Shown here in pieces: positions 1-64,000 of a DNA stretch of 64,000 nucleotides. This DNA is from Candidatus Heimdallarchaeota archaeon. GTDB taxonomy: Archaea > Asgardarchaeota > Heimdallarchaeia > Heimdallarchaeales > Heimdallarchaeaceae. The position numbers were made by a program, and so were the translations under genes. The notes under the pieces were generated by a model that did no database searches, was not told where the DNA came from, and saw only the letters and a list, made by a program, of their open reading frames with translations. The stretch lies in contig JAUVXV010000004.1 in the NCBI GenBank assembly GCA_030603365.1, positions 160,001 through 224,000 of the forward strand, read 5' to 3'. The number at the start of each line of letters is the position of its first letter. Position 1 is the stretch's first letter.

Positions 1-1
1 T

Positions 2-367
2 AACATCATTGGAGAAACTGTGTTGTTCCAAATAAGAGAAGGCAAAGATTCAGATATAAACGTTATAACACTGGAAAAAATACGAAACACTATGGGTGCA
101 TATGATGTTCCTGCTTCAATGATAAATGATGCTTTACAACAATTAAAAATCGTTTTACGAACAGCCATTAAGGAAGCTGAAGTCTCAATCAATGTTAAAG
201 ATATATCAGAAGACATTTCAAAAATGAAAGCTTTAAGTGATGCTGAAATGTCAGAACTCATTGTAAAGTTTGAAGGTCTTGATAGATTCAAAGAGAATAT
301 TCGTAACAAAATAGTGGAAAAACTCCAATTATCATATGAACAGTTACTAAAGGTAGATTATATCTAA
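2..367 (+). CDS. C-terminal part of a gene truncated by the window edge; helical hypothetical protein, possibly the AAA+ ATPase (PrkA/MoxR/chelatase-type) partner of the downstream vWA protein
   Basis: Frame is open from position 2 to TAA at 365-367. The ATPase idea rests on gene context only; no Walker motif lies inside the window. Confidence 0.5.
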   Translation, partial: NIIGETVLFQIREGKDSDINVITLEKIRNTMGAYDVPASMINDALQQLKIVLRTAIKEAEVSINVKDISEDISKMKALSDAEMSELIVKFEGLDRFKENIRNKIVEKLQLSYEQLLKVDYI

Positions 368-401
368 GGTGATCTTACTTTAACTTTGCAGAGTTGATAA
401 A

Positions 402-1787
402 ATGCCCCATCGAATAAATTTCGTAACTGAAGCAGAATTTGCTGATCCATTGCAACACTACAGTAACCAAGAGTTTGTTCTTGAGTTTGAAGATGCTGCT
501 CAAGTGTTAAAATTATGGCGAAATCCACATTTGGGTAGAAGTTCTCGTGAAGGTGCAGTTTTATCCATTGCTTCTAAAAATGCTGTTGCAGTAGAAAACA
601 TAATACAGAAAATTATGAATACATACTTGACTGCTGCTGAAGAAGAACGACTAGTTAATGAAATTAAACTCCTTCGTTTTATTGGTGAACGCGTACTTCC
701 AGATGTTTTGGAAAGAGTAAATCGTAACGAACTTCAAACAGTAGAAGATATTCTAAAGTATATTCAGGAACTTCTGAAGGAAATAAAACATGAAGGGTCT
801 GTTGACCTTCAACGTTTAGCAGAAAAACTCAATCAACTGAAGGATATTGTAGATATTGAAATTACTGATGCTTTTGGAAGGAAAAAGAGAATCTCACGAG
901 AAAGTGTCATGGACCTTCTAGGGAAAATCCTCGGTAGATATTTAGTGAAACAAATATCTGTTGCACCAATTGATGAAGTTCAAAAGCGCCCTAGAGGCAC
1001 AATTAGATTAAAAGAAACTTATCGTAGAGCGATATTAAGTTCTCAATCTGTTCCTCCTACTAAAGTGAAACAAGAAGATATAATGAGAGTTAAGAAAGAT
1101 CGTCGATCTTTAGTGTATCTAATTGTTGATATGAGCCAATCTATGCGGAAAAGTGTTTTTGAAGGAGGGATGTCTCGTTTAGATGGGGCACTTCTTACTA
1201 GTCTCAGTTTATACTACTATTTCAAGACACTCAACAGAAGAAAAAGGAAAAGCTATGATATGTTCAAACTTGCTGTTGTTCCTATTAGAAAGAATCCTAC
1301 AGTTATAGATGGTGATAACAACATGGAGCAACTTCTACTCACAGCTGAAGCACGTGGAAAAACATATATGGTTCAAAGCGTTCTCGCTGCGATTGAGCAT
1401 GCAAAAAGTCAATATATAGAGAAAGATATTGACGTTCAGTTCACAATTGTAACAGATGGAATGCCTAATGTGCCTTCTTATCCCTTCAAGCACCGCACAA
1501 ATAAAGAACTCAAGAAGTATTTCGATGAGATTGATACTAAAACTAGACCAAATACTATAGAATGCTTACTACAACTTAACGGAATCTTTTCAAGTTTAAA
1601 GAATGACCGGTCAAGAAACTGGAATGTGTCTTATTTCTTAATGGGGCCAGATTCACTAAGAAACAAGGAAATCTATATACATACCAAAAGAATGCTGAAA
1701 GGAATCACAAGGCCTATATTAGTAGACCCAGCCCAAGTTAGGAATCTTGGAGAACAGATACTAAGGGAGAGTATTTTATATGCTTAA
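402..1787 (+). CDS. von Willebrand factor A (vWA) domain protein
   Basis: MIDAS motif LIVDMSQSM (DxSxS), G-K-T, and IVTDG; upstream 'IRLKETYRRAI' segment typical of AAA-associated vWA proteins. Confidence 0.85.
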   Translation: MPHRINFVTEAEFADPLQHYSNQEFVLEFEDAAQVLKLWRNPHLGRSSREGAVLSIASKNAVAVENIIQKIMNTYLTAAEEERLVNEIKLLRFIGERVLPDVLERVNRNELQTVEDILKYIQELLKEIKHEGSVDLQRLAEKLNQLKDIVDIEITDAFGRKKRISRESVMDLLGKILGRYLVKQISVAPIDEVQKRPRGTIRLKETYRRAILSSQSVPPTKVKQEDIMRVKKDRRSLVYLIVDMSQSMRKSVFEGGMSRLDGALLTSLSLYYYFKTLNRRKRKSYDMFKLAVVPIRKNPTVIDGDNNMEQLLLTAEARGKTYMVQSVLAAIEHAKSQYIEKDIDVQFTIVTDGMPNVPSYPFKHRTNKELKKYFDEIDTKTRPNTIECLLQLNGIFSSLKNDRSRNWNVSYFLMGPDSLRNKEIYIHTKRMLKGITRPILVDPAQVRNLGEQILRESILYA

Positions 1788-3354
1788 AGAAGAACTTGCG
1801 GAGATAATTGTTGTTTATCAAAATGCTCGTGAGGATTTCAAAACTCTTGTAGGAGAAACTCCTGAAAATTATAGAGTTCTTATTTTTCTTGACCCTGAAA
1901 TGCATGTTTCTGTTAATCGAGTGGTAGAGGTCACAGGAACTCCTCAAGCTATACTAACTTCTGAGCAGATAACAAATCTTAGATCTGCAAGGATAAGTGA
2001 ATTTCTTCCTACTGGAAAAGAAACTGTCTATAATTCTCTTCCTACACTAATTTATCTATCAGTACCCTCCTACGAACTAACAATGGAGGAAGAACTGACC
2101 TTAAGAGTGATGCTTATTCATGCTTTTGCTCATGCTCTTATGAATGAGAAAACTGAATCAAATTCAGCGAGAGTTTTGGCTCAACTATATCAATTGGATG
2201 TTATACTCAAGGAACTAATGAGTAACAATGTTTTCCAGTTGAATAAAGTATCAAAAGACAAACATGTTTGGGCTTGGCAGTATTTCCAAGATTTAATTGG
2301 TGTAATAAGATTATTTACAGAAGCAGGTGTGGACGATTTCTATACTCCTCCTGAAGAAGCAAGAAAGTATACTCTGTTCAATAACTTTTCAATTGAAGCA
2401 ATAAATCTCATAGGAGAACGAGCAAAAACTGCAAGAAAGAAACATCTTCACGATATTATAGATGAAGGATTTGCTCATTATATACAACAAAAAGCAATAG
2501 AATACTTGTTAAAGAAAGATGAATACAAGCTTCCAAAAAGACATGAAGATAGATCCATAATATATCCAAATGGATTAAAAGCATTTTTAGCTCCTCCAGT
2601 AGGAGTTTTCAGTCAAGTAGCTATTAACAAACTTCTTACTAAATATAAAGATGAAAAGGAGATGTTTTCTAAATTATTCTCCTACAAATCTGATATAGAG
2701 TTTCTTGAAGAATTTACTTGGGATGAAATAAAGGATTTATTGGCAGTTAACAAAAATGCTCATTCAGAATATGTTGTAGATCATTGGCACTCATCAATAA
2801 GTAGATGGTCAGATATATGGTCTGTCTATGCTTATGGATGGAGGCAGATAGAAGAATACGTAAGTAAAGTTTTCAGAAGAAAATATTCTACTTTTGGTCA
2901 ACTTCTTGATGAAAATCCAAGTATTTCTTTTAAAGGATATGTTAAAGTGGATAACAAGAAAGTATATGTTTTTGAGGCTAATGATTATGGTATTGGAATA
3001 GATCAATTAGTCATTCTTCACAATCATATGTCTCTTTATAGAGATGATTTCAAAACAATTCTTCCTGCTTTTGCTGATGTGATTGTCTTTAAGAAAGTTG
3101 GAGGAATTCATGTTGCTACTTTATTTGCAGTCCACAAGGCCAAGTATAAATCTCTCTCGCCATATAACTTACCAGTTATAACCAGGGCAGTTCAAGTGAC
3201 AAAAAGAAAGGATGCATATAAGTTTGATTTAGACGAGGAAAAGGAAGCAAAATTCGAAATTAGAAATATTGACTATACACATCTCAGAAAGTTGACTCAA
3301 CCTCAACGAGGTGCTATTAGTTATCTAATAAAGGAGGGGTTGTTTGAATTATGA
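1780..3354 (+). CDS. Divergent SpoVR/YcgB-like protein (zincin-like HxxxH...EG motif lacking the catalytic Glu)
   Basis: Ordered motifs ETVYNSLP, LIHAFAH, IIDEGFAHY, SDIEFLEEF and P-x-I...YGIGID resemble recalled SpoVR blocks; start overlaps the vWA gene stop. Confidence 0.55.
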   Translation: MLKEELAEIIVVYQNAREDFKTLVGETPENYRVLIFLDPEMHVSVNRVVEVTGTPQAILTSEQITNLRSARISEFLPTGKETVYNSLPTLIYLSVPSYELTMEEELTLRVMLIHAFAHALMNEKTESNSARVLAQLYQLDVILKELMSNNVFQLNKVSKDKHVWAWQYFQDLIGVIRLFTEAGVDDFYTPPEEARKYTLFNNFSIEAINLIGERAKTARKKHLHDIIDEGFAHYIQQKAIEYLLKKDEYKLPKRHEDRSIIYPNGLKAFLAPPVGVFSQVAINKLLTKYKDEKEMFSKLFSYKSDIEFLEEFTWDEIKDLLAVNKNAHSEYVVDHWHSSISRWSDIWSVYAYGWRQIEEYVSKVFRRKYSTFGQLLDENPSISFKGYVKVDNKKVYVFEANDYGIGIDQLVILHNHMSLYRDDFKTILPAFADVIVFKKVGGIHVATLFAVHKAKYKSLSPYNLPVITRAVQVTKRKDAYKFDLDEEKEAKFEIRNIDYTHLRKLTQPQRGAISYLIKEGLFEL

Positions 3355-4124
3355 GTTTCCTAGATTTCTTACGCGGATTAACAATAGGAAGAAAACTAAA
3401 AAGTGAAGATCCATTAGATCGTGCATATTTCTCTCTTTTCATACGAAGAAGAGGAAAAGCTAAGGATATTAAAAGAATTTACCCTTTGATTGAGGATTCG
3501 GATTGGAATGTGAGAAATGCAGCAGCAGCTACCATTATAGAATTAGCTTCTAAATATCCAGAAATCAAAAAGAATGTTCTTAATCACCTTCATAATCTAA
3601 TTGAAAATAGCTCTTTGGCAATTAAACTTTCTACTTTGGAAGTTTTAGGTCATCTGAAAGATTATGGTTCAAAACCTTACTTAGTTAAGATTTTGGAAGA
3701 AAGTGATTATGATCTTCAATATGCAGCTATACGCGCAATTGGTTATTTAGATGATGTTGATGTTCTTAATCCACTTAAAAACGTAGTTTATGCAAGAGAT
3801 TATATCACAAGAAGAGCAGCAATACTCTCCGTTGTCAGAATTGCAAATTCAGTTAAAGAGGAAGAACAAGTCGGAAAATTAACCGATCATATGCATATTG
3901 TAATGGAATCTTACCTTGAATTAGAAGAGTTAGGGGAGACTATTTGTAAGATAATGGATTTTGCAGAAGTAGATAAACTACCTGAAATGAAAGGATATTC
4001 AGAATCAGAAATTGTTAAATTGGAAGGATTAATTGAGCAAAAAGATTATAGCGTTGAACTCTACCAGAATTTCGCTAGATTGATTTTTCCTGTATATTTC
4101 CCACTTGATGAGGAGGAAAACTAG
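3351..4124 (+). CDS. HEAT (PBS-lyase-like) repeat protein
   Basis: Repeated units DSDWNVRNAAA, SLAIKLSTLEVLG, SDYDLQYAAIRAIG, RDYITRRAAI; ATGA overlap with the upstream gene. Confidence 0.85.
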   Translation: MSFLDFLRGLTIGRKLKSEDPLDRAYFSLFIRRRGKAKDIKRIYPLIEDSDWNVRNAAAATIIELASKYPEIKKNVLNHLHNLIENSSLAIKLSTLEVLGHLKDYGSKPYLVKILEESDYDLQYAAIRAIGYLDDVDVLNPLKNVVYARDYITRRAAILSVVRIANSVKEEEQVGKLTDHMHIVMESYLELEELGETICKIMDFAEVDKLPEMKGYSESEIVKLEGLIEQKDYSVELYQNFARLIFPVYFPLDEEEN

Positions 4125-4390
4125 AACCTTCTCCTTCTAAATTTGTCTGTGCAGAAATCCACAAACTCTTTTCCTATTTCATTCAAGTCTTTTTCTTGTT
4201 TCCATTTCTTTTCAGTATGTTCTTGTATTTCTAGACCACAAAGATGAAAACATGTTGATATTAAGGCAAATCCCATCATTCTTTCTCTAAGGTTGTCAGA
4301 ATCTATCAGTTTCAAAGCTCTCTTTTGGTGGGGATTTATCACTTCAGATTCTTCGTAAAAAACTTGATCTGTCTCTGTGGTAACAATCAT
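4121..4390 (-). CDS. Small hypothetical protein
   Basis: ORF 4121..4444; the likely start is the ATG at 4390, with a TTTTATATA box about 26-34 nt upstream on the minus strand. Confidence 0.55.
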   Translation of the reverse strand: MIVTTETDQVFYEESEVINPHQKRALKLIDSDNLRERMMGFALISTCFHLCGLEIQEHTEKKWKQEKDLNEIGKEFVDFCTDKFRRRRF

Positions 4391-4467
4391 TATTATTATA
4401 GAATCGTTATTTGAGTATATAAAACTACAATAAACGGTAAGCAAGGCTAGAAAATTTTTGTATTACT

Positions 4468-4677
4468 CTACCTGACTACTTTTCTTTCTTTCATTTGGTC
4501 AATTGAGTAGAAAACACAGATACGTTTCATATCTTTATCTTCATGAGGTAAAGAGTACCAAGCACGAACTCTTCCATGGGGAGCTTCAATACTTCTGTAA
4601 AGTTTTTCTAAGTAACTCATAATATTTTGATCTTCTAATTCGTCTTTCGGAATGTCGAAGTAATTTATGAATTCCAT
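4468..4677 (-). CDS. Small hypothetical protein (69 aa)
   Basis: ATG-started ORF filling the intergenic space, protein-like composition. Confidence 0.6.
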   Translation of the reverse strand: MEFINYFDIPKDELEDQNIMSYLEKLYRSIEAPHGRVRAWYSLPHEDKDMKRICVFYSIDQMKERKVVR

Positions 4678-4784
4678 ATAATGTTAATTGTCAAATATCT
4701 TTTTTAAAGAGTGTATTACATAGCTGTTACATTTAGAAAGAGAAATATCTACTTTATATTGTGAAATCTTTCTTCAAAATAAAC

Positions 4785-4796
4785 ATCCTTTTTAAT
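4785..4796 (+). promoter_or_regulatory. TATA-like promoter element of uvrB (ATCCTTTTTAAT)
   Basis: Ends 19 nt before the ATG at 4815; an identical 12-mer has the same spacing before the start at 9666. Confidence 0.5.
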
Positions 4797-4814
4797 TTGA
4801 AATAGATAGGAAAG

Positions 4815-6797
4815 ATGATAATGACACTAGACATTGAGACTCCCTTAAAACCTAGAGGGGATCAACCAAAGGCAATAGAAAAACTAGTTGATGGAATAAA
4901 GAAAGGACATCAAAAACAAACTCTCCTTGGAGTTACTGGATCTGGTAAAACTATGACCATGGCACGTGTTATTGATAAAATAAAGAAACCAACCTTGGTT
5001 ATTGGTCCTAATAAAACCCTTGTTGCCCAGTTGTTTGGAGAATTTAAGACGCTTTTTCCATCAGCAAGTGTTAACTATTATGTTTCCTTTTATGATTATT
5101 ATCAACCTGAAGCATACTTGCCTTCCAAAGATCTTTACATCGAAAAAGATGTAGATATCAATCGCGAAATTGAACGCTTACGACATACGGCTCTTGAAGC
5201 TTTGGCTACCAGGGATGATGTAATTGTTTGTGCTTCAGTGTCTTGTATTTATGGAACAGGTCATCCCGATGTTTATCGTTCTAGACGTATAGCATTAAGT
5301 GTAGGAGAGAATCTTGATCGTCAAGATTTAATGTTAGAATTAGTGAAGAATCAGTATGAAAGAAATGATATCAGTCTTGAACGTAAAAATTTCAGGGTTA
5401 GAGGAGATTCCATAGATATTTTTCCGCTTTATGGTGATTATGTCTATCGTATTGAGTTCTTTGGAGACGAAATAGAACGTTTAACAGCTCGACATCCAGT
5501 CACTGGAGAGAAAATCAAAGAATATCCTCAAATGTCGATTTTTCCAGGTACACAATATCTTGCAAATGATGCTTTCTTCGAATCTGCTTTAGGCGATATT
5601 AAATTAGAACTTGATATGCGTTTAGCTGAATTCCAAAAAGAGGGTAAAGTTGTAGAAAGCCATAGACTAAGACAGAAGACTCTTTATGATTTAGAACTTC
5701 TAAGAGAAACAGGAGGCTGTTCTGGAATAGAAAATTATTCCCGTCACTTCGACAGAAGAAAACCAGGAGAAAAACCCTTTACTCTTCTTGATCACTTCCC
5801 AGATGATTTTCTATTAATTATAGATGAATCACATCTTACAATTCCCCAACTTCATGGTATGTATGGGGGAGATTTTTCAAGAAAAAAGAATCTAATTGAT
5901 CATGGTTTCAGGCTTCCATCAGCAGCTGATAACAGACCTTTTAGATTTGAAGAAACCGAGAAATATATGAGAACTGTTGTTTTTACAAGTGCTACTCCTG
6001 GGCCATATGAACATAAGTTTTCTCAGCAAATTGTGGAACAGATAATTCGACCCACAGGACTTATTGATCCTAAAATAGATGTCAGACGTAATGAAGGGCA
6101 AATACTTGATTTAGTTAGCGAAATAAATCAGAGAGTAGCTAAAGCGGAAAGGGTACTAGTTACTACACTAACAAAACAGAGCGCAGAAATGCTCTCTGAT
6201 TACCTGCTAGAGATGAAAATAAAATCAATTTATCTACATCATGAAGTTGATACTCTTGATAGAATAGAGATATTGAAGGACCTTAGACTTGGAAAGTATG
6301 ATGTAGTAGTTGGAATTAATTTATTGAGAGAAGGTTTAGATCTTCCTGAGGTAGCTTTAGTAGCTATACTTGATGCAGATAAAGAAGGATTTCTAAGATC
6401 GAGGAGATCACTGATTCAACTTATGGGACGAGCAAGTAGAAATGTTCATGGGAGTGTCATTCTCTATGCTGATAAATTGACAGATTCCATGAAACAAGCG
6501 ATTAGTGAAAATAATAGAAGACGAATTATTCAGCAAGAATATAACAATAAGCACGGCATAAAACCTACTACTATTCAAAAAGAAGTCAAATCAATCGTAG
6601 AACATTTGATGCAAGTTACTCCAAAGGAAGAAGAGAAAATAGACGTTCCGGATGGTTTAGCAACTGAAGATATCTTCCTTATTATCGATGATTTAAAAGA
6701 AAGAATGGCAGAAGCAGCAGGAACACTAGACTTCGAAAAAGCTGCTATCTATAGAGATAAAATTAAAGAACTTGAAAAAATGGTGAGCTCTAAATGA
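4815..6797 (+). CDS. uvrB: Excinuclease ABC subunit B
   Basis: GVTGSGKT Walker A, YYDYYQPEAY beta-hairpin, IIDESH, GRASRN, C-terminal UVR domain (DFEKAAIYRD). Confidence 0.98.
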   Translation: MIMTLDIETPLKPRGDQPKAIEKLVDGIKKGHQKQTLLGVTGSGKTMTMARVIDKIKKPTLVIGPNKTLVAQLFGEFKTLFPSASVNYYVSFYDYYQPEAYLPSKDLYIEKDVDINREIERLRHTALEALATRDDVIVCASVSCIYGTGHPDVYRSRRIALSVGENLDRQDLMLELVKNQYERNDISLERKNFRVRGDSIDIFPLYGDYVYRIEFFGDEIERLTARHPVTGEKIKEYPQMSIFPGTQYLANDAFFESALGDIKLELDMRLAEFQKEGKVVESHRLRQKTLYDLELLRETGGCSGIENYSRHFDRRKPGEKPFTLLDHFPDDFLLIIDESHLTIPQLHGMYGGDFSRKKNLIDHGFRLPSAADNRPFRFEETEKYMRTVVFTSATPGPYEHKFSQQIVEQIIRPTGLIDPKIDVRRNEGQILDLVSEINQRVAKAERVLVTTLTKQSAEMLSDYLLEMKIKSIYLHHEVDTLDRIEILKDLRLGKYDVVVGINLLREGLDLPEVALVAILDADKEGFLRSRRSLIQLMGRASRNVHGSVILYADKLTDSMKQAISENNRRRIIQQEYNNKHGIKPTTIQKEVKSIVEHLMQVTPKEEEKIDVPDGLATEDIFLIIDDLKERMAEAAGTLDFEKAAIYRDKIKELEKMVSSK

Positions 6798-8602
6798 GTC
6801 TTTTCTCTGATCTTGAAGAGATACCGGACGACCCAGGAGTATATTTAATTAAAGATAAAGATGAAAAGGTAATTTACGTAGGTAAAGCCAAGAATTTGAA
6901 GAACAGAGTTAAACAACATTTCCAAACCACCTCTCTTCCAAAAGAAGACAAACTTCAAGAATTAGCTCATAGAGTTAATTGGTTTTTAGTAAGAAATGAA
7001 TCAGAGGCATTGATTTTAGAGAGGAAATTGATAAGACAACTATCTCCTAAACTTAATAGCATGCTAAAGGACGATAAGTCTAATTTACTTGTTAGAATAA
7101 CTATGGAAGATACATTCCCTCAGATACTTATTGTTAGAGAAACAGATTCACGTGTAAGTAAGAGTGTATACTTCGGTCCTTTTACTAATAACACGATGCT
7201 CAGACAGACAGTTAAATTGGTTTTAAGGTTATTTCCAATATGTAACTGTGGTAAAAATTTTGAAAGAATCAGAGAAAAAGGTTCTACAATTCGATGTATG
7301 CGGGCAAGGTTGGGAAGATGTTTAGCTCCTTGGAAGAACGATATTACTTCAGAAGAATATCGAAAAACAGCCAAAAATGTAATTTCTTTTCTCAGGGGAG
7401 ATGTAGCTCAACTATTAGATAATATTGAAAAAGAGATGTGGGTAGCTTCAAAGGATTCAAATTATGAAAAAGCAGCATCTTTACGAGACCTCACTCGAGC
7501 TGTACGTACAATTTTGAATATTCAAGAAGATCTTAAATCTGTAAGAAAGAATGTAGATGTATTGGCTTATATTGAGGAAGAGGATGACATAGCTTTCTGC
7601 AAATTAGAAATTAGAGCGTATCGCATACATAACATCATGAACGATGTTTTTCCAAAAGAGGACGGGAAGTTAAAGAAACTAGGTGAAGTGTTAGCATTTA
7701 TTTATGGTCAAGAAAAACCAAAATTTTCAATTTTACTAGATAAGAATTTTACAAATCGTTTTAAAATAAATATTGAATTACCCATAAAATATCCTACAAA
7801 CACTGTTTCAGAGCAATTGTGTAAGATAGCAGAAAAAAATGCTCGTAGTGAGATGCAGAAATATAAACGAGATGTTCAATATCTGAAAGAATCCGAAAAT
7901 GTTCTAGAGGAAATGCAGAAACAATTTCAGCTATCAGACTTACCTGAAATCATTCACGGGTATGATATTTCTACTCTCGGAGGAGAACATTCTGTTGGTT
8001 CCTGTGTTGTTTTTCAGAATGGTAAACCTCAGAAGAAATTATATAGACGTTTTCGAATTAGAAAAACCTATTCTGAACCAAATGATTATGCAATGATGGA
8101 GGAAGTTATTTCTAGAAGATATAAGTCTGAGGCTTTGAAAAATGATCCTTCACCTCAATTACTTATCATTGATGGTGGAAAAGGACAACTAAATATTGCT
8201 ATTAAGGTACTAAAAAAACTCAAAATTGATGTACCAATTATAAGCATCGCTAAGAAGAAAGAGGAAATCTATACTAAATGGTCAGATGACCCCCTAAGTA
8301 TTGAAAAAGATTCTAGTGTGCAACGTTTAGTTCAATATGTGCGAGATGAATCACACCGTTTTGCAATTAATTACCATAAGACATTGAGATTAAAATCAGT
8401 TAAAGATTCTGCCTTAGAAAAAATAAAGGGAATAGGGAAAGCTAAGGTTTCAATGCTTTTTCAAGAATACAAAAATCTACAAAATATATCTAATGCAACA
8501 AAAGAGGAAATTATGAAGAAAATAGGTGTAAACGAGGAGATAGCAAAACAGGTCTTATCCATGACTCAAAAAATTCTGAAAAAGAGCCCATACGATGATT
8601 AA
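6794..8602 (+). CDS. uvrC: Excinuclease ABC subunit C
   Basis: GIY-YIG (GVY...YVGKAKNL), UVR domain, RNase H-like domain (YDIS, IDGGKGQL, RDESHRFA), HhH; ATGA overlap with uvrB. Confidence 0.97.
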   Translation: MSLFSDLEEIPDDPGVYLIKDKDEKVIYVGKAKNLKNRVKQHFQTTSLPKEDKLQELAHRVNWFLVRNESEALILERKLIRQLSPKLNSMLKDDKSNLLVRITMEDTFPQILIVRETDSRVSKSVYFGPFTNNTMLRQTVKLVLRLFPICNCGKNFERIREKGSTIRCMRARLGRCLAPWKNDITSEEYRKTAKNVISFLRGDVAQLLDNIEKEMWVASKDSNYEKAASLRDLTRAVRTILNIQEDLKSVRKNVDVLAYIEEEDDIAFCKLEIRAYRIHNIMNDVFPKEDGKLKKLGEVLAFIYGQEKPKFSILLDKNFTNRFKINIELPIKYPTNTVSEQLCKIAEKNARSEMQKYKRDVQYLKESENVLEEMQKQFQLSDLPEIIHGYDISTLGGEHSVGSCVVFQNGKPQKKLYRRFRIRKTYSEPNDYAMMEEVISRRYKSEALKNDPSPQLLIIDGGKGQLNIAIKVLKKLKIDVPIISIAKKKEEIYTKWSDDPLSIEKDSSVQRLVQYVRDESHRFAINYHKTLRLKSVKDSALEKIKGIGKAKVSMLFQEYKNLQNISNATKEEIMKKIGVNEEIAKQVLSMTQKILKKSPYDD

Positions 8603-8749
8603 TATCAATAATCTATAACTCCTCTAGAAAGCTCTTTAGCCTTTCAAAATCCAGTTCTATGGAAGAGTATAATAGTAATAAGGAATAGTATATAAAGGAA
8701 AATAACCCTTAATTGTAATAGTTAAGTTTTTTCTTAACTCGGTGATTAA

Positions 8750-9607
8750 ATGAAAAGAAAAGAAATAATTACAAGCGGGGTTCTAATTCTTATATTCTCA
8801 TTAACCTTTGTGTCTCCTGCGAATGCAGCGACAAATTGGGGATTTGAGATAGACGAAAACTATGTTTATGAACTAAATAAACTGACGGTCTTTGAAACAC
8901 CTCTTGCTTTTGAATTCAAAGATGAAGCAAGATTACGAATTGTTTTCAATGATTTCAATGATACTGGTTATTCTTATACTGTATACAATGAAACACATTT
9001 GTTAGCAGAAACATCTACAGTTTTCTTACCAACAGAGGTAGAAAGTGAAACACTTGTTCTGCCACAAGGGTTACCAATTGCACTCCCATTAGCAATAGGA
9101 GAAATATCTGATTATATGGAATACTTTGGACTTATTATTAATCAAACAGTATCCATGATAGTTTTAGATGATTTCGTAGAAAATATAACAGACTATATGG
9201 ATTTAACATATTTGAATGTCTATTCAGTATATGATACAAATTTTCTAAGTGCAAATCTCGATTTGTTTGCACCAACAGTTAATGCTTCGATTCTTACTGA
9301 ACTTCTCGGAGAAATGGACTCAGGAGCTATACCAATTTCAATTCCTACTAATATTACTGATTTCAAGCTAAATGCTACATTAGCTTTTGATGCTACAACA
9401 GGTTTGTTTGATCATTTAACAATCAAAATACGATCTATATCAACAGACGAGTTTAACTATGTAGATAATTTTAACGCTGATGTAGAATATGAGTTGTATA
9501 AACCTGAAGAAACTGAACCTACTACAACAGTATCTTATGCTTGGATAGTTCCAATAGCAGTGGTTGTAATATTTGCAAGCAGTTTATTTACAAGAAAGAG
9601 GAAATAA
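8750..9607 (+). CDS. Secreted, C-terminally anchored surface glycoprotein
   Basis: Signal peptide (ANA-A), many NxS/T sequons, Thr-rich linker + TM helix + basic tail RKRK; GGTGA Shine-Dalgarno at 8741-8745. Confidence 0.75.
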   Translation: MKRKEIITSGVLILIFSLTFVSPANAATNWGFEIDENYVYELNKLTVFETPLAFEFKDEARLRIVFNDFNDTGYSYTVYNETHLLAETSTVFLPTEVESETLVLPQGLPIALPLAIGEISDYMEYFGLIINQTVSMIVLDDFVENITDYMDLTYLNVYSVYDTNFLSANLDLFAPTVNASILTELLGEMDSGAIPISIPTNITDFKLNATLAFDATTGLFDHLTIKIRSISTDEFNYVDNFNADVEYELYKPEETEPTTTVSYAWIVPIAVVVIFASSLFTRKRK

Positions 9608-9610
9608 CCC

Positions 9611-9631
9611 TCTTATCTTTTTCTTTTTTTT
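9611..9631 (+). terminator. Oligo-T/pyrimidine tract, archaeal terminator
   Basis: tcttatctttttctttttttt immediately after the stop codon. Confidence 0.5.
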
Positions 9632-9665
9632 ACAAATCCTTTTTAATCCGATATACTAATCAAAA

Positions 9666-10790
9666 TTGAGTAAATTGAGTCTTAGACCTGAGGAGTATTT
9701 AATTCTGAATCATATTTTTCAAGATCCTATTATTCCTTATAGTAGACTGGCTGAGAAAATTAAACTGTCGGCTCCTACTGTTAAAAAAAGGGTTGAAAAT
9801 CTCCTCACAGAGTCTGTAATAAGAAAATTTCGTGCTGAATATCATCCTGAATCTTTAGGTCTTGAAAGTCATATTTTTCTTTTAAAAATCAACTCCATTG
9901 ATAAATACAAAATTGTTGAACGAATAATTGATTATCATCCTTATCTCGTGGTTAGACAGAGATGTTACGGTGGAATAACAGGAATTTTTCTTAAAGTACA
10001 TGTCCCTATTGGATCTATTGATAATTTTTGCACATTTTTAGGTCATTTAAAAGATAGTGATCTAGTTGAAGAAATCGTTCATTCTACGACTATTGGACCA
10101 GGAATTAAGACAAGGATAGATCTAACTTTCTGGGATCCTAATCAAAATGTATGGTCTTTCAAGTGGGATATGTGGAAGAAAAACATAGATGTTGTTGATT
10201 ATGTTCCTCAATTTGACTATTTTCAGAAAATCTCTCGAGAAAAATCAAAAAATGTTTTACAACAACTGACTTATTTAGATTTTCAGATTTTGAAAGAATT
10301 AGTACATAATCCTATTCAGAAATATGCACTATTATCTAAGCAGTTAGGAATACCTCAATATACGTTATCGAGAAGAAAGAAATTTCTAAGTAAATTTGTA
10401 ATAAGAAATTATCTGGTAGAGTTTAATCGCTCTTTTTTTGGTCTTGAGGATGAGCTGGTTTTCAAAGCTATTTGTGGGCAAAGAGCAATGTCCAAAATCA
10501 TCTATCTTATCAGAGAGCTAACACTTCCTTTCGAATCAGATTTTCGTGAAACTGATAAGGGATTTCTTTGGAAAATCCTTTTACCTCCAAAAGATAAATT
10601 AGAGTTATTTAACATACTTTGGTCTTTATTTCCTGATCTTCAGATTATGATGTTAGACCCTCATACAACGGTGACTAAGGCATTTAATCCAGATAATTAT
10701 TCTTTTATCAATCACTCTTGGAAGGATACACAGGATTTTATGATAGATCAAATATTGGAAAAAGCAAGAGGAGAGCTTTTGCTTGCCTGA
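9666..10790 (+). CDS. Lrp/AsnC-like winged-helix transcriptional regulator with two HTH modules
   Basis: YSRLAEKIKLSAPTVKKRVENL and a second HTH YALLSKQLGIPQYTLSRR; TTG start. Confidence 0.8.
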   Translation: MSKLSLRPEEYLILNHIFQDPIIPYSRLAEKIKLSAPTVKKRVENLLTESVIRKFRAEYHPESLGLESHIFLLKINSIDKYKIVERIIDYHPYLVVRQRCYGGITGIFLKVHVPIGSIDNFCTFLGHLKDSDLVEEIVHSTTIGPGIKTRIDLTFWDPNQNVWSFKWDMWKKNIDVVDYVPQFDYFQKISREKSKNVLQQLTYLDFQILKELVHNPIQKYALLSKQLGIPQYTLSRRKKFLSKFVIRNYLVEFNRSFFGLEDELVFKAICGQRAMSKIIYLIRELTLPFESDFRETDKGFLWKILLPPKDKLELFNILWSLFPDLQIMMLDPHTTVTKAFNPDNYSFINHSWKDTQDFMIDQILEKARGELLLA

Positions 10791-10812
10791 TAATGAAATT
10801 GTTTATTTCACT

Positions 10813-13722
10813 TCAGACTATTGCTCGTAACTCTTGAACAATTTCATATTTCATTTGTTTTCTTATAATTGGTATCATTCCAAGTAAAGCTGCAAGACAT
10901 AGTGACGCAAGGATGATAAAAAGCGCCACAACATCGATGTGGATATTCAATATTATAACCTCTTTTGCAATTAATAAAGGCTTTACAAAAAGCAGAGAAA
11001 ATGCTGTAGCTGCTATACCTAATGGTACTCCTATTAAAACGGTAATTAATATAAAAGTCGATACCTCACTAATAAGTAGCCCTCTCACTTTCGTTTGATT
11101 TCCACCTAGTGCAAGTAAAACTGCATTTTCTCTTCTTCTTTGTTCTAATATGAAATCAGTTGAGATAAGAATGTAAATAATTCCAACTACATTGAGTATA
11201 ATTGCCCCAACAAGAAGGATAATTGTTACTGGGGGGATATATTTATCGATGAAATAACCAATATAATCGGGATTAATCTCTTCAGGGTTGACAGTTAAAA
11301 GCGGAAATAAACTCTCTATTTCTTGTTTGATTTGATTAGGATCAGCTCCTTCCTCTATTGAAGCTAAAAGAAGAGATCCGTTATGTGCATCCAATTCATC
11401 AGTAAGTACGTCTTTATTCAAAAGAACCCAATCATCAGTATCTCTATTCATCTTGGGATCATAACCATGTGCAACACCCAAACCTGGAGCCGATTGAATA
11501 ACTCCTGTGATAGTTAAACTCTGTATTTGTCCAGATCCAGTAAAACCCGAAACTTCGATTTCTTCACCTATAATAAAATCTAGCCTGTTAATCAAATAAC
11601 TACTAATTATAACTCCTTTCGCAGTGTCATTGAGTGTCAGAAGACCTTCTGCTGGGGTCATATTGATAAAACTCGAATCCGTCCACCTCCCAATTTCTAA
11701 AAATTTATCGGGATCAACACCAAAAACTTCAATTTGTAGTTGAGTTCCCCACAATGCTCTTATTGTTCGAAAACCTGTAATTTCTTTAATACCCTCAATT
11801 TGCCCAAGTGTTTCTTCCATTTCAGAAATGTTTACCGGTATAAGAGAATCAATTCGAATGTCTGCCCCCATTCTATACAAATCTTCAATATCATTGTTGT
11901 GGATAACAGAAGATCTCATGGTTACTAACATAGTAAGAAGGCTTACGGTTAATACTAAGAAGAATGTAAGATCTGTAAGATTTTTAGTGTGACGTTTAAG
12001 GTTTTTAAGAATCAAGAATGAATTTTTCTTGAATATAACTTTATAGACCTTTCCAAGTTTCTTGATTAATTTATTTATTCCTTTTGAAATGAAATAACAG
12101 ATGAAGAATAGTAGACAAATGAATACTAGTAGAGCTTGAATACTAACCGAAACCATACTAAAACCAAAACTGGAAACTCCTCCTACTTGTTTGAAATATT
12201 CAATCAATAGGAAAATGAAACCCGCTAAGATTAGTACAAATGAACCAACTGTAACACTTGTTTTGATTATTTTCTGACCTCTCTTAGTCATTATCTGTGA
12301 TTCGTGAATATCCTTCCTAACAAAATTTATGACATTAAAAAGCGTTATACTCAGATATATTCCCAGAACTAGGACCGTAAAAATCTCTATTTCATAAGGA
12401 GATATCTCTAAATAACTGAAATATCTATTGAATAATTCTTTACTAAAGAATCCATCATGACCAAAAGATGGAATTAAAGCTGACAATAAGATACCTATTC
12501 CAATACTCAAAATTAAAGAAATGCTACTAATCAGAACGAATTCTCCAAAAAACATTCCTATAATTTGGCCACTTACTGCACCTTTGGATCTTAAAAATGC
12601 AATTTCCTCTTTTCTTTTTTTAACAGTCATTTGTGTTGATAAGATTGTAAGTATTATTGCTATTGCAATTGTAGGTACAAATACGACAGTTGACCCAAAA
12701 CTTCTGGTATATTCATCTGCCATTGCTTGAATTTCCTGAGAAAGAATAAAGGCGAATGCATGCCAATATCTAAATTCTATTCTTTCTTTTAGCGCATACA
12801 TGGTATCGGGCATATTAGATATTCCATTCTTCCTTAATTCTTGTCCATTTGCTTTAACAAGCAATTTGGGGAGCATTCTATTAGCATCCATAATGCTAAG
12901 ATCCTCTGTTTGTAAATCTTCTATTGGAAAGAAAATTGAATCTAGAAGAACTCCTCCAGTATTTCCAAACCCTCCAAGCATTCTAGCGATAACGGTATTC
13001 TTGCCAACATAGGTGTAAATCCCAGAAATAGTATAATTTTCAAATATGGTTTCACTGATATCGTAGGACTGCATGGTCGTTTCCTCACGATCTGTATAGG
13101 GGATGTATCTAGTAATTGCAACACTAATTTCATCTCCAGGGGATATAGTTTTATTATAAACAACTTCAAGCTGTTTTGCTTGGAAATAACTTATCATTAG
13201 CTCTCCTTGATTTAATGATGCTTGACCATCAACCTCTAAATTCAGCTTAATTCTTTCCATTGCTGCAGAAGATACAATGTGTGCTGCCGATATTGATAAC
13301 GGATTGTTCATGTCATCTTGTTGATCCTCTGGAAACCACGTGTAATTATCCGCCTTATCTTCAAAATTAAATAGTGCAACAGAAGGATAATACCAATGCA
13401 CATAGTCTACGAGGGGATCATCAAGCACATATGTAAAAATTGGTTGCATCACACTGGGGAGGAAAGTTGAAACATACATCTCATAATCTAATGTCTGTAA
13501 ATAATCATCTGCGATGATTTTTTGTGATGTGCTCGACCATATTGATGCAGTAAAAAGAACTGACATTGAAAAAACTAAACCTAAAATGATTATAGTGATA
13601 CTTCTTCTCCGATTTGTAATGTTCTTCCAGATTAATTTGATATTAAAGTAGAAAGAAGCAACTGCTTTTTGATATCTGGTAGTTTCTTCTTCCTCACTAA
13701 CGTAGTTATCTAGTTCATTCAC
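10813..13722 (-). CDS. FtsX/MacB-like ABC transporter permease (two FtsX modules)
   Basis: KRKEEIAFLRSKG and QRRRENAVLLALG motifs, multiple TM helices; likely GTG start at 13722 preceded by GGAGGTGA. Confidence 0.9.
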   Translation of the reverse strand: MNELDNYVSEEEETTRYQKAVASFYFNIKLIWKNITNRRRSITIIILGLVFSMSVLFTASIWSSTSQKIIADDYLQTLDYEMYVSTFLPSVMQPIFTYVLDDPLVDYVHWYYPSVALFNFEDKADNYTWFPEDQQDDMNNPLSISAAHIVSSAAMERIKLNLEVDGQASLNQGELMISYFQAKQLEVVYNKTISPGDEISVAITRYIPYTDREETTMQSYDISETIFENYTISGIYTYVGKNTVIARMLGGFGNTGGVLLDSIFFPIEDLQTEDLSIMDANRMLPKLLVKANGQELRKNGISNMPDTMYALKERIEFRYWHAFAFILSQEIQAMADEYTRSFGSTVVFVPTIAIAIILTILSTQMTVKKRKEEIAFLRSKGAVSGQIIGMFFGEFVLISSISLILSIGIGILLSALIPSFGHDGFFSKELFNRYFSYLEISPYEIEIFTVLVLGIYLSITLFNVINFVRKDIHESQIMTKRGQKIIKTSVTVGSFVLILAGFIFLLIEYFKQVGGVSSFGFSMVSVSIQALLVFICLLFFICYFISKGINKLIKKLGKVYKVIFKKNSFLILKNLKRHTKNLTDLTFFLVLTVSLLTMLVTMRSSVIHNNDIEDLYRMGADIRIDSLIPVNISEMEETLGQIEGIKEITGFRTIRALWGTQLQIEVFGVDPDKFLEIGRWTDSSFINMTPAEGLLTLNDTAKGVIISSYLINRLDFIIGEEIEVSGFTGSGQIQSLTITGVIQSAPGLGVAHGYDPKMNRDTDDWVLLNKDVLTDELDAHNGSLLLASIEEGADPNQIKQEIESLFPLLTVNPEEINPDYIGYFIDKYIPPVTIILLVGAIILNVVGIIYILISTDFILEQRRRENAVLLALGGNQTKVRGLLISEVSTFILITVLIGVPLGIAATAFSLLFVKPLLIAKEVIILNIHIDVVALFIILASLCLAALLGMIPIIRKQMKYEIVQELRAIV

Positions 13723-14470
13723 CAGATTCACCTCCAACAAGAAATTGAAAACTTTCTTTATCATAACCTACTTCAGGAAACTCCTTTTGAGTATATTTCT
13801 TAATTTTACCCTTTTGCAATACAATGATCTTATCTGCTACCTTTGTGAGATAAGGATCATGAGATGTATAAATCATTGACATCTTATTCTTCTGAACTAA
13901 CTTGAGTAATAACTCCATAATATCATCACCTGTCTTTGTGTCCAGTGTTCCGGTTGGTTCATCTGCTATTAATATAGAGGGTGAATTAGCTATTGCTCTT
14001 GCAACACATACTCGCTGCTTTTCTCCTGAACTTAGCTCTTGTGGTAAATTTAATGCTTTCCTTCCTAAACCTACACTATGCAAAAGATCAACTGCATATT
14101 CTTTAGCAAAATCTTCAGTTTCTCCCCTAAGAATTAAGGGTATCATAATATTTTCAAGAGCTGTTAAATGTTCTAACAAATAGAAATCTTGGAAAATAAA
14201 ACCTATTTCATTTAATCTATACTCTGATAAGTGATTCAATGTCCAAGAATGAATTTCATTTTCGTCATAGAGTATTTTACCAGCTGTAGGTTTATCTATA
14301 CCAGCGAGTAGATTAAGAGTGGTTGTTTTTCCTGATCCTGAGGTTCCCAATAGACAAACAATCTCTCCTCTACCTATTTTAAAATTTATTCCACTTAAAA
14401 CCACTAATTCTTCTGCTTTTGAAGAATATGTTTTAATTAGATTTTTAACACTAATATATGAATCATCCAT
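13715..14470 (-). CDS. ABC transporter ATP-binding protein (LolD/MacB type)
   Basis: GTSGSGKTT, LSSGEKQRV, ILIADEPTG. Confidence 0.95.
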   Translation of the reverse strand: MDDSYISVKNLIKTYSSKAEELVVLSGINFKIGRGEIVCLLGTSGSGKTTTLNLLAGIDKPTAGKILYDENEIHSWTLNHLSEYRLNEIGFIFQDFYLLEHLTALENIMIPLILRGETEDFAKEYAVDLLHSVGLGRKALNLPQELSSGEKQRVCVARAIANSPSILIADEPTGTLDTKTGDDIMELLLKLVQKNKMSMIYTSHDPYLTKVADKIIVLQKGKIKKYTQKEFPEVGYDKESFQFLVGGESGE

Positions 14471-14531
14471 GGGAGTAATCGAATGTTATCCCAAACACTT
14501 AAATGATTTTGCTTTTCTCATTCAAAATTTT

Positions 14532-14705
14532 TTATACGGCACTTGTTATTATATACCATAAGACTACAACTATCAAAACAAACGCAACAGCTATTATCAT
14601 TTTATTCCATTGTCGTCCTTCGTATTCTTCTTCTTCAGCGTCTTCTTCTCCATTTTCCTCAATAGAATCTTTTTCAACCACTTTTTGTTTTTTCTCTGTA
14701 GTCAT
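14532..14705 (-). CDS. Small acidic tail-anchored membrane protein
   Basis: MTTEKK...EEDAEEEEY followed by one C-terminal TM helix; ATG at 14705 inside ORF 14532..14780. Confidence 0.55.
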   Translation of the reverse strand: MTTEKKQKVVEKDSIEENGEEDAEEEEYEGRQWNKMIIAVAFVLIVVVLWYIITSAV

Positions 14706-14806
14706 TGTTATTACTCCATAACCAGAAATACTGTTTAAACTTAGGATTCTTACTTTACTTAAATATTTTATTAAACACAATGTTTGAAATTAATCTCTAT
14801 TATGTT

Positions 14807-15274
14807 TCATTCTGGTGGTTGAATCAGACTATCTGAGACAAAAATATCTACATTAGCAATTAATGCTAAAAGAGTTGCATGGCTTGGGATCATTTGAAAA
14901 TGATGAATTTCTGAAAAACCTTCTAGTCTGATTTCTACTGATGCTTGATATGCATTTGAGTAAGGTACGATAGAATCTATAGTTATTTTCTCGACTATAC
15001 AAATTTCTGGTACTAATTCACCTATTGTCAGTCGTGCATCAGTTCCTTCTATACCATTTAATCTTCTTGCAATATCCACTGCAATTGAGACAGGAATGCC
15101 TGTCATAAGGAAATTTTCCCCATTTTCAAGCTCAAAATTCAATAATGGTATTTCGGTAAATTGAGCATTGTTTATTTCCTCTTCTGTAGTAAAGATATCT
15201 GGGCTTGCTGTAAGAACATCAATTTTGATTACTTTGTGTAGTTCTTTAGCTTTTGAAGAGGATTTTTCTTCCAT
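14807..15274 (-). CDS. Bifunctional nuclease (DUF151)-like protein
   Basis: VEKITIDS, AYQASV and PSHATLLAL...IFVSD resemble the DUF151 pattern (RPSDAIALA...IFV). Confidence 0.65.
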   Translation of the reverse strand: MEEKSSSKAKELHKVIKIDVLTASPDIFTTEEEINNAQFTEIPLLNFELENGENFLMTGIPVSIAVDIARRLNGIEGTDARLTIGELVPEICIVEKITIDSIVPYSNAYQASVEIRLEGFSEIHHFQMIPSHATLLALIANVDIFVSDSLIQPPE

Positions 15275-15423
15275 GAAGTGAATCCTTTTACAATATTGAA
15301 AAGTGTTGAGTTAGTCTCAACAGCTTGATGATAGAGCGAATGAAATATTCAGAAAGGAAAAACACTAATATCTTTTGAGTTTAAATCTATTAACAGTCTA
15401 ACAAAAGGAACAGACTTTGCTGG

Positions 15424-16083
15424 ATGTTCAAAATGAAAAACAAAATTAAGAAATGGGGTCAAACAAATAAAATCGAAACCATATTAAAAATGGCTATATC
15501 AGCTTCATTGGGTAGTTTAGGAATCGTTTTGTCCACAATCGTAGTCTTTATTCCAAATTTTGAACTTATATCAGTAACTATTTTCTTAGTATCAATATTA
15601 TTCGGCGTCTACTATGGTCTGTTAACTGCTATTTCTGTTGCTTTGATGTATGAATTTGTTGTTACAGCTATATTTGGACCTGCTTCGTATCTTTTTGTCT
15701 TTAAGCTTGTAAGTTATATTATTTTAGCTCTCATAGCTGGATTGGCTAGAAAAGGTTTCCTTAAGCTTTCTTTCTGGGAATTAGGTATATTTGGTTCCCT
15801 TTTTGCTTTGTTTTATGATATCCTAATCACTTTAGGATTTCAAATAGCTGTTATACAGGAAAAAGTTGTTTTTAGTTACCTGTTACTACTTCTCGTGCAA
15901 GGCATTCTCTTTACAATAACTCATGTGTTTAGTAATTTTGTTTTATTTAGCTTGACAAAGACAATACTAAATTGGATAATGTCTGCTTTCCAAGTGAGAG
16001 GACTAAAACAATTGATGTTGCCTTCTTTCAGTAAGAATGAGGAAGAAACTACTAGTTTGATCTCAAATGGGGATAAAATATGA
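15424..16083 (+). CDS. ECF transporter S component, CbrT/cobalamin-like
   Basis: About 6 TM helices, IPNFELIS motif, H-V-x-S-N near the C-terminus; coupled to a DUF4430 gene. Confidence 0.65.
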   Translation: MFKMKNKIKKWGQTNKIETILKMAISASLGSLGIVLSTIVVFIPNFELISVTIFLVSILFGVYYGLLTAISVALMYEFVVTAIFGPASYLFVFKLVSYIILALIAGLARKGFLKLSFWELGIFGSLFALFYDILITLGFQIAVIQEKVVFSYLLLLLVQGILFTITHVFSNFVLFSLTKTILNWIMSAFQVRGLKQLMLPSFSKNEEETTSLISNGDKI

Positions 16084-16502
16084 AGCGTTCAAGAATCCTT
16101 TTTCTCACTGTTGCTGTTCTTTTAATCGTTCTTTTAAGTGTTGGATTATTTCTGTATATTCAAAATCGAATGGTGATTGAAAGTGACAAAGAAGTGGAAA
16201 TTTTAGCTGTGATAAACTTTGGAACATTAAAAGCAACAGAAAATCTTGAAGAACATTACATCAATGTTACAGAAGGAAGTTCTGCACTGGAAGCTTTTTC
16301 TCTTGTTGCAGAATTAACAATTGTAAATTTTCCATTTGGAGCTTATATACAAGGAGTTGATGGCTATCTTGAGGAAGGAGCTGATTTTTGGTTTTTCTAT
16401 TATTATGATAATGGCCTAGAAGAATGGGTTTATTCCTCTGTGGGTGTTAGCCACTATTATTTACATGAAGGAGACAGAATTAAATTACAATACAGTGGAT
16501 AA
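16080..16502 (+). CDS. DUF4430 / transcobalamin-beta-like membrane-anchored binding protein
   Basis: N-terminal TM, FGAYIQGVDG, FWFFY, SSVGVSHYYLHEGDRI. Confidence 0.8.
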   Translation: MKRSRILFLTVAVLLIVLLSVGLFLYIQNRMVIESDKEVEILAVINFGTLKATENLEEHYINVTEGSSALEAFSLVAELTIVNFPFGAYIQGVDGYLEEGADFWFFYYYDNGLEEWVYSSVGVSHYYLHEGDRIKLQYSG

Positions 16503-16552
16503 CGAAATAATAGAAATAATACTTATGAAAAACACATTAATGGAGTTTAATA

Positions 16553-17431
16553 ATGACACAAAATAAAGGCACTTTCGTATTGATTGTCTATAAAACAAGC
16601 AAACCAACAATTTTTGTGATACTGCCTTTATTATTGATTAGCTTCATTGTAGGCATTCTCTACTCAAATATAGATTCACTTTTGAGTTTGTTCTCAACAA
16701 GTGGAGAAGACTACTCATTTCAAATTCTGGAGGGGGTAATTTTTATGTCTGTAACTGTTGTGAGTGCTTTTTTGATAGTTATTGCTATTCGAAAAAATCT
16801 TGTTCAGTTATTAAAAATGTTTTTTACTTTTATTTTTTTCATTTCATCAGTTAGTATTCTTTGGGTTCATGGGTATCTATTAGAACTTACGTTTTCGATT
16901 AATTCCTACTGGTTAGAAATAATCTTTGCTATTGTTGGTGGGATAGTAGGTATATTTACTGTGTATGTTGTAATCTTTGAGAAATCTGGTGTTAGATTGA
17001 AGAACATAATTATTTTTATTTTGGGTATTGCTATGGGTACTGTCTTTGGTGCAGTTTTCTCAATAGCTTCCTTTCTTACACTTATAATCTTGATTTCTTT
17101 GTTTGATATTTATTCGGTTTTCAAAGGTCCCATTAACCAACTTCTGAAAAAAACGAACATGTCCCTGTCCCAAAATACATCTTCTAGTATAAAACCTACG
17201 ATAGCAATCGGAATCGGGGATTTTGTGTTTTATTCATCACTTGTTACATTCATTACAAAGGAACTAGGACCAAATCTTGGTTTTGCTACCATTATTGGAA
17301 TTTTGGTGGGGATAAAAATGACAGAGAATTTACTAGTGAAATATGGAAAATTTCCTGGCTTACCCCTACCAATTTTCCTTTCTCTATTATTGGTTTTAAT
17401 TGGTTGGTTAGTAACAAAATATGTCATATAA
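16553..17431 (+). CDS. Presenilin-family intramembrane aspartyl protease (A22)
   Basis: FDIYSVFKGP, IGIGDFVFYS (GxGD), PGLP (PAL-equivalent), about 9 TM helices. Confidence 0.9.
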   Translation: MTQNKGTFVLIVYKTSKPTIFVILPLLLISFIVGILYSNIDSLLSLFSTSGEDYSFQILEGVIFMSVTVVSAFLIVIAIRKNLVQLLKMFFTFIFFISSVSILWVHGYLLELTFSINSYWLEIIFAIVGGIVGIFTVYVVIFEKSGVRLKNIIIFILGIAMGTVFGAVFSIASFLTLIILISLFDIYSVFKGPINQLLKKTNMSLSQNTSSSIKPTIAIGIGDFVFYSSLVTFITKELGPNLGFATIIGILVGIKMTENLLVKYGKFPGLPLPIFLSLLLVLIGWLVTKYVI

Positions 17432-17506
17432 TACCCTTTATCTAATTTCATTTGATGCGAACAAAAATCAAAAGGTTTAAAATGGCAGATAAGGCTAACA
17501 GCTCGG

Positions 17507-17929
17507 TTGAATAAGGTGTCTAGTCGAAAGTTTAGATATAGAGGATATACACTGGAAGAATTAAAACAGATGTCCATGGATGAAATATTGGGTTTATTAC
17601 CCTCTAGAAGAAGGAGAAGCTTATCTCGTCAAGAATTTTGGACACCAAGAAGGAAGAAACTCTTAGAAGATATAAGAAAAGCAATGGAAGCTCAAGAAAA
17701 AGGAGATAGATCTGTAGTAAGAACTCATGTTAGGGATATGCCTATTTTGCCTGAAATGGTTGGAGCTACTATAGGAGTATACAATGGTCGTGAATTCTTA
17801 GAAATTGAAATTCAGCCACAAATGATAGGACATCTATTGGGAGAATTCTCTCCAAGTACTAAAGTAGTTAGACATGGTGCTCCTGGAATAGGTGCAACAA
17901 GGTCATCATTATATGTCCCTCTTAAATAA
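17507..17929 (+). CDS. rps19p: 30S ribosomal protein S19 (uS19)
   Basis: FRYRGYTLEEL, VRTHVRDMPILPEMVG, GHLLGEFS, HGAPGIGATRSSLYVPLK. Confidence 0.98.
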   Translation: MNKVSSRKFRYRGYTLEELKQMSMDEILGLLPSRRRRSLSRQEFWTPRRKKLLEDIRKAMEAQEKGDRSVVRTHVRDMPILPEMVGATIGVYNGREFLEIEIQPQMIGHLLGEFSPSTKVVRHGAPGIGATRSSLYVPLK

Positions 17930-17982
17930 CCTTTTTCGTTCTTTTCTACTCAAATTTTTTAAACAAGCTTATATTGATTTAG

Positions 17983-18369
17983 TTGATGAATTCTCCTGAT
18001 GATGTAGTTGAAATAAAAGTTCCTAGAGAATCAAAAGCATTTCAAAGATTAGTGAAGAACTTAACTATTGATCTGCTTTGGATATGGATTCTAAAACTTC
18101 TTAGAAGTGGACCCAAATATGCTTATCAACTAAAACAAGAGATTCAAGAGCATTTTAATTTTAGTCCTGCTACTGTTACCAATTATACGATATTATATTT
18201 ACTTGAAAAAGAAGGATTGGTAGAAAAGACAGAAATGACTAACAGTATTGAAAGAATAGATAGAAAATACTATGTAATTACTGAATATGGGGAAGAAGTA
18301 ATGAGCGAGGCTGAACAATATCTTGCAGCAACTTATAAGAAACTATTTTCAGAGAATATTAGTATATAA
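17983..18369 (+). CDS. PadR-family transcriptional regulator
   Basis: ILKLL..GPKYAYQL, YTILYLLEKEGLV, RKYYVITEYG. Confidence 0.9.
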   Translation: MMNSPDDVVEIKVPRESKAFQRLVKNLTIDLLWIWILKLLRSGPKYAYQLKQEIQEHFNFSPATVTNYTILYLLEKEGLVEKTEMTNSIERIDRKYYVITEYGEEVMSEAEQYLAATYKKLFSENISI

Positions 18370-18454
18370 ATAAAGTTGCTCTTTTTTCAACAAACTTAAA
18401 AATTCATAATTAGCAAGAGAGTTAGGTGTAGCACAATGAAGGTGAATATTTAAA

Positions 18455-18727
18455 ATGCCTAAGAAAAGAAAATCGGGAGGAAGATCTGGAGGCAAAAGAG
18501 GAAGAGCTTCTGGTATTCAGTGCCATTCATGTGGAAAACTTGTTCCTTCTGATAAAGCAAAAAAATTCTCTATTTATACTAGTGCAGTAGATTATCGTTT
18601 AGCAAAGGAGCTTAGAGATGAAGGTACGATAATTCCAAGAGAAAAGAAAATAGTATATTACTGTATTTCTTGCTCAATTCATAGAGGAAGAACGAACATT
18701 AGAGCAAAGGATCAAAGAAGAAGTTAA
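18455..18727 (+). CDS. rps26e: 30S ribosomal protein S26e (eS26)
   Basis: MPKKRKSGGR, CHSCGKLVPSDKA, YCISCSIH. Confidence 0.97.
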   Translation: MPKKRKSGGRSGGKRGRASGIQCHSCGKLVPSDKAKKFSIYTSAVDYRLAKELRDEGTIIPREKKIVYYCISCSIHRGRTNIRAKDQRRS

Positions 18728-18730
18728 AAC

Positions 18731-18770
18731 TTTTTTCTTATTTATTTTTCTTTCTTTTTCCTTTTCATTT
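18731..18770 (+). terminator. Long T-rich terminator tract after rps26e
   Basis: ttttttcttattatttttctttctttttccttttcattt-type tract directly after the stop. Confidence 0.5.
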
Positions 18771-18784
18771 CAGGAGCTAATTAC

Positions 18785-19354
18785 ATGTTAACTTTTGTTA
18801 TTGTTTCTTCAACAGTGAGAAAAAACTCACAACGAACAATTAAATCAGTTGTAGGAGGTCAAGAAAGATTTGATGTTTTAGCTAGGTGTCTTCTAAATTT
18901 AGATAGATGGAAGAGTAGAATCGGACATGATTTGAATCTTATTATATTTCTTTCTCATCCAGAAGAACAAAAAGCACTAAATATTCCACTGAAAAGTCTC
19001 CCTAATCCTCTAAAAAGTGAGTTAGACTCTGTAATTCACTTAATAGAAATCTTTTCCAAACCAGAGCAATTTAACTCAAGATTTACCACTATGAATTTCG
19101 AGAATCTTATTGGTGATTTCTCCAATTCTTCAACTATTTACTACCTAACTCCAGATGGCGTACAAATTCAAGAAATTTCTAAAGAATTTAACCAAAATAA
19201 GGAAATGTGTTTTATATTGGGAAGCCAACATGATTTATCCGAAATTCAAGAAAATGCTTTACAAAAAATTGGGGTAATTCCCGTTAGCTTGGGGGAAAAG
19301 GATTATCTTGCTTCTCATGTGATTACAATTATCTGCCATCATTTTCTATCCTAA
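18785..19354 (+). CDS. trmY: tRNA (pseudouridine54-N1)-methyltransferase TrmY-like SPOUT methyltransferase
   Basis: RFDVLARC, FILGSQHDL, VSLGEKDYLASHVITI. Confidence 0.75.
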   Translation: MLTFVIVSSTVRKNSQRTIKSVVGGQERFDVLARCLLNLDRWKSRIGHDLNLIIFLSHPEEQKALNIPLKSLPNPLKSELDSVIHLIEIFSKPEQFNSRFTTMNFENLIGDFSNSSTIYYLTPDGVQIQEISKEFNQNKEMCFILGSQHDLSEIQENALQKIGVIPVSLGEKDYLASHVITIICHHFLS

Positions 19355-19419
19355 ATAAGAGCTGATGGTTGCTTCTTTGGCAAAAATTTTAATTTAGGAA
19401 CTACAACTATCAAAATGAA

Positions 19420-19659
19420 ATGGAAGAAGATAAACCCCCAATTATCACAAAGAAAATCTTAGCCTTGGGTTTTACAGCTCCCTTTTTATTTAGTGTATTG
19501 GGAATGATAATTGCTTATTTTGCAACTAGAACTCTTTCTGAACGTATAAGGAATATTTCGCTGATCGTTGCTACATTTGTTGGACTATTTGTGTCAATAG
19601 GTTTGATATTCCTCATGCAATGGCACATTAATAGGAAAATAGCAAAAACCGATAGTTAA
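19420..19659 (+). CDS. Small two-TM membrane protein
   Basis: Two hydrophobic helices, ATG start with a T-rich TATA-like element upstream. Confidence 0.65.
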   Translation: MEEDKPPIITKKILALGFTAPFLFSVLGMIIAYFATRTLSERIRNISLIVATFVGLFVSIGLIFLMQWHINRKIAKTDS

Positions 19660-19780
19660 AATTTTGATTGATTTGTTTCTTGGTAATTTATGTTATTTAC
19701 AATACTTTTGATTTGCGTGTAAAACGGAAATTTTTTAAAATCAGTTAAGTATTCAAAATATAACTTCGAGGGCTTTTAAA

Positions 19781-21106
19781 ATGTCTACAAAACGAAGAAA
19801 AATACTTATAATGGGTGCTGCAGGTCGAGATTTTCATAATTTCAATACTTATTATAGAAACAATGAGTCATATGAAGTAGTTGCATTTACCGCAACTCAG
19901 ATTCCTGACATAGTTGACCGCAAATATCCTTCTGAACTTTCTGGAGATTTATATCCTGAAGGTATTCCAATATTTGATGAGAGCGAACTCATTGACCTAA
20001 TAAAGAGATTTGATGTTGATGAAGTAGTATTCTCTTATTCAGATGTTACTCATGAATATGTTATGCATAAAGCTTCTTTGGTTAATGCAGTAGGTCCAGC
20101 TTTTTCACTCTTAGGAACAAAAGGTACAATGATAAAAAGCACAAAACCCTTGATTAGTGTATGTGCAGTTAGAACAGGGAGTGGAAAATCTCAAACTTCC
20201 CGAAAAATAGTTCAACTTTTACATGATTCTGGAAAGAAGATTGTAGCTATTCGTCACCCTATGCCTTATGGTGATCTAGCTAAACAAGCTGTCCAAAGAT
20301 TTGCTGAATATTCTGATTTAGATAAGCATGAAACCACTATAGAAGAGAGAGAGGAATATGAACCATATATCGACAAAGGTTTAGTTATTTATTCTGGCGT
20401 TGATTATGAAGCTATATTGCGAGAAGCTGAAAAAGAAGCTGATGTAATTCTATGGGATGGTGGCAATAATGATTTTTCATTCTATGAAAGCGATTTAAAT
20501 ATAGTTGTTGCAGATCCTCATAGAGTTGGACATGAACTTACATATCATCCAGGAGAAACTAATTTGAACCTCGCGGATGTGGTTTTAGTAAATAAAATTA
20601 CTACAACTTCATACGAGAATGTCATGCAACTTGAAGAGAATATAAGAAACACCAATCCTAAAGCTATCATTATTGAAGCCGCATCACCGATATTCTTAGA
20701 TAAACCAGATTTAGTAAAAGGTAAAAGAGTACTAGTCATTGAAGATGGACCAACGTTAACTCATGGTGGAATGAAGTATGGTGCTGGTGTAGTTGCAGCT
20801 AGACGATATGGTGCAAAAGAGTTAGTAGATCCTCGTCCATATCTTGTTGGTAGTATGAAGGAAACTTTTGAACATTATCCTGAAATAGGAACACTCTTAC
20901 CTGCTATGGGTTATTTTGAGCAGCAACTAAAAGATATGGAGGAAACAATCAACGGTACTGATTGTGATGTTGTGGTATCAGCAACACCAATTGATATAAC
21001 TCGTCTTATCAAAATCAATAAACCAATAGTCAGAGTAAAGTATGAACTTGAAGAAATAGGTTATCCTACATTAGAAGACATTCTTAGAGACAAGGGATTT
21101 CTTTAA
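19781..21106 (+). CDS. COG2403 P-loop protein (cyclic 2,3-diphosphoglycerate synthetase-like; probable arginine synthetase ArcE type)
   Basis: MGAAGRDFHNFN, AFTATQIP, VRTGSGKS, IRHPMPYGDL, TIEEREEYE, WDGGNND, EDGPTLTHGGM. Confidence 0.8.
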   Translation: MSTKRRKILIMGAAGRDFHNFNTYYRNNESYEVVAFTATQIPDIVDRKYPSELSGDLYPEGIPIFDESELIDLIKRFDVDEVVFSYSDVTHEYVMHKASLVNAVGPAFSLLGTKGTMIKSTKPLISVCAVRTGSGKSQTSRKIVQLLHDSGKKIVAIRHPMPYGDLAKQAVQRFAEYSDLDKHETTIEEREEYEPYIDKGLVIYSGVDYEAILREAEKEADVILWDGGNNDFSFYESDLNIVVADPHRVGHELTYHPGETNLNLADVVLVNKITTTSYENVMQLEENIRNTNPKAIIIEAASPIFLDKPDLVKGKRVLVIEDGPTLTHGGMKYGAGVVAARRYGAKELVDPRPYLVGSMKETFEHYPEIGTLLPAMGYFEQQLKDMEETINGTDCDVVVSATPIDITRLIKINKPIVRVKYELEEIGYPTLEDILRDKGFL

Positions 21107-21215
21107 TTCTGCCTTTTATTCCTTCTTTTTTTTCCTCATAATTTTCTAATAATCTATATTAAAGAATTGTTTGAAAGGTCTTAATCTTATTAAATTCACA
21201 TTTTGAATTTCAATT

Positions 21216-21656
21216 ATGGCTGATAAACACGTTCCTCCCTTGAAAGATCTATTATGTTTAACCATACCTGATTTGGTCGAACCATCTCCAAAAGGAACCA
21301 ATGTTGCTTACATTGTAACTAAGACAAATTGGCGTGTAAATAGATATTAAAGAGAGTGTTTTGTTTATAATACTCAAACAAAACAAACACATAAGATTAC
21401 TGATGCTTTAACAATTTCTAATCTTCGTTGGTTAAATGAGAATAGAGTTCCATTATTAAACACTACTGAGCTTCACAGAGGTTTGAAGCATCAAGGAGTT
21501 CCAGTTGGGTTCCTTATGTATCCGGGTATGCCCCATGGAATAAACAAACCTCGTGAAAATCATGCAGTTTTATCACAAAATCTTAAGTGGTTCTCTCATT
21601 ATCTTCTAGGTGAAGGGATAGATTTCTTCTCAGAAAATAAAGAAGAATCATCTTAA
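21216..21656 (+). pseudogene. S9 (prolyl oligopeptidase/acylaminoacyl peptidase) pseudogene with a nonsense codon and a large internal deletion
   Basis: One frame reads MADKHVPPLKDLL..SPKGTNVAYIV..NRY*(TAA 21348-21350)RECFVYN..LRWLNE, then NRVP..ELHRGLKHQGVPV..YPGMPHG..NLKWFSHYL; the GxSxG region is absent. Confidence 0.8.
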
Positions 21657-21720
21657 CCTTTTTTTTAATTATAAAAAACAAGTTTTATATTCAAATCTGA
21701 TTATTTGAATATGAATTTAC

Positions 21721-22521
21721 ATGACCTCAATAGAATTAAGTGAGATTATTGAAGATGGTTCAGATGTTTTAATTGTTCTTGATTCAAGAAAGCGTTGGTT
21801 AACTAAAGCTATTACTGGAAAGCAATTTCATTGCCATAAAGGTTTTTTTGACTTTGATCAAATTATGGGAAAACCATATGGTATTAGTGTTAAGACAAAC
21901 AAATCCATTGAACTAACTATTTACAAACCAATCCCAAGTGACTTTTTAAAACAAATTCCACATAGTTCTCAGATAATTTATACTAAAGATGCAGGTCTAA
22001 TTCTACTGAATGGTGGGATACATCCAGGTTGTATTGTTCTAGAAGCAGGAACAGGAAGTGGAGCTTTAACCTCGATTTTGGCTAAGTATGTGGGTTCGGA
22101 AGGTCATGTTTATACTTATGAAAACAGAGAAGATGCTTACAATAATGCGAAGAAGAATTTGGAAAGGTTAGGATTGGAATCCCAGGTAACAATGAAATTT
22201 CAAGATGCGTCAAATGGATTTGATGAACAAAAGGTTGATGCAGTCGTATTAGATCTGGGAGATCCATGTGAAATCATACCTCATGCCCGCACAGCATTAA
22301 AATCAGGTGGAGTTATCACTATATTTATGCCAACTTATAATCAAATTGAAAGAGTATATGTCCAATTGGAAGAATATAATTTTGGAGATATTCAAGCTCT
22401 AGAGTTAATTCTTCGAGGTATACAATTAAAAAGAAATGCCATTAGACCAAATACAAGGATGATTGGACATACAGGATTTTTGATATTTGCACGTAAGCTT
22501 GTTGGAGAAAAAGACCTATGA
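21721..22521 (+). CDS. trmI: tRNA (adenine57/58-N1)-methyltransferase
   Basis: SQIIYTKD, VLEAGTGSGALT, DAVVLDL, RMIGHTGFL. Confidence 0.95.
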   Translation: MTSIELSEIIEDGSDVLIVLDSRKRWLTKAITGKQFHCHKGFFDFDQIMGKPYGISVKTNKSIELTIYKPIPSDFLKQIPHSSQIIYTKDAGLILLNGGIHPGCIVLEAGTGSGALTSILAKYVGSEGHVYTYENREDAYNNAKKNLERLGLESQVTMKFQDASNGFDEQKVDAVVLDLGDPCEIIPHARTALKSGGVITIFMPTYNQIERVYVQLEEYNFGDIQALELILRGIQLKRNAIRPNTRMIGHTGFLIFARKLVGEKDL

Positions 22522-22988
22522 ACATAGTCTTTAGATGTAATCTTTGTGAAACAATTAATGAAATTCCTAGTGAATTTAGATATCGATTATGCAGAAAATG
22601 TGGTGCTATAGTAACATATGTTACAGGAGAATCGATAATTTGTGAAGAAGCCAATTATGATTGTGACGACTTCACTAAGGAAACAAGCTTATCTCTAGAA
22701 TTAGCAGAAAAATTTTTTCTTCTTGCCGAATCTCAAACAGAACTAGTTTCCAGTATAATTCAAAAACATGAAAATAAATCGTCAAAACTCTTGGATATTC
22801 CAGCTGCTTCCTTACCTGATACAGTTTTACTTCTGCTTAAAGAGAATAGCACAGAAACTTTTGATGAATTAGTAAGAAACTGCCAATTGTTTAATATCAA
22901 TTTGAAAAAATTGGAACAGATAATTAAAAGAATGAAAAATGAAGGTATAGTTTACCACCCGCAAGGATGGTTAATACGTTTGATTTAG
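22518..22988 (+). CDS. DUF1922-like zinc ribbon with a C-terminal winged helix
   Basis: IVFRCxxC...CxxC; C-terminal LEQIIKRMKNEGIVYHP resembles MCM-type wH; ATGA overlap with trmI. Confidence 0.6.
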   Translation: MNIVFRCNLCETINEIPSEFRYRLCRKCGAIVTYVTGESIICEEANYDCDDFTKETSLSLELAEKFFLLAESQTELVSSIIQKHENKSSKLLDIPAASLPDTVLLLLKENSTETFDELVRNCQLFNINLKKLEQIIKRMKNEGIVYHPQGWLIRLI

Positions 22989-22998
22989 TAGTTTACAT

Positions 22999-23604
22999 CT
23001 AATATTTTCTTTTGGCCAATTTTTCTTTAATCCAACCATATAAGATGAAAACAATTACTCCTAATACTGCAACCGCAAAGGTTATACCAACACCTATAAT
23101 AACGTTAGAAGGACCTCCGTAATCAACTATTGAAACTGTAATATTTTCAGCAGCAATATACTTCCTTCCATAAGCTCCAAAACTTGGATGAGGGTGATAT
23201 ACATCAACTGCCCAAAAATAAATAGTAACATTATACTCAGCTTCTGGATTTGTAATTTCAGCTCGAAGCGTTCCTGTCAGACTCGCACCAGGTTCTAGCG
23301 AATTATGGTCTGTATCAAACTTTTGTGTATATGTGCTGTTGAGTCTAGCGTTTCCTCCATTGTGAACAAATTCTGCTTTTAATGATTCCACTGTTATGGT
23401 TTGATCTCCAAAATTAACGATTGTAGCAAAAATACTAACTACATTATTTCTGGTGATGCTTGTTTCTGACATTCTACCATTAAAGGCAGCAATATACTGT
23501 TCTGACTGTGCTTGAGTTAATCTTGTGACTGGATTTAGTGATAATGTAAAGAATATTACAAAAGTACTTAATTTTATTAACAGCTTCTTGTTCATTGAAA
23601 TCAT
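22999..23604 (-). CDS. Secreted Ig-like (CARDB-like) protein with a C-terminal TM anchor
   Basis: Signal peptide, ATIVNFG and LEPGASLT beta-sandwich motifs, C-terminal TM + basic tail. Confidence 0.65.
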   Translation of the reverse strand: MISMNKKLLIKLSTFVIFFTLSLNPVTRLTQAQSEQYIAAFNGRMSETSITRNNVVSIFATIVNFGDQTITVESLKAEFVHNGGNARLNSTYTQKFDTDHNSLEPGASLTGTLRAEITNPEAEYNVTIYFWAVDVYHPHPSFGAYGRKYIAAENITVSIVDYGGPSNVIIGVGITFAVAVLGVIVFILYGWIKEKLAKRKY

Positions 23605-24275
23605 CCTTCTTCTATAAGTAATAATGAAAGCTCTCTTTTCAGGTTGCTTAATGACCTTTCAATTCTCTTCTCATAAGTATTATCAATGCTGATTTTTCCA
23701 TCAGCTGTTTTTACTATTATTCCACCCATGCTTGTAATATACTCACTTGAAAGACTTATTTTAGCATCGAATTTGTGTTCTTTCAGCTGTTTTGCGACCT
23801 TCTCGAAGAATTGATTTGTAAAAATCTTCTTATCATCTTCCCTACAATAAACTATAATTTCAGGCTGTTTAAGGGAAAAAACTGCTTCTACTGCAAGTTT
23901 TTCAAGGTTTTTCTTGTATTCAACAGTTCCAGCAACTGATTTTAATTTTTCTTTAGCTTTATCAATAAATCCAGCAACTAAATCATCGCGATATTTTGTG
24001 ATTTTTAGCTTGAGTTCTAATTCATATTTTGCCTTTTCTTTCATGAATTCTGAATCAGCTTTAGCTTTCGATCTTTCTACTATTTTTTCCTTTACGTTTT
24101 GGATTTTAGTAGCTGTTTCTTTCTTAATCGCGTCTATAGATTTCTTTTGTTCAGCAACGATTTCTTTGATCAGCTTTTCTGTATTTTCCTCAATCTTCTT
24201 AGTTATTTCAGGATTAGTATGTTTCTCATTCATTGTAATCCTCTCAAGGGTGGGAGAATTTGTTAAGGACTTCAT
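23601..24275 (-). CDS. atpE: A/V-type ATP synthase subunit E family protein
   Basis: N-terminal coiled coil, IVYCREDD, MGGIIVKTADGKISIDNTYEKR; likely start ATG 24233. Confidence 0.85.
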   Translation of the reverse strand: MKSLTNSPTLERITMNEKHTNPEITKKIEENTEKLIKEIVAEQKKSIDAIKKETATKIQNVKEKIVERSKAKADSEFMKEKAKYELELKLKITKYRDDLVAGFIDKAKEKLKSVAGTVEYKKNLEKLAVEAVFSLKQPEIIVYCREDDKKIFTNQFFEKVAKQLKEHKFDAKISLSSEYITSMGGIIVKTADGKISIDNTYEKRIERSLSNLKRELSLLLIEEG

Positions 24276-24340
24276 AAATCGGCATATAAGAATTTTGGTT
24301 AGGAATTGAAATTTGATTCCTAATACATTAAGCAGCTTAT

Positions 24341-25420
24341 CTACTCTTCAAACAATGTTTCATCTGTTGCATATTTGTAAGCAACTAAAAACAAACCGAA
24401 GAATATGACAGCTGAGAGGGCTACAATAACTGTAACAAATATTTCTGGATGTGTGAAGGTTCGGATAAAGAAATTCATAGCTATAAAAATTGGAACCATT
24501 AATGAGCCTGCTGCTCCTCCTGAACTACCACCTTTAGGTGTTTTCTTTCTCCATCTGATGATAGTTTCGAAAGCACTCAGTGATACTGCTACAATGTTTA
24601 TGACAAGCATTGCAATACCTGTTGTTGTCCAATCAGTAATTGGGGAACTAGTATTGTTATCTACAAAAAGATACAAAACTAGAAAAATTGCGAACAGCGC
24701 GATTTTGATTAACATCCCAATTCTCTCTCCTAATTCTTTTTTATATGACACTTGAGATGCTCCTTCTCTCAGGAAAACGAAGAAATTACCAACTGCTATC
24801 GCGCAAGCTAGACATAGAACAATTCCATAAAAGACTGGTGAGTAATTGGCCCACATTGTCCAGATCGGTTCTAAAAGCTCATTATATTGAGCAAAAAACG
24901 CTATAGCAACCATTAACGGAATTGCTGCTAGGAATAGTCCTGGAATAACAATAAGTATCGCTGGAACATTTTTCTTTACACCGAAAGCATATAATATCAA
25001 TTTTACAGCAAAGAAGGCCCCAAATACGGCAATTATTGGACCTGCAAAAGGCAGTATCAAGAAAAACAAACAGAATATTGCATTTACCATATAAAAAATC
25101 TTAGTGTCAATTCTTACCTTACCAAGTGCTCTCCACATCAGTTCATATGAATTAGCTACCCTTGTAGCTCTAATTGCTGAAACTAATACAAAAGGTAAAG
25201 CAAAAATAAGGGGGGCAATAAACTGCAGTATTACATCTTCTGCTCCCAATACTGCTGGTGGTTTTGGTGCCCAAGGATTTGTTCCCCAGAAGAAGAACCC
25301 ATCAAGGGTCATATCTACCATTGGTTGAACATTCATCCAAATATAGAAGTATGCTGGAAAAATGAATATTTGTAATAAAACTAATAGTCTGTTAACCATT
25401 AACCCTCTTAATTCTACCAT
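24341..25420 (-). CDS. Polytopic membrane protein of unknown function (about 9-10 TM)
   Basis: Alternating hydrophobic helices over 359 aa. Confidence 0.75.
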   Translation of the reverse strand: MVELRGLMVNRLLVLLQIFIFPAYFYIWMNVQPMVDMTLDGFFFWGTNPWAPKPPAVLGAEDVILQFIAPLIFALPFVLVSAIRATRVANSYELMWRALGKVRIDTKIFYMVNAIFCLFFLILPFAGPIIAVFGAFFAVKLILYAFGVKKNVPAILIVIPGLFLAAIPLMVAIAFFAQYNELLEPIWTMWANYSPVFYGIVLCLACAIAVGNFFVFLREGASQVSYKKELGERIGMLIKIALFAIFLVLYLFVDNNTSSPITDWTTTGIAMLVINIVAVSLSAFETIIRWRKKTPKGGSSGGAAGSLMVPIFIAMNFFIRTFTHPEIFVTVIVALSAVIFFGLFLVAYKYATDETLFEE

Positions 25421-25525
25421 GAGAGCACCTTGATAAAGAGTGACTTGCTAAATAAAAAACGTTTCCTTTTAAAGCCATCAACTAAACTTTCTTAAATTAA
25501 TTTTTACTATAATCTACTGAGGGTA

Positions 25526-26755
25526 ATGTCAGAAAATGTTAGTTCTATAGATGAACTTCTCAAAAAGTATAATATTCAATCCCATGATTTAGAATACATT
25601 TTAAACTTCATGCAAAAGGAAAGCATCTCACCCCAATTAGCAATGCGAAGAATAAAACTTTTTGAAAAATTACAAGAAAAAATGTCTCAAACTCAATCTG
25701 ATGAAAAAGTTAGAGAACTTACAACTGAACTTGATCATCTATCCAAGTTAGTAGAAGATTTACAAAAAGAAAAAGCTGATTTGGACAAAGAAATAGAGGA
25801 TACAAGGTTACAACAAGATTTATTCAATGCTGAAAGAGAAGAGCTAAAAATACAAATGCATGCTTTAATGGGTTCGATTGAATCAATTGAAACTGAAGCA
25901 GAACAAGGTGAAGAAACCCTTAAGGTGGAAAACCAAGATCTCAAGAAAAAGCTAGAAATTATGAATGCAGGATGTCAAACCCTAAAAGACAAAGTGCTGA
26001 AATTTGGATCTGAAACCCCCGTTCTTAACCCTCTAATAGACTCCATACAAAGGAGTTTGGATGCAGTAATTGCAGCGAAACAAATCCCTAACGATGTGAA
26101 TTTTTCTGTTCCGCAAGAACTCTTAGCTAGTCCTCAAAAATCAGCACCCATTTCCGTAACCCCTAAAGCTCAAACATCCTCATCAGAAACCATCTCTCCT
26201 GATCAGATAAAATTTGCCACTCCTCCTAAAATTACAGAAAAACAATCTACACCATCGAGTACTAGTTCACCAGCTCCCGTTAGAAAAGAATCAGCTCCAG
26301 CTCCTACAATTTCTAGTTCAGGAAAACTCACAATTAAAGAAAATATTTTTGCTGAGCCAGAGGAAATGGAAAAAGATATATCTCAACCAAAACCTGAGTC
26401 TCGTTCAGCACCAGAACCGGTGCCAATGTCTGAACCTCGACATCCAGCAGAACACAAACCTAAGGCGAAACCTACAAAAGTAGACACCAGAGCAAAGCCA
26501 TCAACAGATGATACAATTGTATCTGCAAAAATTGAAAAAATACTCAAATTATTTATTTCATATGGTCAACAAGCAGATTCGGATGAGAACTGGAAAGCGA
26601 GAATATCTGCAATTTGTGATATGGATGAAGCCTATGTTGAATTAGGTGGATTAGCAATGTCTCAGATTTATGCATATCAAACCCAATCAATAAAGAAGAA
26701 AAAGGAATTTGAAAGACTTCTTAATTCTTGGATGGAAAATGGTTTACCCAGATAG
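25526..26755 (+). CDS. Coiled-coil protein with a Pro/Ser/Thr-rich disordered linker and a small C-terminal domain
   Basis: Heptad E/K/L/Q-rich region, then a low-complexity PSSTSSPAP/PEPVP segment. Confidence 0.75.
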   Translation: MSENVSSIDELLKKYNIQSHDLEYILNFMQKESISPQLAMRRIKLFEKLQEKMSQTQSDEKVRELTTELDHLSKLVEDLQKEKADLDKEIEDTRLQQDLFNAEREELKIQMHALMGSIESIETEAEQGEETLKVENQDLKKKLEIMNAGCQTLKDKVLKFGSETPVLNPLIDSIQRSLDAVIAAKQIPNDVNFSVPQELLASPQKSAPISVTPKAQTSSSETISPDQIKFATPPKITEKQSTPSSTSSPAPVRKESAPAPTISSSGKLTIKENIFAEPEEMEKDISQPKPESRSAPEPVPMSEPRHPAEHKPKAKPTKVDTRAKPSTDDTIVSAKIEKILKLFISYGQQADSDENWKARISAICDMDEAYVELGGLAMSQIYAYQTQSIKKKKEFERLLNSWMENGLPR

Positions 26756-26848
26756 AAACCTCATTTATTCTTTTATTTCCTATTTTTACTGGTAATTAAG
26801 CTCTCATCAGAAGAAATAAAAACAGAAAGAAAAACAAGTTACTAAAAT

Positions 26849-26944
26849 GGGCCAGTAGTCTAGCATGGATAAGGCACCGGCCTTCGGAAGTTTATAACTG
26901 AAGACAGTCGGAGGTCGCAGGTTCGAATCCTGCCTGGTCCGCCA
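26849..26944 (+). tRNA. tRNA-Arg (anticodon UCG) with an 18-nt intron at 37/38 (26888-26905) and encoded CCA
   Basis: Acceptor GGGCCAG/CTGGTCC, anticodon stem CCGGC/GTCGG, T-arm GCAGG-TTCGAAT-CCTGC, BHB motif (CTTC/GAAG helix, GGA and ACA bulges, AGTT/AACT outer helix). Confidence 0.95.
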
Positions 26945-26961
26945 ATTTGAGGTTATTATAA

Positions 26962-27711
26962 ATGAATCATAAAACTGTTAAAAATTATTCTGTTTCATTT
27001 TTGTTATTTTTCACGTTCCTGTTGATAATTTTCAATTCTAATCCAATCTTAGCAAATCCTAATCTAAAAACTGACGATTGGTTATCCTACAGCGTTCTAT
27101 CTGCTAGTGAGACTACAAATGCATTCTTTGGTAATTTCCCTCCTGGAACCTATTATGGAGAATGGTCAGTTGTGGATGGTGACAATATCAACTATAATAT
27201 AACTTCAGTTAGAGAAAATGAAATTAATGGAACACTGTTTTTAGGAAATGTATCTAACAATGTCACTTTCTTTGACGTAAGAAATATAGATGTAGCTTTT
27301 GGATTAACCTTAGGTATATACCCTTGGAATGGAGGATTTCTAGCAAATGCTTCCAACTGGGAAACTATTCAAACATTGATTCAAGGAACTAATACCACTG
27401 TTACAGAAATAGATAATTTTAATCATGAAATTGAAGGAGAACAACATTTTTACTCTGTAATTCAATTTAATACTAGTAATTATTATGGGCAGTTCTCTCT
27501 ACTTCATTACCATAGTACCAGTGGTGTTCTTCTCAGAGCTTCCACATCTTATAGTTTGTATGAGCTTAGTATCTCTCTCAGTTCAACAAGTTTAGAATTA
27601 GAGGTTCAAACTCAAACCGCAGGTACTAAATTAGTTTCCTTACTCCCCATTATGCTTTTGATACTCGCTTTTCCTATATTTAGGAGGAGAAATTCCAGAG
27701 GAATAAAATAA
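26962..27711 (+). CDS. Secreted surface glycoprotein with a C-terminal TM + basic tail
   Basis: Signal peptide, multiple NxS/T sequons, YHSTSGVLL, QTQTAGT linker + TM + RRR. Confidence 0.75.
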   Translation: MNHKTVKNYSVSFLLFFTFLLIIFNSNPILANPNLKTDDWLSYSVLSASETTNAFFGNFPPGTYYGEWSVVDGDNINYNITSVRENEINGTLFLGNVSNNVTFFDVRNIDVAFGLTLGIYPWNGGFLANASNWETIQTLIQGTNTTVTEIDNFNHEIEGEQHFYSVIQFNTSNYYGQFSLLHYHSTSGVLLRASTSYSLYELSISLSSTSLELEVQTQTAGTKLVSLLPIMLLILAFPIFRRRNSRGIK

Positions 27712-27807
27712 TTTTTTTCTTTTTTCCCCATTACAATTAACACAAAGGTTTTCATTAACTAGCCGTAAGAGATATTAAACCCAAACCAATATAGAGAATT
27801 GAGAATC

Positions 27808-28644
27808 ATGAGTGAAAGCACACAAACATGTCCTAGTTGTTCTGAAACTGTGCCTTTAGAATACTCTGTTTGTCCCTTTTGTGGATTCGGTCTATTAGAA
27901 TATGAGCTTAGAAAATTCTCGTTTAAGCCATCATTAAAAGAAGTTTTTGTCAGATTGTACAATTTTTACAGACGTCCACTCCAAACCAGTGAAGAAATTG
28001 CTGTAGCTACTGAGAAAAAAGGTGCAAATATAATTTTGTTATTGTTTTCACTGTTTCTTGCACTAAGATTCTTTGTAGTACTAATGAAATTTGGAATCAC
28101 TTTTAGTACAATAATACAGATACCTGCTAATCCTGAACCCGATAAATTCTCTATGGAAATTCCAATGCATTTACTGGTTTTCCTTGTTGCTTTATTATTA
28201 ATGCCTTTAGTAATTTGGATAATGCTCAAAATCTTTATTTTTATCACAACATGGTTTATGGCAAAATTCGCAGCAATGCTAGGATCGGATGCATCAACTA
28301 AACAGTTTCGTTCCATTATTGGCTATTCCTTGGGTGCTATAACTGCCGGAGAGTTACTTGGAATTTTATTTATGCTATTTTTACCGAGTGCAAATATTGG
28401 TAGCTCTGAATATGCAACGTATTCTGATTTTGCTATTTATATGGCTGATATTAGCTCTTCTGCTGGTATGTGGATCTATCGAGTGATAATGCTCGTTTTG
28501 TGGCTTGCCCTAATCATCTACTCTTCTATTTCCTTAAGGATAATAGGAAAAATGGCTTGGGTAAACGCATTTGTAGCAATAACAGTACCTATTGCACTGT
28601 TTGTATATTTCTTCTATTTCGCAGGATTACTCACCGCAGTTTGA
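27808..28644 (+). CDS. Zinc-ribbon + Yip1-family membrane protein
   Basis: CPSC...CPFCG, followed by RRPLQTSEEI and 5 TM helices including FRSIIGYS. Confidence 0.7.
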   Translation: MSESTQTCPSCSETVPLEYSVCPFCGFGLLEYELRKFSFKPSLKEVFVRLYNFYRRPLQTSEEIAVATEKKGANIILLLFSLFLALRFFVVLMKFGITFSTIIQIPANPEPDKFSMEIPMHLLVFLVALLLMPLVIWIMLKIFIFITTWFMAKFAAMLGSDASTKQFRSIIGYSLGAITAGELLGILFMLFLPSANIGSSEYATYSDFAIYMADISSSAGMWIYRVIMLVLWLALIIYSSISLRIIGKMAWVNAFVAITVPIALFVYFFYFAGLLTAV

Positions 28645-28725
28645 TGGTGACCCTCTCTTTTCTTTCATATATTTTGTTTAGAAATTCTTTTGAAATGTTG
28701 TACGATAATCTAATTAGAGGATACC

Positions 28726-29721
28726 ATGAACAAGAAACCAAAAAAAATGATGGGTGATATAGGCGAAAGAAATTTTTTACTTGATATAGCAAATCTTGTT
28801 GATAGTCCAGTTTTAAGTTTTAATGAAGATGCGTCTGCTTTACAATTATCTGAAGATACTATTTTAGTAATAAATGCAGATATGCTAGTCAACTTGACCG
28901 ATGTTCTACCTGGAATGACATCTAATCAGATTGGGCGGAAAGCAGTTACTATGTCTGTAAGCGATATAGTTGCTAAAGGTGTCAATCCAATTGGCTGTTT
29001 GGCAAGTGTTGCTTTTCCTGATGATTTAGAGGTTGTGTCTGCAAAGGAGATAATCAAGGGAATTAAAGATCAATGCACTGAATATAATATCCAATTTTTG
29101 GGTGGAGATCTTAATGAGAGTAGTGACATCATTATAGATGCTATTTCATTTGGAACTTGTTCTAAAGAATCACTGATTCCAAGAATAGGAGTTGATGCAG
29201 GGGATATTTTGTATACAACTGGATATTTCGGTTTGACATCACTTGGCTTTCAATTTTTATTAAGAAACATATATTTGACTGAAGAACTAAAATCTATTGT
29301 CTTAGAATCAGTCTATAATCCTAAAGCGAAAATCCAATATCTGTCGTTATTTCAGAAAATAAAAGTAAAAATCTGTATGGACAGTTCTGATGGGTTAATT
29401 GTAACTCTAGGGGATTTATCCAAGCTTAACGGAATGGGTATTAAAATAACAGAGATACCTATTCATCCAAAAGTCTCTGATTATGCAAAAGCAACTAAAG
29501 TCAATCCATTAGCATTAGTTTTTGGTGGTGGAGAGGAATTCGAACTTGTCTTCGCTATCTCTCCAGATGATGAACAACAACTCATTGAAGAAGCCCAAAA
29601 ACAAAACCTAGTACTAAAAAGAATAGGGGAGTTTTCAGATAAATTTGAAGGTGTTAAAAATCAAGATAATAAGTATAAAGACTATGACTTACCTTTGAAA
29701 GGATATGAACACTTTTCATAA
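28726..29721 (+). CDS. thiL: Thiamine-monophosphate kinase
   Basis: IGE, EDAS, SVSDIVAKG, GGDLN, MDSSDGL, GGGEEFELVF, GYEHF. Confidence 0.93.
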   Translation: MNKKPKKMMGDIGERNFLLDIANLVDSPVLSFNEDASALQLSEDTILVINADMLVNLTDVLPGMTSNQIGRKAVTMSVSDIVAKGVNPIGCLASVAFPDDLEVVSAKEIIKGIKDQCTEYNIQFLGGDLNESSDIIIDAISFGTCSKESLIPRIGVDAGDILYTTGYFGLTSLGFQFLLRNIYLTEELKSIVLESVYNPKAKIQYLSLFQKIKVKICMDSSDGLIVTLGDLSKLNGMGIKITEIPIHPKVSDYAKATKVNPLALVFGGGEEFELVFAISPDDEQQLIEEAQKQNLVLKRIGEFSDKFEGVKNQDNKYKDYDLPLKGYEHFS

Positions 29722-29778
29722 CGTTATAGTTGTGTAAAAATCTTTAATAATTGCTCTTTGTTTTTTCTCTTGATAAAT

Positions 29779-31029
29779 ATGGGTAAAATAACTAAAGTTA
29801 TTCCAAGAGAGATTATTGATTCAAGAGGTAATCCTACTGTTGAAGTTGATATTTATACAACTGGTGGTTTCGGAAGAGCTCTTGTCCCTTCTGGTGCATC
29901 AACAGGAGAGCATGAAGCTTTAGAGCTCAGAGATAAAGACTCTCGATTCCTTGGTAAAGGTGTACTTAAAGCTGTTAATAACATTAGAGAGAAAATAGCT
30001 CCAAAGATTATAGGATTGGAAGTTACAGAACAAGAAGCTATTGATGAACTCATGCTTGAGTTAGATGGAACAGATACTAAATCAAACCTGGGTGCAAATG
30101 CAATGCTCGGGGTGTCTATGGCTGTTTGTAAAGCAGCTGCTAATGAACTTGGTTTACCAATTTATGCTTATTTGAATAAAGAATCTGTTACCTTACCTGT
30201 CCCAATGCTCAATGTAATTAATGGAGGAGAACATGCTGGGGGTAATCTTAGAATCCAAGAATTCATGCTAATACCTCATGGTTTTACTCAATACAAAGAG
30301 GCGTTGAGATCCATTTGTGAGGTTTATCAGATTTTAAGAAATAACTTAAAGAAATTCGGTCCTTCTGCAATTAACTTAGGCGATGAAGGTGGTTTTGGTA
30401 GCCCTGTGGATACTGCACCTGAAGCTCTAGATATGCTAGTTGAAGCTATAAATGAAGCTGGATATACTCCTGGAAAGCACATATCAATAGGTTTAGATTC
30501 TGCTGCATCTGAATTCTATGAAGATAATTTATATGAAGTAGATGGTAAAAAGCTTACTGGAGAACAGTTGGTTGATTATTATATTGATCTTGTTGAGAAA
30601 TATCCAATTATCTCAATAGAAGATCCTTTTGATGAAAATGATTTTGAATCATTTGCTCAATTACTTGTTAAGTTACCTCAAATTTCAATTGTAGCTGATG
30701 ATTTAACAGTGACTAATCCTATTAGAATTAAAATGGCTATAGACAAAAAGGCAGCCAATTATCTACTCCTAAAAGTAAACCAAATCGGTACATTAACAGA
30801 AGCTATCCAAGCAGCTGAACTAGCTAGAAGCAATGGTTGGGGAATAAATATTTCTCACAGATCTGGAGAAACAGAAGATACTTTCATAGCTGATTTAGCA
30901 GTTGCCCTTGGTGCTGAAAGGATCAAAACTGGAGCTCCTGCTAGAGGAGAACGTACAGCTAAATACAATCAACTACTTCGTATTGAAGAGCAATTGGGAA
31001 ATAAAGCAAAATATCTTGGAACCAAATAA
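29779..31029 (+). CDS. eno: Enolase
   Basis: DSRGNPTVEV, VPSGASTG, GDEGGF, LLKVNQIG, SHRSGETED. Confidence 0.98.
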   Translation: MGKITKVIPREIIDSRGNPTVEVDIYTTGGFGRALVPSGASTGEHEALELRDKDSRFLGKGVLKAVNNIREKIAPKIIGLEVTEQEAIDELMLELDGTDTKSNLGANAMLGVSMAVCKAAANELGLPIYAYLNKESVTLPVPMLNVINGGEHAGGNLRIQEFMLIPHGFTQYKEALRSICEVYQILRNNLKKFGPSAINLGDEGGFGSPVDTAPEALDMLVEAINEAGYTPGKHISIGLDSAASEFYEDNLYEVDGKKLTGEQLVDYYIDLVEKYPIISIEDPFDENDFESFAQLLVKLPQISIVADDLTVTNPIRIKMAIDKKAANYLLLKVNQIGTLTEAIQAAELARSNGWGINISHRSGETEDTFIADLAVALGAERIKTGAPARGERTAKYNQLLRIEEQLGNKAKYLGTK

Positions 31030-31104
31030 TTGATTTCAATACCATTTTTTTATTCCGTTGGATAATATTTTTAACATTACATGTACTTCTAAAAACGAAA
31101 ATAA

Positions 31105-32622
31105 ATGAAAACATCATACGAACAGCTTCTTGAAAGATATCAAGAAATTCAATTGTTAAATTCTATAAGTGGAGTTCTTTATTGGGATATGAATGTTCAT
31201 ATGCCTCCTGCAGCAGTAGGACATAGAGCGAAACAATTTCAATATATTAGTCAAAAGGTCCATAGTTTAATAACTGATTCTGAAGTAGGTTCGTTATTAA
31301 ACAAATGTAACCAAGATACTTCACTAGATGACCTGCAAAAGCGAAACGTAGAACTAATTCAACGGTCTTATGATAGTAGAACAATATTACCATCTGAATT
31401 AGTGGGAAAACTAGCTGTTCAATCAAATAAAACTCTTGAAATTTGGAAAAAAGCAAAAGCTAAAACTGATTTTCAAATGGTTTTACCAGATCTAGAAGTT
31501 CTTTTTGATCTAAACGTAGAGTCTGCTCAATTATTAGCCAAATCAAAAAATATGAATGACCCTTTTGATGCTTTGATTGATGATAGAGATAAGGGTTTTA
31601 GCGTTAGTCTATTAACCAAACTTTTTGATGAAGCTAAATCATTTTTAGTTCCATTTATCAAAAAATGTAAAGAATCAGGCACACAGCCAGATAGATCTTT
31701 TCTCACAAGACCAGTTCCACGCTCAACACAAGTTAAAATGGTTGAAAATCTTGCCAAATTTCTGGATTATGACTTTCATTCAGAAAATGCTGTGGGTAAT
31801 ATAGCTGAAGTAGAACATCCACTTACAATAGGTGGTGGTTTCAAAGATGTCAGAGTTACAGTCAAATATCACGAAGATAATGTTCTAGCAGCTTTCCTAG
31901 CAGGAGCCCATGAGTGTGGGCATGCTATCCATAGTTTACAAGGAAAAGAAGAGTGGTACAACCAACCCATTTATCGGATGTCCTCTCCTAGTTTCGGAGA
32001 ATCTCAATCTAGATTCTTTGAGAATATTATTGCAAGTTCAGAGGAATTTTGGAACCATTATTATTTAAAATTTCAAAAAGACACTGATGGGATTTTTGAT
32101 TATATATCTTCAAATAATTTCTGTTCTGCACTAAATGCAGTAACTCCCGGTTTTATAAGAATTCAAGCTGATGAAGTAACCTATATTCTTCATATCATTA
32201 TCCGCTTTGAAATTGAAAGAGATTGGTTTGCTGGAAAAATAGAAACCAAAGAAGTACCACAGGTTTGGAATGAGAAATATAAACAGTATTTGAGTGTAGA
32301 TGTTCCGAATGATACACTTGGTTTGATGCAAGATTTACATTGGTACAGTCAATATTATGGTTATTTCTTTGGCTATGGAATAGGCGATTTAATCTCTTCG
32401 CAGATAACTGTCAAGATGTCTAAAGACCTTCCTGATTGGAAAACCTCTTTACAGGATGGTAAATTTTCACCAATTCGACAATGGCTTGAAAAAAATGTAC
32501 ATCAGAAAGGTGGAACTCTCGATTGCCTTGATATGGTGAAAAGTATAACAGGAGAAGAACTTACACCAAAATATCATATAAATTACTTAAAAGAGAAATT
32601 CTCAGACATTTACAATTTATAA
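31105..32622 (+). CDS. M32 thermostable carboxypeptidase
   Basis: EHP, HECGHA, ESQS, IRIQADEVTY, QDLHW. Confidence 0.95.
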   Translation: MKTSYEQLLERYQEIQLLNSISGVLYWDMNVHMPPAAVGHRAKQFQYISQKVHSLITDSEVGSLLNKCNQDTSLDDLQKRNVELIQRSYDSRTILPSELVGKLAVQSNKTLEIWKKAKAKTDFQMVLPDLEVLFDLNVESAQLLAKSKNMNDPFDALIDDRDKGFSVSLLTKLFDEAKSFLVPFIKKCKESGTQPDRSFLTRPVPRSTQVKMVENLAKFLDYDFHSENAVGNIAEVEHPLTIGGGFKDVRVTVKYHEDNVLAAFLAGAHECGHAIHSLQGKEEWYNQPIYRMSSPSFGESQSRFFENIIASSEEFWNHYYLKFQKDTDGIFDYISSNNFCSALNAVTPGFIRIQADEVTYILHIIIRFEIERDWFAGKIETKEVPQVWNEKYKQYLSVDVPNDTLGLMQDLHWYSQYYGYFFGYGIGDLISSQITVKMSKDLPDWKTSLQDGKFSPIRQWLEKNVHQKGGTLDCLDMVKSITGEELTPKYHINYLKEKFSDIYNL

Positions 32623-32654
32623 AAAACTGAAAAAGGGATAAGATTTTCTTATCC

Positions 32655-34478
32655 TCATTCTTCGATTCTTATTGTTGCTTGTTGTTGTCTTAGAGGACCA
32701 TCGGCTCTGATGTTTAGATTTATAGTAATAGTTTCTCCCTGATTTATTCTCTTTATATGACATTTGACATTAGAAGCTTCAGTTGTTACATCAACAGTTG
32801 GGGGAGAATGACTGATATACTCAGCTGTAAAAATTGGTTGAATAACTATAATATTGTCCAGAGGAACGTCTCCTGTATTAGTTATTGGAATTTCAATATT
32901 ATACCCGTCTTCCACTTTTTTAGTGAAGATTGAAGTAGCTTTGTAAGATCTCTGTTTAAATTCAACAATTATTACAGGTATTTTACCTTCCATCATTGCT
33001 TCTGATACATACGGCAATGTTGGTTCAATTGCGTAAGCTCTTATCTCTGTAGATGCTGAATGACTACCTTCAATTCTTGGTTTATTTGCCTTGCCTTTAA
33101 TTTTGACTTTTATAATCTGGCCTGGTTCTATGTTTAGATCAGAAATGACATAGTGATATTGTCGTTCTCGAGTTAAATCTTCAATAATTGAAATATGTTC
33201 TTCATCTAGTTCGACTGGTTCTTCTTCCTCATCTAGTGTTTCAAATGTAGCAAAATCTCTATCTTCAACCAGAGGTTTTGGTTTCTGTGTTGGTCTTTCA
33301 AGAAAATCAATTTCCAACAATCTTTCTGCTGTTTCTGCAGTAACTTCTTCAACTTCAATATAACTTGGAATAGTATCTTCAATTTCAATTTTACCTACAG
33401 TTGCTGAACCTGTATTTGTAATATCCAAAATCGAAACAATATCTGTTACTGCATAAGTTGTTACTTCTGTTGGTTCAAAGATTTTTGCTGTTCCAATTTT
33501 TAAAACAAAGATTTGATCGCTTTCTCTTTCATAGGTAATTGATGAATGGCTGGTAACATCATATAATACGTAGTAATCAAACTTTTTAGTGATTTCAGGA
33601 AATGATTCGGATTCAACAACTATTTGTTCTTTCCATATTGGTACATCTAAATTACCCTCTAATTCTTGACTGGTGTCTCTGAAAAACGCCTCTTCCCCAT
33701 TTACGTCAATTTTAACGTTTTTAAGAAAAATCTCAAATTCGCTTGCATTTCTTAACCCCAAGTTAAGTTGCCATTGTTTTGGAGTGACGGTTTCTTTTGT
33801 TTCGATTGAGAGATCTATATTGTCACAATCTCCATCAATTGTAGGTTTTAATGAACTTATTTTACTGTTAGTTTCAAATCTACTTATGATTGTTCCTGAT
33901 TTGTATGGTTGCAGATTTACAGGTATACAAAGTGATGCAATAATTATTGATGCTTCTTCTCCTGCTCTTAATTCGGGAATTATCCAACTGACAACTCTTT
34001 CTTCTTCAACAATATTGACCTCACCTGGAAAAGGATCTACGGCTCTAATCTCTTTTGTGTCTGGTGGAAGTTGTTTTTCAACTGTAATGTTCTTTAATTC
34101 TGTTTCATAATTGTTCTTGACTCTAATACGAAAAGCTAGTGTCTGAGATGTGTTGAATACTAAATCACTGTTAAGAGGGTTAAATTCATCTCCTGAGAAG
34201 TTAGTATCTCTCTCTTCAGTCACTTCAACTTTTATTTGAGCACGTGTATTATACTCAATAGCATGGAACCCTCCAGCATCCACGTGAGGAACTGTTGAAT
34301 TAACAAAATCAATGACATCATCCCCAAATTCTGCTTTTAGTTCAATACCCCATAACATCGTAGAACTACTTGGGTTTAATATTTTCAAAACACCTTTGGA
34401 TTCAGATGAAAGAAGGTCTCCTTTAGCATTTACTTTAGCACTTAAATTTTCTTCTAATTGGATTGTAGCTTTCATCAA
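32655..34478 (-). CDS. Cytoplasmic all-beta multi-domain protein with mu-homology-domain-like N-terminus and DUF11-like sandwiches
   Basis: No signal peptide; IQLEENLSAKVNAKGDLLSSESKGVLKI and KNITVEKQLP...GEV...VSWIIPEL resemble delta-COP/mu-adaptin segments. Confidence 0.55.
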   Translation of the reverse strand: MMKATIQLEENLSAKVNAKGDLLSSESKGVLKILNPSSSTMLWGIELKAEFGDDVIDFVNSTVPHVDAGGFHAIEYNTRAQIKVEVTEERDTNFSGDEFNPLNSDLVFNTSQTLAFRIRVKNNYETELKNITVEKQLPPDTKEIRAVDPFPGEVNIVEEERVVSWIIPELRAGEEASIIIASLCIPVNLQPYKSGTIISRFETNSKISSLKPTIDGDCDNIDLSIETKETVTPKQWQLNLGLRNASEFEIFLKNVKIDVNGEEAFFRDTSQELEGNLDVPIWKEQIVVESESFPEITKKFDYYVLYDVTSHSSITYERESDQIFVLKIGTAKIFEPTEVTTYAVTDIVSILDITNTGSATVGKIEIEDTIPSYIEVEEVTAETAERLLEIDFLERPTQKPKPLVEDRDFATFETLDEEEEPVELDEEHISIIEDLTRERQYHYVISDLNIEPGQIIKVKIKGKANKPRIEGSHSASTEIRAYAIEPTLPYVSEAMMEGKIPVIIVEFKQRSYKATSIFTKKVEDGYNIEIPITNTGDVPLDNIIVIQPIFTAEYISHSPPTVDVTTEASNVKCHIKRINQGETITINLNIRADGPLRQQQATIRIEE

Positions 34479-34629
34479 TAATCATCTGTAAATATGATGT
34501 TTTAATAAGCATGAATCAATTAATATTTGTATTGATGGTACCAAGCCATTTTGATGCTTTTTATATCTGGTTTAATCTTTTATTTCTGATATAAAATAAA
34601 TACTTGAAAAGTAAAAAGAATCAAGAAAG

Positions 34630-35541
34630 TTAGAGTTTAAGCTCTTCTTGTGAGATTTTTTTGGGTTCCTTAGTTAATTTAACACTATCACTTAGAAACA
34701 GATCTTCGACATAGTAAACCCTTCCTTCAACTTGAGTGTTTGGTCCTAATTTAACATTTCTGCCTTTGATGCTTTTATGAACATGAACATCTTGGACATC
34801 AACTTCATTTTGAGCTATAATACTACCCATAACATTAACTAATTTCTTGTGTTTTCTGAAGAACCAAGATTCAAATACTGTTCTTCTACCTTCAATAAGG
34901 ATATTTTCACAAAGAATACTTTTTTCTATCCGAGCTTTCCCACCAATCTTTATTGAATTTTCTGAAAGTAAATTGCCAGAAATAGTTGTCGAACCTATTA
35001 AAGATGCTCCTCTTACAGCTTGAGTGTTTTTACCACTTCTATATGATCCTGAAATTGTAAGATTACCTTTAACTACTACTTCACCAGTTGTTTTTGAAGA
35101 ACCGTTGAATGTTACATTTTCATTAGCATAAAGATTACCATCACACTTGAATGATCCCGAGCATTTTACTTCACCATGAGCAGTGATATTCCCAAATGCT
35201 TTTACTGCTCCAGAACATCGTAAAGATTTACATTCAACATCACCTAAAATTCTCCCTACTCCGGATATTCGAATATCCCTCATTATTTTTCCCCCTGTAA
35301 TTTTAGCAGATCCTGAAACTGTTAAAGCATCCTGAGTTAAAGTTTTTTCTCCTGCTACTCTGACTAATGGAGCATCTTTCTGGAATTTGAACTCTTCTTT
35401 TGTTCTTCTTAGTTTTTCAGTATATCTTTCTTTTAATTCTGAATAACTTGCTTTGTCAATCTCTCCGTTATCAAATCGTTTTTCTAAGAGTTGCAAGAGC
35501 TCTTCATACATTCTAATGTCACTTTGGCTCACATCTGTCAC
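34630..35541 (-). CDS. Bactofilin-like (polymer-forming, beta-helical) protein with an N-terminal SHOCT-like helix pair
   Basis: About 17-residue repeats (VSGSAKITG, ISGVGRILG, CSGSFKCDG, FNGSSKTTG); LEKRFDNGEIDKASY. Confidence 0.8.
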   Translation of the reverse strand: MTDVSQSDIRMYEELLQLLEKRFDNGEIDKASYSELKERYTEKLRRTKEEFKFQKDAPLVRVAGEKTLTQDALTVSGSAKITGGKIMRDIRISGVGRILGDVECKSLRCSGAVKAFGNITAHGEVKCSGSFKCDGNLYANENVTFNGSSKTTGEVVVKGNLTISGSYRSGKNTQAVRGASLIGSTTISGNLLSENSIKIGGKARIEKSILCENILIEGRRTVFESWFFRKHKKLVNVMGSIIAQNEVDVQDVHVHKSIKGRNVKLGPNTQVEGRVYYVEDLFLSDSVKLTKEPKKISQEELKL

Positions 35542-35600
35542 CTATTCCATAAATGTAATCTCTTTATATAATGTTTTTTTTAAATAATTAGCATATATTG

Positions 35601-35642
35601 TTAAACTCATAGTTTGAAGCTTAAACCAAGCAGTTTAAACCG
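35601..35642. promoter_or_regulatory. Tandem imperfect palindromes TTAAAC-N5/6-GTTT(G/A)A, candidate ArsR operator
   Basis: ttaaac tcata gtttga and ttaaac caagca gtttaa between divergent genes. Confidence 0.5.
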
Positions 35643-35680
35643 ACAACAATTTATAATAAATTAAAAGATGTGTAAACGTT

Positions 35681-36124
35681 ATGTCAGATTTAGATGACGA
35701 AACAGCGAAAGAATCACCTATTATTGATAGAATATATTCAATTTTCAGAGATTCTACAAGACGAACAATACTAAAGCTACTTAGTAACATAAAACTTACA
35801 GCTGATGAACTTACAAAAGAGCTAAAAATCTCAAGACCTGCTGTCGAAAAACATCTTAAACAGATGTTGGAAATCGGTCTTATTGAAAGAAAAGCAGATA
35901 CCTATCCCACTTTAAAATACATCTATACCATCCCTACTCCAGGTATTGATTTATTATCAAATGTTAACGATGCAATTCATACTTTCATAACATCACTTAG
36001 AGAAGAGTATGGTAGAAGACTAGAAAATGAAGAACAAATGTATGTTTTAGGTATGTCTTCTAAAGATAGATATGATGCAATAAAGAAATCTTATGGATCA
36101 ATTTTAGAAAAATTACAAAAATAA
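35681..36124 (+). CDS. ArsR/SmtB-family winged-helix regulator
   Basis: DSTRRTILKLL, ISRPAVEKHLKQM..GLI. Confidence 0.9.
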   Translation: MSDLDDETAKESPIIDRIYSIFRDSTRRTILKLLSNIKLTADELTKELKISRPAVEKHLKQMLEIGLIERKADTYPTLKYIYTIPTPGIDLLSNVNDAIHTFITSLREEYGRRLENEEQMYVLGMSSKDRYDAIKKSYGSILEKLQK

Positions 36125-36146
36125 ACATCTTCTGAGTTGTATTCAC

Positions 36147-36638
36147 GTGTTAATTAAATCAAGAAATTTATTATCTAATAAAGATAAGAGGAATTTAAAA
36201 GAAAACCTTGCTGAATTATATGGAGAAACAATACTCGCTCTCTTTGAAAAAACATTGAATATTGAGGAAATTAGAACAGATGAAGGAACATTTCTAGCCA
36301 GAGATGGTAGAATATGGTTTTTTAATTATGAAAAGCAACAAATACCCTCAATTCATTTCTTGAGAGAGAGTCAAGTTGTCATGCCGAAGATAATTGTTGA
36401 TACTGGTGCAATTCGTTTTATCACTAAAGGAGCTGATGTTATGGCACCAGGAATTATTCATTTTGATAAACAAATAACTAAAGGATTAGTGGTAGCTATC
36501 CATGAAGAAAATGCAAATAGCTTATTGGGAGTGGGGGTTTCTTTAGTAGATTCTAATGAATTTGAAAAAACAAAAAAAGGGAAGGTAGTTAAAACAATCC
36601 ATCACCTTACCGATGATATTTGGAAGTTCAAGCTCTGA
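36147..36638 (+). CDS. DUF1947 + PUA RNA-binding protein (MCT-1/Tma20 homologue)
   Basis: VDTGAIRFITKGADVMAPGI, KGKVVKTIHHLTDDIW. Confidence 0.9.
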   Translation: MLIKSRNLLSNKDKRNLKENLAELYGETILALFEKTLNIEEIRTDEGTFLARDGRIWFFNYEKQQIPSIHFLRESQVVMPKIIVDTGAIRFITKGADVMAPGIIHFDKQITKGLVVAIHEENANSLLGVGVSLVDSNEFEKTKKGKVVKTIHHLTDDIWKFKL

Positions 36639-36639
36639 T

Positions 36640-38583
36640 CTATTTTAACCGTATAGTTGTTCCATTGGGTGGAGCAAGACTTTCACGTTTTGTAGTCTTA
36701 TATATCCACGAAGCGAATTTTGTTACTTTTGTTTCATCACCATGGATTACAACAACTCTTTCTGGTTTGGGTGTAACTTTGTTGATATAATTCTCAAGTT
36801 CTCTTCTATCGCTATGCCCTGTAAATCCTGATATGCTGTGAACAGCCATTTCAATATGATGCATCACAGTTCTCCCATTTTCAACCATTTGAATTTCTGT
36901 AATTCCCTTCTGGATTTTACTTCCTAAAGTTCCTTTACCTTGATAACTTACAAAAATCATTGAATTGTTTGGATTTGTACAAAGCGCTTTAAAATATTGG
37001 ACACTGGGACCTCCATTTAACATTCCACTAGTTGCCACAATTATAGCAGGATCTCCTTCTATTATTAAATCACGTTCTTCAGAAGCAGAAACATGTTTCA
37101 TTTGTTCTGCTAGAAATGGATTTTCTCCATCATGAAAAATTCTCTCTCTTACCCCTTTAGAAAGAAATTCAGGATGAGCTGTTGTAATGGCTGATGCTTC
37201 TCTAATCATACCATCTGTATAGATTGGGATACTTGGTAATTCACCTGATCTCATCAAACTTTCAAGAATAACAAGAATTTCTTGGGCTCTTCCTACAGCA
37301 AGTACTGGAATTAATATCTTACCACCTTTCTGGATTGTGTCAAAAACTATATTTCTTAACATTTTGGTACATTCTGCTCTAGATGGAAGAATGTCCTGAG
37401 GTTTTCCATAGGTTGATTCAATAAATAAGGTTTCTAATCTAGGAAATCTGCAATTTGCAGAATCTAATAGGTTTGATTTAGCAAATTTAATGTCTTGAGC
37501 AAAGGCTAAATTGTATACTCCTTCACCAATGTGAAGATGAGGAATTGCACTTCCAACAATATGCCCTGCATTGTGGAAAGTTAATCTAATATCGGGAGTT
37601 ATGTCTGTAACTTCACCATATTCCAATACTATTGTATGTAAAACCGATTCTCGTATGTCTTTTTGTTCATAAGGAAGTGTTTTACCTTCTTTTTGTGCAA
37701 CATCAAGATAATCAATCTGTAGCATTGTCATTAAATCTCTTGTGGGTCTTGTAACATAAACAGCCCCCTTATATCCATACTTGAATAGATAGGGAACAAA
37801 TCCTGAATGATCAAGATGGGCGTGAGAAATGACCACTGCATCAAGATTTTCGATATCAAACTCAGGTAGATCAAATCTTGGAAAAGTATTGTTCGGAGAA
37901 TTGCTTCCAACATTTATACCACAATCTACCAAAATTCTGCTCTCTCCTGTTTGGATTAAGGAAGAACTTCTACCTACTTCTGCATATCCTCCTAGAGCTG
38001 TTACACGGATTGTATCATCTCTATAGATTATTGGTCTATGAATTCTCTTGCCTATTAATCTGAGAATTTCTTGTCTTTTCTTTGAATGCTCTTGATAAAG
38101 ATGTCTTATTGTTTTAATAACTCGAGATTCTATTGGTGGTGTTCTCATAACTCTTGGGCGCCATAGTGTTTTTGCTATTATTGTTCTAAGCATTTCACCA
38201 GCTTTACCAATTATAACACCTGGTTTCAAAGCCTCAATAATAACTTCACCTAGAAGTTCATCAAAATCGATTGAAGTTATTTCTCCTTCTTTACCAACCA
38301 ACTCATTTATGGTGAATATTGTTTCATCCTTTGGAAGTCTAACACTGGGGTCTGATCGTATAACTATCCTCTTTCTAAGTTTTTTAGCCAGTTCTTTAAC
38401 AATGGTTTCATCATCTACTAACACGCGTGGGTTTTTTGAGAAGACAGCAACTTCTGGTCCCTCAAATTCAATTTGTGTAATTTCTGAATTCGACGGTAAT
38501 TCTTTGTGAATATCTTTGGATATCTGTTTTAATACTTCTCTGAAGCTCAAGTTCTCCAACTCTGTATGCTTAATCAAAGACAA
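36640..38583 (-). CDS. fttA: Archaeal CPSF1 beta-CASP ribonuclease / transcription termination factor FttA
   Basis: N-terminal KH domains (FEGPE, KPGVIIGK), SHAHLDH, AGHIVGS, GFTGHSD, HGD. Confidence 0.96.
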   Translation of the reverse strand: MSLIKHTELENLSFREVLKQISKDIHKELPSNSEITQIEFEGPEVAVFSKNPRVLVDDETIVKELAKKLRKRIVIRSDPSVRLPKDETIFTINELVGKEGEITSIDFDELLGEVIIEALKPGVIIGKAGEMLRTIIAKTLWRPRVMRTPPIESRVIKTIRHLYQEHSKKRQEILRLIGKRIHRPIIYRDDTIRVTALGGYAEVGRSSSLIQTGESRILVDCGINVGSNSPNNTFPRFDLPEFDIENLDAVVISHAHLDHSGFVPYLFKYGYKGAVYVTRPTRDLMTMLQIDYLDVAQKEGKTLPYEQKDIRESVLHTIVLEYGEVTDITPDIRLTFHNAGHIVGSAIPHLHIGEGVYNLAFAQDIKFAKSNLLDSANCRFPRLETLFIESTYGKPQDILPSRAECTKMLRNIVFDTIQKGGKILIPVLAVGRAQEILVILESLMRSGELPSIPIYTDGMIREASAITTAHPEFLSKGVRERIFHDGENPFLAEQMKHVSASEERDLIIEGDPAIIVATSGMLNGGPSVQYFKALCTNPNNSMIFVSYQGKGTLGSKIQKGITEIQMVENGRTVMHHIEMAVHSISGFTGHSDRRELENYINKVTPKPERVVVIHGDETKVTKFASWIYKTTKRESLAPPNGTTIRLK

Positions 38584-38737
38584 ATGTACAGCAAAATAAA
38601 TTCATATATTTGCATATAACACGCTTTAAAACTAAATTACAACTCTGTAGATTATTTATATACTTTTTGATTTTGCTTGAAGTTCAAATTCTATCGTTAG
38701 AATATCAAAAAACCATTAAATAAGGGAAATTGTATTA

Positions 38738-39286
38738 TTAGTTTCCCCTACGTAAATACCATCCTCTATCTAGTGGTTTATCTTTTAAACCCTTTACAAG
38801 AATTGTGTTTTGTTTAGCTTTATCAATATCTTTAGCTCCAATTTCTGCTTTTCCAATTCCATAATGTAGATTGTTTTTTCCTAAGATTATTAGATAATCA
38901 CCTTTATCGAAATTGTAACTATAAGATTCAAGATTTTCTACAAAAATATGTTTTCCATATAAAAATTGACTTGTTTTAATCTTAATCTTGTTGTTTGTAA
39001 AAGGTAGAATTAAGGAAGAACCTTCAATTTCTAATTGAAATTCGTTTTCCACTATACTCCCAATTGGAGTTCCTGCATAGTATATTTCTCCAGATAGTTT
39101 CAAAATAATTTTTTCTTGTTCTTCAGGAATCAAGAAAACTTCCTTTATTTTTCCTTCTTTTATCCATAAGTTTCCGTTAGATAAACTTTGTATGGTTTTG
39201 GAACCAAACATCTCCTTAAGGTGATTCAAAACTAAAGTCTCTTCCATTGCTGAAGATTTACGAAAAACAAAATCGTTATTTTCCAT
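38738..39286 (-). CDS. NIP7/UPF0113 ribosome-biogenesis PUA protein
   Basis: YYAGTPIG, FLYGKHI, DRGWYLRRG; coupled to the NOP2-like methyltransferase gene. Confidence 0.8.
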   Translation of the reverse strand: MENNDFVFRKSSAMEETLVLNHLKEMFGSKTIQSLSNGNLWIKEGKIKEVFLIPEEQEKIILKLSGEIYYAGTPIGSIVENEFQLEIEGSSLILPFTNNKIKIKTSQFLYGKHIFVENLESYSYNFDKGDYLIILGKNNLHYGIGKAEIGAKDIDKAKQNTILVKGLKDKPLDRGWYLRRGN

Positions 39287-40257
39287 TATTCTTTCACCAT
39301 TTTTACAATAAAGAATCCTTCTCCACACGTTTTATGAGGATACAACCGTTTTGCTTTTACCATTTCTGAGTCAAAATTATAAGTTTCAAATTTTGTCAAA
39401 CCGTTTTCTCCAATAATATTTATTTCTTCGATTTTCATATCTTTGGATTCCAGAACCTTAGTAATAACAAGTTCATTCTCCTCAGGTTCAAGTGAACATG
39501 TGGAATACACTATCTCACCTTGAGTTCTTAGTACATTTATTGCATTTGTAAGTAATGATACTTGAAGTTCATGGTATTTTAGAAGGTCATCAATTGTTTT
39601 TGATATTTTTCTAGTTGGATCTGAAATAATGGTTCCAGAACCTGAACAAGGGGCATCAAGAAGGATTTTGTCAAATTCTAAATTTAAAGATTGTATATTT
39701 TGAGAGTCCATATTAATAACTATTGAATTTTGAACACCCATCCTTGCTAGATTAGATTTCAGACTTCTTGATCTGAACGCACTTATCTCAATTGCTACAA
39801 TAGTTCCCCTGTTATTCATTAGCTGGGCAAGATGAGTTGTTTTTCCTCCTGGAGCCGCTGCAAGATCACCAACCAATTCTCCATTTTTTGGATTCAATAT
39901 GCTAGACGGATATAGAGAATTTTCACCTTGTAACATATAAAAGCCATTCAAATATTCCTCAGTTGCACCAATGGGTACTGGTGACCTTATAACTCTTCTA
40001 GCTTCAGGAAAATTCTTGACTCGTTCCATTACAACTTGCTTTTTTTTCAGCAACATCTCTGTTTCCGCATGAGGTTTTCTCAAGGAATTAAATCTTATTA
40101 TCTGAGGAAGTTTAGTTTCATTAAACTGAAGAAGCTTTTTAGTTTCTTCCTCTCCAAGAATTGATATATATCTTTCAATCATGTAAGGAAGATATCCAAG
40201 ATCTTTGCCAAATTTACGTATATTTGTGGCTTCATTCAATGTGGACATATGCATCAT
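39286..40257 (-). CDS. NOL1/NOP2/RsmB-family RNA m5C methyltransferase
   Basis: DLAAAPGGKTT, ILLDAPCSGSG, YSTCSLEPEENE, GFFI. Confidence 0.95.
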   Translation of the reverse strand: MMHMSTLNEATNIRKFGKDLGYLPYMIERYISILGEEETKKLLQFNETKLPQIIRFNSLRKPHAETEMLLKKKQVVMERVKNFPEARRVIRSPVPIGATEEYLNGFYMLQGENSLYPSSILNPKNGELVGDLAAAPGGKTTHLAQLMNNRGTIVAIEISAFRSRSLKSNLARMGVQNSIVINMDSQNIQSLNLEFDKILLDAPCSGSGTIISDPTRKISKTIDDLLKYHELQVSLLTNAINVLRTQGEIVYSTCSLEPEENELVITKVLESKDMKIEEINIIGENGLTKFETYNFDSEMVKAKRLYPHKTCGEGFFIVKMVKE

Positions 40258-40320
40258 TCAGCTAATTTGTAATGTTTTTAGTTAAAATATAAAAGCAACC
40301 TATTAAAATACATCTTTGAG

Positions 40321-41388
40321 ATGAACAGTGTTATAAATGAGTACAAATTCATTGAGCTTCCTACTCTTCTCTGTTTAGGAGCAGATATGCTCAATAGTGT
40401 TCCAGAAGTAATAAAACGACTTTCCTTAGGGAAAAAAGTATTATTATTGACTGATGAATTTCTTAGAACAAGGATTGCAAAAGACGTTGAAAATATCCTA
40501 ATAGATGGTAATATAGAAGTTTTCACTAACACCATCCAGGATAGTACAATGGATGAAGTAAATAAACAAATTGAATTTCATAAGGAAATTAAACCAGATT
40601 TCGTCATTGGTTTGGGAGGAGGAAGACCTATAGATATCGCAAAATCTGTATCTTTCCAAGTTAACCAAAGATTCATCTCTGTACCAACCATTGCAAGTCA
40701 TGATGGGGTCGCCAGTTCTAGAGCTTCAATCATGGGTTCTAAAAAGAGACATTCTATACAGGCTCTCCCCCCTATTGCTGTAGTGGCTGATACTGTTATC
40801 CTTGATAAATCTCCATACAGGTTTACAGCATCTGGATGTGGTGATTTAATAGCTAAAAGAACTGCAATTGCAGATTGGATGCTTTCTCATCGATTGAAGA
40901 ATGAACTAATTAGTGAATATTCAATCGCTTTATCTGATATGACTGCTCAACTCATTACTAAGAATGCTGATATAATTAGAAGTCAAGTTGAGGGCTATAG
41001 TCGAATTGTTGTCAAAGCACTTATCAGCAGTTCACTAGCAATGTGTGTTGCAGGTTCATCTAGACCTGGAAGTGGATCTGAACATATGTTCAGTCATGCT
41101 TTAGATTCATTTGCTGAAACCCCTGCTCTCCATGGAGAACAATGTGCTCTTGGAACTATTTTAATGGGCTATCTTCATGATCTTGATTGGGTAGAAATAA
41201 AAAATATTATGATTAATTTAGGATTACCTGTAACCTCTAGAAACTTAGGATTAAAGGATGAAGAAGTAATCAAAGCACTAGAAATTGCTCATACCATAAG
41301 ACCAGAACGATTCACTGTTTTAGGTAAAGAAGGATTAACAAGAGATGCAGCAATAAAAGCTGCGACTATTACTGGTGTGATAAATTAA
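40321..41388 (+). CDS. egsA: sn-glycerol-1-phosphate dehydrogenase
   Basis: GGGRPIDIAK, PTIASHDGVAS, SSRPGSGSEHMFSHALD, LHGEQC. Confidence 0.95.
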   Translation: MNSVINEYKFIELPTLLCLGADMLNSVPEVIKRLSLGKKVLLLTDEFLRTRIAKDVENILIDGNIEVFTNTIQDSTMDEVNKQIEFHKEIKPDFVIGLGGGRPIDIAKSVSFQVNQRFISVPTIASHDGVASSRASIMGSKKRHSIQALPPIAVVADTVILDKSPYRFTASGCGDLIAKRTAIADWMLSHRLKNELISEYSIALSDMTAQLITKNADIIRSQVEGYSRIVVKALISSSLAMCVAGSSRPGSGSEHMFSHALDSFAETPALHGEQCALGTILMGYLHDLDWVEIKNIMINLGLPVTSRNLGLKDEEVIKALEIAHTIRPERFTVLGKEGLTRDAAIKAATITGVIN

Positions 41389-41437
41389 GCTCTACTTTGA
41401 GAATATTAAAAAACGCAATATCTTTACTTACTGCGAA

Positions 41438-41869
41438 ATGGTAATTTCTTTAATCCCTAAGAATGTTGCAAATAAAGGCTATCAATTTACACATCTTGGT
41501 GGTACTGAAACTTGTCAAAAATGCAAATTTCTCACTGTTTGTGTGAATTCACTAGAGGTTAATTTTACCTATGAAGTTACGCAAATTAGGGAAAAAGAGC
41601 ACCCATGTTTAATTGATAATAGTATGATGGTAGTTTGTGAAGTAAAAGAAATAAATGATATGCTATCAGTTAAACATCAGAAATATTTAGATGATGTAAT
41701 TCTTACCAGAGAACCAATTGAGTGTGTAGAAATATTATGTGAAAACTATGATTTCTGTGTCTCTTCAAAATACAATAAACCAACCAAAATCAAAATTCTT
41801 AAAAATTTAGGAAAAATTGACTGCCCTCTTAGTTATCAACTTGTATTAGTAGAAGGTAAAAAGATATAA
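41438..41869 (+). CDS. UPF0179 family protein
   Basis: ISLI...G..F, CxxCxxxxxC, HPC, C-terminal CPL; conserved neighbour of egsA. Confidence 0.85.
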   Translation: MVISLIPKNVANKGYQFTHLGGTETCQKCKFLTVCVNSLEVNFTYEVTQIREKEHPCLIDNSMMVVCEVKEINDMLSVKHQKYLDDVILTREPIECVEILCENYDFCVSSKYNKPTKIKILKNLGKIDCPLSYQLVLVEGKKI

Positions 41870-41890
41870 TGATATAGTTAGATTGAATCA

Positions 41891-42586
41891 TTACTTCTTT
41901 TCTATATCATAATGCTCAATAAATGTTATCCTATCAAATTTATTTGAAATCTCCCCTAAATCTCTTGAAACTCCATTTCTAATAAATTGTATGTATTCCA
42001 TAAATCGAGTATCTTTGGGTAATTCAACCTCAACAACTTTGTTTCTTATATTAATTTTTGTTGATGAAAAATCTACTCCTGGTAATCTCTTTTCAAGTAA
42101 GCAGACAAATTGTTCTTTAATGTCTGTAACTTTTTTTACAATCTCAACATCATATATTAATTCCAATCCTGCTAGGTCGTGATTAAAATCAACTTTTACT
42201 CTACTACTTGATACTTTAAGGATTCTACCCGTTTGACCACCTATCTCTACTTTCATATCTTCCTTTGGTTTTATCTGGTGTCTCTGAAATTCTCTTCTTT
42301 GAATAAGTCTAATCTTCGAACGATCTCTAAGTCCAAATCCGTTTTTTGCATCAATCTCTATTGTTTTCTTGTCTCCCTCTTTCATACCCACAATTGCATC
42401 TTCCAAACCAACTGGCAACCAATTTTTACCAATAATTAATGTGAAAGGTCTGTAGATTATTTTTTCATCAAAAATATCTTCTTTCTTTGCAATGCTTTCT
42501 ATTGTAGTGTCAACTACTTTGTTATCTTCTTTAGTTCTACCAGTATAGTTTAAATTCACAATGTCGCCTTTATTGAGAGTGGTCAT
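41891..42586 (-). CDS. Long archaeal FKBP-type peptidyl-prolyl isomerase (SlyD-like)
   Basis: YTGR, VDTT, GLEDAI, VDFNHDLAG. Confidence 0.92.
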   Translation of the reverse strand: MTTLNKGDIVNLNYTGRTKEDNKVVDTTIESIAKKEDIFDEKIIYRPFTLIIGKNWLPVGLEDAIVGMKEGDKKTIEIDAKNGFGLRDRSKIRLIQRREFQRHQIKPKEDMKVEIGGQTGRILKVSSSRVKVDFNHDLAGLELIYDVEIVKKVTDIKEQFVCLLEKRLPGVDFSSTKINIRNKVVEVELPKDTRFMEYIQFIRNGVSRDLGEISNKFDRITFIEHYDIEKK

Positions 42587-42667
42587 ATGTTCACCTAGTT
42601 CTACTCTTATTCAAGTTAAAAATATGATTTAAGGTATATTTAAAATTCTGCTTTTCTGCCATATAAT

Positions 42668-43330
42668 CTACAATCTATTCAATATTCTTTCAAAATCTGA
42701 CTTTTCTTTCTCTGAATCTATGCCTTTAACAAACTCTAGTAGAATTCTTTCTCTTTCTTCAGCCATCCTTTTAGTTATAGGAAAATGCATCCTTGCTGAT
42801 AATTTGAGAAGTTTGTTTTGAAAATGTTCTAAAGCTTCCTCAAGATTCAAACCTTTTTCAAAACTAAAACTTAAAGTTCTGTAAAGACCCATAGCTCCTA
42901 AAGCATCGAGTGCATCAGCATCTTGGAGTATTTTAGCTTCTAGAGTGGAAGGTTCAATGTTCTTACTATATCTATGTGATTTTATTGCATCGCAAACATC
43001 AGTTATTAATTCATCTAGTTTTTCTTGTTGTAAGAATAGTTTAGCTCTTTCTGCACCTACTTCAGCATGACATCTGCCTGTCTTGATCTCAGTAGGTCTT
43101 CCTATATCATGAAACATTGATGCTAACACAACTATGTCTACAAATGCATTTAACTCTAAAGAAATAGTAAAACATGTATCTACAACTCTTAAAATGTGCT
43201 CAAATGAATGGGATCGTTTTCTGTTAAACGAACATAATTCTTCTTCTACTATTTTATAAGCTTTAGAGAGAATATCTCTTAGTTCTGACGATGATGAAAT
43301 ATGCTTCATTTTATATTCTTTGTTTACCAT
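42668..43330 (-). CDS. HD-domain phosphohydrolase
   Basis: HSFEHILRV, FHDIGR, HAEVGA, LQDADALDALGA. Confidence 0.92.
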   Translation of the reverse strand: MVNKEYKMKHISSSSELRDILSKAYKIVEEELCSFNRKRSHSFEHILRVVDTCFTISLELNAFVDIVVLASMFHDIGRPTEIKTGRCHAEVGAERAKLFLQQEKLDELITDVCDAIKSHRYSKNIEPSTLEAKILQDADALDALGAMGLYRTLSFSFEKGLNLEEALEHFQNKLLKLSARMHFPITKRMAEERERILLEFVKGIDSEKEKSDFERILNRL

Positions 43331-43336
43331 TTCTTC

Positions 43337-43984
43337 TTACAACTCATATAAATTGAATATTTTTCCCTCAACATTAAAATCCTTATGAACCTCAATTATT
43401 GCAAAGTTACCTATAGTTACAGGTCCCGGATTTATAATTGTACAATTGTTTAATTTTGATATAGCGGGTGATTCATGAATGTGACCTGAAATTGATAAAA
43501 ATATGTGTTCGTTCTTTTCTATGAACGCACGAAGATGTTTAGATCCTGTATGTCTGTTAAGAGAAACAATATCTGTTGTAGTATTGAAAGGAGGTGCGTG
43601 AGTAAGAAGACATACTTTCTTGCCAACCTTATTCAATTTTTTTAACAATTTTTGATCCAATTGAGGTCTATGTGTTCCAAACCCTACAATTGAAAAGAAA
43701 CCTATATTGTGTGGTTGTTTTTCCACGTTTATTGCTAAAGATTCAACGTTCTTGGATTTAACAAACGGATCACAATTCCCTATAACGTAAAATGTATTCG
43801 GAATTCTACTTACTATTATGTTCAAAATGTTTCTCATGTCATCTGAGGTTCCGAAATTTGTTATATCTCCAGCTACTAAACAGAAATCTGGGGAGACACC
43901 CATTGTGTCTAAAGAATTTAAAATACTCTTCAATGTTATATCTTGATTGTGGATATCAGACAGTATTAATAATTTTATAGACAA
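43337..43984 (-). CDS. Calcineurin-like metallophosphoesterase
   Basis: SDIH, GDIT, GNCD, THAPP, GHIHE. Confidence 0.92.
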   Translation of the reverse strand: MSIKLLILSDIHNQDITLKSILNSLDTMGVSPDFCLVAGDITNFGTSDDMRNILNIIVSRIPNTFYVIGNCDPFVKSKNVESLAINVEKQPHNIGFFSIVGFGTHRPQLDQKLLKKLNKVGKKVCLLTHAPPFNTTTDIVSLNRHTGSKHLRAFIEKNEHIFLSISGHIHESPAISKLNNCTIINPGPVTIGNFAIIEVHKDFNVEGKIFNLYEL

Positions 43985-43994
43985 TCTTTGTCAC

Positions 43995-44630
43995 CTAATA
44001 ATAGTACCATAATTGTAAGAAAGTGAAAATTCCAGAGTATTCAAAACTACTACTAGACGTATCAAATTCCCATAATTCAAAGACTATTTTCATATAATTA
44101 TCCCCGTCCAGAATAGCTTCTAATTGTGCATTGGAAGATAAAACAACACTTATTGGACCCCAAATATAGTCTCCTGAAAAGACTCCACTTTCTCTTTTTT
44201 CTATTTCTGTTGCAGGAGAAAGAATTTTTTCATAGGTTTCATTCTCGTTTAGTAGATAGGAATTGAATTCATCCAACGGATATTCAGCTGTTGCATTTTG
44301 AGAAATTTTTGTGGCTTTTATTTGAATTTGATAATACTTAATTTCATTTTCAAAATTCTTAACCATGAAGAAAAGAGATATATTTTCCCCAGATTCAAGT
44401 ACATAGGGATATCCGTCTGCCTCAAATGTTTGTGATGTTTCATTATACATTAAGAGTGATAATTCACTAAAACCATTACTAGAAAAAGGGAAAAAAATAC
44501 TCGAGGCTATTGATATTATAGTGATAATAAGAATAGAAAAGATTGTTATTGTGAAGAACCTCTTCTTTTTTACAGGTGATAGTTTCTTCTTGCTAAGTGA
44601 GGTAACAATGGTTTTTATTCTTTTATTCAT
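43995..44630 (-). CDS. DUF1616 C-terminal-like single-TM protein
   Basis: TM, then FSELSLL, YP, VKNFE..YYQIQIK, KIVFELW; likely start ATG 44630. Confidence 0.6.
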   Translation of the reverse strand: MNKRIKTIVTSLSKKKLSPVKKKRFFTITIFSILIITIISIASSIFFPFSSNGFSELSLLMYNETSQTFEADGYPYVLESGENISLFFMVKNFENEIKYYQIQIKATKISQNATAEYPLDEFNSYLLNENETYEKILSPATEIEKRESGVFSGDYIWGPISVVLSSNAQLEAILDGDNYMKIVFELWEFDTSSSSFEYSGIFTFLQLWYYY

Positions 44631-45147
44631 TTTTAGCAACCTCTTCTTCTTTCTTATATTGTATTTCCAACTTACTATACTCTTCAATACGTTTTTCTAA
44701 ATACCACGGATAAATTTTTTTAATGAATATAATGATAAACAAGATTGCTAGAATGGCAGAAAATACACCGAGAAGTGAAAACAAAAGTATGTTATTCTGT
44801 TCTTTTTTATTTTCCCTTAATTCTAGTTCATTGATTACTGCAACAAGTTGTTCATTTGCATCATTCGCTTTCCCATAAGCTGCGGTATAGTTCGCTTCTT
44901 CGAATTCTTTCTTTGCATCTACAATTAGTTGTCGCGCAATGTCTGTGTTAATTACTAAATCTCGAATATTTATGTTGGTTTTTGAAGCTTCCTCCAACAA
45001 AACTATAGTTTCGAATAATCTTTCATCAGCCTGTTGAATAGCAAGAAGAGCGTTTTGCTGGGTTTGTGAAGAAACAGACAATATCGTGGGTATTAGGAGA
45101 GAAAAACAAAAAACTGCAATTATGTTAAACTTAACCTTTTTTCTCAT
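44623..45147 (-). CDS. Signal peptide + helical bundle + TM protein
   Basis: Hydrophobic N- and C-terminal segments flanking an Ala-rich helical region; overlaps both neighbours. Confidence 0.65.
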   Translation of the reverse strand: MRKKVKFNIIAVFCFSLLIPTILSVSSQTQQNALLAIQQADERLFETIVLLEEASKTNINIRDLVINTDIARQLIVDAKKEFEEANYTAAYGKANDANEQLVAVINELELRENKKEQNNILLFSLLGVFSAILAILFIIIFIKKIYPWYLEKRIEEYSKLEIQYKKEEEVAKNE

Positions 45148-45817
45148 CTAATTCACCCTTCTTGAATATTTTACATCGTATTCTTAGATTTTCTAAAGAT
45201 ACCTTCTCTGAACCGATAATAATTCGTACTAATGCAGATAAGATTAATGCAATAATTGTAAGGGAACCAAGAGTAATCACAAATGCTAGATTTTCTATTG
45301 CCCAAATTTTATCTAAAATTAACCCTCCAAAAATCATAGCTCCAATATTGATCCCAATTGCTAATAATGTTCTTTCAATTTGATCGATAGTTTCATAGAG
45401 TTTGGGAAATATGACGTTACTAATAGCCCAACCAGGTATCACAATTCCATAAATAATCCCCATAATAACTCTTAGAAAATACAGAGGAGAATCTGTAGAA
45501 ATTAGAAGAACAACTAAAAAGAAAATGATTGATAGACCAAACAAAATCCAAAATTCTAAGGAATAATAATGAACCTCTAGGAAATACTGTTTGATTGTTT
45601 TAGGTAATTTTCTCTCAATTTTTGCAGATCCTAAATGTATCTCTCCTTTATTTTCCATTTCTCTAATTATATTATATACAAATAATTTGTCTTTTTTTGA
45701 AAGCTCTATTACCCTTTCGGATAATTTTCTTACTGTTTTAGGTTTTTCTTCAGTCAAAATTTTTTGAATTATCTGTTTGACTTTAGAGCTTTCATTTGCA
45801 CACATGCTTTTGGACAT
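45131..45817 (-). CDS. DUF1616 N-terminal-like membrane protein with an N-terminal wH-like region
   Basis: LRVIMG...IPGW...FP...IERTLLAIG. Confidence 0.7.
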   Translation of the reverse strand: MSKSMCANESSKVKQIIQKILTEEKPKTVRKLSERVIELSKKDKLFVYNIIREMENKGEIHLGSAKIERKLPKTIKQYFLEVHYYSLEFWILFGLSIIFFLVVLLISTDSPLYFLRVIMGIIYGIVIPGWAISNVIFPKLYETIDQIERTLLAIGINIGAMIFGGLILDKIWAIENLAFVITLGSLTIIALILSALVRIIIGSEKVSLENLRIRCKIFKKGELDEKKG

Positions 45818-45867
45818 AATAGTTTATAGATAAAAAATGTTTGTGAATAGAAAAATAATTAGATATT

Positions 45868-47037
45868 CTATTCCATGTTAAACGCTTTTCTCAATTCATT
45901 GATTCTATCAGTCTTTTCCCAAGAAAATTCAGGCAAATTTCTTCCAAAATGACCATAGCAAGATGTTTTTTTGTATATAGGTCTTCTCAGTTCAAGCTGA
46001 TCAATTATTACTCCTGGTCTAAAATCAAATATTTCCAGAACAGTTTGTTGAAGTTTATCCCTATCTACTTTTTCGGTCCCAAAGCACTCAACATTAACTG
46101 CTAGAGGATTTGGCTCTCCGATTGCATATGAAACTTGGATTTCACATTTATTTGCTAAACCTGCAGCTACTACATTTTTTGCAACATATCTAGCAGCATA
46201 AGACGCAGAACGATCAACTTTGGAAGGATCCTTTCCAGAAAAAGCTCCTCCTCCATGAGAATCCACCCCACCATATGTGTCCACTATAATCTTCCTGCCA
46301 GTTAAACCAGCATCTCCATGCGGACCTCCTATCACAAATCTTCCTGTTCTGTTGATTAGAATTTTTGTATTTTCATCAATTAGATTCTTATCAATAATGG
46401 GTTCAATAACTTCTTTTTTTATTCCCTCTTCTATTTCCTTCCTTGAAGCTTCTGGTTTGTGTTGTGCTGCAATTACAACTGCAGCAATTCTGAAAGGAAC
46501 ATCATTTTTGTATTCGACTGCTACCAAAGATTTACCATCTGGTCTTAGAAATGGTAATATTCCCTTTTTACGAACATCAGCCAGTTTTTGTGTAAGCTTA
46601 TGAGCTAAAACAATTGGGAGGGGCATAAATTCTGGTGTTTCATCTGAAGCATATCCATACATTATGCCTTGGTCTCCAGCCCCTTGTTCCTGTATTTCTT
46701 CTTTTCTTACTCCTTGAGCAATGTCAGGGGATTGAGAGTGTATTGTATTTATAATTGCACACCCTCTATAATCAAATCCTATCCTAGAATCATCATAACC
46801 AATTTCCTTGATTGTTGAGCGAACAATTTTTTCATAATCTATAATAACTGGTTTGGTGGTTGTTATCTCTCCACCTATTAGTACAAGTCCTGTAGTTACA
46901 AAACATTCGCAAGCAACATGGGCTTTAGAATCTTTTTCTAAAATCGCATCTAAAATTGCATCTGAAATTTGATCACATATCTTATCCGGATGTCCCTCCG
47001 TTACTGATTCTGATGCAACTGTTCTAAATCTGTTCAA
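45868..47037 (-). CDS. metK: S-adenosylmethionine synthetase, bacterial/eukaryotic type
   Basis: [45 protein letters not shown]; TTG start with GGAG upstream. Confidence 0.97.
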
Positions 47038-47144
47038 CTACTATCTCTCCAAAAATTAACTTTAAACATTAGAAATATAGTTGATTATAAAATAATTGTG
47101 ATAACAAAGTGTGATATAAAAAAAGACAACAAATTGATCTCACA

Positions 47145-47807
47145 CTAACCATTATTGGAAACTCCTGAACTGATTTGTATTTCATTTAGCTTTGAAATTA
47201 GCTCTTCTTTAGTATGTTGATCATTAGGGTCATTACTTTTAGAAGCAAAAATCATTTTGGTTGACATCTTCTCTATTTCGTGCAATAGCATTGGACTCTT
47301 ACCTTGTTCAAGAAAAACATCTCTTATTTCAAGTAATTGATTTGAAATCTTAAGATACTCATGTGACAAATCAGCACTTTCTTCTATTATGCTTCTAATA
47401 AAAGAAAAAGCTTCACTAACAGTAGATACATTAGGGCGTAGAGTTGAATGAAGATGTTCTGATATTTGTGAGACCAGATGATTTTCTAAATCTTCTTTTC
47501 TTGTTTCTGCTTCTTTGTATTTCTTTCCAAATACAACGTTGGTAAGGTGCTTGAGTGTTTTTTCAACTACTTCTTGTGACTGTAATTCAGGTATAAGGTG
47601 AATAAGTTGGGTTTTCACCAAAACTCTTCTTTCGTTCTTCAGCAGATAATTATATTCGTCTTTTGTTAATATCTCATCTGATACTAATTTTTTAACCTCT
47701 TCTCTGAAAGTTTGTCTATTCCCCCTGCCTTTCCAATAATATAATGCAATGTTATCTTTAAGCTTCTGTGAGATTTCATCCAACATTGATGTTCTAGACG
47801 CATCCAT
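47145..47807 (-). CDS. Hypothetical helical protein
   Basis: 220-aa ATG-started ORF with no recognised motif. Confidence 0.7.
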   Translation of the reverse strand: MDASRTSMLDEISQKLKDNIALYYWKGRGNRQTFREEVKKLVSDEILTKDEYNYLLKNERRVLVKTQLIHLIPELQSQEVVEKTLKHLTNVVFGKKYKEAETRKEDLENHLVSQISEHLHSTLRPNVSTVSEAFSFIRSIIEESADLSHEYLKISNQLLEIRDVFLEQGKSPMLLHEIEKMSTKMIFASKSNDPNDQHTKEELISKLNEIQISSGVSNNG

Positions 47808-47943
47808 GATTAATATACATGGTTTCAGAGTTAATAAGAATTTCTTAAGCTGAAATCACTATGTTAAGTTTTTTCTCATCATCTAGTTTAAACATGTGCT
47901 AATCACAAGAAATATCAGTATCATAATTAATCTTCCATCTGAA

Positions 47944-48675
47944 ATGACAGATACGACAGGAGTTCTATTTTGTGGTGGAGAAGGCACAAGAATGCGACCT
48001 TTAACTTATTACATGCAAAAGGTAATGTTGCCTATTGGAACAGACCAACAACCTTTACTCGAATATGTTCTGAAGCACTTTAAAAGGCATAAAATAAATG
48101 ATGTAGTCTTATTAGTGAATTACAAAAAAGAACAAATTGAAGGTTATTTTGGGGAAGGTGACACGCTTGGTATGAACCTGACTTATGTCCCAGATAAACC
48201 TGGTCCTGTAGGTACAGGGACCGCTTTATTAAATGCTAGGGAATACTTAGAAAATAAGAGATTGTTAATTTATTATTCAGATATTATTACAAATGTTGAC
48301 TTTACTGATATGTTATCTTACCATCTCAAATTAGAAAAATGGGCTACAATATTGGTATCAAAAGGGTGGAAAATAAGGGTTGGAACAGCTAATATTGATC
48401 AAGATAATAAAGTGACAAAGTTTGTAGAAAAACCTGAGATTCCTCTTTTTGTAAACACTGGCATTAGTATTTTGGAACCAATCATCTTTGAATATCTTGA
48501 TGAATATGATGCAAATACTAGTGTAGATTTATCCAAAGATATATTTCCACAGTTTGTTAAACATGAACAGATGTATGCTTATACACCTAAGGATGTTTAT
48601 TGGGAAGATATAGGGTCCTTAGAACGTTATGAAAAATTGGATCATAGTTTTATTACATCAATTATGAAACAATAA
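47944..48675 (+). CDS. Sugar-phosphate nucleotidyltransferase (GCD1-like)
   Basis: CGGEGTRMRPLT...KVMLPI, GTGTAL, FVEKP, WEDIG. Confidence 0.9.
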   Translation: MTDTTGVLFCGGEGTRMRPLTYYMQKVMLPIGTDQQPLLEYVLKHFKRHKINDVVLLVNYKKEQIEGYFGEGDTLGMNLTYVPDKPGPVGTGTALLNAREYLENKRLLIYYSDIITNVDFTDMLSYHLKLEKWATILVSKGWKIRVGTANIDQDNKVTKFVEKPEIPLFVNTGISILEPIIFEYLDEYDANTSVDLSKDIFPQFVKHEQMYAYTPKDVYWEDIGSLERYEKLDHSFITSIMKQ

Positions 48676-48740
48676 CGTAGAAAAAATGGAAAGGATTTTT
48701 GACAGTAAAGTTATTAATCATGCTCTTCCAGAAAATAATA

Positions 48741-49148
48741 ATGAAACATAGATTGATGGATCTACTTGCTTGTCCTATTGATAAATCCTGGCCTTTAAAG
48801 TTAGAAATCTCTGAAGAAGTGAAGGAAATTGATACAATATCTCTACCTTTAGAAAATCCAAATACAGGAGTAGTGTGCGGATTCTACTGTAATTTTAAAC
48901 AATATTCGTTAGTTATAGTAAATGATGCAGACGAAGAAGAAAATAAATCCATAAAAGAAATAAAAGAAAATGTTAAACTAGAAGATTGCCAAAAATGTTT
49001 TCAGATCGACATCCAAAGTGGAAAGCTTCATTGTAATATGGATAAAAGCCACGAGTATGAGATTAAAGAAGGAATTCCAGTTATGTTATCAAAGGAAAAA
49101 ATTGAAGAAATCTATGGAAAAAGAAAGAGTAAAAGCAAGAAAAAATAA
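48741..49148 (+). CDS. Trm112-like methyltransferase activator
   Basis: MKHRLMDLLACPIDK...C..C...YEIKEGIPVML. Confidence 0.85.
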   Translation: MKHRLMDLLACPIDKSWPLKLEISEEVKEIDTISLPLENPNTGVVCGFYCNFKQYSLVIVNDADEEENKSIKEIKENVKLEDCQKCFQIDIQSGKLHCNMDKSHEYEIKEGIPVMLSKEKIEEIYGKRKSKSKKK

Positions 49149-49154
49149 TCATTA

Positions 49155-49487
49155 TTAATCTTCTTTCGGAGCTTCTTTTTCATGTTCTTGGTTTTCGATT
49201 TCTGATATCTTGTTTTCTTTCTTGGGAGTTTCTTCTTTTCCTTGTCTATTAGTGTGCCAAATGAAATATCCAAACTCAATTAGTAATCCAACACCTAGAA
49301 GGATATTGACAACTACAAGCTTTGATTGAGCGCCTTCAAAACTTGGCAGATACTTCTGGATAGATAGAAGTAAAATATAGGCAGCAAGTGTCATAAAAAT
49401 CATCACAAGTTGAATCCCTGCAGCTCTGTCAATCTTATTCACGAATTCTTTCAACTTAATAACAACTTTATTTTCCATATCTCTCAC
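49155..49487 (-). CDS. Small two-TM membrane protein
   Basis: Two hydrophobic helices and a charged C-terminal tail; directly follows mutL. Confidence 0.65.
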   Translation of the reverse strand: MRDMENKVVIKLKEFVNKIDRAAGIQLVMIFMTLAAYILLLSIQKYLPSFEGAQSKLVVVNILLGVGLLIEFGYFIWHTNRQGKEETPKKENKISEIENQEHEKEAPKED

Positions 49488-49489
49488 GT

Positions 49490-51310
49490 TTATCTATAAT
49501 CTCTTTTGAAAAGTTCTTCTATGTAATCTTCAATCAGAATTATGACAGTGGGTCTACCATGGGGACAAGTAAAAGGTTCTTCGAGTGAAAAAAGGTTCTT
49601 AAGTAGTGTCTCAGCTTGATCTATTGAAATCTTATCTCCTGCTTTAATCGACCTCCTACATGCAAAAATGGATACTAAATCCTTAATGAAATTTAAATCT
49701 TCAATTTGAAGATTCTGTTTTATTTCTGAAATATTCTCCTTGATAATGTCAATGATGTCTTTTGCAACAGTATAATCAACGGTAACACCCATAATCAATG
49801 GAATTGATCGTAATATGATTTCATTCTTACCGAATACATCAATATCAAAACCAAACAACCCAAGGTTCTCTCGAATTTCATCAAAAACCTCAAACTCAGA
49901 TGGTTTAAGTGTAATGTTGACAGGAGCGAGTAATTGCTGTATGCTTACTTTCTTTTTCTTAAGCTGTTCAATGTATTTTTCATAATTGACCTTCTCATGA
50001 GCAGCATGTTGATCACATAAGAATAACCCTTCTTCAATCTCAGCTACAATGTAAGTATTCTTTATGACCCCAAGAACTCTAATGTCTTTTTTATGTTGAA
50101 TTATTTCTTCTATCTTAGATTCTGTTTCTCTAGAAGGAGGTAGAAAGGAATCAATACTCTGTTCTTTACCTCTAGTAATCCGATATTCTGGTTGTTTTAT
50201 TCTTCTAGTTGCGGTTGAGATTGTTTTTTTATCTGCTTCAACTTTAGATTTTACTCTGTCTATGTCTACAAGAGTAGTAGGTTTGAATCTAGTTTCTAAT
50301 GTTCTTTCAAATATCTCCAGACCAATATTTTCTAAAGACTCTATAATTGCAGATTCAATTAAGCTATATACTTTTGAATCTTTACTGAATCTTACTTCCT
50401 TTTTGGTTGGATGAACATTAACATCTACTTCTTCAGTAGGTAGAGAAAGGTATAGAAAAATAACTGGAAATCTTCCATGTGGAACTGAAGTACCATATCC
50501 TCTTAATGTTGCATCTACAATAGTTTTATTGGAGATAGGTCTCATATTAACGAAAGTATAAAGATAATCTCTTGATTTTCTAGAAAATTCCGGTTTTGTG
50601 ATATATCCTTTGATTTGATAACCTTCTTCTTTTTTATCTATTGGGATACATCCTTTAGCAATCTGTTTGCCAAAAATCGCTGTAATTTGAGTAATTAGGT
50701 CACCTTTAGGTGCAGTAAGGATATCTTTTCTATTGTGAGTTAGAGAAAATGCTATTGCTGGTTGTGCAAGAGCTAAACGAGTGATAAATTCAGTTATGTG
50801 ATTGATTTCGGTTGAAATTGTTTTGAGGAATTTTCTTCTAACTTGAACATTAAAGAACAGATTCTTTACAATAATTCTTGTCCCTACAGCTGTAGATATT
50901 TGTTTATCTGTGATTACTTTTCCTCCCTCAATAACAAGGTGTGTGCCTAGTTCATCTTCTTTAGTTCTAGTAAATATCTCTACTTGAGCTACACTTACAA
51001 TACTGGCTAAAGCTTCCCCTCTAAACCCTAAGCTATTGATAGAAAAAAGATCATCTGCACTCTTTATTTTGCTTGTTGTATGACGATTTATAGATAACAA
51101 AGCATCATCATGTGACATTCCAATACCATTGTCTATGATTTCGATAAGTTTCTTTCCTCCCTCTTGAACATTAATTGTTATCTTGTTACTTTGAGCATCA
51201 ATTGAGTTTTCTACAATTTCTTTAACTACCGAGGCAGGTCGTTCTATTACTTCTCCTGCTGCAATCTTATTGATTGTAAGAGTATCAAGCTCAACTATCT
51301 TCATATTCAT
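49490..51310 (-). CDS. mutL: DNA mismatch repair protein MutL
   Basis: IAAGEVIERPASVVKE, GFRGEALAS, DVNVHPTK, endonuclease motif DQHAAHEK, CPHGRP. Confidence 0.98.
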   Translation of the reverse strand: MNMKIVELDTLTINKIAAGEVIERPASVVKEIVENSIDAQSNKITINVQEGGKKLIEIIDNGIGMSHDDALLSINRHTTSKIKSADDLFSINSLGFRGEALASIVSVAQVEIFTRTKEDELGTHLVIEGGKVITDKQISTAVGTRIIVKNLFFNVQVRRKFLKTISTEINHITEFITRLALAQPAIAFSLTHNRKDILTAPKGDLITQITAIFGKQIAKGCIPIDKKEEGYQIKGYITKPEFSRKSRDYLYTFVNMRPISNKTIVDATLRGYGTSVPHGRFPVIFLYLSLPTEEVDVNVHPTKKEVRFSKDSKVYSLIESAIIESLENIGLEIFERTLETRFKPTTLVDIDRVKSKVEADKKTISTATRRIKQPEYRITRGKEQSIDSFLPPSRETESKIEEIIQHKKDIRVLGVIKNTYIVAEIEEGLFLCDQHAAHEKVNYEKYIEQLKKKKVSIQQLLAPVNITLKPSEFEVFDEIRENLGLFGFDIDVFGKNEIILRSIPLIMGVTVDYTVAKDIIDIIKENISEIKQNLQIEDLNFIKDLVSIFACRRSIKAGDKISIDQAETLLKNLFSLEEPFTCPHGRPTVIILIEDYIEELFKRDYR

Positions 51311-51368
51311 AGAACCTCAGATAATTATTGTTTGTGTTAGGTTGAACACTTATTCCTAGTTCTTATTT

Positions 51369-54011
51369 TTATTTATCTTTTAGAACCTTTTTACTTCTTT
51401 CTGTAAGCTTATCTAAGATGTTTAACGCATCTATTGGTTTTAATTCATCCAAACTTATATCTGAAATTTCATTAATAAACTCTTCAAATTTATTCATCTT
51501 CTTTGAGGTGGAATCCTTATCAGTTATTGTTGATGGGATTATCTTCTCTTTTTCATCCTCTGCTCTGTGAAATTGTGAAAGCAATTTGTTGGAATTATCA
51601 ATAACATCTTTTGGCAAACCTGCAAGTGATGCAACATGAATACCAAAACTTTCACTAATTCCTCCTTCTTTTAATTTATAGAGGAAATGGATGTCTCCAT
51701 TCACATTTTTAATAGAAGCATGATAATTTTTAACTCTTGGAAGTTTGGTTTCTAATTCTATTAGCTCATGATAATGAGTTGCAAATAAAGTTCTAGGACC
51801 TAACTTTCCAATTTTATTGTGCAGAAACTCAGTAATTGACCAAGCTATTGAAACACCATCGTATGTTGATGTGCCTCTACCCACTTCATCGAGAATGACT
51901 AAACTTCTTTCAGTTGCGTTATTGAGAATATTTGCACATTCATACATCTCAACCATGAAAGTAGATCTGTGTTCAACCAACATATCATGAGCTCCAATAC
52001 GAGTAAATATTCTATCGGTTAATCCTATTGTTGCTGAACTTGCAGGAACAAAACTACCTATTTGTGTCATTAAAACAATAAGAGCAACTTGTCTCAAAAT
52101 CGTGCTTTTTCCTCCCATGTTGGGACCTGTTATAATCAAAATCCTTTCTTTGTTTTTACTTAGACTAATATCATTGGGGATAAAAACTGATTGGGAGAGT
52201 AATCTTTCAACTACAGGATGTCGTCCCTCTTCTATTTTGATAATATCATCCTTCGTTATATTTGGTTTTGTGTAATTATAATAAACTGCATTCTGAGCAA
52301 ATGTGGATATTACATCTACCAATGCAATAAAATAAGCATCTTGCTGGATGATTGTTGCATATTCAGCTATTTGCATTAATACATTGTAAAACAACTCCTC
52401 TTCCAAGACTAGAATCTTTTCTTCAGCATTAAGGATTTTTTCCTCATATTCCTTTAGTTCAGGGGTAATATATCGCTCAGCGTTCACCAATGTTTGTTTT
52501 CTTTCATATTGTGTGGGAACCTTATCACTTGAGGCTTTTGGGACTTCAATATAATAGCCAAAAACTTTGTTAAAACGCACCTTTAGATTTTTAATCCCTG
52601 TTTCAACTCTCTCTCTAGCTTCTAAAGATGTTAAGAAAGTTTTACCTCCCTTTTGAATTTTTCTTAATTCATCTAACTCTTCATTATAATCTCTACGAAT
52701 AACATTTCCATCCTTAATGTTTGCGGGGACTTCATCTTCTATACCATTAGCAATAATTTCTACTACTTCTTCTAAGGGATCTAGGTTCTTGTGTATGTCT
52801 TTAAGAAGAGATGAAGTGAATTTTGATATAATAGAACGTATTCCTGGAATTAACTCTAGTGAGTTTTTTAGTGCAATTAAATCTCTTGGTTTGCTTCTTC
52901 CAAGACATATTCGTCCTGTAATTCTTTCTATATCACTAATGTTTGTTAATATGCTCCTGATTTCTTCTCTTGAAATGCTGTCATTCACTAATTCTTCAGT
53001 TGCATCTAATCTACCTTGAATTGTTGAGATATTCAAAATGGGTCTTAAAATTAAAGAAGTAAGAAGCCTGGATCCTGGAGGTGTTTTCGTATTGTCTAAT
53101 ACTTGTCTTAGAGTACCATGCTCTGTTCTAGCTTGCAAATTTTCAATGAGTTCCAAATTTCGTATTGTACTCGAATCCAATATCATATAATCTTGACTTT
53201 TAAGTTGACTAATTTTAGTTATATTAGGAAATTTCTCTCTCATTTGTGTTTCTCTAATATATCTAAGAACTGCTCCTGCAGCTCCAATAGAAGGGTAAGT
53301 CTCATTAACACCAAAACCATCTAAACTAAGAACTTCAAAGAGAGAACGGAGGTCCTTTGAGCCTTGTTCAATGTCAAAATAAAAGAAATCTCTATAGGTT
53401 CTTATTGTTCTACTTTGTTCTCCAAATTCCTTCAAATCAGTACTTAATTGTTCTTCCAATATTATTTCCGAAGGATTTAGACGAGTTAATTCAACGTTAA
53501 GAAGATTTAGAGCTTTTTTTCCCTCAAAATCTGAGACTAAGAATTCTCCTGTGGATAAGTCAAGAGCTGATAAACCATAGATATTGCTTACTTTATTTAT
53601 TGCAACAAGATAATTATTTTGTCCCTTAGTAAGAGACTCAGGAAGAGTTATTGTTCCTTTTGTTACTAACTGCACAACTCCACGCCTAACAATTTTCTTC
53701 GTTGCTTTAGCATCTTCAAGTTGTTCCACTATAGCGATTTTATACCCGTTTTCAACCATTTTAGCAATGTAAGAATCTACTGCATGAAAAGGAACACCTG
53801 CTAATGGAAACCTTCTGTCTGCGATCGTTCTCGCTGTAAGTGTGATGTTCAAAACTTCTGAAGCAACTTTTGCATCCTCATTAAAAGTTTCATAAAAATC
53901 TCCTGCTCGAAAGAAAATGATATAATCTGGGTGTTGTTTCTTAATGTCCTGCCACTGTTGCATCATTGGAGTTAACTTAGGCTTAAGCTTCCGATCATCA
54001 AATTGCTTCAT
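51369..54011 (-). CDS. mutS: DNA mismatch repair protein MutS (MutS1)
   Basis: TPMMQQ, GDFYETF, TGPNMGGKST, STFMVEM, DEVGRGTS, FATHYHEL. Confidence 0.98.
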   Translation of the reverse strand: MKQFDDRKLKPKLTPMMQQWQDIKKQHPDYIIFFRAGDFYETFNEDAKVASEVLNITLTARTIADRRFPLAGVPFHAVDSYIAKMVENGYKIAIVEQLEDAKATKKIVRRGVVQLVTKGTITLPESLTKGQNNYLVAINKVSNIYGLSALDLSTGEFLVSDFEGKKALNLLNVELTRLNPSEIILEEQLSTDLKEFGEQSRTIRTYRDFFYFDIEQGSKDLRSLFEVLSLDGFGVNETYPSIGAAGAVLRYIRETQMREKFPNITKISQLKSQDYMILDSSTIRNLELIENLQARTEHGTLRQVLDNTKTPPGSRLLTSLILRPILNISTIQGRLDATEELVNDSISREEIRSILTNISDIERITGRICLGRSKPRDLIALKNSLELIPGIRSIISKFTSSLLKDIHKNLDPLEEVVEIIANGIEDEVPANIKDGNVIRRDYNEELDELRKIQKGGKTFLTSLEARERVETGIKNLKVRFNKVFGYYIEVPKASSDKVPTQYERKQTLVNAERYITPELKEYEEKILNAEEKILVLEEELFYNVLMQIAEYATIIQQDAYFIALVDVISTFAQNAVYYNYTKPNITKDDIIKIEEGRHPVVERLLSQSVFIPNDISLSKNKERILIITGPNMGGKSTILRQVALIVLMTQIGSFVPASSATIGLTDRIFTRIGAHDMLVEHRSTFMVEMYECANILNNATERSLVILDEVGRGTSTYDGVSIAWSITEFLHNKIGKLGPRTLFATHYHELIELETKLPRVKNYHASIKNVNGDIHFLYKLKEGGISESFGIHVASLAGLPKDVIDNSNKLLSQFHRAEDEKEKIIPSTITDKDSTSKKMNKFEEFINEISDISLDELKPIDALNILDKLTERSKKVLKDK

Positions 54012-54028
54012 AATTCTTACTCTCTTAG

Positions 54029-54844
54029 CTAACTTTTCTTAAAATCTTTACTCTTTTGAATATAAAAATCATATACATCTTTAGGTTGTTTTTTCAAGTC
54101 AGCAGCTCCCCAAGAGTATATGTTTTCAGGTTTATCTTCACTTGTAAGAAACCATCCACCTTCTTCTATGATTTTAGATAACTGATTAACAATAGTTACT
54201 CCTGCACTAGCACCTAATCTGTCTGCACCAGCATTAATCAACCTAACAGCGGTTCTAGCATCTCGAATCCCCCCAGCAGCTTTTACACCTAAATCTTTGC
54301 CAACTGCCTGACGCATCAGAACTATGTGATCATGAAAAGCTCCCATAGGACCAAAACCTGTTGAAGTTTTAACATAATGAGCTCCAGAATTCTTGGAAAT
54401 TTCACATGCTTTTACAATTTGATCATCTGTTAAGAATCCTGTTTCAAAAATAACTTTGACACAAACACCATTTGCTGACTGTACTACTTGTGCAATGTCA
54501 TTACCAACAGCAAAATAGTTTCCTTCTCTGAAACTACCAATGTCCATAACCATATCAATCTCATTTGCACCATTTTGTACAGCTTCAGCTGTCTCAAATG
54601 CCTTTGTTTTGGAAGTACATGCTCCTAATGGGAATCCTACAACAGCTGCTAAATCAACTTCTGATTTCTTCAGTATTTCTTTACAAAAAGAAACATGGTT
54701 TGAACTAACACACACAGCAGCAAAATTGTATTCAAGTGCTTCCACGCATAATTTATTGATGTTTTTCTTTGTAGAAAATGGTTTTAGATTGGTATGATCA
54801 ATCATTCGAGCAAGTTTTTCTGGTGAAATTCTTAGGGAATACAC
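54029..54844 (-). CDS. deoC: Deoxyribose-phosphate aldolase
   Basis: IDHTNLK, VGFPLG, EIDMV, VKTSTGF, VKAAGGIR, RLGAS. Confidence 0.96.
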   Translation of the reverse strand: MYSLRISPEKLARMIDHTNLKPFSTKKNINKLCVEALEYNFAAVCVSSNHVSFCKEILKKSEVDLAAVVGFPLGACTSKTKAFETAEAVQNGANEIDMVMDIGSFREGNYFAVGNDIAQVVQSANGVCVKVIFETGFLTDDQIVKACEISKNSGAHYVKTSTGFGPMGAFHDHIVLMRQAVGKDLGVKAAGGIRDARTAVRLINAGADRLGASAGVTIVNQLSKIIEEGGWFLTSEDKPENIYSWGAADLKKQPKDVYDFYIQKSKDFKKS

Positions 54845-54906
54845 ATAATAGTGAAGTAATCTAAATAAAAAAAGATTACGAAAGTTTGGTAAAAGTAATT
54901 TTAAGA

Positions 54907-55311
54907 TTAAATGCTAGCTACATATTCTTTTTCTATTAATCTTCGAAATTCTTCGATTTTTTTATGGATTGTAACAGCTTCCTTCTTGACGATGCTTGGT
55001 ATTTTTCCAAAACCAAGAGCTTTTTCATAACATTTAGAGAAATAATTTAATTGAAAAACTAGTTGAACAACTCTGGCATATTGAAATACTTGATCAGGAT
55101 TAGTAACAAGTGCTACCTTTAAGGAGATTTCATTTTGTTCCTCTGGACTCAAATCAATGTTTAAACCTAATCGATTACATAAATCAAATAACTTATTGAG
55201 CATGAGTCTTCCTTTCTTTAGAACTTGCGCCAGCTCTGAAGCGACGTCAGAAAGTCCAGGTACTTCTTTGCCAATTGTTTCGGCACTCTCGGTTATACTT
55301 TCAAGATGCAT
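54907..55311 (-). CDS. Hypothetical helical protein
   Basis: 134-aa ATG-started ORF with a TATA-like element upstream. Confidence 0.7.
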   Translation of the reverse strand: MHLESITESAETIGKEVPGLSDVASELAQVLKKGRLMLNKLFDLCNRLGLNIDLSPEEQNEISLKVALVTNPDQVFQYARVVQLVFQLNYFSKCYEKALGFGKIPSIVKKEAVTIHKKIEEFRRLIEKEYVASI

Positions 55312-55415
55312 TTTTCACACTAACGTTTTGTAAATTAAAGTTATTGAAGGTTCTTATAAGTTTTTTTCAGATTACTTATGGTGATAAAAAAGAAAGAAGA
55401 AAAAAGAAAGAAAGA

Positions 55416-57506
55416 TTAAGGTTCTAAGAGCATTCTGAGATATAATAACTCACCATCAATATCATTTTTTAGTTTTTCAATGGTTTGTTGTCTATCTTGG
55501 AACATTTTAACATATGACTCTCTAGTCATAATAGTCTTCTTAACTCTGTATTCTTGTTGAAGCACACGTAGATTCCTTCGTTCTTCATAGAGTTTTCTTT
55601 CAGCAATTTCAATCTTCTGGACAGCTTGCTTGTATCTTCCACCATGTTTCACTAGAGTTTCTTTGGTCTGTTTTAGATTAACTTCTTCAGCTCTTAGACG
55701 TTTTTCTAGTTTAGCAATCAAATCCTTTCCTTCTTTAGCTTTCATTTTCTTTGAAGCGACTTTGATTCTAGTTTCTCTCAACCTTTCCTTAATTGAAAGA
55801 ACCTCTTCATACTGTTTAACAAATTCTTCAATTTCATCAAATGGAATAAATTCTTTATCAGAATCGCTTATAACTAGATCTTTAGTTTTCTTTGATGACC
55901 ATCTAATACCCAAATAAATAGCGAATACGACTCCAACTGTAATTACTTGGAAGAAATATGTGATAAGTACATTTAATCTTGAATATGTAAATTCAATGAT
56001 TAAGGGAGCATTATCATTCCCTGTAAAGGTAGTAAATGAAAAACTAAGGATTCTTCTGAAACCTAGAGAAACAAAATCGAATTTTTTATTGTAGTTAATA
56101 ATCAAGTCTTGATAAGGATCGGGGTTATTGTATCTAATCTCGTGATATACTGCTCCTTTTGGAAGAATTACATCTACATTTAATTTTTCTACGGTCCAAT
56201 TAATGATTGAACAAGGCTCAAATCTCATCCTGTAATTTATACTTCCTTGTTCTTTCTGTAGATATACTTCCATAGGTACAGTATAAACAATTGTAAAAGT
56301 AAAATCTTCTCCATGGAATAAAGGAGTTCGTGGAAAAATGACTAATGCGTCATGACCAATAAATACACTTGGTCGTTGATTATATGATCCAGGTTCGAAA
56401 ATTAGATTATCATCTAGTTGATAATTTTGATTTAGTCCACCAACATCATCATAAAGTTCTAGAACCGTTGCATTCTTGGGTAATATAACTGGAAAAGAGT
56501 TCAGAGCCCACAATTTAAGGCTGTAAAGAGCCTCATTATCAGGTCTTTTAGGACCGAAGTAATAGAGTGATTGCTCTTCAGTAATCTTAATCAAACCAAA
56601 AGGATCAACCTCAATTCTTCGGTTTATCTCTGTTGCCTTGAACAGCATTGTATTGGCAGGATTTTCTATATCTCCACCTGCTGCAATCGCTGTAAGATAG
56701 ACATTCATGTGTACGTCGTCTTCATATGATTGTGAGTAATTGAAAGGTTGTCTTGTTATATTGTACCATTTAACTAAACCTTGCTCATTATCAACTGTTT
56801 TGAAAATACCTCTCGTTCCATTGGTTGGAGTAATTCTGTCAGTTAAGAAAACATCTCCACCTTGTCTTTGCACCCATACTGAACAATTAATTATTGGTAA
56901 ATTGTTAATTAATGGGTAAATTAGCTCTTGGTAATGAAGAACTTGTTCTCCCCCTTCTAACCAGTATGAATATGGGTATGCAAACTCAATGTAGGTATTA
57001 ATGAATATTTCTTCACCTTGTCCATAGCTTGTTTCATTAACATGTAATGGAATGATAAAAGTTGTATAATTTATTCCCTTTTGATAAGTATAAGTTCTCA
57101 TAGATGTTGAGTTACCTATCGACTCATATGATTCATTTGAAACACGGAATCCTGCAAATGTAATGTTCTTGTTGTTAATATTAGGCAAGGTATAATTGAA
57201 GTAAGTTATATTCACATTTCCAATAATATCAAGTTTTATTGAGTCAACCAACGATAATACGCCAAAAGTTTGAATTTCAATAGTCCTGTTAACTGATGTT
57301 GTGGCATTCATCCCGTAATCATATACAAAATCACTTGTTAGAGACAATTCGTCTGTTGAGGGAACGGGTATGTTAATTCTATCTGGTTGAATAATTGGTA
57401 AATCTGTAGATTGATTTGCTTGTATTAGACCATACATTACTGAAAATGACATGGAAACTGCAAATAATATAGCTAAAGTAACAATTGTACTTCTTGTTTT
57501 CTTCAT
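55416..57506 (-). CDS. Ribophorin I (RPN1/OST1)-like protein
   Basis: Duplicated 'NRxIEI/V..FG' domains, PRTPLFHGEDFTFTIVY, VILPKGA, single TM and a cytoplasmic coiled coil; many NxS/T sequons; likely ATG 57506 with GAGGT upstream. Confidence 0.75.
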   Translation of the reverse strand: MKKTRSTIVTLAILFAVSMSFSVMYGLIQANQSTDLPIIQPDRINIPVPSTDELSLTSDFVYDYGMNATTSVNRTIEIQTFGVLSLVDSIKLDIIGNVNITYFNYTLPNINNKNITFAGFRVSNESYESIGNSTSMRTYTYQKGINYTTFIIPLHVNETSYGQGEEIFINTYIEFAYPYSYWLEGGEQVLHYQELIYPLINNLPIINCSVWVQRQGGDVFLTDRITPTNGTRGIFKTVDNEQGLVKWYNITRQPFNYSQSYEDDVHMNVYLTAIAAGGDIENPANTMLFKATEINRRIEVDPFGLIKITEEQSLYYFGPKRPDNEALYSLKLWALNSFPVILPKNATVLELYDDVGGLNQNYQLDDNLIFEPGSYNQRPSVFIGHDALVIFPRTPLFHGEDFTFTIVYTVPMEVYLQKEQGSINYRMRFEPCSIINWTVEKLNVDVILPKGAVYHEIRYNNPDPYQDLIINYNKKFDFVSLGFRRILSFSFTTFTGNDNAPLIIEFTYSRLNVLITYFFQVITVGVVFAIYLGIRWSSKKTKDLVISDSDKEFIPFDEIEEFVKQYEEVLSIKERLRETRIKVASKKMKAKEGKDLIAKLEKRLRAEEVNLKQTKETLVKHGGRYKQAVQKIEIAERKLYEERRNLRVLQQEYRVKKTIMTRESYVKMFQDRQQTIEKLKNDIDGELLYLRMLLEP

Positions 57507-57643
57507 TGTTGAAACCTCGTGTTTCTCGTCTTTGTGCAATTGATATGAAACGATTTTAAATATTTTGGCTTTTAATACATTTTATTTCTTAAATATCAGA
57601 AAGATTATTGAATTCTTATTTTATTTATAATTTGATTGACAAA

Positions 57644-58414
57644 ATGTTGGACGAAAGAGAACTCGAAAAATACAATCGTCAGATAATAATATCACATTTT
57701 GGAACTAAAGGACAAGTGGCACTAAAAACAAGTAAAGTGTGCGTAGTTGGATTAGGTGGTTTGGGTTCAAGTATTGTCTATTACTTAGCTGTAGCAGGGA
57801 TAGGGTCCCTTGGGTTAATTGATCAAGACCAAGTTGAATTATCAAATTTAAACAGACAAATCTTGCACTACGAGAGTGATAAAGGAAAATTAAAAACAAA
57901 ATCTGCTTCAGAAAAGGTGACTAAACTTAATCCAGATATAAAAATAGTTGAGCATTCAATTATTCTAGATTCATCTAATATTGAGGACTTATTATCTGGA
58001 TATGATTTTGTTGTCGAAGCCAGTGATAACTTTGAAACTAAGTTTTTGGTGAATGACACTTGTTGTAAACTTCGTATCCCTTTTGTTATTGGTGGTGTTT
58101 ATCAGTTTGAAGGTCAGATGATGACAGTTATACCTGGTGAAACTGCATGTTATAGATGTATGTTTAAAGAAATTCCAACGCCTGGTTCATATCCTACAAC
58201 GAGTGAAAATGGTGTGATGGGAACTACAGCTGGTTTGTTGGGGATTATTGAGGCTAATGAAGCGATTAAATACCTAGTCTTCAAAAATCATGAGAAACTG
58301 CTAGTAAACAAAATCTTGTATGCGGATTTACAATACAATTCATACGAAACCTTTCGTATTGAAAGAGATAAAACATGCAAAAGCTGTTCTGAACTTCAGC
58401 TTGACCAAGCGTAG
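57644..58414 (+). CDS. ThiF/MoeB/UbaA (E1-like) adenylyltransferase
   Basis: YNRQI, VVGLGGLGS, VELSNLNRQ, CYRC and CKSC zinc sites. Confidence 0.93.
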   Translation: MLDERELEKYNRQIIISHFGTKGQVALKTSKVCVVGLGGLGSSIVYYLAVAGIGSLGLIDQDQVELSNLNRQILHYESDKGKLKTKSASEKVTKLNPDIKIVEHSIILDSSNIEDLLSGYDFVVEASDNFETKFLVNDTCCKLRIPFVIGGVYQFEGQMMTVIPGETACYRCMFKEIPTPGSYPTTSENGVMGTTAGLLGIIEANEAIKYLVFKNHEKLLVNKILYADLQYNSYETFRIERDKTCKSCSELQLDQA

Positions 58415-58449
58415 TAAACTTTTATATTGTTCATTTTGAATTTAAAATT

Positions 58450-59019
58450 ATGAGCGAAGAAAAGAACTATTTTGTTCATCCTTCAGCTTTTGTTGAAGAA
58501 AATGTTACTATTGGTGAAAGAACCAAAATATGGCACTTAGTTCAAGTAAGAGGGGGCGCTAAAATAGGTGAAGATTGTAATTTTGGAAAATCAGTATTCA
58601 TTGATTCAAACGTTTCTATTGGAAATAATGTTAAAATCCAAAACTTTGTCTCTGTCTATCAAGGAGTTACTATTGAAGATGATGTTTTTATTGGACCTCA
58701 TGTTTGCTTTACTAATGATTATCTTCCACGATCTTTCATTTCTGATTGGAAATTGGTTAAAACTGAAGTGAAAAAAGGTGCATCTATTGGTGCAAATGCA
58801 ACCATTGTGTGTGGGATTACAATCGGTGAGTATGCGATGATTGGAGCAGGTAGTTTGGTTTCCAAAGATGTACCTCATCATGCATTGGTTTATGGTAATC
58901 CTGCTAAGTTCAAGGGATATGTTTGTTCCTGTGGAAACATAGTGAAGAAAACTCAAGACTATTTACTAGAAGGGACAATATTGGAATGTGATAAATGTAA
59001 CAAAACAGTCGTAATTTAG
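58450..59019 (+). CDS. Hexapeptide-repeat sugar N-acetyltransferase (WbpD/WlbB-like) with a C-terminal zinc ribbon
   Basis: TKIWH, VKIQN.VSVY.GV, FTND, GASIGANATIVCG, YGNPA, CSCG...CDKC. Confidence 0.88.
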   Translation: MSEEKNYFVHPSAFVEENVTIGERTKIWHLVQVRGGAKIGEDCNFGKSVFIDSNVSIGNNVKIQNFVSVYQGVTIEDDVFIGPHVCFTNDYLPRSFISDWKLVKTEVKKGASIGANATIVCGITIGEYAMIGAGSLVSKDVPHHALVYGNPAKFKGYVCSCGNIVKKTQDYLLEGTILECDKCNKTVVI

Positions 59020-59226
59020 CTTTCATTTTCTTCATTTTCTATTTCTCTATTGATTTTGTTAAATTGCGTTTTCTTCAACTAGGTTTTTATCGTCGGTGAG
59101 GTAAACCTTAAATAACATTTTCAGTTGGAGTTAAAATGCTGGGTATTCTAGACAACTAGTGTTACAAATCTATAAATGGGTTAACGAACACTACTAGATA
59201 ATTTAATACTTGTATGGGGTTATCAA

Positions 59227-59436
59227 ATGAACTTAATTTCAATAAGGCTTCCGAGTGAATTTGTAGAGATTTTGGATGAGATGGTTCTTCAGGGGCGATA
59301 TGCTTCGAGGTCAGAGGCAATTAGATTAGCATTAAGAGATTTTTATAGAGAACATTATGCTTCAAAACAATCAACAGACTTTCGTTTTCCAAATGTTGAT
59401 TATACTTATAGCAATATAGTTTTTGAAGATGACTAA
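59227..59436 (+). CDS. Ribbon-helix-helix (CopG/Arc, CdrS-like) regulator
   Basis: ISIRLP...LDEMV..GRYASRSEAIRLALRD. Confidence 0.88.
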   Translation: MNLISIRLPSEFVEILDEMVLQGRYASRSEAIRLALRDFYREHYASKQSTDFRFPNVDYTYSNIVFEDD

Positions 59437-59533
59437 TCTAATCTCATAATAAAAGCAGATATATGCCATTTGAAGAAACGCTAGGTTTAACAAATGGGGA
59501 ACCATAATTTTTAGTAATAAGTAGTTGATTCAA

Positions 59534-60613
59534 ATGACAGACATGGTTGATTCTAAAGGTAGTGACGAAGTACAAACTTCTACTGAAGAATTATCTGAAG
59601 ACAAACCACAAACACCATTGTCAAGATTCATCTCAAAATCAAAAAGAGAGGTCTCAACTTTTTCATCTAAAGCATATCAGAAACTTGAACCAATCATTTT
59701 TCCTTTGAAAAATAAATATGTTAGGTATACTCTTTCTGCAATCCTTTTTGGTCTAGTTATTGCGCTCTATGTTCTATATGAAACATATCCTGGAGTTGAA
59801 AATACTGCATTACGTGCTTTTCTTGTTCCGATAGGATTGGTTCTTGCAACAATTCTAGTCTTCTATATAACTTGGGATGATCCCTATTTCAGAAAATATA
59901 GATCTCCAGGAATATATGTTGTAGTATTAACTACTATCTTTTACATTTTCATCTTTACAGACATTTCCGACCTATTGTTTAGCACAACACTTGCAACCTG
60001 GTTAACGAAATCTACTGGTTTTCTTACTTCTTCAATTGTAGAAGCTTTTGGGATAAACATATCTGATGTAGCTTGGCAATCTTTTCCCACATACGAGAAA
60101 GTAAATTGGATGAATAGAACTACATTCTTCCTTAGTTCACCTGAAGAATTAACATCGTATATGTCACTTGTGAGTATAAAATGGATGACTAGAATAGTAT
60201 TCTTTAACGCCCCCAGTGAACAAGGATCTCTGTATATTGACGCTGCTTGTAGTGGTATTCATTCTTTAACAGTTTTTACTGCTGTATTTCTTTTAATGCT
60301 TTTTGAGGCTCGTAAACGCCTTCAATGGACTTACACAACTATCTTAGTAACTCTGATTGGAATCATTGGAACCTACATCATGAATCTAATTAGAATTATG
60401 ATAATAATCTCACTCTATTATTATCAAGGTTCCTCCATTGCTGGTCCAGTGCATAATTATCTGGGCTATGTAATTTTGATTATTTGGCTTCCTATTTTCT
60501 GGTTATATGTTCTCCCTCTTGGTGAGAAGAAGGAAGTAAAACAAGAAAGAAAGTTAAGAAGACAAGAAAAGAAGGAACAAAAGAAGAAAAAGACAGATTT
60601 AGAGCAATTGTAG
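59534..60613 (+). CDS. Exosortase/archaeosortase family protein
   Basis: Multi-TM protein with IDAACSGIHS (Cys), MNLIRI (Arg), PVHNYLG (His). Confidence 0.9.
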   Translation: MTDMVDSKGSDEVQTSTEELSEDKPQTPLSRFISKSKREVSTFSSKAYQKLEPIIFPLKNKYVRYTLSAILFGLVIALYVLYETYPGVENTALRAFLVPIGLVLATILVFYITWDDPYFRKYRSPGIYVVVLTTIFYIFIFTDISDLLFSTTLATWLTKSTGFLTSSIVEAFGINISDVAWQSFPTYEKVNWMNRTTFFLSSPEELTSYMSLVSIKWMTRIVFFNAPSEQGSLYIDAACSGIHSLTVFTAVFLLMLFEARKRLQWTYTTILVTLIGIIGTYIMNLIRIMIIISLYYYQGSSIAGPVHNYLGYVILIIWLPIFWLYVLPLGEKKEVKQERKLRRQEKKEQKKKKTDLEQL

Positions 60614-60614
60614 C

Positions 60615-61763
60615 TCATAGAAATTTTTCATAAACTTCAAGCGTTAATTTTGCAGTATTATCCCAGGTATATTTCTTTGCTATTTCTCTTGAATTCTTTG
60701 CAATTGAGGATAATTGTTGTTTATTGTTCATTACTTCAACTATCTTCTCTGCAAAAGAGCTAACGGTTCTTTCTGTAGTGAGAATTGTATTATCATGTTC
60801 AAAAGTAACAGCTTCGGGGGCTGCTAGAATGGGGGTTTGGCAAGATAATGCCTCTAATAAAGTTAAATTCATTCCTTCATAGTTTGAAGGAAGTAAGAAC
60901 AAATCAACGGAGCTGAAGTAACTATTCTTCATATTGTCTTCAATATAACCTAGATCTATAACTGAATCGGTAAGATTATTTCTTTTCAAACCCTTTGTGA
61001 ATATCTTTCTTTGTTTCAAATCATCGCCAGCAAATAGCAATTTAATGTTTGGATTTTTATTTTTCACTTCTTTTAGTAGTGGTATAAGCATTTCAGAACC
61101 CTTTCTAATCATCATTCTTCCAAGGAATCCTAAAACAAACTCCCCTTCCTTTTTTTCATAAATACACTTTTCATCCTTAGTGTATTTTGTTGTATCTACT
61201 CCATTAGGTACAACAGTGATTTTAGATTCTTCAATAGGATAATTTTCTACTATCTCTTGTTTTATTGGTTTACTAACAGCAATAAGATGATCTGCCTGTT
61301 TCATAAGCTTGTTTTCTATCCTTCTCAATAGGGGATAAGCAACAAGTAATCTTCTTTCAACCCAATTCAAAGTAGCAGATGGTTGTGCTATTATAGACCT
61401 TTGTTCTCCAAAAAAGGTTGTATGAACTGTTTCAATTCTAGGCGTTTTTGTTTTTATTTTCCTAGTAGAGAGCATTGGGAGATTACCATGTATTATTGAG
61501 GGGTTTATTGAATTTAAAACAGAATTAGTTCCCCTCCAATAGCTACTAGAATAAAAGAACCTTGAAGAAATTGTTTTGATGAATTCAATTTTAACGTCTG
61601 ATTTTGTGGGTTTTGGAGTAAGTACTTCATCCCTTAAAGCAGTAACCAAAACAGGATTCCAACTGCTTTGTTTTATGATAGATTTTGCCAATTCTTCACT
61701 ATAAATCCAGGTTGCTCCTCGTCTGTATTCCTGAGTAAGTATGCATGCAGTATTATTATTCAT
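60615..61763 (-). CDS. Glycosyltransferase family 4
   Basis: IAVS, VVPNGVD, FLGRM..RKG, PSNYEGMNLTLLEA. Confidence 0.92.
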   Translation of the reverse strand: MNNNTACILTQEYRRGATWIYSEELAKSIIKQSSWNPVLVTALRDEVLTPKPTKSDVKIEFIKTISSRFFYSSSYWRGTNSVLNSINPSIIHGNLPMLSTRKIKTKTPRIETVHTTFFGEQRSIIAQPSATLNWVERRLLVAYPLLRRIENKLMKQADHLIAVSKPIKQEIVENYPIEESKITVVPNGVDTTKYTKDEKCIYEKKEGEFVLGFLGRMMIRKGSEMLIPLLKEVKNKNPNIKLLFAGDDLKQRKIFTKGLKRNNLTDSVIDLGYIEDNMKNSYFSSVDLFLLPSNYEGMNLTLLEALSCQTPILAAPEAVTFEHDNTILTTERTVSSFAEKIVEVMNNKQQLSSIAKNSREIAKKYTWDNTAKLTLEVYEKFL

Positions 61764-62652
61764 TTTTCAAACCTCTAGTAAGTATATCATTTAAGTTAAT
61801 TGTAGGATATTGATTCTTTTGATTATAAAATTCTGACTGACCTATTGGTTTCATGTCATATTGTACTACCAATTCAAAAATGCTCTCCATCAATGAACGC
61901 AATTTAAGTGGTTCAAATACTGCATGAACGTATAAACAAACATAAGTGGCACTGCTATCAATATGCTCCTGAAACCGTTGTTTGTAGAATTGGATAATTT
62001 CGTTCTTTGTTTTTCCTTGGATCATTAATTCTTCAATCGTTATCTCAGTTACAGGTAACTGCACAATAGATTCATGAGAAGATTCATTCTCTTTATCAAA
62101 TGTAAGTAGAAAAGGAGAATGATAAATAAAATCTGATGCGAATTTAAACTGCTTAGAAGTAAGCATTTTCAAATAAAATGGGTTCACAATGAAATTAGGG
62201 GCAGCATTTGATTGAGGTTGTTTTTCAAATATTCTGTTATACTCTCTTATGGTTAGATCTAGATACTCAGAAGTTTCATCCTTGTTGAACTGAGCAAAAC
62301 GATTTGCCCAACGTATGTGATTGTATCCGTGAGGATGGAATTCAGTGAGTTTATTTGCTTCATACTCTCTTAGCTCCTTCATGATGCTTTCATCAATGTT
62401 CTTAGGTGGGAGCAAAACTCCTCGTAATAAATCTTTCCAGTGATTTCTCTTCCAGATTGGAATTCTTCTTTTAATTGGTTCTCTATTTTTGATTATTCTA
62501 AATATATTTCTTCCTGTAGCATATTTCCCTAAACTTAGATAGTAGGTGAAAGGAAATGAATATTTCTTAGAAAGGTTAATACTCTCAGGGAGAGCTTTAT
62601 GTAACCCCTCCCATGTATCTATGTCGACTCTAAAGCAAAAATTCGTCTCCAC
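61756..62652 (-). CDS. Polysaccharide deacetylase family protein, ArnD-like
   Basis: FRVDIDTWEG, HGYNHIRW, AAP, QLPVT, YVHA..E; likely GTG start at 62652. Confidence 0.8.
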   Translation of the reverse strand: METNFCFRVDIDTWEGLHKALPESINLSKKYSFPFTYYLSLGKYATGRNIFRIIKNREPIKRRIPIWKRNHWKDLLRGVLLPPKNIDESIMKELREYEANKLTEFHPHGYNHIRWANRFAQFNKDETSEYLDLTIREYNRIFEKQPQSNAAPNFIVNPFYLKMLTSKQFKFASDFIYHSPFLLTFDKENESSHESIVQLPVTEITIEELMIQGKTKNEIIQFYKQRFQEHIDSSATYVCLYVHAVFEPLKLRSLMESIFELVVQYDMKPIGQSEFYNQKNQYPTINLNDILTRGLKNE

Positions 62653-62659
62653 TTCTAAG

Positions 62660-63877
62660 TCAGCTCCTTTCAAGCACTCTCTTATAGAGTACCTCAGTAT
62701 CTTCTGCTTTTTTCTCCCAACTGAATTCTTTAACAGCCATGTCATAACCTAATTTGGATAATTCAATTGAACGTTCTTCGGAATCTAGTAATTTCACAAC
62801 CCCTTTAGCTAATTCTTTGGGGTTTTTAGGAGGAACGAGAACACAATTTTTTCCTTGGTCAGTTATCTCTCTTATACCAGGGATATCAGAAGCCACTATC
62901 GCTTTTCTCATCGCCATAGCTTCAAGTACACTTATACTGGATGCTTCAACTATACTTGGAACAACAACTACATCTGCTAAAGCTAAATATGAGGGAATTT
63001 TCTTATTAGGTACCATCCCAATTAACTTGACGTTCTTTTGTAGTTCCCTTTGTTTTACTTCTTTTTCAATCGAGAATCTTTCTGGACCATCACCTACAAT
63101 GATCAATTTTGCAGTAGAATATTTTTTCAATATTTGTTCAAATCCACGAATCAGATGAATTACACCATTTTTGACTACTAATCTTCTAGTGGTCATAATA
63201 ATAGGTCCCTCTTCATTATTTATTTTGGCTTCAGGTAATATATCGGGTTTAAATATCTCTATGTCAACTCCGTTTAAAATAGTGTGAATTTTCTCCTTTG
63301 TTTCTTCTTTACACCAACTTTTTACAATCTGAGCATAATCATAATCTGTGTGAATCTGACAGTCACTTTTTCTTGCTAAATAGGGAGCAAGCTTTCTTTC
63401 CATTTTTCTATAGAACCCAACTTTAAGACGGTTTTTTACCAGCTGATTCCAGTATTTGTAGTAGGATCCATGCATTGTATTGACTATTTTTTTATGATTT
63501 CTCTTTCCTAGAGATACCGCTACTAAACCAGAAGAATAAACATGACCATGAAAAAGGTCAAAATCACTACCATCTATTTCACGTCTTAATAATGGTAAAG
63601 TATTTTTGAATAAGAAGAAGAGCTGACGAGAAAATTTTAGCTGTTGTGGATTATAACTATGCTTTATTGTAGATAACAAATCTAATCTTCTAATCTCTAC
63701 TCCATCAATAGTTGTTTTCTTTTCATTGTTGGGTATAGAACCTGTGATATATGTCACTTTATGTCCTTTTTTTACTAGAGCTTTTGATAGGTTTAATGCA
63801 TGAAGTTCCACGCCACCGCCTATTGAAGAATCGTCATGAGGGCCCAGTTCAAATATCATTGCAATGTTTAAGGACAT
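62660..63877 (-). CDS. Glycosyltransferase family 4 (PIG-A-like N-terminus)
   Basis: [49 protein letters not shown]. Confidence 0.92.
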   Translation of the reverse strand: [405 protein letters not shown]

Positions 63878-63882
63878 CTATA

Positions 63883-63999
63883 TCACTCTTCTTTCATTGG
63901 TTGAAAAATGGCTTGTAATATTCCAATACTCCATGAAATGTGCCCTTCGATAAACATGATAGGTAATAAAAAGATAAATTTCCATTGTTTAAATCTGTA
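63883..63999 (-). CDS. C-terminal fragment of a membrane protein, possibly a GT2 glycosyltransferase (truncated by the window edge)
   Basis: Minus-strand frame YRFKQWKFIFLLPIMFIEGHISWSIGILQAIFQPMKEE* ends 5 nt before the GT4 start. Confidence 0.5.
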   Translation of the reverse strand, partial: YRFKQWKFIFLLPIMFIEGHISWSIGILQAIFQPMKEE

Positions 64000-64000
64000 A

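Follow-up and report, generated by a model that had tools for sequence, protein, structure and literature searches.

A five-gene AAA+/vWA operon of Heimdallarchaeia with a predicted zincin-fold protein, compared with the bacterial PrkA/YeaH/SpoVR module

Described AAA+/vWA modules and the layout of the Heimdall operon

AAA+ ATPases and vWA proteins are encoded side by side in several described systems. In the MoxR/ChlI-type pairs (RavA-ViaA, CbbQ-CbbO, NorQ-NorD, CoxD-CoxE and ChlI-ChlD) the AAA+ gene is directly followed by a vWA gene, the product of which carries a complete MIDAS. AAA+/vWA pairs together with a variable third protein are also a known layout of conflict systems. The PrkA-YeaH/YhbH-SpoVR module is encoded in the order AAA+, vWA and a protein of about 510-520 aa, for which a zincin fold without the catalytic Glu is predicted. 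PrkA has been reported as a clade III AAA+ protein with a kinase-like C-terminus (PMC13001217). Judged by its sequence matches, the ATPase described here is neither of clade III nor equipped with such a domain. The Heimdall operon shares the AAA+/vWA order with the MoxR/ChlI-type pairs and the order of all three genes with the PrkA module.

Our window, a stretch of 64,000 nt from a Candidatus Heimdallarchaeota archaeon, opens within a translationally coupled operon of five genes, which encode a pseudo-Arf, an AAA+ ATPase, a vWA protein with MIDAS, a pseudo-zincin and a HEAT-repeat protein; the window contains the last four of them. According to the open reading frames, the four genes are co-oriented on the + strand within the first 4.1 kb: the 3′ end (last 121 codons) of the ATPase gene at 2..367, the gene of the 461-aa vWA protein at 402..1787, that of a 524-aa protein, here called X524, at 1780..3354 and that of the 257-aa HEAT protein at 3351..4124. 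As recognized in the initial annotation, the last three are joined by stop/start overlaps, which read ATGCTTAA at 1780-1787 (vWA/X524) and ATGA at 3351-3354 (X524/HEAT), the latter coupling translation of the HEAT gene to that of X524. Both overlaps (2/2) are preceded by a GGAG-type ribosome-binding site, and across loci the median overlaps are -8 nt and -4 nt. The HEAT-repeat subunit proposed earlier was readily confirmed by HEAT_2 (E=7e-24, four stretches) and HEAT (E=2.7e-7), and an orthologue is present in 13/13 fetched loci.

The expectation that these genes belong together was upheld for Heimdallarchaeia. The block AAA-vWA-X524-HEAT is found in order in all 13 fetched loci, which represent five GTDB families, and, among 55 loci retrieved with the AAA gene as anchor, in 42. 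The remaining 13 loci showed fewer genes, many of these loci being short or having little downstream sequence, with no foreign gene between those found. Carriers of X524 amount to 29/30 genomes in family f1, 1/1 in f2, 3/3 in f3, 10/12 in f4, 0/22 in f5, 0/2 in f6 and 10/12 in f7. Co-occurrence profiles were built for the three searchable genes, and those of AAA and vWA are close to that of X524; one f1 genome (G017) is empty for all three. The operon, single-copy and near-universal within the carrier families, is vertically inherited and occurs in only a part of the class Heimdallarchaeia. A search of 1.84 billion representative proteins with the X524 profile resulted in 20 matches, all of them family members, while the AAA profile (alignment A2) found 106 proteins, all from Asgard archaea. 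A search for related loci with the AAA alignment delivered Heimdall orthologues only, because its patterns are very specific.

These data bear on the idea that the operon serves in conflict or defence as a vWA-MoxR ternary system, with an effector under the control of the AAA+/vWA pair. Its layout and weak HEAT-like rows in PADLOC would fit, but the single copy, the near-universal presence in carrier families and the stable synteny do not, and no meaningful PADLOC match was obtained for the ATPase, the vWA protein or X524. Furthermore, no effector domain is recognizable, and the neighbours are housekeeping genes, with the DNA-repair genes UvrB and UvrC downstream and metabolic genes (NUDIX hydrolase, PLP-dependent enzyme) upstream. 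We therefore regard a role in defence as highly improbable.

The ATPase and the vWA protein

The truncated first gene had been taken for the ATPase of a PrkA system. The first half of this claim is correct: the whole gene (G000:C14:158817-160367; full reading frame read in L002:10817-12367) has its start 1,183 nt ahead of the window and encodes a 516-aa AAA+ protein with a Walker A motif (GPTGEAKT, Lys present) and a Walker B motif (hhVVNE). Asn replaces the Walker B Asp in 13/13 orthologues, and ATP turnover may thus be slow or absent. Sensor 1 (FTSN) and a candidate Arg finger (R284) were both placed by visual inspection of the alignment. An insert of about 95 aa, Zn-ribbon-like with His and Cys, separates the two Walker motifs.

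The second half of the claim did not hold. Neither AAA_PrkA (PF08298) nor the PrkA C-terminal kinase-like domain (PF06798) was matched by any of the 13 orthologues at E<=0.1, and with 516 aa the protein is shorter than PrkA (645-656 aa). Pfam matches, weak at E<=0.1, were instead obtained for Sigma54_activat in 11, AAA_5 in nine and Mg_chelatase in seven of the 13 orthologues; the window's own ATPase reaches 21 bits for Sigma54_activat at a cut-off of 20.2. Look-alikes in the language-model-based ESM Atlas are archaeal AAA_5/Mg_chelatase clusters (score 0.97). In hhalign comparisons the probability was 76% (P=2e-5) against MoxR genes of the same genome and 2.9% against two genuine PrkA proteins. 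The nearest solved relative found by PDB sequence search has E=0.01. The ATPase is not PrkA and appears to be of the ChlI/MoxR/AAA_5 type, within the helix-2-insert (MoxR/ChlI/sigma54) group, an assignment made from weak sequence matches. It differs from the ATPases of the described MoxR/ChlI pairs in its length, its insert, the Walker B Asn and the absence of a match to the MoxR model AAA_3 at E<=0.1 (13 orthologues).

The vWA protein consists of a helical region of about 230 aa at the N-terminus and a C-terminal vWA domain. The MIDAS is complete, with DxSxS at nt 1128-1142, T321, and D352 at nt 1455-1457, and its residues (D243-x-S245-x-S247, T321, D352) are invariant in 13 sequences. Pfam models VWA_2 (nine orthologues, best E=5e-5), VWA (three) and VWA_CoxE (three) are matched among the 13 orthologues; the window's own protein has no Pfam match. 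Thus the predicted vWA domain stood, whereas its identification with YeaH/YhbH did not: DUF444 (PF04285) gave no match at E<=0.1 among the 13 orthologues, and hhalign against a genuine DUF444 protein gave a probability of 1.4% (P=0.037).

X524, a predicted pseudo-zincin, and its relation to SpoVR

All motifs quoted for X524 in the initial annotation are present: ETVYNSLP (aa 81-88, from nt 2020), HAFAH (aa 114-118), IIDEGFAHY, SDIEFLEEF and YGIGID. In an AlphaFold model residues 1-345 (1780..2814) form a zincin-like (gluzincin) domain, and the structure-search rows include 3o0y and 3u24; Foldseek of the model against the PDB found no match at E<=0.001, the top rows being RecJ/DHH proteins with a TM of ~0.1. 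HAFAH (nt 2119-2133) lies within helix 102-124 of the model and E228 of DEGFAHY (nt 2461-2463) within helix 225-245, the two motif helices being separated by a conserved helical insert of about 100 aa. By sequence, X524 matched no model of SpoVR, M1 or any other family. Six-frame searches of its own genome with Peptidase_MA_2 and DUF2201_N (E<=0.1) and Peptidase_M1 (E<=0.001) missed the gene. PDB sequence searches with the single proteins and with the AAA, vWA, X524 and X524 C-terminal profiles gave chance-level rows only, and ESM Atlas look-alikes of X524 are unnamed bacterial clusters (score 0.93). From M1-type zincins that are catalytically dead, such as TFIID subunit TAF2, and from proteins combining zincin and vWA such as CLCA, X524 differs in lacking sequence matches to Peptidase_M1, Peptidase_MA_2 and DUF2201_N, in a ligand spacing of about 110 aa as compared to 18, and in having the parts on separate polypeptides.

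The position of the HExxH Glu is occupied by A, S, L, T or V in 52/52 tabulated sequences. Families f1, f3 and f7 retain the ligands H114, H118 and E228, whereas f2, f4 and the divergent members P0038, P0043 and P0048 have lost them. With no catalytic Glu in any member and metal ligands lost in several lineages, X524 is best regarded as a pseudo-protease, and the "zinc" motifs, not being conserved family-wide, cannot be its conserved function. This weighs heavily on the possibility of an FtsH-like ATP-dependent protease with its parts on separate chains, in which the AAA+ ring would unfold proteins and the zincin of X524 would cleave them. The predicted fold and the His-His-Glu ligands of the window's lineage, f3 and f7 would speak for it, but the ligands disappear in lineages in which the rest of the operon is conserved, and the best-conserved residues of X524 are located outside the metal site; such a protease is very unlikely indeed. 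The retention of the triad without catalytic Glu in f1, f3 and f7 would suit a chelatase-like machine which inserts a metal cofactor into one enzyme, as in CoxD/CoxE, NorQ/NorD or ChlI/ChlD/ChlH, the zincin-fold protein being a metal carrier where His-His-Glu is kept. Weak matches to Mg_chelatase and VWA_CoxE point in the same direction. However, f2 and f4 do without the triad, and linkage to the operon points to no candidate for the target enzyme, which makes this explanation unlikely.

The C-terminal alpha/beta domain of X524 (aa ~380-524, 2917..3354), delimited by conservation and the secondary structure of the model, has a predicted beta-beta-alpha-beta-beta core. It contains the best-conserved motifs of the protein (QLxxLHNH at 409-416, D433, P461 and R469-A470) and has no Pfam or PDB sequence match. 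We also considered a PD-(D/E)xK nuclease for its "PD-hhh-F-K-K" stretch; this was rejected, as no supporting match and no subsequent conserved acidic-x-Lys were found.

X524 had been proposed to be a divergent SpoVR on the basis of SpoVR sequence blocks. These were roughly right, since a genuine SpoVR (P0054) and an alignment of 20 SpoVR sequences show E-h-V-I-N-S-N-P, A-H-A-x-x-G-H and M-N-E-G-x-A. By hhalign, the X524 and SpoVR profiles align over 166 collinear columns (X524 aa 69-246 with SpoVR 76-295; probability 12%, P=0.0025), running through the three N-terminal motif blocks. Reversed alignments score 17-19, and the real score was reached by one of 60 block shuffles; this suggests a collinear motif match beyond chance, although a weak one. 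For the X524 profile against a single SpoVR, P was 5e-4 on the (N/D)EGFA helix, as compared to P=0.13 for an M1-like protein encoded in the same genome. Both proteins carry the (N/D)EGFA helix, have a long helical stretch inserted between their motif helices and are of similar length (524 and 511 aa); both models show an N-terminal zincin-like region and a small C-terminal domain with a beta-beta-alpha-beta-beta arrangement. They differ in HxxxH of X524 and HxxxxH of SpoVR, hhalign pairing H118 and E123 of X524 with the two His of SpoVR. The AlphaFold2 model of SpoVR (pLDDT 72, poor at residues 50-100) matches the same zincin chains as that of X524, with about 31 of 50 structure-search rows in common, including 3o0y and 3u24, but sharing a zincin fold would by itself give any two zincins most of the same list. 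No solved SpoVR structure was found for comparison. What could not be upheld is recognition by SpoVR models (PF04293 and PF24755): 15 X524 family members gave no match at E<=0.1, and the SpoVR HMM missed the X524 gene at E<=1 in six frames of its own genome and at E<=0.001 in 55 carrier genomes (f1, f2, f3, f4, f7). In sequence, the C-terminal domains of the two proteins are dissimilar.

It had further been suggested that the operon is a remote archaeal version of the PrkA ternary system. Co-occurrence and gene order agree with this, the canonical prkA-DUF444-spoVR operon on G079:C578 having the same order of AAA+, vWA and zincin-like protein. In its strictest form, the three core subunits would be very remote orthologues of the bacterial stress/dormancy module, descended from one ancestral triad with HEAT and pseudo-Arf added. 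The similar length and domain layout of X524 and SpoVR, the shared structure matches and the hhalign values argue for such descent; an ATPase closer to MoxR than to PrkA and without its kinase-like domain, a vWA protein without DUF444, the failure of the SpoVR HMM, an X524 profile that retrieved only its own family and the dissimilar C-terminal domains argue against it, and we consider it quite unlikely. The canonical module is itself nearly absent from Asgard (2/400 genomes above the family cut-off). Because the ATPase is not PrkA-like, DUF444 is missing, the SpoVR HMM fails and the motifs are not conserved, the Heimdall genes form a triad that is analogous to the bacterial one, with a third subunit that may be homologous, and are not an archaeal PrkA system.

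Proposed function and significance

Our preferred reading, to which we assign a probability of about 0.6, is that the operon encodes a vertically inherited remodelling machine, built on a MoxR-like AAA+/vWA pair, with accessory subunits that are non-catalytic and a client that is not encoded nearby. No client gene conserved beside the operon was found in the fetched orthologous loci. The mechanism would most likely resemble that of MoxR/ChlI-type pairs, from which the operon is set apart by the additional pseudo-Arf, pseudo-zincin and HEAT proteins and by the lack of a linked client gene. The proteins would form a complex in which the AAA+ ring hydrolyses ATP and the vWA protein docks on the ring via its N-terminal helical region, its MIDAS metal site gripping an acidic residue of the client or a partner. 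The resulting force would remodel, assemble or load a cofactor into the client protein. X524, a SpoVR-like protein of predicted zincin fold, would be unable to cleave peptides, as no member of the family has the general-base Glu, and probably serves as a binding or adaptor subunit, using the conserved helical insert and the C-terminal domain. A scaffold role is probable for the HEAT protein.

A zincin fold, as predicted for SpoVR, is a concrete hypothesis on the structure of the bacterial PrkA/YeaH/SpoVR module; no link between SpoVR and zincins was found in the literature searched. A broader proposal, speculative and in our view rather doubtful, is that SpoVR is a zincin-derived pseudo-protease with X524 as its archaeal homologue, and that the bacterial module and the Heimdall operon descend from one ancient design of AAA+ motor, MIDAS adaptor and dead zincin. 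If this were true, an Arf-derived pseudo-GTPase and a HEAT solenoid, which are otherwise characteristic of coat and assembly machines of eukaryotes, would have been added to this design in the lineage nearest to eukaryotes. The core proteins except HEAT are below the detection limit of standard family models. The operon joins a MoxR-like motor to a pair of dead enzymes, one an Arf-type GTPase and the other a zincin, and is a good case for pseudo-enzymes turning into structural subunits. Since it is nearly universal and single-copy in several families of Heimdallarchaeia, it is likely to be a core cellular machine of archaea near the eukaryotic stem.

Organization and conservation of the operon

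Four co-oriented genes lie on the forward strand at the start of the window: the 3′ end of an AAA+ gene (2..367, open at its 5′ end), a vWA gene (402..1787), the gene of the 524-aa protein X524 (1780..3354) and a HEAT gene (3351..4124). The stop/start overlaps described in the initial annotation are borne out by these ORFs and by the junction sequences, ATGCTTAA at 1780-1787 (vWA/X524) and ATGA at 3351-3354 (X524/HEAT), both with a ribosome-binding site of the GGAG type upstream. A gap of 34 nt separates the AAA+ and vWA genes. In 12 kb of DNA fetched from upstream of the window (L002), the truncated first gene is completed to an ORF for a 516-aa ATPase (L002:10817-12367, ending at window position 367) with the Walker A motif GPTGEAKT. 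An Arf-like ORF of 200 aa (L002:10197-10799, roughly 1.2 kb ahead of the first window base) ends 17 nt before the AAA+ gene; its P-loop is degenerate (GDNNPATR) and its match to Arf is weak. The operon thus comprises five genes, the last four of them in the window. An antisense ORF of 117 aa inside the AAA+ gene (L002:10768-11121, minus strand) appears "conserved" in six loci, which is most simply explained by the strong conservation of the AAA+ reading frame that it shadows.

Synteny across Asgard genomes had been proposed as a check, and the block is indeed kept in order. The AAA+, vWA, X524 and HEAT genes are complete and identically arranged at all 13 fetched loci, which represent five GTDB families; the pseudo-Arf gene occurs at 10 of these loci (directly upstream in nine), and no other conserved neighbour was found among the 13. 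When loci were anchored on the ATPase gene, 42 of 55 contained the whole block, with an Arf-like gene in 36 of the 42. The remaining 13 showed fewer genes and no foreign gene between them, many being short or having little downstream sequence. The overlaps between genes have medians of -8 and -4 nt. The three searchable operon genes share a near-identical phyletic profile over 83 genomes of the class Heimdallarchaeia: they are present in its GTDB families f1, f2, f3, f4 and f7 and absent from f5 (0/22) and f6 (0/2), and one and the same f1 genome lacks all three. Outside the class, X524 gave a single chance-level match in 317 further genomes (the 400 searched across the phylum, less the 83 from the class).

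The operon is followed by two short ORFs on the reverse strand, neither with a family match, and then by uvrB (window 4815-6797) and uvrC (6794-8602), which overlap by 4 nt; a NUDIX hydrolase and a PLP-dependent enzyme are encoded upstream. With these neighbours, and with no meaningful matches from PADLOC, the locus does not look like a mobile defence island.

The AAA+ ATPase and the vWA protein

The first gene had been inferred to encode a PrkA-like ATPase, of which the ATPase part holds and the likeness to PrkA does not. In the alignment of 13 orthologues, Walker B reads hh-V-V-N-E throughout, with Asn at the usual AAA+ Asp position; sensor 1 (FTSN) and the arginine finger (R284) were assigned by eye. 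About 95 additional residues between Walker A and Walker B form a Zn-ribbon-like insert with H88, C92 and C123-x2-C126. The three Cys are substituted jointly in one genus (L036, L039), as expected of a structural zinc site that is dispensable. Among Pfam models, Sigma54_activat lies just over the cut-off for the window's own protein and matches 11 of the 13 orthologues, AAA_5 nine and Mg_chelatase seven; AAA_PrkA and PrkA match none of the 13. The ESM Atlas, a language-model search for look-alikes, gave the ATPase a score of 0.97 with clusters of archaeal AAA_5/Mg_chelatase/Sigma54_activat proteins 470-545 aa long. The comparison of the family profile by hhalign favours MoxR, with a probability of 76% (P=2e-5) against the three MoxR genes of the source genome and of 2.9% against two genuine PrkA proteins. 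PrkA is described as a clade III AAA+ protein with a kinase-like domain at its C-terminus (PMC13001217), whereas the Heimdall ATPase is about 130 aa shorter and shows no sign of this domain.

For the vWA protein, the Pfam search with the window's own copy alone yielded no match. The 13 orthologues were matched by VWA_2 (9/13), VWA (3/13) and VWA_CoxE (3/13), and none by DUF444, the family of bacterial YeaH. The MIDAS residues D243, S245, S247, T321 and D352 are invariant. Alignment of the family to a genuine DUF444/YeaH protein by hhalign stayed at noise level, and the N-terminal 230 residues or so could not be assigned to any family.

X524 and its relation to SpoVR

X524 has no match in Pfam or NCBIfam. 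Its 28 homologues all come from Heimdall-group archaea, and a profile run against 1.84 billion representative proteins returned only 20 sequences, all of them family members or their fragments. An AlphaFold2 model built from 15 homologues is good (pLDDT 81, pTM 0.83). Foldseek found nothing in the PDB with this model; the exhaustive VIA-align search matched residues 1-345 almost purely to zincin catalytic domains, among them those of M1 aminopeptidases, LTA4 hydrolase and TAF2, of M32 carboxypeptidases, thermolysin and enzymes of the M3 and M2 families, and of chain 3o0y, which is of the DUF885 type. We take the chain segments that were matched, such as LTA4H 224-454, to be the catalytic domains. 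All motifs listed for X524 in the initial annotation were found where it had placed them. In the model, HAFAH is part of helix 102-124 and DEGFAHY of helix 225-245, at the positions occupied in a gluzincin by HExxH and the distal Glu, but with about 100 residues of added helices in between.

Judged from its sequence, X524 is a predicted pseudo-protease, because the Glu following the first His is missing from all 52 family sequences compared (the residue being A, S, L, T or V), the metal-site triad is lost in several lineages, and the invariant residues lie elsewhere. The triad (H114, H118, E228) is retained in f1, f3 and f7 and gone in f2, in every f4 member and in the divergent P0038, P0043 and P0048, while the ETVYNSLP block is largely limited to f1. 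The truly invariant residues fall outside both, in the helical insert (N149-N150, W164, Y168, D171, P190, R214) and in the C-terminal domain (QLxxLHNH 409-416, D433, P461, R469-A470). These conserved surfaces are probably interaction surfaces.

X524, proposed to be a highly divergent SpoVR-like protein, was compared with an alignment of 20 sequences seeded by a genuine SpoVR (P0054) from G079, a class-level relative. Its invariant blocks, E-x-V-I-N-S-x-P, H-A-x-x-G-H and N-E-G-x-A, agree roughly with those given in the initial annotation. The SpoVR HMM found nothing in the source genome at E<=1 or in the 55 genomes carrying the operon at E<=0.001, and pairwise BLAST remained at noise level. 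Profile-profile alignment gave a single match of X524 69-246 to SpoVR 76-295 (166 columns, probability 12%, P=0.0025), collinear across the three N-terminal blocks and placing H118 and the well-conserved E123 of X524 opposite the two invariant SpoVR His. Its score of 34.3 compares with 17-19 for reversed and 15-25 for unrelated alignments, and was reached by one of 60 SpoVR block shuffles. The X524 profile aligned to a single SpoVR sequence on the (N/D)EGFA helix with P=5e-4, and to an M1-like protein encoded in the same genome with P=0.13. The C-terminal domains share no sequence similarity; in both models the chain ends in a small beta-beta-alpha-beta-beta unit.

No solved SpoVR structure was found, and from its predicted structure (pLDDT 72, pTM 0.73) SpoVR itself would be zincin-like. 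SpoVR is the closest named relative of X524 in architecture, but the evidence falls short of demonstrating homology, because any two zincins would have most structure matches in common.

Canonical PrkA/DUF444/SpoVR genes and placement of the operon

Of 400 Asgard genomes, 2 have a canonical SpoVR above the family cut-off, and neither carries the operon. G079 has two sets of the canonical genes: prkA, DUF444 and spoVR stand in this order on one strand of contig G079:C578 (L045/L052/L053/L055), and the second set is on G079:C418 and C713 (L050/L054/L056). These contigs are short and may represent bacterial contamination of the MAG. The SpoVR on G079:C578 reads as one frame of 766 aa, in which some 250 aa are inserted after HMM position 44; an intein is the probable explanation, as PF14890 occurs in a homologue of 767 aa.

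Of the archaeal PrkA/YeaH/SpoVR system originally suggested, the layout and possibly the third subunit stand, while the ATPase is not PrkA-like and the vWA protein does not match DUF444; the likeness does not extend further. The operon genes probably form a conserved, lineage-specific machine, the core of which is best classed with the MoxR/ChlI-type AAA+ / vWA-MIDAS remodelling pairs.
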